The notes beneath the pieces were generated by a model. That model saw only the letters and a list, made by a program, of their open reading frames with translations. It searched no databases and was not told where the DNA came from. A stretch of 63,877 bases of DNA, filler included, from Octopus bimaculoides (Eukaryota), in assembly GCF_001194135.2 (NCBI RefSeq). It is 5 parts of 5 records of this genome, joined end to end, with 100 filler letters (N's around TTAATTAATTAA, not from the genome) between each part and the next. Parts side by side here need not be neighbours in the genome. Positions count along the whole stretch, not along the records: positions 1 to 31,062 come from NC_068981.1; 4 more parts are not named here. One strand, given 5' to 3'. The translations under genes and the position numbers were made by a program. Positions 1 to 63,877 of the stretch are shown here, piece after piece. Position 1 is the first letter of the stretch. The number at the start of each line of letters is the position of its first letter.

Positions 1-13281: not shown

Positions 13282-13600
13282 TATAACCTTCGAGCAGATA
13301 GTCAGCAGCGCCGCCTGGCTATGGCTTGGCTGCTCTGCATTGACAAGGGGCAACACCCTGAAACTAGTCTGCAGATGCCAAACCAGCAGGGGGACACTGC
13401 TGACCTCCCCTGTTCGAGGGTTATAAAGGACACAGGTTTCGTGTGTCACATAGCTAGCTAGAGGCGATGGCTTCTTGGAGCTAATTCACGGCAGCTTTCG
13501 TCCTAATTTTGGGACTGCCATGTTGGCTTGGCGATAACTATTAATTTCCAGTACCGCTGCCGTAGTCTCCTTTAGAGAGACTTAGAAATATTAATAACTC
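13282..13600 (+). mobile_element. Retrozyme-like, hammerhead-containing, highly structured non-coding element (~320 nt)
   Basis: GC-richer island between (TA)n and (CT)n. Nested helices 13282-13297/13410-13425, 13301-13308/13397-13404, 13326-13330/13377-13381 and 13334-13339/13370-13375 close on an HHR core. A second domain pairs 13488-13495/13556-13563. Confidence 0.6.
13326..13381 (+). ncRNA. Type I hammerhead ribozyme with a U3-A8 core variant
   Basis: tctgca-TTGACAA-gggg[caaca]ccct-GAAA-c[ta]g-TC|tgcaga. Helix I is 6 bp plus a distal 5 bp, helix II is 4 bp, helix III is the palindrome ACTAGT, and the GUC cleavage site follows nt 13369. Confidence 0.8.
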
Positions 13601-14757
13601 TCTCTCTCTCTCTCTCTCTCTCNNNNNNNNNNNNNNNNNNNNNNNNNNNNNNNNNNNNNNNNNNNNNNNNNNNNNNNNNNNNNNNNNNNNNNNNNNNNNN
13701 NNNNNNNNNNNNNNNNNNNNNNNNNNNNNNNNNNNNNNNNNNNNNNNNNNNNNNNNNNNNNNNNNNNNNNNNNNNNNNNNNNNNNNNNNNNNNNNNNNNN
13801 NNNNNNNNNNNNNNNNNNNNNNNNNNNNNNNNNNNNNNNNNNNNNNNNNNNNNNNNNNNNNNNNNNNNNNNNNNNNNNNNNNNNNNNNNNNNNNNNNNNN
13901 NNNNNNNNNNNNNNNNNNNNNNNNNNNNNNNNNNNNNNNNNNNNNNNNNNNNNNNNNNNNNNNNNNNNNNNNNNNNNNNNNNNNNNNNNNNNNNNNNNNN
14001 NNNNNNNNNNNNNNNNNNNNNNNNNNNNNNNNNNNNNNNNNNNNNNNNNNNNNNNNNNNNNNNNNNNNNNNNNNNNNNNNNNNNNNNNNNNNNNNNNNNN
14101 NNNNNNNNNNNNNNNNNNNNNNNNNNNNNNNNNNNNNNNNNNNNNNNNNNNNNNNNNNNNNNNNNNNNNNNNNNNNNNNNNNNNNNNNNNNNNNNNNNNN
14201 NNNNNNNNNNNNNNNNNNNNNNNNNNNNNNNNNNNNNNNNNNNNNNNNNNNNNNNNNNNNNNNNNNNNNNNNNNNNNNNNNNNNNNNNNNNNNNNNNNNN
14301 NNNNNNNNNNNNNNNNNNNNNNNNNNNNNNNNNNNNNNNNNNATATATATAGGTGTGTGTGTGTGTGTATAGATATATAAACACATACACACAAGCACGT
14401 TTTGTACCAGCCATCTGACGTATAACCACGATTCAAGTAATTCAGATTCTGTATAATACAGTTTCATGAAGATGATCGACTTTTCGATTGGGTGCTTGTT
14501 TAATGAGGCTGATCCTGGTCGGTCACAGAAATGTCGGGAAAGTAGGTTTTATATGTCTAGACACTGTTGTGTTCTTGTTTCATAATTGATTATTAAGCTT
14601 CAACACAGACAATATACAGAGCGATTCCACGAATGCTTATGCATACGTAAACACATATATGTGAATATAGATATACATATACATACATTCATACATGTAT
14701 GTATGTATGTATGTATGTATGTATGCACGTATGTATGCATGTATATATATATGCAAG

Positions 14758-14809
<52 letters not shown>

Positions 14810-15131
14810 NNNNNNNNNNNNNNNNNNNNNNNNNNNNNNNNNNNNNNNNNNNNNNNNNNNNNNNNNNNNNNNNNNNNNNNNNNNNNNNNNNNNNNNNNNN
14901 NNNNNNNNNNNNNNNNNNNNNNNNNNNNNNNNNNNNNNNNNNNNNNNNNNNNNNNNNNNNNNNNNNNNNNNNNNNNNNNNNNNNNNNNNNNNNNNNNNNN
15001 NNNNNNNNNNNNNNNNNNNNNNNNNNNNNNNNNNNNNNNNNNNNNNNNNNNNNNNNNNNNNNNATATATATACATATATATATATTCATATATACATATA
15101 TATACATTTATACATATACATACATACATAC

Positions 15132-15168
<37 letters not shown>

Positions 15169-16858
15169 ATTATGCCTACATATACAGCATATCTCTGTGT
15201 GTGCGTGCGTGTTTGGTGTCGTACACATTACTTTTACATTTATTTCTACATAAATTTGCATATAAATACGTGGATATATTCATAAAAATCTTCATTCATA
15301 CGCGAAGTTAAATTTATGTATAGAGACTGATATTTCATCCGCAATAGGTTTGTATAAACCTATCATGTATATGTGTGTGTGTGTATGTGTTGTGTGTGCG
15401 TATTTGTGTGCATGTCCATGTGTGTGTGTGTGTGTGTCTTTGTGACTGTGTGCGTATTCGTATTTACCTGACGGTTCCCATTTAATGAGGTATATTACAT
15501 ATTCAGACAAATCACACACACATACTATGGTGTACTTTAGAATATATCAAACATTATTTCTACATATATATTACATTGTATTATAGCATCTAATCTAAAG
15601 GTTATGGTCGCAACATCTACTTGGAAACGTATATACATATACTGCAATCTGAAACGAAATGATTAAGTGCTTGGCAATATATCTCGCTATTTTTCCTTGT
15701 CATTGTAAAGGAGTAGTTAAGAATGCATGTTTTCGTCTCATTAAGAATTGTAATTTTCCAGGAGAGCAGCATCTACGAAACGTGTAACACAAACATATCT
15801 CAGTTAATCAGATAGACTCATAGTTACACATATTTGTTCACATATTGCATTTTTGGATAATTACAATAACTGTATTTCTTTTTAGTATTTGCTCTACCAG
15901 ACTCTTGATGTGAACTCGTGTGTTGAAACATATTTCGTTGTATCTCGAGAGGATTCTTATGCCAATGATAAACACATTCACTTCACATCAAAAACCATGT
16001 GAACCAAATACAAAAATGAAATGTTCTAAGCTATTGATTGCAAAACACTGTTTTGCTGTCTCAACAGAAGTACGTGACAGCTTCATTTCAAATATAAAGG
16101 CTTCAACTTCACATTTTTTTCACCAAATCCATCAATTCGGCAGTAAGATAACCAGCCAGCGCGTGTGTTTATTATTGGCACAGTGGACAATCCGAGATAC
16201 CACAGTTACTGACGATCTACTAGACACAGTAGTAGGTTCGGTATCCATACTCACTGTATGTCCTTGCAAAGTGGGAATTGTTATAATCCCGTGTGCTGTA
16301 ATTTTATAAGGGAAGTGGCATCTCTCATTAGCAAGATTTCCAGCAAGCCGACGGTAAACGGGCCCTTCAAAAGCTGACGCAATTGCTTTTGAGCTCTGAA
16401 GGCTCGAGCAACTGAAATGAAGCAACTTCCCAGGACGCAACTCGGCGCCCCATCCAGGAATCGAACCATGAACATACACTTGTGAGCGTGACTGCCTATA
16501 GTAAAGTGACATTCCTACTGAGACCGGAAATATCGACAGATAAATGTGTATAGAAAAAAAACTGGCCCCTCTCTATATGAGGTTGTGTTTCAAATGCTGG
16601 CAATGCAGTGATCTTCGCTAATCGAAACATACGACTTCAATGGCATTGGCTATTTCGTAATGTTAAGTGGCGTATAAGATAAAATCGTATGTTGTTAGAA
16701 GAAATTTGCGATCATTAGATTAAAAGGCCCGGCTCCAGTTTTCTGTTTTACTTCTCGTAATGTCTCAAGGGGTTACACTATTATAGAGATTCCACCAAAA
16801 TATGATCAAATTTATTTGGAACTTCTCTCCCTCTTTCTCTTTCACACACACACACGCA

Positions 16859-16894
<36 letters not shown>

Positions 16895-17329
16895 NNNNNN
16901 NNNNNNNNNNNNNNNNNNNNNNNNNNNNNNNNNNNNNNNNNNNNNNNNNNNNNNNNNNNNNNNNNNNNNNNNNNNNNNNNNNNNNNNNNNNNNNNNNNNN
17001 NNNNNNNNNNNNNNNNNNNNNNNNNNNNNNNNNNNNNNNNNNNNNNNNNNNNNNNNNNNNNNNNNNNNNNNNNNNNNNNNNNNNNNNNNNNNNNNNNNNN
17101 NNNNNNNNNNNNNNNNNNNNNNNNNNNNNNNNNNNNNNNNNNNNNNNNNNNNNNNNNNNNNNNNNNNNNNNNNNNNNNNNNNNNNNNNNNNNNNNNNNNN
17201 NNNNNNNNNNNNNNNNNNNNNNNNNNNNNNNNNNNNNNNNNNNNNNNNNNNNNNNNNNNNNNNNNNNNNNNNNNNNNNNNNNNNNNNNNNNNNNNNNNNN
17301 NNNNNNNNNNNNNNNNNNNNNNNNNNNNN

Positions 17330-17362
<33 letters not shown>

Positions 17363-17566
17363 TATGTATGTATATATGTACGTGTCTATGAGCAACATGC
17401 CCACCTGTTCCTATATGTCTACAGACTGGACACTTAAATATTCTGTGTGCGTGTGTGTGCATTTGCATTTATATGCGTTTATATGTATGGAGTATGCATA
17501 TACGCCTGTTTTTACACACATACATACATACATGCATACATACATACATATATACATACATATCGT

Positions 17567-17935
17567 GGCATTCCGTCGATTACGACGACGAGGATTCCAG
17601 TTGACCCGATCAACGGAACAGCCTGCTCGTGAAATTAACATGCAAGTGGCTGAGCACTCCACAGACACGGTTATTCCTAATGTTGTTCTGGGGGGGGGGG
17701 AGATTCAGCGCAACTCAGGATTGTGAAGAGTCTGGCCCTTGAAATACACGTATAGCAGAAACAAGAGGAAGGGGTGAGAGAAAGTTGTGGTGAAAGTGTA
17801 CAGCAGGACTCGCCACCACCCCTGCAGGAGTCTCGTGGAACTTTAGGGTTTTTTTCTCGCTCAATAAACACTCACAACGCCCGGTCTGCGAATCGAAACC
17901 GCGGTCCTATGACCACTAGGCCATTGCGCCTCCAC
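17567..17935 (-). mobile_element. SINE family C, near full length
   Basis: tRNA-like head (gcgaatcgaaacc on the plus strand is a reversed B box) and the tail shared with 10712-11008. Confidence 0.75.
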
Positions 17936-18027
17936 ACAAACACACACACACGCACTCAAACACATGTATGTATATANNNNNNNNNNNNNNNNNNNNNNNN
18001 NNNNNNNNNNNNNNNNNNNNNNNNNNN

Positions 18028-18086
<59 letters not shown>

Positions 18087-18861
18087 TATATATATATATA
18101 TAGACAGATACATGTATGTATACACACAAACATACACACATATACACACACACACAGAGTATATATGTGTGTGTGTGTGAATATATTTGAGTAGTGTTAA
18201 TAAGTGTGTATATCTGTATGTGGGTGTACATTTATAAGTGTTTATGTATGTATATGTCTGGGTAGGTCTGCTTGTGAATATGCTCTTTCGTGTGGTATCA
18301 TGGACTTCACCCACCCACGCATATTCAACAGACTACACTTTTAGTAACTGGTTTTCCTTGCATTTCGTGTTGTTTCGTTATGGTGTCTCATACTAATTTC
18401 TCGGACGTGCCTTTCGTCGTTTTGTTTAAGTTTGGTGTTTTTTAATCAATGTTTACGTCTCAACAAATCTCATTCTGCTTTACATGTATCTCCAATCTCC
18501 TATGTCTATTTCATTGTTGTTTAGCACCGACATAAAAGAAAATTTTTTTCCAGAATTTGTTCCGATCGATTATTAATTTTGTAGTCATATTTGGACAATA
18601 GCCGGAGGTTGGTAATCAAACATTTGCTGTTTGTAATCTGAGTAACGTTTCTGGAAACTTGGGCATAAAAAACCCCAGCTGAATAGCTACCAAAATCAAC
18701 CGAGGGGCTACAGAGAAAGCTTCTCGATAGCTTTGTTTGGCAGGTGATGAATAGTGATGTCAGTGATAATACAGTTTGAACACAGGTTTGTGCCTGATCA
18801 ACCTAAGTCGGGTTGAAAGTGTATGCTGCCAGACCAGAAATACCCAGAGATCCCAGGATAC

Positions 18862-18924
18862 AACGCTGATGATGTGTCCACGTATTGCACCTGTGGATGT
18901 ATATTGAACGAAAGGACATTCGAT
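18862..18924 (+). ncRNA. Degenerate hammerhead-like motif in a probable Penelope-like 3' end
   Basis: aacg-CTGATGA-tgtgtccac[11]gtggatgta-tattgaac-GAAA-ggacatt-cgat. Upstream FLETWA*KPQLN resembles a GIY-YIG terminus. Confidence 0.3.
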
Positions 18925-18974
18925 TTTTGCTATATTTATATCACAAGAATCTCGGAAAATGCAGAAACAACAAC

Positions 18975-19199
18975 AAACACTTATCTTCTATCGAAGACTG
19001 TCTTCAGTCATTGGAGTGCAGCCATGCTGAGGCACGACTTGTAGGGTTTAGTAGAGTAAATTGATCCCGCTGCTTATTTTTTTTAACGCATCGTGTTTAC
19101 ACTAGCGGGTTTCTTTTGCCGAACCGCTAAAATCGGTTATGAGACACACACACAAATACACACACACGCACACACTCTCCCCACGCGCTCTCTCTCTCT

Positions 19200-19264
<65 letters not shown>

Positions 19265-19445
19265 GCAAAGGCATATATTATGGGATTCTACATAGTTTCC
19301 GTCCGTCAAATTCACTCAAATACATTAAAAGGCATTAATGGTTCCCGCTGCTGTAGAAGATGATAATTGTCAAAGGTGCCGCAGAGTAGGACTGGATCAG
19401 AATGGACTTAGTTGCGAAGCAAACTTCTTAAGGTGACGTCCACGC
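18975..19445 (-). mobile_element. SINE family B, old copy with an internal (CT)n/(CA)n
   Basis: Reverse tail (cagtcattggagtgcagccatgctg, ttttgccgaaccgcta) and reverse head (gtttccgtccgtcaaattcact, aaggtgccgc). Confidence 0.7.
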
Positions 19446-19525
19446 CTGACTCTCGCCGTGGTTCTGTGGTAAGACGCTCGTTTCCGAGCATAGTGTGTAG
19501 TCTTGGTTTTGGTTTCTTTTTGCGG

Positions 19526-20304
19526 TACAGTAATCCCACAACTATCGCGGGTGTTACGTTCTACTGCGTCCTACGGTACGTGAAAATCCGTGAAATAGAA
19601 ACAGTACTGTATATATCTGTTTAACCTTTATAATTTGTATTGTAGTTGGAATATATGGTCAGTACAAGGTGTTGATGTGGCTGCGTGTATGCTATTACAA
19701 CAGTTCGTAAAGAGATGAAGAATAAATTCAAGACCTATATATTTACTACATAAAAATATAGTCGATGATGATACATAGAATCAAAATGTAGAATCTAGTT
19801 GAATGAAATAATCTATGCAAGAAAGTTCAGAGATAGAAGATGTAGAAATAACAGCTAAGTGGTGGTTTTCAGTCATGTGGCGTAGAGAAATAGACGAACA
19901 TAGCAATGACATGAATGGCTCTAAGTCTAATCGACTAAGAAGTGAAGAGCAGGGTTAGCAAGCTATTTTTATTAATGGAACGCTAGACATTCTAGAAACT
20001 TCCAAAGGAAACGCTAAGCTTCTTGAATAACTAAGAATCACGTCTCATGACACAGATGCTTCGGGAAACTTAGAAAAGGGAGGTCACTCTATAATCTTTC
20101 TTGCAAGGGAGATCATTCACCTATTTAGATACCGCTACAGTATATATTTATTTTATTATAAATGCAAAGCAACATGACGGAGGAATTGACATAAGCTTAA
20201 ATAATAAACTACGATAGGTGAACCGCAATAGGTGAACCGGGATAGGTGAACCAGGATAGGTGAACCGCGATAGGTGAACTGTGATATGGTTAGGGATTGC
20301 TGCA
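19526..20304 (+). mobile_element. Tigger/pogo-like non-autonomous DNA transposon
   Basis: Left end TA-cagtaatccc, right end gggattgctg-CA (inverted match, TSD decayed), with subterminal cgcgataggtgaac motifs. Confidence 0.65.
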
Positions 20305-21285
20305 CTTTGGCGAGTGTCTTCTAATAATACACCAGCGACTAAAGTCTTGTTAGTATATTTAGTGGAGGAAACCGAAAGAAGCCTGTCGTTTATGATGTAT
20401 ATATTTGTGTGGGTCTGTGTGTCCATGTTTGCGTTTGTCCCTCACAACAGCTTGACAACCCATCTTGGTATGCTTACGTACACGTAACTTAGCTGTTCGG
20501 CAAAACGTGTGAAGCAGAAAAAGTACCAGGCGTGGGTGTGTTGAAGTGCAGGCGTGGAATGTAGAGGCGCAGGCGTGGCTGTGTGTGTGTGTACGTGTGT
20601 ATGTGTGTGTCTTTATGTCTGTGTTTCACCCCCAACAATCACCACTTGACAACCGGTGCTGGAGTGTTTATGTTCACGTAAATTAGCGGTTCCCTGCCCC
20701 CAAACCGATAGACTAAATACTTGGCTTGAAAAAATATGTTCTGGGGTCTATTCGTTTGATTAAAACAATTCAACGCGGTGTTCAAGCATGGCCGCAGTCA
20801 AATGACTGAAAGAAATACAAGAATAAAAGTATATATATATATATACATAAATACATACATACATATATATATATATATGGAGTGGCTGTGTGGTAAGTAC
20901 CTTGCTTACCAACCACATGGTTCTGGGTTCATTCCCACTGCGTGGCACCTTGGGCAAGTGTCTTCTACTATAGCCTCGGGCCGACCAAAGCCTTGTGAGT
21001 GGATTTGGTAGACGGAAACTGAAAGAAGCCCTTCGTATATATGTATATATATATATATGTATGTCTGTGTATATGTTTGTATGTCTGTGTTTGTCCCCCC
21101 CAACATCACTTGACAGCCGATGTTGGTGTGTTTACGCCCCTGTAACTTAGCGGTTCGGCAAAAGAGAGCGATAAAATAAGTATTAGGTTTCCAAAGAATA
21201 AGTCCTGGGGTCGCTTTCATCGACTAAAGGCGGTGCTCCAGCATGGCCGCAGTCAAATGACTGAAACAGGTAAAAGAGTAAAAGA

Positions 21286-21287
<2 letters not shown>
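20305..21287 (+). mobile_element. Head-to-tail cluster of three SINE family B copies (youngest 20879-21287)
   Basis: Head ggagtggctgtgtggtaag, B box gggttcattccc, CORE-like gcgtggcaccttgggcaagtgtc, tail ggcggtgctccagcatggccgcagtcaaatgactgaaac. Confidence 0.85.
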
Positions 21288-21319
<32 letters not shown>

Positions 21320-21654
21320 NNNNNNNNNNNNNNNNNNNNNNNNNNNNNNNNNNNNNNNNNNNNNNNNNNNNNNNNNNNNNNNNNNNNNNNNNNNNNNNNN
21401 NNNNNNNNNNNNNNNNNNNNNNNNNNNNNNNNNNNNNNNNNNNNNNNNNNNNNNNNNNNNNNNNNNNNNNNNNNNNNNNNNNNNNNNNNNNNNNNNNNNN
21501 NNNNNNNNNNNNNNNNNNNNNNNNNNNNNNNNNNNNNNNNNNNNNNNNNNNNNNNNNNNNNNNNNNNNNNNNNNNNNNNNNNNNNNNNNNNNNNNNNNNN
21601 NNNNNNNNNNNNNNNNNNNNNNNNNNNNNNNNNNNNNNNNNNNNNNNNNNNNNN

Positions 21655-21702
<48 letters not shown>

Positions 21703-22340
21703 GCACGCGCATATAAACAGTCTACTATAATTTTAGTTATAAGGATAGCTGAAATAGTTTATCTCCTATGCAAAGAAAAAAATATATATGTTGTATACAG
21801 CTTTTCAATTATGGTGGTGACAAAAAATTATTTTGTTATAAAAAGCCGGAAGAACAGACTCACACGTCAGAGACATTTGTTATTTATGTAACATAAACTA
21901 TAGACATATTATATATATATATATATATATACGTATATATTATATACAGATGTTTATACATATACGCTGTCACTATACACATTTGAAACCGCATTAGATT
22001 AAAATAATGACATGTAGAACATTAAAAAACAAACAGCAGAAATTAATACACCTAGCTTTGTACTATGAGTGTAGATTCTAAATAATATATATATATATAT
22101 ATATATCAGTGCTGTGTGTGTGTGTGTGTGGTGCATGTTGGTCTGGTGCATGGGCATGTATGTATATTTAAATGTGAGAATGTATACACGTAATTGCGCG
22201 CACACACACACATATATATGTGTGTGTGTGTAGTTTACATATATTTGTAGTTTACATATATTTGTATAGTTATAAATATACATGCATGGATAGATAAATA
22301 TATACGTGTGTCAATTTGCGGGCGTGTTTGTATGTTTGTT

Positions 22341-22442
<102 letters not shown>

Positions 22443-22992
22443 TGTTTGTGTGTGTATGTGGGTGTGTGTATTTCTGTCTCCCTGTTCTTCGTACGTATAG
22501 TTCGTTGCAACATATCCAACATCAATTTTAAATATAAACATATAAATGTTATAATTTGATGTGGAAATGGATGTTCTGTCGAGCACTCTTATATTCACTT
22601 CTTTTTCTTTTTTTTTTCTTTTTTGTTACACTTTCCAAGTTAATAGTCAACTCCACAGGAAAGTACGAATTCAGTTATACGTAGATAATAAATCGCTGAT
22701 TTACTGCCTTTGTATTCTTTATAGGAGAAAGCTATTAAAAATTATGCTATCTATTTACAAATAAGGCAAGAATTTTTTTTTACCAATTATATAAAGTTTA
22801 ACTAGTGATAAAATCACAACAAATACGTAAACACACAACGTATATAAGAATGTGTGTGTGTATGTGTGTATTGATATATATTGTGTGTGTGTATATATTG
22901 ATATTTATTGTGTGTGTGTGTGTGAATATTACTAATATTACTAGTAACTGGTAATCGTGACGATCGAAACATGAACCGGGCAGGCAAGGTTA

Positions 22993-23023
<31 letters not shown>

Positions 23024-23129
23024 TCTTTTATCCTTTTATTTGTATCCGTCGTTTGACTGCGGCCATGCTGGAGTCAATCTGTTACTTATGCTAAAATAAA
23101 GATAGCAGTTACTTATATATAGCAGCGTT

Positions 23130-24290
23130 GTGACTGGGCGTTGAGGCGGTTGCTCGACAGCTTAAATGTGGAGTAATATACTTGCCCTTTGCAAAAGCAT
23201 ATGATTAATTTCATCATGGTATGATATGCCACAAACTGCGTGATCTTGACATAGCTGGAAAACCTGGAAAGTGGTTGCATGATTTTCTGAAAAAAAGAAT
23301 TCAGGCAGGGGTGCCACGTCAAAGGAAACACAGGTAATGAGTAGTGTTCTACAGGGTGCTGTCTTAGGACCTCTGTTTTTCATGTTGACCCTCTCAGATA
23401 TGCCCTCAGCTACCCGGATAGCCACCCTTCCTAGCTACGCAGACGACACAAGAGTCTTCTAGAAGATACAAAACAGTAGCAATGTTGCACGCCTGCAGCA
23501 GTAGTTGGATGCAATTTAGAGATGGGCTGAGGACAATAATATGCAGCTTAATGCTGGAAAATTCCGGACCTTGCGCTACTACCACCCGAAATTGAACACA
23601 AATATGCAGGGTACACTGGCCCAGTGGGGATTACAATCGCAGAACCTAATTCGGCGCGTGACCTGGGTAGCGACATGATTGGTGAGCACATTACCAAGAT
23701 GGCGACATTACCAAGATGGCGACATTACCAAGATGGCGACATTTCCAAGTGCACATTACCAAGATGGCGACAATCGTGAGTACCTTCAGAATCATAAAGA
23801 AGGAAACCATAATGGTCCTCCGGAGGACATTCGTCCTCAGCCAACTGCACTACAGCCCCCAACTATGGTCACTCCGCAGTGTGAAATTAACAGTGGACTT
23901 TCGAGTAATCCAGTGAAGCTACGCAAAGAAGATCGACTCATTGCAACAGTTCAGCTACTGAGAAAGACTGAAACAGCTAGGACTCCACTCCCTGGAACGA
24001 AGGCGGAAGTGATATGCTGTAACGTACAGCTGGAAGATCCTGGAAGGGATTGTGCCAAGTTTTGGCATAGAAAGCTACACTGGTGCCAGAGCGGTTGCCA
24101 TTGCACTGTGTCAGGGGTCCCAGCACTGCCGTTGCATTTCAGGACAAGTTGCAGAAGCTGCCTGACTTTCAAGGGCCTACAGAATTTTGATATTCTCTCG
24201 GAGGCCTGGGGGACCCTAAACAGGGTGGATGTGTGCGTTTTCAAAGCAGGACTGGATCACTTTCGCTCGGGGATCCCAGATGTACCTGCC
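23130..24290 (+). mobile_element. CR1/L2-type LINE reverse transcriptase fragment (pseudogene)
   Basis: VIYLPFAKAYD; VLQGAVLGPLFF; SYADDT; WAEDNNMQLNAGKF; C-terminus FKAGLDHFRSGIPDVP; multiple stops and frameshifts. Confidence 0.9.
23689..23772 (+). repeat. 17-bp tandem amplification (cattaccaagatggcga) x3 plus a fourth copy, inside the LINE
   Basis: Units start at 23689, 23706 and 23723; the fourth follows a short spacer. Confidence 0.9.
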
Positions 24291-24430
24291 TAGCGGTTCG
24301 GCAAAAGAAGCCGATAGAATAAGCACTAGGCTTCCAAAGAATAAGTCCTGGGGTAGATTTGTTCGACTAAAGGCGGTGCTCCAGCATGGCCGCAGTCAAA
24401 TAACTGAAAAAATAAAAGAATAAAAGAATA
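24291..24430 (+). mobile_element. SINE family B 3' half
   Basis: tagcggttcggcaaaag...ggcggtgctccagcatggccgcagtc. Confidence 0.85.
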
Positions 24431-24437
24431 CATGCAT

Positions 24438-24474
<37 letters not shown>

Positions 24475-24929
24475 NNNNNNNNNNNNNNNNNNNNNNNNNN
24501 NNNNNNNNNNNNNNNNNNNNNNNNNNNNNNNNNNNNNNNNNNNNNNNNNNNNNNNNNNNNNNNNNNNNNNNNNNNNNNNNNNNNNNNNNNNNNNNNNNNN
24601 NNNNNNNNNNNNNNNNNNNNNNNNNNNNNNNNNNNNNNNNNNNNNNNNNNNNNNNNNNNNNNNNNNNNNNNNNNNNNNNNNNNNNNNNNNNNNNNNNNNN
24701 TATATATATATATATATATATATACATACACACTCATGCAATAGATGTGAGTCTGTATGTGTGTGCGTTTGTGCGTGTGTGTATGATTTTCTTGCCATTG
24801 CAAAACCTCTTTTGGTTACAACATGCACTAAAATTTATTAGCTAAAACTTTTTTTATGCGGAAAACTATTTTTTATTTGATAAAATTTTTCTATGAGAAA
24901 AAGTTTTCAGCCATAGTTGTTATTATTAA

Positions 24930-24986
<57 letters not shown>

Positions 24987-25194
24987 CGTTATTATTATGT
25001 TTGCGTGTTTGTGTGTCTATAAAATTCTGCTTGTAAAGACATACACATATATATATAAACATATATTTTTGCAGTAAAACTGCTTTGTGTTGTAGTGAAA
25101 CACTATTCTCTATCTTCATTTTCATATGCATAGAAATGTAATGGAAATATTTACATCTTATTTGAAAAAAAATATATATATATATATGGGTGCA

Positions 25195-25400
25195 TCTATG
25201 TTTGCCCCAACACCATCACTCGACAACAGATGTTAGTGTGTTTGCGTCCCCATATTCTAGCGGTTCGGTAAACGAAGCCAATTGAATAAGCACTATGCTT
25301 GCAAAGTATAAGTCCTGGGGTCGATTTACTCGACTAAAGGCGGTGCTCCAGCATGGCTGCAGTCAAATGACTGAAACAAGTAAAAGAGTAAAAGAGTATT
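25195..25400 (+). mobile_element. SINE family B 3' half
   Basis: Same tail motifs as 21060-21287. Confidence 0.85.
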
Positions 25401-25739
25401 TGTAGACACTCTCTAAAGTATTTCCGGTAAACTTTTACCAGGTAAAAGTTTACCGTATTCCTTCCACGCGGAATATTTAAGCTAAGCTTTGAAACCATTG
25501 GAAATAGCTGAAGAACCCAAACAAAAGCCGCAGCATATCGGGTGTAATTCAATATATAACTAGGAGATATATTGGAATAAAATACAATACACCAGTAACA
25601 TATCGTGGTCGCAGAATGAAATATCTTTCACGTGTGATACTGACGGTAAGTGTAAATCCTTTTTTTCCATTTCCGATCTGAAACCTTTGGGAGAAACGGG
25701 TAGAAAGAAATAAGCTGGATTAACAGAAAGTGCGTAAGT

Positions 25740-25777
<38 letters not shown>

Positions 25778-26115
25778 NNNNNNNNNNGTATGTATGTATG
25801 TATAGAACAAAACCGTCACATATCGATTATCGATCGCTTTGTTTACATTTTCGACTCGATTCTTTTCAGCTTTATTTTCCTTACAGACTCACATACAGAA
25901 GTACATAGATACAGAAATAAATAAATAGATACACCGGCTCTTTAAGCTAATTAATACTGGATGGTATAATCTAGTTAACCTAAATTTGCCCCGTACAGCC
26001 GGACATTTGAGAAAAGAAAAAGTAAACTTGTATCAGCTAAACTTTCTTGAATCAATTCTCCGAGCGATTACAGAACCCCTGCTCCCCACTCTCTTCTATC
26101 ATTTTGCTCTCCTCA

Positions 26116-26189
26116 CTTTCCTCGCCTAGAACCCCTTTCCTCGCCTAGAACCCCTTTCCTCGCCTAGAACCCCTTTCCTCGCCTAGAAC
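26116..26189. repeat. 19-bp minisatellite (ctttcctcgcctagaaccc), ~3.9 perfect copies
   Basis: Directly visible; lies 12 nt from a ~780-N gap. Confidence 0.9.
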
Positions 26190-26981
26190 AAGCAATGTTA
26201 ANNNNNNNNNNNNNNNNNNNNNNNNNNNNNNNNNNNNNNNNNNNNNNNNNNNNNNNNNNNNNNNNNNNNNNNNNNNNNNNNNNNNNNNNNNNNNNNNNNN
26301 NNNNNNNNNNNNNNNNNNNNNNNNNNNNNNNNNNNNNNNNNNNNNNNNNNNNNNNNNNNNNNNNNNNNNNNNNNNNNNNNNNNNNNNNNNNNNNNNNNNN
26401 NNNNNNNNNNNNNNNNNNNNNNNNNNNNNNNNNNNNNNNNNNNNNNNNNNNNNNNNNNNNNNNNNNNNNNNNNNNNNNNNNNNNNNNNNNNNNNNNNNNN
26501 NNNNNNNNNNNNNNNNNNNNNNNNNNNNNNNNNNNNNNNNNNNNNNNNNNNNNNNNNNNNNNNNNNNNNNNNNNNNNNNNNNNNNNNNNNNNNNNNNNNN
26601 NNNNNNNNNNNNNNNNNNNNNNNNNNNNNNNNNNNNNNNNNNNNNNNNNNNNNNNNNNNNNNNNNNNNNNNNNNNNNNNNNNNNNNNNNNNNNNNNNNNN
26701 NNNNNNNNNNNNNNNNNNNNNNNNNNNNNNNNNNNNNNNNNNNNNNNNNNNNNNNNNNNNNNNNNNNNNNNNNNNNNNNNNNNNNNNNNNNNNNNNNNNN
26801 NNNNNNNNNNNNNNNNNNNNNNNNNNNNNNNNNNNNNNNNNNNNNNNNNNNNNNNNNNNNNNNNNNNNNNNNNNNNNNNNNNNNNNNNNNNNNNNNNNNN
26901 NNNNNNNNNNNNNNNNNNNNNNNNNNNNNNNNNNNNNNNNNNNNNNNNNNNNNNNNNNNNNNNNNNNNNNNNNNNNNNNNN

Positions 26982-27014
<33 letters not shown>

Positions 27015-27081
27015 GCTAATATATATATATGTGTGTATATTTGTGCATGCACACACACATGCATATGGATATGCATGTATG

Positions 27082-27115
<34 letters not shown>

Positions 27116-28509
27116 TATGGGTGTGTGTGTGTGGGTTTGTAATATATACGAAATTGTCACAAAAATGAACGGCGAAAGCCAATCGTAAATTAAGGATCTA
27201 TAAGACATCGCACTAGGAGAATTGTTAGTACGCCGGACAAAATGTTTCAACGCGTTTCTTCCGGCTTTCGATTCTTAGTTCGAATGCCATGGAGGTCGAC
27301 TTTAAATTTAATCCTGCGGAGTCGATAAAACAAGTGCTAGTCGAGGTAACCCAATAATGCCCACCCCCAATATTCGAGTCCTGTGCATATAAGAGAAAAT
27401 ATAGCTTTCATATGAATTACACACAAATACCCTATATTGCTCAAGAATAATAGGAGAAGTTGTGACATCCATGCCTTTTCCAGTGTTATTAATTAAGAAA
27501 TTTTCCTAGTTAATAAAATTAAATACATATGTTATCCACGAATGATGTGAGAAGCTGTGATGTCCATGCCTTTTCTAAATCTTTTAACATTTCAAAGAAA
27601 CTAAAATGGCCTCGACTAAACGTATCGTACCGATTTTGATTAAGCATATTCCGGTTTTTCTTTTATACACTCGGCCAAATTACGACCAGTGTTAAAGGAA
27701 GAATTTTGTTCCCTGTTCTTCGACTGACATTGAAGATACAATGGAGACCTGCAGTGATATCAACTCAATTATTGTTTCACTATTCAAACACTATTTCTAC
27801 ACGACAATGGATTCTTCAAGTGTTCGCTGTCTATAATTGTCTTGTTATCAAAAGCATCCAATTATAAGCTTGGCGTTAATAAGTAGGCATTTAATATATT
27901 CTATCTTTAAGAGATTTTAATGGAGAAATTGGAACCCGTTAATGTTTGTCAGTTACCTTTACCTTCAGAAAACGTATAATTAAATCGACCAGTGAATGGC
28001 ATCGAGTATGCATGCATGCATTCATACACCAGAAAGTTACACACGTATACATACACATGCATACATGTACACACAAACATGTATGTATGCATGTATGCAT
28101 GTATGTATGTATGTATTTATGCATGCATGTATGTATGTAAGTAACTATGGATGTATGTATGAATGTATATATGCATTCCAAGACAGAGTTTACCGTGAAG
28201 TTTTGCCATTTTTTTTTTTTTGCTTTACAAAAATCGCAAGTGGAACATGATAATTAATGGAAACTCTGAGTAGCGATAGAAGTAAACGCCAGCTTTGAGC
28301 AAATTAATAAAATTACGTACATATATTGAATACATTTCCACTGTTTGCACACACTCGCCTCTACATCTATTCACATCATCTTTCCGTAGCAGACGATCTT
28401 CAACTTCCCTCGCTCCTCATACTTTTCCTCTCCTCTTCCACTGTGCTCTTAGCTTTCCATACGCTTTCTTTGTATTCCCCTTCCACTGTGCTCTTAGTTT
28501 TTCTATACT

Positions 28510-30062
28510 TTCTTTTATCTTTTATCTTTAATGGGTTTCAGCCAGAGGCTGAGGCCATGTTGGTGCACCGCCTTTACTGCATCCGGGGATTTTTTCAGTA
28601 TTGCTTCTGGTGAAGTAGCTAGTTGGACGTTGCCGATTTTCTTTGTACCTCCTCCCACGATGTGAGTTCATCCTGTATTGCAGATAAAAATATTGTCTAG
28701 ACGTTTTTTCTTTTTAAGAATTCCATGTCTACACCTTGCAGATAGATACCTGATGTTCTTTCGAAGGGTATTGAAAGGCTGTGGTCCCTTGAATCCCAAG
28801 CTATTACAATATTCGGTTCGTATACTCGATGGAAAAGATGGGATATTTGGTACTGTGCTGTGCCGTCCAGTTCAGGGCTTGTTGTAGATTTCGATTCCAA
28901 AATTTGGAGCTAGACCCAACGTTACTTTCCATACATATAACACTGCATATCTCTCACGTCTCCTCTCCAGGGAGTAGAGTCTCAATTCCTTCAACCTCGC
29001 CCAGTAGACTGTATGTTTTACTGAGTTTCTCTTCATTGTGTAGTGACGTTAGATCGCTTCTAGTCCCGCAATTAGTTTTACACTCTGTTGGAAGCAGTAG
29101 TCCAGACGACTGAGGACAAAGGTTCTCCTAAGCAGAAGCTTTGTATCTTTGTTCCTGGTCCTGAAGGATCTAAGGATCCGACCTGTCAGTAGGACCTTTG
29201 ACCGCCTGTGATACTTTTCTATCATCGACGTAGATGGTGAGTGTGGCTGACTCTATAGCTTAGGACATGTCCGAGAGAGCCACCACAAACAGTAGTGGTC
29301 CCAGCACTATTCCCTGAGGGACTCCACTGAGGATTGGTGACACTTCAGAGAGAACACCATTTGTTGTGACAGCCTGACTTCTGCCCTTCAGGAAATCAGT
29401 TGGAGTTGCTGCTCCTCCTCAATTTCTACGTTACTGCAATTACCCTCATAGGTGGGTATATTGCGGGTTGCTCTGGGCTTCTCACTTGGGGCATCAGTTT
29501 TTGGTGTTTCGCATGCAAACAATCTTCTCAAGCGAATGGGCATTTTAAAATTTAAAACGGTGTCTAACTTGTCTAGATTTGGTCTGACGAGTTCATAGGA
29601 GTAGCAGAGTTCATTCTGTTTTCGTTCTATCTGCGCCTTGGTCCTATTGAATCCATTATTTTTTCAGGGCTGCAGTAATCAGGTCAATCGGTGGGTCATT
29701 TTCGGCAGCAACCCAAGCCGGAGGAGTAGATTTATTTCTGTGTCCTTCCAGGTTGCCATCTCGACTGTGTAATTACTTTCTTTATGACGTGTGATTGATT
29801 GACGAGTGCAGAGAGAGGGAGAGAGAAAGAGAGAGAGAGGGAGAGTGGGGTCGCGATAGGAATATCACGGGAGCGGGAGGAGTAGGGGAAATGAAGATGA
29901 GAAGAGAGTAGTGCAGAAGAATACACTAGGAGGGAGGCGTGGGAGAGGAGAAGATGGGACGAGAGTAGAGCAGAGAGAGTACACTAGGAGACGGAGGGAG
30001 GTTAGGCAAGGAATATGAGGAGAGCCTCGGGGTCAGCCACATTTAAGTGGCAAATATACTTC

Positions 30063-30065
<3 letters not shown>
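28510..30065 (-). mobile_element. Internally deleted CR1-type LINE: pyrimidine-rich 5' region, Myb/SANT-like ORF remnant, RT C-terminal half, 3' stem-loop tail
   Basis: Minus strand SGVPQGIVLGPLLF, IYVDD, TFVLSRLDYC, RLKELRLYSLERRRERY, GFKGPQPFN. Tail ggcggtgcaccaacatggcctcagcctctggctgaaac..(gataaaa)n. Confidence 0.8.
29401..29759 (-). pseudogene. Myb/SANT-like (trihelix) domain ORF remnant
   Basis: MATWKDTEINLLLRL / WVAAENDPPIDLITAALK / NNGFNRTKAQIERKQNELCYSY after correcting one -1 and one +1 frameshift. Fits W.D.E..LL.LW ... I...L...GF.RT..Q...K...L...Y. Confidence 0.55.
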
Positions 30066-30117
<52 letters not shown>

Positions 30118-30770
30118 CCATTGATTGCAAGAGATAGTCTAGCACAATTGTCGTGCTGTTGACGCATGTGAATGCAGAAACATGTGCCTCTCCTCTTATT
30201 CCCAGACAATAAGTCTGCCCGTTTTCTTAATAGGCTCTTGTTAAATTTGGAGAATTCTTAATTCTTGAGATCGTCACCCATTTTCATATACAACTGTTCT
30301 CAATAACTATTTGGTAATTCTAACACATAATCCAGACGAGAATATCATTTCAATAAATTAAGAAATTACGTTCCATTGTCTTAGACGTGACCTTGAGTTA
30401 TTTCTCTTAGCCCAATTCTGCTTAACTGATGAAAATACCATGCGACGTAAATGTCATTTACTAATTTTGTATATGCCTATGTCGTTTGGTTGACTAGAGA
30501 CATGTTAGGACAATTATCGTACTCATGACGCTTATTAGGGAACAAATATATATCCACGACTGTCCTCTTATTCCAAGGCAGTATGGTTGTCCAATTCATT
30601 AATGGCATGTCATCCTTGAAGAAATACATAATTCTTGAGTTTATCTCCTCAAGTGGAACTGCTCTGAGTTGCCGAGTTGCCGTTTAGTAATCTGGACAGG
30701 TCCCATAGACAAGGATATAATTGTAATGAATAAGATATAATGAATGAGATATAAACAGCAGCAGTACAGA

Positions 30771-31010
30771 ATCGTAACATATGATTGACAACCAAGCGTG
30801 GCGTCCTATACGGGACAGTGCCACTGACGTCTATAGCCTCAGGAAGACATCTGTTCCAACTGGCTAACGACACACATTCTCGCAAATACTAATCAGACAC
30901 AAAATGTGTGTCGTTAGCCAGCTGGGAGAGATGTCTTCCTTGGGCTATAAATGTCAATAGCACTGTCCCGTATAGGACACCACACTTGGTTGGCAATTAT
31001 ATGTTACGAT
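30771..31010. repeat. Long inverted repeat: 108-bp arms, 24-bp spacer
   Basis: Arms 30771-30878 and 30903-31010; by hand count 13 mismatches and no indels. Confidence 0.95.
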
Positions 31011-31011
31011 A

Positions 31012-31062
<51 letters not shown>

Positions 31063-31239
31063 NNNNNNNNNNNNNNNNNNNNNNNNNNNNNNNNNNNNNN
31101 NNNNNNTTAATTAATTAANNNNNNNNNNNNNNNNNNNNNNNNNNNNNNNNNNNNNNNNNNNNATATACAGAGAAAGAAAGAGGGTGAGACTGAGACATTC
31201 ATGTATCATAATCATACTTTATATATACACAGAGTAAGG

Positions 31240-31460
31240 CAATGAGCTGGCTGAACCGTCACTACGCCTGGCAAAATATTTGGCGGCATTTTATTCGACT
31301 TTATGTTCAATGTTCAAATGCTGCCGGGGCTGACTTTGTCTTTCATTCTTTCGGGATCGATTAAATAAGTACCAGTTTAGCACTGGGATCGATGTAATCG
31401 ACTAGCCTAGCCCACTTCCCGAACTTACTGACCTTGTAACAAAATTTGAAACCAATATAT
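31240..31460 (+). mobile_element. SINE family A, degraded
   Basis: gagctggctgaa, gttcaaatgctgccgggg, ctttcgggatcgattaaataagtaccag. Confidence 0.75.
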
Positions 31461-32496
31461 GCGCACCGTAGTTTTTATTCTGGGATAATGCCTTTCATAG
31501 ATGTGATGTTTTAAAAAGAGAATATCAAAGAGGGAGGAAAATTCGCCCTAGCGTCGTCCAGCGAAAAGGCCAGATACAATTCATTCTCTTTGGATTTTTC
31601 CAACGGCGCCTTCTCACAGCGAATCACATGCTCAAGGAGAATTCGCCGTCTCCAACAAAGGAAAAGGTGAATGAAATAATCATTGATGTTGAGAATAGCC
31701 AAACGGCTAGTTACAGATTTGGTCTACTCAGTTGAGCCAGTATAAAATTATAATAGCCATCCATTAAACAGAATTAATATATTCACACTGCTCTACAGGC
31801 TAGTTACTGTGGCATTTGTACTGGGGTAACATCTTCTATGGATGATATAGCAAAAATTCAATACAACATTCACTGATGCTGCAAAGAGCTGGTGGGACGG
31901 ATTTTCGTCTCTGCCTAATATTGATTGTGTTTTTAACACATCTTAATCATAAGAAGTATTATTCCAGGAAAAATACCGCAGTAACTGACATATCAATAGT
32001 GAGTGTATGTTAAGTATAATATATGGCTGGCTATTATAATTTGATATTGGCTCAACTGCGCATATCGCATGCATACATACATACATACATACATACATAA
32101 GTACGTACGCATGTATGTATGTATGTATGTATGTATGTATGTATGTATATATGTATGTATGTATTTTCTTTTACCCTTTAATTACAAGTAAATTTTCATT
32201 AGCCACCCGCTTGGTAGCAAGGTTGTGAAAGAAAGCAATTTGTTTTCTTCATCATCCCCTAAATCTTTAGAATGTCTTTCAAATTTTTATAGCGTCAGAT
32301 ATCGTGATCTCTCCAGATCTCAATTCCATCCATACTTCGCTCCAGATGTGTTGGTATGTGTCTTCTTGCTCCATTAATAACAGGTATGAAGCTGAAAGTG
32401 TGTTGGGTACCTTATCAATTGTACATACATGGCCTCATTCAATGTATGTATGTACGTATGTATAAACGTATGTATGACTGTGTGTGTGCGTGTGTT

Positions 32497-32537
<41 letters not shown>

Positions 32538-33422
32538 CTAATACTAGATTGCAAAACCATGAAAAATTCGCAACAACGAAGAGACTCTTATGCCATCGAT
32601 TGATTTGCTAAAAAACCCTCGCCTCAAATCACATCCAGTTGTCTACAATGTTCAAAACAAGTGGATGAAGTATTCCCTGTTCTAGAATATCTCTAGAACA
32701 GGGGTAGGGAGCTGCCGATAACAGTAACAAAAAAGGCCAAAACAGTCGAATGCGCTTAAGTTAAATGCACGTATGAGAAATCAACATCAAGGGGCCCAGT
32801 ACCTTATATAGAGGTGGGAACATCCAAATAAAATATAATGGATTACACGAAGGACATGTGATATGCAAGCTAAATTGTATTGACGCTAATTTACGATGGG
32901 ATGATGATAGGTTATATATATTAAAAAAACACGCAAAGAAGATACTCTGATTGCTATCCATATCAATAGTCTACTGGAGGTATTAAATAAGACCAGAAGC
33001 ACATGTTCTTTTTTCCAGCTCATAATATTGGATGGTCATGTTTTGTTGCAGTTCTGGTTATGTTAAGGATGTGCTTCTGCCAGCAAAGACCTGCGATGAA
33101 AGATGTTGTTGTTATTGTCGTTGTTTCTATTGTATTTACTCCGGTAGAAGCATGTGCGTTAACTTTTTGTCCTGATTATTTTTGCTTAAATTTACCGTTT
33201 TTTCCCCCACCTTGTTAGATGCCTATTTTACAGAATTTTATTAATATTTGTGAAGGGGCAAGAATTTGCCTTGCCTGAGAGTAGTTTTTTTACGTAATGA
33301 AATCCAAATAATGTTGTATAAATGTGCGCCCTCTGGATTGAACTTGCACGCAAGGTTACTTGGTTAATAAACCTCAAGTATCTAAATATAGATACGCTAG
33401 CCATTAGTGATACGAAGATCAG

Positions 33423-33500
<78 letters not shown>

Positions 33501-35087
33501 AAGACACAACACTGGTGTGCAAAGATCCACAAACATAAAGACACGAGTGTGTAGACACATGAACAGATATACTTAGTTATAATCACGTTGATAAGTTAAG
33601 CGAAATGTTCTGTTACGGTTAGTAACCATTTAATCTTTGCTTAAAATATATCTGTTCTTGATATTGCACATATTTTTTAGTTCTGAAAATATTTTCGATT
33701 GTGATGTAGCTAACCGGAGGCTATGTACAGTAAAACAATATATATTCAATACTGTCTTTGATTATAAATTGATTAAAATTATCACCAAACTATATAAAAA
33801 TGTAATGAAATCAAAGAAAACACCAAAAAAAATCATCTCCCTGAAAACATCAGCAAATAAATGAATAAAACTTATTGAAAACCTTCAAAAGAAGTCAATT
33901 TCTACCACTTATTGGCTTTACACTTCAGAAGAAAGGGCTAGACAAGTAGTGTTGAAGTGAAGCTGGAAATAGCTCTTCACCATTACTGACGTCGACAAAT
34001 GGAACTAGCTTCAAGTACTAAAAGTAGAAAGTTTCGCAGACACATATTTTTTATACATATATATTTCTTTACCGTTATTTTTAAAAATCATTTTTACTTT
34101 TATTTTTATTTTATTTTTTACAACCAGTGCACAATCACTCAATTGTTATTCAAGAGGATTTCTGATGAATAGAATAGAATTCTCTCTAAAATATTTTAAA
34201 GGACTTATGCTATCTGCCTGGAAGACATTTGTTGCAAACTATTCAATATTTCAATAGTTTATTAAATCCGGAGAGTTTTATCATTAAGACTCTTGTTTAG
34301 TTTCATATTGTGTGTGTTTTCATTGACCTCACCAATTTTCTTTTTTCTTTGATTTTTTGTTTTATTTTTATTTTATATCTTTTTTTCTGTAACTGTGTTC
34401 AATGACAGTTCCACCATTCAGAAGAGTGAGCCTAGCTGCATACAGAGCTGATAACAAACCAGCCATTTCTAATTATTTCACTGGGTTAATTACCTTGTTT
34501 ATCTAAACAAGAAAATAATGGTTTTCAAACATTTATTTAATTAATTACTTTCAGTTTAATAAACCAAATGAAAATTAAGTGAATTGCAATTAAATCAGAC
34601 TTATTGTCTCGCTCCCCGTCTTCTTTTCAATATTAAGATATTAAAACGTATGAGAGATGTACGATAGAAAACATATTATTGTTCGGATGCTCAAAATAGC
34701 ACATATATATAACAACAAATATTTACACCGGCGTATCTTTGTCTATATACATAAGAAAATATGTTGGTTGTAATTTAAAGACAATTTATCACATCATTCT
34801 CATATCTGTGAGTATATGACGACGATTAAAATAATGTCTATAATTTAATTGTATGTAGTTCTATCATGTTCTCATTGTTGCTATTTAACCTCAGCTTGCT
34901 AAGATCGAGCTGATTTATAATTAAAGTCGTTTCGTATATCTAAAAATTCTTTATTTAATGAATTCTTCTTTCTTTAAAATGTAGGAAGCCATTTGAAGAA
35001 CTGGTTGTTGTTTCTAGGTGGTTGAGTGACCGCTTACAGATTTCCACTGTTGGTCTTAATTTAGTTGCATATAATGTACGGTGCATA

Positions 35088-35299
35088 AGGCGGCGAACTG
35101 GCAGAATCCTTAGAACGCCAGACGAAATGCTAAGCGGTATTTCGTCTGACGCTACGTTCTGAGTTCAAATTCCGCCGAGGTCGACTTATCCTTTCATCCT
35201 TTCGGGGTCGATAAATTAAGTTGCGTATTAGGGTCTATCTAATCGGCTGCCCCCCTCTCACCCCAAAAAATTTCAGGCTTTGTGCCTATAGTAGAAAGG
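35088..35299 (+). mobile_element. SINE family A, full length with a 17-bp target-site duplication
   Basis: ataatgtacggtgcata at 35071-35087 and 35300-35316. Confidence 0.95.
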
Positions 35300-35816
35300 A
35301 TAATGTACGGTGCATATTACAGTTAGTATATTTTAAATGCCTATATTTATGCTTCTGATGTTGTTGTAGTTGAAGCTGTTAAATCCAACGATGGTAAATT
35401 GGCTGGATCTTTTAAGCGTCCCGGATTCTAGCGGTCTTATTTCAACTTAGAGTATCAGAGAGGAAGTCTTTCACTAGTATACTTTATTCTGAGTTCAAAT
35501 CCCACTATTGAATATTTGGCTGGTAGACTGAATCCATGACTAGATTTAATATAACTGGGTTCGTTATTTCCTATTCACCCACAATACTCGGAAACCGTCT
35601 AAAATGTTATGCTTACTGCCATTCTTCCTGATTAAGAAACCAATTCATTGGCCCTGAAATATCAAATCTATAATTAAATGCATTCCAACCATGCCCATAT
35701 GGCATTTCATTTTATTTTTCCATTTTGTACGTTGGACTACATCATCTAATGCTTTCTAACATTTAAAGATAATTTACACGCTTATACGCTTGCATGCACT
35801 CACGCACACTTGCGCG

Positions 35817-35850
<34 letters not shown>

Positions 35851-35920
35851 TACATACACACACATAAACACACATACGCACACACACAAGCATCTGTGTG
35901 TATGTATAATTTTTATGTAT

Positions 35921-36045
35921 ACTAGTGGGATCCGTGGAAATTCCACGGAATGGAAAAAATTAAAAGGACCTATTTAAGAAACAAAAGATCATTTGCATTT
36001 TTATAACGGGCGAACGAACAAGCAGATTATTATACAGATTATTAT
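35921..36045 (+). mobile_element. Short Helitron/Helentron-like non-autonomous element
   Basis: Starts (t)actag, immediately followed by the hairpin tccgtggaa-a-ttccacgga (35931-35949); ends in attatacagat-like repeats. Confidence 0.4.
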
Positions 36046-36047
36046 AC

Positions 36048-36150
36048 GTGAAATAAAGTGTCTTGCTCAAGGACATAACGCGTCGCTGGGAATCGAACTC
36101 ACGACCTTATGATCACGAGCCGAATGCCCTAACCACCAAGTCACGCTCAC
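36048..36150 (-). mobile_element. SINE family C head
   Basis: aaagtgtcttgctcaaggacataacgcg..gggaatcgaactcacgacc is a reversed CORE-like block plus B box. Confidence 0.75.
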
Positions 36151-36188
36151 ATACACATATGGGTATATACTTACGTATTTGTGTCACC

Positions 36189-36277
<89 letters not shown>

Positions 36278-37184
36278 AAATGTCATAAAGTTTGTCAAAA
36301 TTAGCTCCAAAATTTGAAACCAACTTTAGGAATTTAGATGTAATTTGATGCAAAAAAAGTATCGTCTCATTTTATTCATTATTCATATTTAGTTTCGTGA
36401 AAGCTTTGATGATGAATTACTTTTGACCATATGTTGCTGACGCTACCTTTCACAGTCTTATTTTTCTTAGATATTGTTTTTGAATACTTTATATAATATA
36501 ACATAACTTTTACTTTTAAGATAAGAAAGTGCTGTTTCTATTTCTAGCAAGTTGAGCAGTCACATAGAGGATTCCTCGTTCGATTGCTATAAACGGAAGA
36601 TCATTCTCATATTATCTTCACGTCTTATACTGTTGGATGAATTTGTCGAATGTTAAATTATTTCACTAATATTCATAGCGTTTCCCTACAAATTTGCAAC
36701 AGTTTCTATCTATTTCTAACGCACACCACTTAATCCAACCTGTCGTATGTAGAAAGGATTTGCTTCGTCAGACACCTTTCTTGATGTCATCCAATCTAAC
36801 ATTTATATAATAATTAGAATTCTACTGTTGATGAATGTTCATTCTAAATTAAATTCAATCATAGCTGTTTTCGCTCATCCTCTTCAATTTCAACTATTCA
36901 TAAGTAATTAAGTATTTTCTCTGGTTCCGTACGTAATATATAATTACATATTGATATATACGGCCACTCAAGGTTTTTGTGTAGATCAAATTACTCCAAA
37001 GTTCTTTCGGTAAATTCTGTAACATTTTATATTCATACGCCTACAGCTGACCTATGTTAGTTTGTTATTTACATTGTAGTAAAATTTTGATAGTATTCGC
37101 CTCGGCCTTTTCGAAATTAAGTGATCAGTCATTCATTGCCATTTCATAGATACGATTCATGGTTTAAAATACATATAGATTTCA

Positions 37185-37385
37185 AATTTTGGCACAAGGC
37201 CAGAAATTTTAGGGTAGGAGCAATGTCAATTAAATCAGCACCACTGTTCGACTATTACTTATTTTATCGACCCCGGTGGGATAAAAGGCAAAGTCAACAC
37301 CGGCGGAATGCGAACTCAGGACGTAAAGACGGACGAAATGCCAATAAGTATTCTGCCCAGTGTGCTACCTATTCTGCCATGAGAA
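37185..37385 (-). mobile_element. SINE family A
   Basis: ggcacaaggcc...aaaggcaaagtcaac...gaactcag...gacggacgaaatgcc. Confidence 0.8.
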
Positions 37386-37729
37386 GGACAATGTAATTAA
37401 TTTGTAAACTTTATGCAATAGTTCAACCTGATGTACAGTCTTTTAAAAGAGACACACCAGATATGGATAATGAACGCCAAGTTGCATTGTTGGAGAAAAG
37501 ATGTGATTATAATGGTTGGAACGTTGATTATTATTGTTAGAACGTTGTCGGGGTCAGGTCTAACATCAGGTAACAACAACAACAAGAACAACGAGAAAAA
37601 TCATCACCAAATTTTGCCGTCGTTATTGTGTCTCTCCCACCAAATTCTGCACAATATTCAAGCAGCCATTTCTACTCAATATTTCGCCTTCTATAGCGAC
37701 TGTATATCACATCTAATAAACTCACTTCG

Positions 37730-38125
37730 TGACCTTTTATCTTTTATTTTTGACTTGTTTCAGTCATTACACTGCTGCCATGCTGGGACTCCGACTTCGA
37801 GAGGATTTTAATCGAATGAATCAACCCGAGGTCTATATTTTAAGCCTGCTACTTATTCTATCACTAAGTTGCGTGGTTTTAAACACACCAGTATCGGTTG
37901 TCATGCGGTTGTTGGAAAAAAACACAGACACAAAGCACCCCACGCGCGTGTGCGCGCGCACACACACATATATATATGCATACACATATATACGATGGGC
38001 TTCTTTTAGTTTCCGTCTATCAAATCCACTCACAGAGATTTGGTCAGTCCGAAGCTATAGTAGAAGATGCTTGCCCAAGGTGCCATGTGGTTGGGAAGCA
38101 AGATTCTTACCGCACAGGCACGCCT
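37730..38125 (-). mobile_element. SINE family B
   Basis: Reverse tail ttgtttcagtcatt..gccatgctgg and reverse head gcttgcccaaggtgccatg. Confidence 0.8.
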
Positions 38126-38794
38126 GAATGACACCGCAAAAATAAGTCCAAAATATTTTTCAGAAAAAACATTGGCTACTTGTTAACGCTATAGAAAGCT
38201 TCATAAAGGGCTGATGAAACATCAGAGTGTGATGATCCATATATGCATTGATCCGGGATTAAATCTAAAAAACAAAAAACAAAAAAAAATGTAATTTTTC
38301 TGATTTTCAATGACTGACTCACCAGTATATTACAGCCGTTTGTTTATACTATTTCTACTTTCTGCCGTGTCTTTTTCACATAATTCCGTGTCAGCTTCTC
38401 TAAACTAAACATTGCGTACTACCTGACATAAGCAAGCTAGATGTATTCACCTTTCTCACTATTTAAATGTTTGTTCTTCTATATGTTGCCTCGCTTAACA
38501 AGGCGTGTGAATTTACTAACGACTTTCTGCTTGAGACTGAAAGCAATTTGAAACGCGATAATTTTGATGGTAAACTGTTAGAAATGATGATATCCAGCTG
38601 CAAAAATATATGCTTAATAAACGAATTTTTTTGTGAGATTATACATTTGCTTCCCTTTAAAAAGCGTAGAGATATTATCAAGCAAGCACATATACGCACA
38701 AACAGTAACAAACACACTGACACATTCTCTCACACATACACATACAAACAAACGCTTATACGCAATCCTATACGTTCATATGTATATGTGTGTG

Positions 38795-38833
<39 letters not shown>

Positions 38834-39404
38834 GTAAATATATATGTATGTATACGTACATACATACATACATACATACATACATGCATACAAACATACA
38901 TGAATACATACATATAATCGTCATTGTTGTTATTTTCGTGGTTTAACTTTTATTCCATAATTCCCTATTTCCCATGTTTATTATTACTGATTCTATATTA
39001 AATGCTAAATTATTATAAGCTATTTGATGAGTACATATTTACCCATGTTCTTCGAATTGGAAAGGCTGGAATGTGCTACGTTTAACCACTCCAAATATAT
39101 AGTTTAGTGATCTGTTAAGATAAAATCAACAAAAAAGTATCCTATCCAATGAGAGATAAACATCATTTAGTGTATACAGTATAAAGATAAGAGCTACTCA
39201 TAGTTTCTTCCTGTTAAGATACATGTCTAGGCAGGGTTTTATAACGCACCTTGTATCTACAAACAATCCAAAGGCTCTGAGCACATGGTCTCTCCTATTT
39301 GAAAATCAGGACGCTGGTACATGAGATATCACGAGAATAATACGAGGAGGTTGATGCAAAAGGTGAGAGCGGGAATAAAAATGGAGAAGGAAAGAGAGAG
39401 AGAA

Positions 39405-39740
39405 AGAACACCCCCTTTAACCGTAGAAGTCATGATTAAACTAATGGAGGATATTTCAACGAAGAGGGATTCAAAGTCTGTGAAAAAGCTTTTCAATCGG
39501 AAGACGATGGTGTCCTGTTCACAAAACAATTCTCCATGTGCTTGCATTCGCTGGAAATTTCGGACCTGGAATTAAGTACTACGGTGGGATTCTTAGATCT
39601 AAAAAGAATGTGCGATCTTTCAGTGAAGAATTCCACCATACTAATTAATTCCACACGCGAACTCTTTAGCAAATTCAAGTATATGGACAAATTTCTTTTG
39701 GCGAACTGAAGAATACCATCCTCTCCTGAAGAATTTCTTG
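39405..39740 (+). mobile_element. Highly decayed LINE RT fragment
   Basis: TPPLTVEVMIKLMEDISTKR resembles RPI.LTS..KLMERI..KRL; GVLFTKQF resembles .+LS.KQFGF; VGFLDLK resembles VFLDL.KAFD; frameshifted. Confidence 0.4.
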
Positions 39741-39853
39741 TAGTAGATATCTTATATGTTTTCTACATGTACAATTTTATAATTCCTACTATCAAATGAA
39801 ACATATGTAATAGTAAATAAATAATACCAAAATTATTCTAGTTTCCTGTTTTG

Positions 39854-39908
<55 letters not shown>

Positions 39909-39934
39909 GACGGACAGACAAACAAACGGACAGG

Positions 39935-39987
<53 letters not shown>

Positions 39988-40819
39988 TCTCAAGGACAAT
40001 TTAGGAGTCTTCAATCGAGGAGTACCTACGCCCGCTTAGTATGGAATTAACAAGTAGTCGGTTTAATGAAACGCTGTTACTAGAACATAACACTTAGTTT
40101 TCTTCATTCTAAGTAGACTTCTTTTTCTTTAGTTTTATAATCCCACGCGTCTGAAACGATATGAGGATTTTAAACAGTCTTCCATCGGATTTAATTTGCA
40201 TTTTATGAAATAATTCCACGTTTGCCATGCAATTTAAACAGAACTTTTCAAATTAGCTTTTCTGTCGTCTAGATCCAATAACTGCAGGTAATACTTTCTA
40301 TATTTCTTATCATATATCTCTTGTCAGTCTTTCCGATTTATTTAATAACATAATTTACACCTCCTGGATATTTTAATTTACAGTGCATAAGTTCCACTCT
40401 CTGTTTTGGGGTACTGTCAAGTTTGTTACAATTTTTTTAAAGCTGATTTTCCTGTAACATTCCACAAATGCATCCAGTTAATTTTTAAGAAGATATTCTA
40501 TGGTTTTATATATTTTATTTTATTTATGCTTGTTTTATGTCTACTGGGAATGAAATTTTTGGACAAATGTAAACATGTATGCATATAGAGGTATGAATTG
40601 AGGCATATCCTTCTTTTTCTAAAATGATGTACACACAAATACAAACACACGCACACTCATATTTNNNNNNNNNNNNNNNNNNNNNNNNNNNNNNNNNNNN
40701 NNNNNNNNNNNNNNNNNNNNNNNNNNNNNNNNNNNNNNNNNNNNNNNNNNNNNNNNNNNNNNNNNNNNNNNNNNNNNNNNNNAGAGAGAGAGAGAGAGAG
40801 AGAGATTTCGTAATGAGAT

Positions 40820-41078
40820 TAAAAAAAACCGAGGCTGTGTATAATATAGAACATTTATAAATAAGTCTTACAGCTGTTTCCAGGATATTTATTATATCCC
40901 TTCATCAGAGACGGTGTGAGAGGATGGTAAAGCAATAGTTAGTTTACATAAGAACGGAAATAGAGAGTGAATGTAGGAATATTGTGTTTGTAAATCCATT
41001 GTTTAGGCAGAATGGTATACCTTGTGAGTAAAATCCAATAGTCTTTTAGTCTTTAAGATTGACCAATCTTAAAGACTA
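40820..41078 (-). mobile_element. Penelope-like terminal-repeat fragment with an HHR and a fold-back 5' junction
   Basis: Contains the minimal HHR below and a perfect 15-bp inverted repeat at 41047-41078. Confidence 0.55.
40865..40912 (-). ncRNA. Minimal type I hammerhead ribozyme, canonical core
   Basis: Minus strand gtct-CTGATGA-agggatat[aataa]atatcctg-GAAA-c[agct]g-TA|agac. Helix I GTCT/AGAC, helix II GGATAT/ATATCC, palindromic helix III ACAGCTGT, GUA site between 40869 and 40868. Confidence 0.85.
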
Positions 41079-41361
41079 TTGCAATTTAACGGTTCGCTAG
41101 TAAGAATCGATATAATAATTATCAGGGTTAAAAATAAGCACTGTGGTCGATTTGCTTGACTAAACCCCTTAAGGTGGTGCCCCAGCAATGCTACTCTCCG
41201 AAAACTGAATAAGACCAAAAAGATAATAAGAAAATAGTTCAATTCATGAAAGTGTGTAAAGAATCGTAAAATAAAGACCGTTGAGTGCAGTGCATGTACT
41301 CAACTGACCCAGCATACGATCAACTGAATGTTTCCTCTGGAACTCAAGGTAAGATTATACA

Positions 41362-41760
41362 GACGCAGGCGTGGTTGAGTGGTAAGACGCTAGATTCTCA
41401 ACCACATGGTTTCGGGTTCAGTCCAACTGCGTGGCATCTTGAGCAAGTGTCTTCTAGTATCGCCTTGAACCGATCAAAGCTCAATAAGAGCATTTGGTTG
41501 ACGGAAGCTAAAAGAAGCCCAGCGCACATATATGCATGGGGGTGCGTCCATATGTATGTGTGTGTCTGTGTTCGTGCTTGTCACCCACCACCGGCTGTGC
41601 GCTTAGCTTTCCTCACCCAATGGTTTGTCTAAAGTGTCCGATCGAGTAAGTACCAGGTTTAATAAAAAGATAAACACTGATGCCGATTCATTTAACTAAA
41701 AATTCTTCCAAGTATGACCACAGTCCAATGACTGAAACAAGTTAAAGATAAAATATACAA
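41362..41760 (+). mobile_element. SINE family B
   Basis: gcaggcgtggttgagtggtaag, gggttcagtcc, gcgtggcatcttgagcaagtgtc, tail cagtccaatgactgaaacaag. Confidence 0.8.
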
Positions 41761-41827
41761 AGACAGAAATAGGGTATGATGATATGTACATACACACACA
41801 CACACACACACACACATACACACACAA

Positions 41828-41875
<48 letters not shown>

Positions 41876-42902
41876 NNNNNNNNNNNNNNNNNNNNNNNNN
41901 NNNNNNNNNNNNNNNNNNNNNNNNNNNNNNNNNNNNNNNNNNNNNNNNNNNNNNNNNNNNNNNNNNNNNNNNNNNNNNNNNNNNNNNNNNNNNNNNNNNN
42001 NNNNNNNNNNNNNNNNNNNNNNNNNNNNNNNNNNNNNNNNNNNNNNNNNNNNNNNNNNNNNNNNNNNNNNNNTGTGTGTGTGTGTGTGTGTGTGTGTTAT
42101 CTTTTTGTTAAACCTGGTACTCATTCGACCAGACACTTTAGCCAAACCACTGAGTTAGGAAAGGTAAGCATACAGCCGGTGGTGGGGAACAAACACACAC
42201 GCACGCACACATACGCATACACATATAAGTACGTCCATGGTTGTGTGGTTAGGAAGTTCCTTTTGTTTGCAACCACGTCGTTTCCGATTCAACAACAATA
42301 CCTGGCAAATGTATTCTGCTACTTCGCAAATGTTTTCTGCTACTACAACGGAGCGACCAACGCTTTATTAGTGAATTTGTTGCAGAAAATCTGCTTGCAT
42401 GCATGTATGCGTGCGTGCGCGTGTGGTGCCTGCCGGAGGCTGCGTGTGCGTATGTGTATGTGATTGTGTATACGTGTATGTGCGTATGTGTGTTCATGTA
42501 ATGCGTTTGCGCTCCCATCGCTTGAATAAACGTGTTCGTTGGTTTGCGTCTCCATAACCTAATGGTTCGGCGGAAGAGGGTGATACAATAGGTAAGAGAC
42601 TAAAAAAAATAGATTCTAGGGTCATTGGGACTCAGGAAAATTGGTTCTCCAGCATGACACAGTTCCAGTGACTGAAAGGAGTAAAATATTAAAAGAAAAC
42701 ATACATGGTTAGATACAATGTCTGTATATCTTAGTTGAGAGAATAATGATGTATATAATGTGCTAGTGTCTAGCTACCACAAACTCCAAAACACAACCAT
42801 TTTGAAGGTAAATCTTAAAATAGGTGTCCATCATCCGTATGATAATTTCTTGTCTGTTCTGCCAGCTAAGGATATCAAAGTCGATATATTTATATGCATA
42901 CA

Positions 42903-42933
<31 letters not shown>

Positions 42934-43182
42934 GTATGCGCGTGCGCATATGTGTATGTATGTATACATATGCATATATATGTATTTTATATATTCATAT
43001 ATATATATATGTATGTATGTGTGTGTGTGTGTGTGCATCTATATATTCACATACGTTTGTGCGTGTATATGTAAGTATGTATGTATATGTAAGTATGAAT
43101 ATACTCATGTATATATATACATACATACACACATATATATATATATATATATGTGTATGTATATATATGTATGTATATATAT

Positions 43183-43234
<52 letters not shown>

Positions 43235-44149
43235 TGTATATATTTATGTATCCCTATACACTCACACACACACACTCATATACACATGTATTGCTATGGA
43301 GGAGAATATGTACATGTATGTATGTTATATGTTACTATGTGCTTTGTTAGATACACAACAATACACAGGTACAGATATTCACACTAACGTACCGCACGCA
43401 TATAGATACACACCAAAAGCATTTGCTTGTGTATTACGCCTGTCAGTCTAGCTGCGAGATATAATTGAAACAGCTGCTGTTATCCAATTCAATTTGATTC
43501 ATGTTTTCTGCTCAATACAGAACTTGTGTTAATTTCTCATGATAAAATTTAAAGGAAACCAACATTTATATTTAATATATCTAAATAGATTAATAGTAAA
43601 CATGGTGCCACTACTAAACATATGTCGGCAATACAGTAACTGAATTGTGTACTTTTGAAACTAAGCAGTTTTCAGTTTCTGATAAATATATTAAAACGAA
43701 TCTCTAAACATGAGCCACTGCTTGGTATTTGGGTCTAAAATCTACACCAGGATTATACATTCTGTTTAGGAATTTGTTCTTAGAATCTACACCCAGGATT
43801 AAGGCTTGTTTGGAATTTGGACTTATGGAATTCATATGAAGATTAGGGCTTTCTTTGAAATCCGGATTTTGGAAATCCGTGGCAGTACAATATCTTTTGT
43901 TTTCAATCATTTCAAAGTAACTCAAACATTCCTGAAACATGTCAAAACTTTATGGAATTATGGATCAGATTTCAATGTGTTTTTCTACTTGAAGTATGTA
44001 GTTAATTATTCTAGATTTTTATGGTTGATGGCAATCCCGCAGATAAGATTCTAGGTTTTTGGTAAATGATGGAAAAATCAAACGAATTTATAATTCTAAT
44101 AACCTAATATTTGCTTGTCGTATCTAGATGTGTGGTCGCTGTAGTTCAT

Positions 44150-44460
<311 letters not shown>

Positions 44461-44989
44461 GTTATTGTTGTTATGGTTTATGTTTGTCATTATTTAGCCC
44501 TAGGTCAGACCTGACAGAACAGATTTTGGATGAAAGGTATTTCAGACGTAAGATAACATTTTAGAAGCAAGTATGTCCTATTCTGAAGAAGTTTGGAAGT
44601 GATTTTAAGATTTTGATTAATATTTATCGTCGTTTGTGTGACTTCACAGTGGCTATCACATTTTATTAGGCTCGTATTTTATTAGTGTTGTTTACAGAGC
44701 TAGGAGTCGTTTAGCCCTAATGTCGGCTTTGGTTAAGTATATCTATTTCCAAAGTGCGTAGGCATACATCTCATCCATCGCCTCTCTATTTTTGTGTACA
44801 AGTGGTTATATCATTCAATATATCATTCCGATTTTATGATGACTCGAGAGTGATATAAAGGTTATTTGGTACCTTTTTTAACAAAGAAAACTTATTGGTC
44901 CCTCATAAAGCGTCATGTGTGCGAACTGTACAAGTGGCATTGTTATGTATTTCATCTTCGTAATTACTCCTTTTATGTTAATGGGTTTT

Positions 44990-45500
44990 GTCTTCGAGAT
45001 TTCCATATTTTGCACGTGATACACAGATACTATGTTTCAAACTATGGAAACCCACTACGCTATGTCTTCTTCTGAAAAAAGATCTTTTCTCATCCAAATA
45101 CGGTTCCCGTATTTCTTCCCTAGTTCCAACCTCCAATAACTTCAATGAATTGCTATCCTGCAAACAGCCCCTGCCAATTTCAGTTACTTATTCAAGTGTT
45201 ACCGATTGTTTACTAATTATCATTCTGGTTTCCTTAAAGCCAGATATACCAGATACATACGAGTGGTCTCTCTTCATTGAATTTCGATGTAAACCAATTT
45301 GTCCCCAGGTCTTGATACCAGCAAAGCTTCGACGTTTTATAGCATGAGAATCCCCAAGATAAGTATTTCTGCTACGTGCTGCATTATTCTCTCATTTCTT
45401 TGCTCTATTACTAGCTTTCATTGCAGTATGCGCTGGAGAAAATCTCTTGGATCCACTATGACTAAATATGGTGTTGAACAAGTTTCCTGTTATCGCCTCC
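44990..45500 (-). mobile_element. Decayed LINE RT fragment
   Basis: Minus peptides KYLSWGFSCYK, EIGRGCLQDSNSLKLL (resembles GCLQGDSLSPLLF) and AKYGNLEDKT. Confidence 0.4.
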
Positions 45501-47232
45501 ACTAATTTTTATGCAATTAACACCTGTATTTTTAAGTTGTAATCACACACTCGCGATGCGTCTGTGTGTCTTTCTCTCAAATCTAAAAGGAAGCACTCTT
45601 CTCTCCTCCATAGCTAGCCACACACCAGAGACATACACATGCACATTTGATACCTCATACAAGATATTTAACATTTCCTTTAATAGAGATCTCGATATCA
45701 TCATTCATAGAATTATGGCCACTCGTCAATTTTAATAGATCAATATGATATATATATATTCTTTAAAAATGCCGTTTTGCCACTGTTCCATCGACTACAG
45801 TTCAAAACACCTAAAGCTCTCAAGTAACAAACAAACTGAGATATTGCATATATAATATTGTCAAATGATGCAGCTAGAGATGGCGTGTCAACATAACTGC
45901 CTGATCTTCTACAAATAACTGATAAATCGCTCTCAAATCACAATTTACTTCGTTCAAAGAAAAAGGGATATATTTTCTATATACATTCTAGTACATAGGT
46001 CCGTTAGTTCTCACATATCCTGCAAAAAAATTCATCTGCACATGTTTCATTCAAGCATTGCTTAATCTAGATTTTAAGAAAGCACAAAATCATTGTGAAG
46101 ATTTTTTCTCAAAACCATGTCTCAAATATGATGCTTTTTCTTCGGGTCAGAAAATTTTCCAACTTCAGGTCAGAAAATGTTTCAACTCCGCTGATACTCA
46201 ATTAAGCACAAGACCCATATTTGAATTCTGTTTACATATCTAGAATGGTTCTGCTACAACAAAGCAAATCTCTAAAAGAGCATACAGCTGAATGTCAAAT
46301 ATGCAAACATCAACGTCGTTTTTAGACGTACTTTATTTTATGTTGCTGCGTCTTCTGAATTACGCATTCCCACAACGGTTACATTCTCCAGGAATTAACA
46401 ATGCAACGAGCCAACAATATAGGTCCTTAAGTTCTCACATATCCCGCAAAGATAGCAGCAAAATCTACATCGTCTCACATACTACTGTCTTTAAAAACTT
46501 AAAAGCCAAACGGAATAATATAGACATGGTTATGTCAGGAGATGAAGAGGGTTCGGCTACAAGCCTTTTGATTATAGGTTTGTTCTATCATTGCTGTTCT
46601 ATGACTAAAAAACAACAATAACTAAAGATATATTAACAAAAGGAGAAACCATGAGAAGAATAAGACGTGGTTTTTGTATGAGGTTGGTTTCTACTAAATA
46701 TAATTACTTTCGTTGTCATTATCTCTTAAAACCATATCTGAATTGTTAGTACCAATAGCTCTGTCAGTGTTAATGGTGACATTTCACTTGTTCTGGGATA
46801 TAACGTTGCCATTTATTATATCTTATTCTGGTGTCTTTTATATAATTCTATTCATCGTTCTGCCAAAACTTAGCAGCCAGAAATGTATACGCCGTGATAT
46901 TCATGCTACAATTTTTTCAATTGCCATTAGTTCTATTGGCAAAGTATTGATTCAGCCAAACGATAGCCATGTCTTCTGTCAAGTGTACATTCTGTTAAGG
47001 ATTCTTTGTGTCCTCCTCCTCCTCCTCCTCATCATCATCACTAACGTCGTCATTATCATCGTCAACTTTAATATTAATTGCCTGATGTTACTGTTCCTGT
47101 TAGTGCTGCTGCTGCTACTACCAATACTAATACTAATATTACTGCTGCTGCTACTACTACAACTACTGCTAAGAACAACAACAACAATAATAATAATAAT
47201 AATAATAACAACAACAACGATGATCTTGATGA

Positions 47233-47289
<57 letters not shown>

Positions 47290-47372
47290 GAGTATAGTAA
47301 TAATCATTTTAGTATTATTTATAACATAACTTACTTCGTAGAAACACATATATATAGATTTGCAATGTTTAC

Positions 47373-47440
<68 letters not shown>

Positions 47441-49326
47441 NNNNNNNNNNNNNNNNNNNNNNNNNNNNNNNNNNNNNNNNNNNNTTAATTAATTAANNNN
47501 NNNNNNNNNNNNNNNNNNNNNNNNNNNNNNNNNNNNNNNNTATATATACATACATACATACATACATACATGCATACGTAGGTACGTACGTACATACATA
47601 CGTACATACATACATACAAACATACATACATACATACATACATACATACATACATACATACATAGAGTTTTTGTGTATACTTCTGCCTAATTCATTTTAC
47701 TCGTGACGACTCAAACGAAATATCTTATTTAAAATCTTGAAAGATGACTTTCGTTCTTCTAAAGTTTTTTTTTTAAAGTAATTGGTAAGTTATAAGTTTA
47801 ATTAACTTATTTTCAAACATTTCATTGTCCATATTTGAAGTGGTGTCCGTTGATTGTTCTAAAGTAGATTGTATTGTCATTTGCTGAAAAAAAGTGTATT
47901 GTCTATTTAATTCTTATAATACTTTCGATTTTATATATCATACGTGACATTTATATTGTGACTTTCAGTATATATTTGTACGTGAGTTTGTATGTTCGTG
48001 TCAGATGTGAGCCTATATATGTATGATGTGTATGACTAATCTCAAATTTTATGTAGATATTCAAATATATTTGAAGAAGCAAACGCAGAAAAAGTACAAA
48101 ATCAAAATCAAAATCAAAAATTAGAAAGAAACTCTATCTATAATCATATCAACTTTGGGTTAAACAAAGATAAATTAAAATAAGCAGATAGGTACATTAT
48201 AACGTGGTGATCGTTTCATCGTTTCCCGATTTTATCGTTCATGTCTTCAGACCGTTGCATCAAATAGCTTCTCTGAACTTGCTGCGAAAGAAAGAAACTT
48301 GCAGGTTAAAAGGTTAGCCAATGAATTATGAGTCAAACACAAATATTTGACATATCATTTCCTTCTTCTCTCATGCAAGCTAACATCCCTTTCGCAGCTT
48401 TATTATTTCTAAAATTTTTCGATTCAAATCTTTTTTCATTCTTTTTTTGTTTCTTTTCTGTTATTTTCCCTTTTCTTCTCGATCGTTCTTTCCTTTCTAC
48501 TGCTGTTGTTTATTTTCGGGCGTATTTTTTTGTGTTTATTTCTTGCTGCATCTCTTTCAAATGGTGGTGGTCCGTTGTGGTGGAATAATACTAAGATTTA
48601 ACTTTCTCAGATTCATGTTTTTCGAATTTATGTCCATGGCATGTTAAATATTGACGTCTTGGTTTTTTTAGAAATAAGGGAGGTCTGTTGATATTGTAAC
48701 AAGCAAACACACACGCACGCACACACACACACACACACACGTACACACGCATACACACACACACACGTACATACACAACCATACAAACACACACACAACA
48801 TATAGAGACGCAAAAACACACGTTTATTATATATGGCAGTGTAGTCATCATCCCATGCAGGAGACGTGCATCTCGACTGTTTTTGTGTGCTTCTTCAGAT
48901 TCTCAAGCATGTTTCCTGATTATTGGTCATTAGTGGTTGAGAACTAGCAAATATATATATTTCTAGTTTAAGGAGATGAGCAGCATGAGAATATTTTGCA
49001 GATGGGGGAAAATCTCCAGCAATAGCGAACAATATGAAATGATGGTGATGATGATGATGCTGATGATATTTGCAGTGGTGGTATTTCTAGTGGTTACGGT
49101 CGTTGTGATGGTAGATATTGTGTTGACACAGTGATGATGCTAGTTGTGGGAACGGTGTTGATGCTGGAGGTGGGGTTGGAGTTGGTGTTGGAGTTGGTGG
49201 TGTTGGTTTTGATGATGGCGTGTAGGAATAATTTTAAAACTAATATTAATAACTTTAACCATTTAAACCTCTGGAAATTCACTGGAAGCATTACTTATTC
49301 ACCACAAAATCCTCATAAAGAGAATA

Positions 49327-49363
<37 letters not shown>

Positions 49364-50389
49364 ACCTATCTGTATGTATGTATATATATGCATATATATA
49401 TGTGTGTATGTATATNNNNNNNNNNNNNNNNNNNNNNNNNNNNNNNNNNNNNNNNNNNNNNNNNNNNNNNNNNNNNNNNNNNNNNNNNNNNNNNNNNNNN
49501 NNNNNNNNNNNNNNNNNNNNNNNNNNNNNNNNNNNNNNNNNNNNNNNNNNNNNNNNNNNNNNNNNNNNNNNNNNNNNNNNNNNNNNNNNNNNNNNNNNNN
49601 NNNNNNNNNNNNNNNNNNNNNNNNNNNNNNNNNNNNNNNNNNNNNNNNNNNNNNNNNNNNNNNNNNNNNNNNNNNNNNNNNNNNNNNNNNNNNNNNNNNN
49701 NNNNNNNNNNNNNNNNNNNNNNNNNNNNNNNNNNNNNNNNNNNNNNNNNNNNNNNNNNNNNNNNNNNNNNNNNNNNNNNNNNNNNNNNNNNNNNNNNNNN
49801 NNNNNNNNNNNNNNNNNNNNNNNNNNNNNNNNNNNNNNNNNNNNNNNNNNNNNNNNGTATGTATGTATATGTATATATGTTGATAAACGCACGGGAGGGA
49901 GAGCGATATCAATTTCGCCACCATCGTTGCCATAACTACCAAAAATAAACTTGCGCCACTGTTAGCACCACCACCACCACAACCATGAACACCACCTCTA
50001 CCAGCGTTAATACTGAATGCCAAAAACAAACATGACCCAACTCCCACCCTCACCTCCATTACCATCAGCATTTTGCATTATCGCCACTCTGTCGTTCTTT
50101 ACATATGGCTTTTACATTTCATTCTCTTTTTCATTCTCTCAGAATTTCTCGTTCGGTCTTTAGATGTCTCTCAAATACTTTCTCTCTCTTTACCTCTCTC
50201 TCTCCCTCCCTCCATCTCTGTCTCTCCATTCTATATTATGATCGCCATCATCACCTTCAACACCACACCAACGGTGTGGTAACTAACAAGCTCCTCTTAA
50301 CTTCAGTTATTTCTGTTACATAGTGATTCATACGAAAGATGGATGGATGAAGACGTTTCTTTGCAAACAACGGTACTAACAGGAAAATA

Positions 50390-50441
<52 letters not shown>

Positions 50442-50510
50442 GGATGTTGAGGATGATGACAATAATAATAAGATGATGATGATGATGATGATGATGATGG
50501 CGCTGATGAT

Positions 50511-50921
50511 TAAAAAATTTGGCAGACGGCCAGTAATTTAGACGAGGGCGTAAGTTGATTACATCGAGCCTAGTCTTCAGCTGGTACTTATTTTATCGAT
50601 TCCTAAACGATACCAGGTAAAGTCGGTCTCTGCGGAAATTTAACTCAGAACGTAAGGGCGGACGAAATGCAGCTAAGCATTTTGTTCGGCGTGAATAATA
50701 ATCGTAACATTCCTTTCTACTTTGGGTACAAGGCCTGAAATTTGGGGGAGGAGGAGGAGGAGGAGGAAGATAATCAATTACATCGAACTCTATATTCAAC
50801 TAGTAAATATTTTATTGACCTCGAATGTATGAAAGGGAATGTTGACGTTAACGGAAATTGAACTCAGAGCGTAAAGACGGACGAAATGCCGTTAAGCATT
50901 TTGCCCAGCGTGAATAATAAC

Positions 50922-50981
<60 letters not shown>

Positions 50982-51300
50982 TTTAGAGAGATAGTAGTTT
51001 CCGAAGAAACTCTGATTGTAACAGCGAAAGTGCAACTTTGCACTTTCGCTAGCTGGTCGTGTCACCACAACCTGTGATAAATAAATAAAAAATAATAATG
51101 GCTTCAAATTTCGGCATGGAGCCAGTAATTTCAGGGCGAAAGGATAAGTTAATACCATCGACTCAATTACTTGAATGGTACTTATCAACTCCGAAAGGAT
51201 GTAGGTAAAGGGTCCTCTGCGGCATTTGAACAGAGAACATAAAGCGCCGTAAGGAATGCAGCTTAGTATTTCGTGCAACGCGCTCACGATTTCGCCCTTT
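50511..51300 (-). mobile_element. Cluster of three SINE family A copies among (GAT)n/(AAT)n
   Basis: Copies at ~50511-50693, 50710-50912 and 51095-51300. Confidence 0.8.
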
Positions 51301-52295
51301 AGCTATAATAACAATAGATTCTGAATTAGGCACAAGGCCAGAAGTTTTGTGGGAATTATACTACTTGATACCATCGTCTCTTATTTTTGACGGACATCTT
51401 ATTTCAGGGACCCCATAGGTATGCAATGCAAAGATGATCATAGCAGTATTTCAAACCAGAAGGTAAAAAGCAGAATGAAATTCCATAAGTTCAATGCACT
51501 ATCGATCCTGTTAATCAGCAATTTAATTAGTTTTTTATCGTAAAAATTAATTAAGATGGAAAGAAGATCATTTTTGAGAGTTTGAGTTATTTTGGTGATT
51601 AATCTTAAGCCTTACTTTCCAGAGGAATGATTTGTTATTTGTATAAAATTCTACTGCATGCAAAAACACTAGCATTGGTAAATGTTTAGAAATATCACAT
51701 ATGCTGGGTTCCAACTTTTGTCAATTGACTCCAGATTCCAGGGAGGGTATTATATTTGTTAAATACACACACACGCCACACACAGACACACACATGTATG
51801 TATGTGCATCTATATATGTGTATATATATATATATTGTCTGCCTGTTGTGCGTTATGTTGGTCTATTAATCCATGCATTAGCTTTGTAATGTTACATCTT
51901 TCCCTGTACTTCTACAGATGTAATTCCTGCACTCTGCTTGATAGATTGAACTTGACTCACCCTATGGCTTCGTATAGATCAATGATATCCAGGAGTGAAA
52001 AGGCGTCCAGTTAAACTCACATGCACCTTCTTTCTCATCCACTCACAATAATCAACCTTCTATACCATACTCCTTCTTCCACCTCGTCATCCATTCTCTC
52101 ATCCCTTTTCTTATCTCCCTGTCTCCGCTCCCATCTGTCTCTGTTTCTGTGCATATGTCTTCTATCTTCTATATCATCACAAACAAGACAGTTCTACCTT
52201 TCATATTAACCATAGCGGTAAAAGCAGCAGGTGCAACAGTAGTGAATGTAGCGATAATAACAGCATCAGGAACAGCAACGGCAGTAACATACCTG

Positions 52296-52342
<47 letters not shown>

Positions 52343-52914
52343 CTCTTTCCTCTCGTTCATTCTATTTCTGTGTATGTATGTATGTATGTATGTATGCATG
52401 TGTTATGTGAGTGAGTATGTAAGTACAAACACGTATACACATAATACACATACGTTAACAACAACGTATTCATGGCAGAATACTAGTGGACTTTGTCAGC
52501 GAGTTTGGTATTAGTAAAATTTTTCACAATTCTGAAGTTAGTACGCTTCTTGGAGATGAGCTGCTGAAATTTCGATCAAAGTTCATTGTGTTTCAAGTAA
52601 ATAAAAACATTATTTTCTTTGGGCTTGTTTCAAGTGAGCTTTCGAAGTAGTGGAAATAAAAATTTGTGTACAATAAGTAGTTTCGTATTTGAGGCCTGTA
52701 TTTTAGTATTACAGCTTCCGATGTCCGCGTGTTTGAAAGAAATTCACATACGCATATGTTTGTTCAAACTCATATATAGGTACACACATAAGCACACATG
52801 CATATGTGTTATTGTGTCTAATGCTTTGTGTCTGATGATTTTTTTTGGACGATTATTCTGTTGCCATGTACCAGATCAGCATAATCCTTCTAACCATCAG
52901 ATTTTTCATGCATG

Positions 52915-52955
52915 TATGTTTCTATCTATCTATCTATCTATTTATCTATCTATCC

Positions 52956-53022
<67 letters not shown>

Positions 53023-53047
53023 CATCTATCTATCTATCTATCTATAC

Positions 53048-53101
<54 letters not shown>

Positions 53102-53160
53102 GTCTGTCTGTCTGTATGTTTGTCTGTCTGTCTGTCTATCTACCTATCTGTCTGTCTGCC
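52915..53160. repeat. (TCTA)n/(TCTG)n microsatellite
   Basis: Directly visible. Confidence 0.95.
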
Positions 53161-53972
53161 TGAGCAGATCTATGATCCAACCCTTGCAGAGATGAGTGCC
53201 CTTTTCCTTAATATTCAGGTTTACCTTGGTTAAGGTATTCCCTCCCTTTTAGCATGATCGTTCCTGATATGAGGGATCTTCATTGATATTTCTTGTATCG
53301 CAAATACTCGACCAGAAATCCCTGAATTTGTAAAGTTTGTTACTGTGGACCGTGTTCTTGTTTGCTCATAGTCACTGGTTCTTCTCCTGTTCTTTATAAT
53401 TAAAGCTTCATTTTTCATTTTACTCTTCTGTTTCTTTTGTTTTTACTCATATCCTTCTGTTAATATCTCCTCCGAAACATGTATTTTCTTTACCTGTTTC
53501 TATCTGTTTTTAATTTGGGAATGAAATCATAGTTTCCATTCAACATATTAGCTACATTAGATCAGTGTTTCCCAATATGGGGCGTGGGAAAATTAGGTTG
53601 GAGCCTTCCTTAGCGTGGGTTGTAATAATTTTTGCAAGTTACTTGAGTGAACACTTATCGACCCTAAGCCTCTCTTTGGACATTGAAATGAAAAAAAAAA
53701 AACCATCGCCATGCAATATTTAAATCTAAACCACCACGGGAATCGATATAGCTACGTCCAATCAGCGTATCGAATGAAGTATTTGCATTTGTTAGGCGTT
53801 TGTTTCTCTATTTCAATATATATTCTCCAGTGTCAAGCGTTTATAAAAGCAGCTGTCCACTCCGCTCACTATTGCTGATTGATGCTTCGAATCCCGTTCT
53901 TTCTATGCTGTGCAAAAATCGTCATCTCCATCGCTTCATTGCTTCCTTAGATTTGTGTCAGCCATTTATAAA

Positions 53973-54456
53973 ATGAGTAAACAAAGCAAGAAGACTCGTT
54001 AATATTCGGTAGAGTTTTTGAAGTTTAGGTTTATTCCCAGTGAACATGATGAGCGTAGACCGTTCTGCTTATTGTGTCATTTGAAAGTAAGCAATGAGCA
54101 TTGAAGGCAGGCTGGTTAAAAGCGCACTTCAGGATAAGATATACCAACAATTCTATTTCAAATTTGGGAATACTTTAAATAACTGAAACAAAATTTTGAA
54201 AACCAAACAAAACTCACTTCACTTTTTGCTGCAAAACAGGCGTCCCACACTCGTGTTCTCGAAGCCAGCTAAGAAATCTCCCTGCTTATAGCAAAACATA
54301 GAAAGAACCACACCATTGCGGAGCAGCTGGTTAAACAAGCTATCTCAATATTCTTAAAAACCGTACAACAAAAAGGTAATAGTGATGTCAGGGCCATGCC
54401 ACTCAGTAACTCCAACAGAATTGATGAAATTGGGCAAGATGTTGAAAACCAGCTTA
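53973..54456 (+). pseudogene. Buster/ZBED5-like transposase N-terminus
   Basis: MSKQSKKTR*YSVEFLKFRFIPSEHDERRPFCLLC...LLIAKHRKNHTIAEQLVK...MPLSNSNRIDEIGQDVENQL; stops and frameshifts. Confidence 0.8.
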
Positions 54457-55103
54457 TACTCTAGGCACAAGGCCCGAACTTTTGGGGGAGGGGGCCAGTC
54501 GATTAGATCAACCCCAGTACGCAACTGGTACTTAATTTATCGACGACCCAGAAAGGATGAAAGGCAAAGTCGACTTCAGCGGAATTTGTGGTCAGAAAGT
54601 AAAGACAGACGAAATACCTCTAAGTATTTTGTCCGGCGTTCTAACGTTTCTTATTTCTTTACTACCCACAAGGGGCTACACACAGAGGGGACAAACAAGG
54701 AGAGACAAACAGATTAAGTCGATTATATCGACCCCAGTGCGTAACTGGTACTTATTTAATCGATCTCCAAAGGATGAAAGTCAAAGTCGACCTCGGGGGA
54801 ATTTGAACTCAGAACGTAGTGGCAGACGAAATACCACAATACATTTCACCCGGCGTGCTAACGTTTCTTATTTTTTTATTGCCTACAAGGGGCTAAACAT
54901 AGAGGGGGACAGACAAGGACAGACAAAGGGATTAAGTCGATTATATCGACCCCAGTGCGTAACTGGTACTTCATTTATCGACTCCGAAAGGATGAAAGGC
55001 AAAGTCGACATCAGCGGAATTTGAACTCAAAACATAACGTCAGACGAAATACTGTTAAGCATTTCACCCGACGTGCTAACGTTTCTGCCAGCTCGCCGCC
55101 TTA
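54457..55103 (-). mobile_element. Three nested SINE family A copies sharing one intact head
   Basis: Identical junctions ctaacgtttc|ttatt at 54650/54651 and 54867/54868. Only the rightmost copy has tgccagctcgccgcctta. Confidence 0.9.
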
Positions 55104-56164
55104 AAAATGGGGATTATTACGAGAAGTGTGAGGAAGAAAGTCGTGTATATTAAATGGTTCTGTGAGGAGACGTTCTTTATTGTGTTTTGTGATGCGCGTG
55201 TTCCAGAAGTTCGTCTAAAATTTCTTATGCACGAAACCGGTACGTGGTGCGAAAAAGGTTGAAGACTAGTGGTATGTAGGATGTAGTTCGTGATATAACA
55301 TGTCTAAAGGAAAAACAGGATGGTTAAGGCTTGGTGTACTTCTACAGTATGTCTGCAGGATGAAGGCTAACCTGAAGCGACATATCAATAGCACTTCATT
55401 AGACAGCAACATTCTTAACATTTTGTACTTTGCCAGTCAGCTCTAAACAAGCTTTTATTTCTCTTTGTCATAGTAAACATGACTTATTTAGTCTGTTTTT
55501 CTTAAACTATTTCAATATAAACAAACTTAACGACAACATTGCAGATCAAACGATGACACAAATATTTTTAAAGCATTTACTTCATATGTAATAATTAATT
55601 ATATTGCAAATTGTAATGGAATATATGTTTTTTACGTCGACACACATTTAAATAGAAGTATTCGAATATGTCAGAAATTTGTGAAAAGTATATTCGAATA
55701 TTAATTAAAGATGACTGAGAACTACTCTTCAACTACACTGTTGTGTGTATTAATCAAATCTTTTCAAGACATTAAAGCTACTGAATTTTACTATCGCTCT
55801 TGAATTTTTCTGCCGATGATACATAACATAAACTGCATACACAAGCCAACGAGGATGACATTGCGTAGTGGTTGGACCTGTGAAGTATAGGAGGTGAAAG
55901 ACAGAGTGGAAAATGTAGTCGCTGAAACACTGTTTTTATCATTGACAAAAATAGCAACATGCAGCAACATCAACCAAGAAGTTAAAACAATTATATCAGC
56001 AAAACAGAAAAACAAAAAAAAACGTAATAATGTTTCCAACCACTTCATGACTCACAAAATAGTTTAATAAGAAATATTGACGATTTTCTGCGTTATGAGA
56101 TACGTTCACTAGGTAGAACCTTGCCAGACAAAACTAAACAGTATAATTGCGATACTCTCAGGCA

Positions 56165-56230
56165 GGGCCGGCCTTAGGAGATGTGGGGCCAAATTGGGAA
56201 TAATTTTTGTGGTCTCCAGGTTCCCCTTCA
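56165..56230 (+). mobile_element. hAT-like terminal fragment
   Basis: cagggccggccttagg..tggggcc is typical of hAT-derived MITE ends; the partner end was not seen. Confidence 0.35.
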
Positions 56231-56254
56231 ACTTGCACCAAATTTATAGAATGA

Positions 56255-56380
56255 TAAAAATCAAACCATGCCAAACCAGACGGGTGCCAGACGTAGCCCC
56301 TGGCTTGTTCGCCTTTGCCAAACCGTCCAACCCATGCCAGCATGGAAAACGAACGTTAAATGATGATGATGATGATGATA

Positions 56381-56445
<65 letters not shown>
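56255..56445 (+). mobile_element. SINE/LINE 3' tail with a (GAT)n tract
   Basis: ccgtccaacccatgccagcatggaaaacgaacgttaaa followed directly by (tga)n. Confidence 0.55.
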
Positions 56446-56694
56446 ATGCATATATATATACATACAAGTATTATGTTTATATTTATGTGTGTGTGTGTAT
56501 GTGTGTGTGTGTGTATGTGCGGTAACTTTCTGAAACATGGATAATTNNNNNNNNNNNNNNNNNNNNNNNNNNNNNNNNNNNNNNNNNNNNTTAATTAATT
56601 AANNNNNNNNNNNNNNNNNNNNNNNNNNNNNNNNNNNNNNNNNNNNTAGACAGACAGACAGATAGCTATACATTCATATATATATGTATATATG

Positions 56695-56729
<35 letters not shown>

Positions 56730-58089
56730 GCACATCTGCACTTAGATAGATAGGTGCAGTTATGCAAGTACGTGTGCATGTGAATGTTTCTGTGTGCATA
56801 TTGCAACTCATTTCAAATGTATGCATACACATACTTTCACATGCACATATTCATTCACATGCTTACAAACACACACGTACACACGTATATATATACACAT
56901 AGATATACGCACACTAACCCTTGCACATATCTACGCACACACACAGTCATTGCTGTAGTATCTGATATAGATGGCAGATATTTTATGCCTTCGAAAATAC
57001 AATAAAAAAACAAGATTTATAATTGCTTATAAATAAATTAATTTTACATCAAAGTTTTAATTGCTTAAGAGGAATTTTTTTTAGCGACATTTTCTTGTAT
57101 AAGTTTTCTTCCCTGCTTAGTAATTATCTGTACTTTACCTTGGTCTAAAACTTAAGATTAGAGTTAAATTGAATTGATTCAAGGTACTGTAGGAAATATG
57201 TATAAATGCAGTCGACCTCTTCCACCAAGATTTGATCTCAGGCCCTGAAGCATCATATGAAAACTGTATGTCAATTTGGTCGCTAACGTTTCTACCATTA
57301 TTAGACAGGTTTAAAATGATTGATAAAAGAGTCGCAGTTGGAAGAATGTATTAGTTTTTGATAAAGACAAAAAAATTAAGATGGTTTTTAGGAAAAAAGC
57401 AATTTAAATAAACATTGCTGATATTTATAATGGAACACTGTCATAATAGTACGATATGTAGTTGTTCAAAGTGTTAGAAATAACAACCAAATCTCCCTCA
57501 AATCACAAAACAGCCTGTGAAATGTAAAAATATCTATACTTAAGTTGTAGATATTACAACCAGATAGGATGGTTAAGTCTACCAAAACGCTTGACCAGAG
57601 TTTGCCCTGCTTAAGACTATAAATAACAAACAATGACAAACACATCTAATTAAGGAATTATGTTTAATCAAAAGGCGTATGAATGACTTGTTGCTTTATG
57701 ATTAATGATTAACGACTAATATTTGTCAAGGAAAATTAACAGACAAACATCTGGCATGCTGTCATATGCTACAGAACATGTAGAAGTGTTTTACAAATGG
57801 TATTATATATATATAAATATATATACATGTATACATGATGTCTATTTATGCGTGTGTGTATGTATGTATGTATGTATGTATGTTGGTCGGTAGGTATGTA
57901 TGTAAGAGGAGTAAGATATAAAATCTGGAATCAAATATTCTGATGAAATTTCTAAGATTTTTGGCAATCAGACACTAATGGCGCAGTGGCTGATTTAAAG
58001 CTTTACCTGTAGCTGAAGAATCAATTATAGCGAAAAACTATTAGTTTTAAGGTTACTGAAACATAAACCAGCCACTGATCATATATATA

Positions 58090-58471
58090 TATATATATAT
58101 ATATGGAACAAAAACGTAATAGAGGGCATTAAAACGTTTGAACAGATAGACGATACAAAAGAAGACGAGAGAATCAACAATTAGAAGGACAGGCAAAAAA
58201 AGACGGGTCATTCTTGGCTTTCTTTCATCAGTGAAGTACCAGAAGTCACGACCATTTCGACAGTCACTCTTGAGATGGTTCGATCTGGTTGCCAACAAAT
58301 AAGTCTAAGCTAAGAGCATTAGACTCATTTGTAAGAAAGTTAGCGAATGTGTACAGCAACAAAGACAAAAAAAGTCAAAGAAAGATGTAGAAACAACAAA
58401 CAGGTGTATTGGTTTAATGCTCGGGAAGAATGAAAAATTCTTTAACGATTCGAGCCTATGCTCTTTGTCAG
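58090..58471 (-). mobile_element. Penelope-like terminal repeat with an inactivated HHR
   Basis: Minus 58471-58437: CTGACAA-a-gagc[atag]gctc-GAAT-cgtt-a-aagaa. Two core substitutions, and the helix I 5' strand is replaced by (TA)n. Confidence 0.45.
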
Positions 58472-58570
<99 letters not shown>

Positions 58571-59387
58571 CAAACCATCCAGATCCAGCCTTTCACAATT
58601 ATCCTACAAGGTCCTTCTTAAAATAGACAATCGCATCATTGAAATTTCAAAGTTATGATCTAATGCATGGTTAATCCAGAACCATGTAAATAAATAAGCA
58701 GTGCATTTGACAGAGTAATCCTAATGCTAATGGATTAAAACCAGTTTAAGCATAATATGAGAACATTTGCTGCTGAGGTGACTCAATGCCGAGTGGAGTC
58801 AAGTTTCGCTTAACAGCATTTACCACCATGAGTGATCGACACTAGCAGAACGAGCCTTTAGGTGTTACTTGAATTCCAGTATCAGAAGATTAATAATTAG
58901 CTCAGAATGAATACAAAATATGTAAGTTTGGCAAGATTGTTACAATAAATAGCTGGAATGTTTGCAGGTATTTTGGTTTTGCATGAACCGTAACAAGGAA
59001 TAATTATTGTGTGGGAACAAAAATTGAAACCGTTGAAAACAAGTGAGACTTTTGTGTGATTTTCCTATTCAAATGGAAAGGATAAAATGCAACAGGTGAG
59101 ATCTTGTGGTCGTTGAATGGAACATGAAGAAACTCTGTATTTTGATCGATGTGGCATAAACATTTGGCACAAGAGTAAAAAGAAAGGGAAAAGAAAAGGA
59201 AAAATATTCTATAAACTTGAAATACACTTCAGGTGCTGAAAGGAAGATGTTTAATATAGTCATGGTATTCATTGGTTAATATTGAAATTTTAGGAACAGT
59301 GACGAATGAACTGAGAACCAAGCTTAAAAAATGTGTTGTCCTCCTGGGTGGAGATGCAGTGTAGAAGACATGAGCTTCTAATTTCAG

Positions 59388-59428
59388 CAAGGATTACCCG
59401 AAAGGTCTTCAATACACTGTAAAAGCAG
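59388..59428 (+). CDS. Candidate 41-nt exon (KDYPKGLQYTVKA or QGLPERSSIHCKS), product unknown
   Basis: cttctaatttcag| acceptor with a ctaat branch-like motif, and CAG|gtatga donor. No homology recognised. Confidence 0.2.
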
Positions 59429-59544
59429 GTATGAAGAGCAGAAGGTACAAAATGCTCTTCACTGTTAACGCTCCATAGAAAACATAATTAAACCGGAATA
59501 AACAAAAGTTCCATGAAACAAGAGAGCAGGACTAATAATAATAA

Positions 59545-59991
59545 TAATATTCCTTTCTACTGCAAGCACAAGGCCTGAAATTTTGGTGGTAGGATGAGTC
59601 GATTACACCGACCCCAGTGCGTAACTGGTACTTAATTTATCAACCCCGAAAGGATGAAGGCCAAAGTCGACCTCTGTGGAATTTGAACTCAGAACGTAAA
59701 GACAGGCGAAATACTGCTAAGAATTTCGCCCGGCGTGTTAACGATTCTGCCAGCTCGCCGGCAATAATAGTAATAATCCTTTCTTCTACAGGCACAAGGC
59801 CTGAAATGTGGGAAATGAGACTAGTCGATTATATCGACCGCCGTATTTCACTGCTACTTAATTTATCGAACCCGAAAGGATCAAGGGCAGGGTCGACCTC
59901 GGCGGAATTTTAACTCGGAGCATGGCGACGTACGAAATACCGCTAAGCATTTCGTCCGGAATTCTAACAATTCAGGCAGCTTATCGCCTTA

Positions 59992-59992
<1 letters not shown>
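59545..59992 (-). mobile_element. Two tandem SINE family A copies in an (AAT)n tract
   Basis: Copies at ~59545-59760 and 59775-59992, each with a head and a tail. Confidence 0.9.
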
Positions 59993-60041
<49 letters not shown>

Positions 60042-60426
60042 TGATGATGATGATGATGATGATTTGTTTTGTTTGCCACAGGGGCGAAGGATGAGAGGTA
60101 CAATACAATGACAGACAAAAAGTGAGGGGTTTACGTATAATGAAATGATTTTGTTAAAAAAAGGAAAGTGTACAGTAAAAGAAAGAGAGGAGGAATAGAT
60201 CGTATACAACAGGAAGACGAAAGAAGAAGAGGGAAGAGGACAGGAGTGATACACGAGGATATCAAAGGATAATGAAGGAATCCTGCTGTCCAAGATATCC
60301 CTGAACACCAAGGGCAACTGCCCATACCCCTCCCACCATTCCTTTTCTCTGACTCACAGACCTACACTTAGAGCGGTACCATCCACTCGTGCCCTTTTCG
60401 CAACTCTCTCCCTCTCTCTCTTCCTC

Positions 60427-60457
<31 letters not shown>

Positions 60458-60626
60458 CACTCTCTCTCCATGTACACTTTCCTTTTCAAGTGATGGAAAC
60501 AGCGAATATCCTGCGGAAAGGATTGTCTATCTGAGGTTACATCACTTGACAGGCAATCAGTTAAACGATCCAGTGTTAACAAGATCCTCAACGACAGAAT
60601 GAAGGAATACCAATAATAAAAATGAA

Positions 60627-61050
<424 letters not shown>

Positions 61051-61051
61051 C

Positions 61052-61143
<92 letters not shown>

Positions 61144-61743
61144 CAATAACAATTTAGTCTTAAGCAACAAGCATTGGAGTACTCGAGATGCATTCAAGAA
61201 TCAATGTATTTATCATATCATTATAATAGTAATGCTTCCATTATATTCAGAACATATACAACAGAAGTGTGTGTATGTGTGTGTGTATGTCTTAGCTTGC
61301 GTGTGTGTACGAGTCTATTCATATTGAACACTTGCAAACAGGAATATGCGTGTGCACGTGCACACACTCATACACAGTCACACACACATATACGTATGTA
61401 TATATATATATATGTGTGTGTGTGTCTATATATATATATATATGTTCATATATTTTATGTAATAGACATCAATACGAACATATATATATATATATAAACG
61501 TTATAGAAAGAGATTAGAATGAACATGGACTTCGGAAGGATATCCCTTTTTATTATTGGTTTAAATGGTTGGTTCTCGTCTTTGGCCATGCTGTAGCACT
61601 TCTATCAGAGATATCAACTGTTTCTTTTACCAACCTCGGTAAAGCAAGACACAAACAGAACCTGATGAGGATTGGAACGCACAACGTAACGAATCGCAGT
61701 CAAATATTACAAGCCATTCGGACCGACGTGCAATGTATGTGTG

Positions 61744-61801
<58 letters not shown>

Positions 61802-62673
61802 CGAGGGAGAGAGAGAGGGGGAGAGAGAGAGAGAGAGGGAGAGAGAGTGAGAGAGAGAGAGAGAGAGAGAAAAGGTTGAGTTCCATATCAGCCTTTGTTT
61901 TTTGGGGTTCCAAAAGCTGATTTCTGATAAAGATTCTTCATATTCCATTGGTAACTGACTGTTGTAAGAGTTTTTCGAATATCAAAATGTTACAAGTATT
62001 AAGTGTGTTATGAGCATTTATAGAACACATGTCCTATAGAAACTCAACAAACAATTAAAAATGGAGAAGAGAAATTGTTATAAGTTTTTAAAAAATTTCA
62101 TCCATGCATCCGATCGTTTCGATCGGTAATATTAATATGTATGTAACATGGTAAAATCTAATGTAATTATGATTATAATCAAATTAATTACATATTACTG
62201 TTCTCAGTTCGAAAAAAGAATACATCAGAAGAATGTTAAACTGTGACAGAAGACTGGATGGAGTGAGTGCGACATATTCAGATATATATAATATCTTTAT
62301 GAAAGATAAAAACATGCTCAGATAGTGTTGATTCTCGTTGTGTATAAACTATAACTACATGAGTTATAGATCATACACATTGTCGTTGAATGCTCCAAAT
62401 GAGGAGTACACAACTGATAAAGGGTCCTTTCTTTGTGTTTACTTGTCCTGTTCTCCATGTTTTCGCGTTATTTACGTATTTCACTCGTTTCTCCCTCGTT
62501 TATTTACGTATTTCATGTTATTTGCACCGTTGGTGACGTTCTGTACCAATATATGCATGTATATATATATATANNNNNNNNNNNNNNNNNNNNNNNNNNN
62601 NNNNNNNNNNNNNNNNNTTAATTAATTAANNNNNNNNNNNNNNNNNNNNNNNNNNNNNNNNNNNNNNNNNNNN

Positions 62674-62695
62674 TCAGCGTGATATGGCCGTAAGC
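62674..62695 (-). rRNA. 5S rRNA: 5' 22 nt of a 5S rRNA gene, truncated by a scaffold gap
   Basis: Minus strand GCTTACGGCCATATCACGCTGA, then Ns. Confidence 0.65.
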
Positions 62696-63570
62696 GGTTA
62701 TCAAATTGCCTTTTAGTACCATTATTCTAACAAAACGACTAAATGCAAGCACCTTATAACATTTTACAATTTATACTCACTTTTGTCACAATTTTCAAAT
62801 CTTTACTCTACTTTTCTTCTACCAGTTCACTATTGCATCGGCTGATCAAACTTTCATCCTTTCTTTTATTCTAACTCCCAAATACACCACTAGCAACTAG
62901 CTTCACGCTCACTCGCTTTCAGATTTCACTTTGCCGCTGCCAATTAGTCAATAGTCCTTCACTGTCACGCCACACTGCCCTTACTACTACTACTTGTGTC
63001 CCAATCTTACCCACAAATGCTCCTAAACATATCACCACACGTCATCACAAATTTATGCTCTGGCTATCCGCACCAATAGCAAATAGCTATGGATCTTCCT
63101 GACGCGACGCTCGCCACATCAACGTCCAGTATTTAGCAAAATTTCCCCGCTTGTGACTCGCCCATCTTTCATTTCACTTCCGTGGACTTTATGCTAGTGG
63201 AAATCACTCTCTACGTGCATATTTCTAAAGCCCACATCAAGTCTAGTGACTGGTGCATCATGGGACACTTTACAGCGAGCGATGTTGTCGGAGGTAAACA
63301 AGCAATGCTGCTTATGACAACAACCTTCATCGAAAGTATGCTAATTGCAACAGGCCGGCAAAGACAAAGCGACAGATGCTNNNNNNNNNNTCGAAAGTAT
63401 GCTAATTGCAACAGGCCGGCAAAGACAAAGCGACAGATGCTGAGATGTGAGTAAAATAAAACTCAGTAATACACATACAAGATAACAAAAATTCAATTCA
63501 TAACCACACAAAGATTTCCTATGTTCAGACGGGGTATTACAGAAAACAGTTCGAATGACACCTCTCCATC

Positions 63571-63690
63571 GTTTACGGCCATATCACTATGAAAACACCG
63601 GTTCCCGTCCGATCACCGAAGTTAAGCAAAGTCGAGCCTAGTTAGTACTTAGATGGGTGACCGCTTGGGAAACCTAGGTTCTGTAAACAT
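63571..63690 (+). rRNA. 5S rRNA: 5S rRNA gene (divergent variant)
   Basis: GTTTACGGCCATATCAC..CCGATCACCGAAGTTAAGC..GTTAGTACTTAGATGGGTGACCGCTTGGGAA..CTGTAAAC; terminal helix GTTTACGG/CTGTAAAC; T-runs at 63692-63694 and 63701-63704. Confidence 0.92.
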
Positions 63691-63773
63691 CTTTCCGTTC
63701 TTTTATTTCAGAAGTATTCTCTACTTCAAGTCTGTCTCTTCTTTCGCTTTTGCCTCGCACACAAATATACCTA

Positions 63774-63877
63774 ACTAGCAGAAACACCCGGCGTTGCCCG
63801 GGTTAAAGAGAAGAATGAAATCTAAAGCCGCCGTCTAGACTACGCAACCCTCAACTGTTAGTAGCTACGATACCATA
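63774..63877 (+). mobile_element. Helitron/Helentron-like left end (runs off the window)
   Basis: actagcagaaac-acccgg[cgttgc]ccgggt: the ACTAG start plus subterminal hairpin typical of these elements. Confidence 0.55.

Follow-up and report, generated by a model that had tools for sequence, protein, structure and literature searches.

The window analysed here, a stretch of 63,877 nucleotides (filler included) from Octopus bimaculoides, contains a small island between microsatellites that had been interpreted as a structured non-coding element with a hammerhead ribozyme (HHR) at its tip and as a possible cephalopod retrozyme. The question raised by this locus is whether it belongs to a family of ribozyme-bearing retroelements, or whether it is a structured repeat in which the resemblance to a hammerhead has no function. 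In the open literature searched, no retrozyme or hammerhead family is described for octopus or any other cephalopod, and the only related item found concerns the giant squid, for whose genome 235 hits of Rfam Hammerhead_1 were counted (PMC6962438).

The island is one copy of a repeat unit and occupies positions 13279 to 13601 of the window, on the + strand like all features of the element given below. This copy is complete at its 5' end and begins exactly at the start of the unit, right after a (TA)n microsatellite (13186-13285, detected by TRF). At its 3' end, a (CT)n stretch (13598-13622) is found in place of the last 38 nt of the unit and is directly followed by a 720-N assembly gap (13623-14342). 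Reads from other copies align from 13279 to 13601 and then run on into these 38 nt, ATTTCTGAAAACCAGTGGATAGATTCCACTGAAATTAG, which the window's copy has lost or hides. The earlier remark that the gap may hide more of the element is thus a reasonable one. The GC-richer island between microsatellites was confirmed as well, with a GC content of 0.47-0.54 in the element and of 0.17-0.35 in the flanks. The unit is non-coding, as had been noted, since it contains neither an ORF nor a Pfam domain. An ORF for a reverse transcriptase (RT) or a GIY-YIG nuclease, an RT domain or any other Pfam domain was also not detected among the ORFs of the window, within the readable 31 kb around the copy.

Within the window the sequence is present only once, but it is by no means a single-copy sequence. 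When ~1.9 Gb of raw reads from DNA run X24 were aligned to the element, the depth was highest in the middle (~7,000) and lower at the 5' end (~2,800) and the 3' end (~1,200), compared to ~0.5 on the unique flank at 7600-10327. This corresponds to ~14,000 copies of the central part, ~5,600 5' ends and ~2,400 3' ends, and the family is present even in sequencing runs of a few million letters. The family thus numbers about 10^4 copies, and it is young, since two thirds of the DNA reads are at least 95% identical to the copy in the window.

The terminal 38-nt segment, which holds a 7-bp hairpin (CAGTGGA/TCCACTG), leads in many copies directly into position 13279 of a further unit. This joint (13601 - 38 nt - 13279) was found in 219 DNA reads and 33 RNA reads, and it occurs with an agreement of 0.99 in 11 contigs of a 2015 whole-genome run. 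A self-closing unitig of 396 nt in a further run, labelled as another organism, consists of a 366-nt unit and a 30-nt overlap. It follows from these joints that the unit measures 361-366 nt and extends 38 nt past 13601, so that the original estimate of ~320 nt was too small. Genome-wide, the number of head-to-tail joints amounts to roughly 900 (several hundred to about 1,000). The suspected tandem arrangement is therefore real and the joints are frequent. However, since the DNA depth peaks in the middle of the element and drops toward both ends, most copies appear to be monomeric or partial and not to form arrays. A palindrome observed in run X24, GGTTCGTCCATCGATCGATGGACGAACC, was taken as a library linker outside of the element; the tandem joint was seen independently in other runs.

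The predicted RNA structure of the element agrees very well with the original prediction, as every helix named there is present in the sequence and in the minimum free energy (MFE) fold, including the hairpins of the 3' half. According to the MFE fold and its pair table, the 5' part (13283-13424) forms an imperfect hairpin of ~145 nt, in the following called the rod. Its basal helix (13282-13297/13410-13425) had been described as 16 bp with two G-U-compatible differences and indeed comprises 14 Watson-Crick and two G.U pairs (15-16 bp, counted from 13282/3 to 13424/5). It is followed by helices of 8 bp (13301-13308/13397-13404) and 5 bp (13326-13330/13377-13381), and further short helices complete the rod. 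The 3' half (13426-13601) folds into four local or long-range hairpins with the pairings gacaca/tgtgtc, acggcagc/gctgccgt, gtcc/ggac and agtctc/gagact. The folding energy is -73.1 kcal/mol for the 144-nt rod (z -6.83) and -131.2 kcal/mol for 319 nt of the element (z -6.85), and in neither case was any of the dinucleotide shuffles as stable. The rebuilt full unit, with a GC content of 0.468, reaches -142.8 kcal/mol when folded as a circle, with 64% of its bases paired and a z of ~-8.9.

The consensus of the family differs from the window's copy at four positions, namely 13282 (A in ~100% of the other copies), 13322 (A, 71%), 13332 (A, 58%) and 13418 (A, 95%). The first of these had been regarded as the start of the element, which in fact lies at 13279, and the last one turns a U.G pair of the basal helix into U-A. 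The DNA-read tables, which show one-sided changes, provide no evidence for or against covariation in the rod: such a change preserves a pair about as often as it disrupts one. RNA runs of three other species did not contain any match at an identity of at least 80%, and a fourth run gave the consensus only.

The tip of the rod carries the putative ribozyme. Helix I consists of 6 bp between UCUGCA (13334-13339) and UGCAGA (13370-13375), both of which are paired in the MFE fold. Next to its 5' strand, positions 13340-13346 correspond to the core positions 3-9 (U3 U4 G5 A6 C7 A8 A9). Helix II (13347-13359), recognized by the sequence and by a descriptor match, has 4 bp (GGGG/CCCU, 13347-13350/13356-13359) with a G10.1.U11.1 wobble at its base and is closed by loop 2, CAACA. 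The core continues with G12 A13 A14 (13360-13362), where no variant reaches 1% in the DNA reads. Helix III, the palindromic ACUAGU at 13363-13368, comprises the 2 bp formed by A15.1 C15.2 and G16.2 U16.1, with UA between them. C17 is located at 13369, and from its position in the motif the cleavage site is predicted between 13369 and 13370. The whole arrangement follows the type I order, with an open helix I, capped helices II and III and the cut 3' of position 17. It is exactly the layout published for canonical metazoan type I hammerheads, in which helices I, II and III measure 6, 4 and 1-2 bp and helix III ends in a palindromic loop of 2-4 nt (PMC4209133).

The claim of a full HHR motif is therefore correct in regard to the type I layout, the helices of 6, 4 and 2 bp, the palindromic helix III and the GUC, but not in regard to the core, which is non-canonical at U3, A8 and U11.1. 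Positions 13340-13346 read UUGACAA, where CUGANGA would be canonical, and 10 of the 13 specified core positions match, the exceptions being C3 to U, G8 to A and C11.1 to U. The first two exchanges jointly keep the 3-8 pair, with U3-A8 replacing C3-G8, and the third one results in the G.U at 10.1-11.1. An alternative pairing with a bulged U13359 was replaced by the wobble G13347.U13359, which does away with the insertion. A U3-A8 pair is a natural covariation in the hammerheads of Penelope elements from Schistosoma, with ~1,300 hits (PMC4209133).

No CTGANGA box exists in the region, and the Rfam search that had been recommended with Hammerhead_1, HH9 and HH10 turned out negative. None of the Rfam ribozyme models, among them the hammerhead models Hammerhead_1, _3, HH9, HH10 and _II, matched at the gathering score in the window or at E ≤ 10 in 13200-13622. 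The matches that did appear in 13200-13622 at this cut-off were microsatellite-driven miRNA noise. With a relaxed type I descriptor that allows the core deviations, both strands of the window were scanned, and the site described above was the only match. The same descriptor found no match in two sets of random sequence of 20 Mb each, one matching the dinucleotide composition of the window and the other that of the element, corresponding to a 95% upper bound of ~0.01 chance matches per window. A chance motif is ruled out by this result, and the tip of the rod is, judged by its sequence, hammerhead-derived or at least hammerhead-like, with cleavage being putative.

The core deviations are not a peculiarity of the copy in the window. 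At a variant threshold of 1% in ~5,200 DNA reads, there is no subfamily with C3 or G8, and a canonical-core subfamily was discarded accordingly: position 8 (13345) is a G in none of 5,206 reads, and the exchange T>C at position 3 (13340) stays below 1%. The variants reaching 1% within 13334-13369 are restricted to 13337 in helix I (1.5%), 13344 at N7 (1.1%), 13354 in loop 2 (2.4%) and 13359 T>C (1.4%), the last of which brings back G10.1-C11.1. This pattern fits constraint, but it is weak evidence for it, because the segment also lacks CpG.

The most common variation of the motif concerns helix III. About half of the copies (2,984 of 5,987 DNA reads and ~45-52% of the RNA reads) possess an additional CTAGT after 13363. 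In this form, helix III is extended to ACUA/UAGU with a GUC triloop, and the hammerhead topology is kept. The calculated energy of its hammerhead fold is -16.0 kcal/mol, compared to -19.5 kcal/mol for the MFE fold, so that a single longer unit could adopt the hammerhead fold by itself. For the short form, two units would have to dimerize through the palindromic helix III.

The element is transcribed at a low level. Three raw RNA-seq runs contained ~350-470 matching reads each out of ~12 million, i.e. ~31 per million, and the even split of these reads between the mate orientations indicates unstranded libraries. In relation to the DNA depth, the RNA amounts to ~0.02 for the element and to ~0.28 for a neighbouring SINE at 10452-10575, which means an about ten times lower value for the element. 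RNA ends at 13369 had been expected as a sign of cleavage, but no pile-up of read ends was found at 13369/13370 in the three RNA-seq runs, possibly poly(A)-selected, and the depth is continuous across the site. With a truncated stretch as reference, six RNA molecules appeared to begin at 13367, but this did not recur when the complete element was used. The search for junction reads did not support circular RNA either: the ratio of head-to-tail joints to the depth at the 3' end is ~0.24 in RNA and ~0.18 in DNA, and such a near-equal share is explained by transcription of genomic tandem copies and not by circles. However, the missing cleaved or circular RNA is not a refutation, since circles would escape detection if the libraries were poly(A)-selected, as may be the case.

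The comparison of RNA and DNA reads revealed strong RNA-only A>G changes in the rod. Three adenosines of the + strand between 13300 and 13307 appear as G in about half of the reads of RNA run X42 and only rarely in DNA run X24 (A13300: 52% and 4.8%; A13304: 59% and 3.4%; A13307: 54% and 0.9%), and A>G changes at 13382, 13385 and 13423 reach 30-35% in RNA and stay below 10% in DNA. A8 and A9 of the hammerhead core are occasionally edited as well, in hyper-edited reads. RNA-only T>C changes are nearly absent, a pattern characteristic of A-to-I editing of + strand RNA. The editing within the rod in turn indicates that the rod forms in vivo as double-stranded RNA, and the direction of the changes suggests that transcription mainly yields RNA of the + strand, on which the hammerhead lies.

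What kind of element is this? Its closest counterparts are the non-LTR retrozymes of animals, tandem-prone units of about 300 nt (PMC7229834). The small non-coding unit, the ~10^4 copies, the direct tandem joins, a GC content below 50%, the pronounced structure and the type I layout all match these elements. More precisely, the retrozymes from coral, mussel and axolotl (PMC7229834) likewise are non-coding units of ~300-390 nt with a GC content below 50% and thousands of copies, tandem copies among them, and they share the type I layout, the short palindromic helix III and the highly structured RNA. Retrozymes of this kind are defined as non-coding multicopy units of 150-450 bp that lack LTR, PBS and PPT and have a GC content below 50%, which applies to the octopus unit with its 361-366 nt and a GC content of 0.468. 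There are also clear differences, as the octopus element has the U3-A8 pair and the G.U at 10.1-11.1 in its core, exists mostly as monomers or fragments and gives rise to scarce RNA, with no circular or cleaved RNA in the three libraries. The retrozymes described before possess a canonical, active type I hammerhead, and their hallmark is abundant RNA in cleaved and circular form, as linear and circular monomers. The interpretation as a cephalopod retrozyme is thus supported by a small, structured, multicopy unit with tandem joints and type I layout, and it is weakened by the variant core, the lack of an Rfam match and the lack of a sign of circles or cleavage.

A second line of comparison leads to the Penelope-like elements. 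The Cercyon hammerheads of Schistosoma (PMC4209133) resemble the octopus motif in U3-A8, in the palindromic 15.2-16.2 and loop 3 and in their massive dispersed copies, and a low activity of the monomer would be expected in both cases. These minimal motifs of Penelope elements differ from it in that helix II is long (6-8 bp) and preceded on its 5' side by an unpaired base, helix I is short (4-5 bp) and helix III is usually missing (PMC4209133), whereas the octopus motif has helices of 6, 4 and 2 bp in a retrozyme-type layout and is not attached to a Penelope ORF. Besides the copy in the window, several truncated copies border on (TA)n or (AT)n, with breakpoints at 13326, 13331 and 13545 among the junctions listed, and (TA)n is the likely insertion target, a preference that we derive from a handful of listed junctions. 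Naiads, which are Penelope-like elements also present in Octopus species, prefer (TA)n microsatellites but possess no canonical hammerheads, Penelope-like elements in general give head-to-tail insertions, and multicopy head-to-tail insertions are known for the non-autonomous Penelope-like derivatives described for Chlamys (PMC8557442). The octopus element has the association with (TA)n, the head-to-tail multicopy arrangement and a copy number of tens of thousands in common with Naiads and these derivatives (PMC8557442). Animal retrozymes, whose shares of monomers range from 0 to 1, have recently been interpreted as non-autonomous derivatives of Penelope elements (10.64898/2026.07.22.740005).

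Taken together, the interpretation that we favour, with an about even chance, is a non-autonomous retroelement of the retrozyme type that depends on Penelope-like elements and carries a variant hammerhead, with cleavage and circular RNA being putative. Such an element would be a derivative or passenger of Penelope-like elements and would presumably depend on them. It would be transcribed from the + strand and copied in trans by a Penelope-type reverse transcriptase/endonuclease. Integration would favour (TA)n microsatellites and would often involve several units joined head to tail. The transcript might cleave itself at 13369/13370, with the short form probably acting as a dimer through its palindromic helix III and the +CTAGT form as a monomer, and a circular RNA stage may be part of the cycle.

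Two further systems deserve mention here. Sm-alpha from Schistosoma and satellite 2 from newt are repeated, transcribed units of ~330 nt. Their type I hammerhead relies on dimers formed through a weak helix III, they possess the canonical CUGAUGA core, and their cleavage has been demonstrated. The octopus element is like them in being a repeated, transcribed unit with type I layout and differs from them in the core.

Several observations count against the retrozyme-type reading: there is no Rfam match even at E ≤ 10, three core positions deviate and no C3 or G8 subfamily exists at 1% or more, read ends do not pile up and the joint share is equal in RNA and DNA, the RNA/DNA ratio is as low as ~0.02, although known retrozymes are described as highly expressed, most copies appear to be partial monomers, and the one-sided changes in the rod give no evidence of covariation. 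It is possible, if clearly less probable than the retrozyme-type reading, that the element is an ordinary SINE-like or unclassified repeat with an inactive relic of a hammerhead at its tip, whose RNA is passively co-transcribed and edited and whose joints result from template switching or unequal exchange. The non-canonical core that is fixed family-wide, the failure of Rfam to match it, the scarce RNA without a signal of cleavage or circles and the mostly monomeric or truncated copies are all in line with such a repeat. Stringent LINEs recognise 3' stem-loops, and the 7-bp hairpin in the 3'-terminal 38 nt resembles these structures. On the other hand, the motif is far too complete for chance, and its U3-A8 exchange preserves the pair and is known in active-type families. 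The spacer-free head-to-tail joins and the (TA)n ends also fit Penelope-type insertion better than LINE-type insertion. Furthermore, a tRNA, 5S or 7SL head is missing: ARAGORN found no tRNA-related head, the Rfam models of tRNA, 5S and 7SL did not match at E ≤ 10, and the sole resemblance to a B box within the element is a GTTCGA core, so that a tRNA-derived SINE was rejected. The tRNA-derived octopus SINEs OK, OR1 and OR2 are short, abundant, non-coding retroposons (Ohshima & Okada 1994, cited in PMC10886601). The element is similar to them in being short, abundant and non-coding, but a tRNA-like head, which in tRNA-derived SINEs lies at the 5' end and contains A and B boxes, was not detected in it.

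It is rather improbable that the element, instead of being an independent non-coding unit, belongs to an autonomous Penelope-like element as its terminal repeat (pLTR), a direct repeat that flanks an ORF for RT plus GIY-YIG, or is such a pLTR in solo form. Penelope-like elements do carry their hammerheads in pLTRs, most of these hammerheads occur across the genome as solitary motifs left by truncated elements, the first observation of the U3-A8 variant was made in Penelope-like elements, and retrozyme families are sister to pLTRs. However, the copy in the window is not accompanied by an RT/EN ORF or a Pfam domain in the readable part of the window, the units are joined directly with only 38 nt between 13601 and 13279, and among the loose ends listed no consensus continues into a longer conserved sequence.

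Finally, a derivative of a DNA transposon, either a MITE with 16-bp TIRs flanked by TA or a non-autonomous Helitron with a 3' hairpin, the likeness to a hammerhead being irrelevant in either case, is very improbable, since despite the inverted repeat of 15-16 bp (TATAACCTTCGAGCAG / CTGTTCGAAGGTTATA) beside a TA-rich flank, the 3'-proximal hairpin of the unit and the ability of rolling-circle elements to form head-to-tail arrays, the family reads cross 13425 unbroken into the 3' half, which makes the inverted repeat internal and not terminal, the ends of the unit (ATAAATAAC... and ...GAAATTAG) differ from the 5'-TC...CTRR-3' of Helitrons, and the statistics of the motif are left unexplained. 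Both the MITE and the Helitron were rejected on these grounds.

The retrozyme-type reading can be taken one step further by connecting it with the editing of the rod. It is conceivable, but in our opinion rather unlikely, that the hammerhead works with its U3-A8/G10.1.U11.1 core, the short form cleaving as a dimer and the +CTAGT form as a monomer, that the rod is a major substrate of ADAR, and that editing tunes or disables the ribozyme and thereby the spread of the element.

The significance of the family depends above all on the activity of the motif. If it does not cleave, the element would be another abundant structured repeat, mainly of use for repeat annotation and as an editing substrate. 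If it does cleave, the family would be, by the open literature, the first one of the retrozyme type described for a cephalopod. It would also provide a natural hammerhead with about 10^4 copies and a U3-A8 core in the canonical retrozyme layout, which is missed by standard descriptors and by Rfam. An active element would further serve as an invertebrate example for the recent proposal that regards animal retrozymes as passengers of Penelope-like elements, and it would connect a mobile RNA that carries a ribozyme with RNA editing, which is unusually active in this host.

The element under study (13279-13601, plus strand) shows differences between RNA and DNA. At 13300, 13304, 13307, 13382, 13385 and 13423, A>G changes reach 30-59% in RNA-seq, against at most 5% in DNA (below 10% at 13382, 13385 and 13423), while the comparison of RNA-seq with DNA reads revealed almost no T>C changes confined to RNA. 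This RNA-only A>G pattern is A-to-I editing of the plus-strand hairpin. In a few hyper-edited RNA reads, the adenosines A8 and A9 of the hammerhead-like core (13345/13346) are altered as well.

At the family level, sub-populations differ in their ends. Some copies stop at 13545 and continue into (AT)n, and two subfamilies exist at the 3' end (13596/13601), one in which ...AACTCT is followed by ATTTCTGAAAACCAGTGGATAGATTCC and a second in which ...ATTAATA followed by TTTCTATTTTCGAAAACCAGTGGATGTGCT takes its place.

Another repeat in the window, located at 10431-10629 with an inverted copy at 4549-4746, is very abundant. Its DNA depth of up to approximately 18,700 reads (at 10541) corresponds to roughly 18,000-37,000 copies. 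It is also heavily represented in RNA (bin depth approximately 2,600), and per DNA copy its RNA amounts to about ten times that of the element under study.

The window further contains six copies of a third SINE-like repeat with 68-89% identity (20596-20861, 21062-21318, 24291-24460, 25195-25398 and, on the minus strand, 3682-3931 and 19003-19133), several of which adjoin microsatellites and assembly gaps. A further pair comprises 10901-10997 and 17576-17673 (minus strand; 81% identity), and DNA depth is approximately 500-1,400 across 10824-11071, the span around the first of these copies. Near the end of the piece 1-31,062, the 240 bp at 30771-31010 are 82% identical to their own reverse complement (a long palindrome or hairpin).

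Reads of the raw DNA run X24 on 13286-13598 contain a perfect palindrome of 28-30 nt, (A)GGTTCGTCCATCGATCGATGGACGAACC(T), joined at many different positions. The palindrome is most likely a bridge linker from a proximity-ligation library, so any chimeric joint in X24 reads has to be supported independently.

In run X38, which is labelled as a different organism, the sole trace of the family found with 13279-13601 is a single self-closing unitig of 396 nt (depth 75) that represents the consensus unit with the additional CTAGT. Two readings fit this unitig: the host's DNA or RNA was carried over at a low level, or the template that dominated in that sample was tandem or circular.
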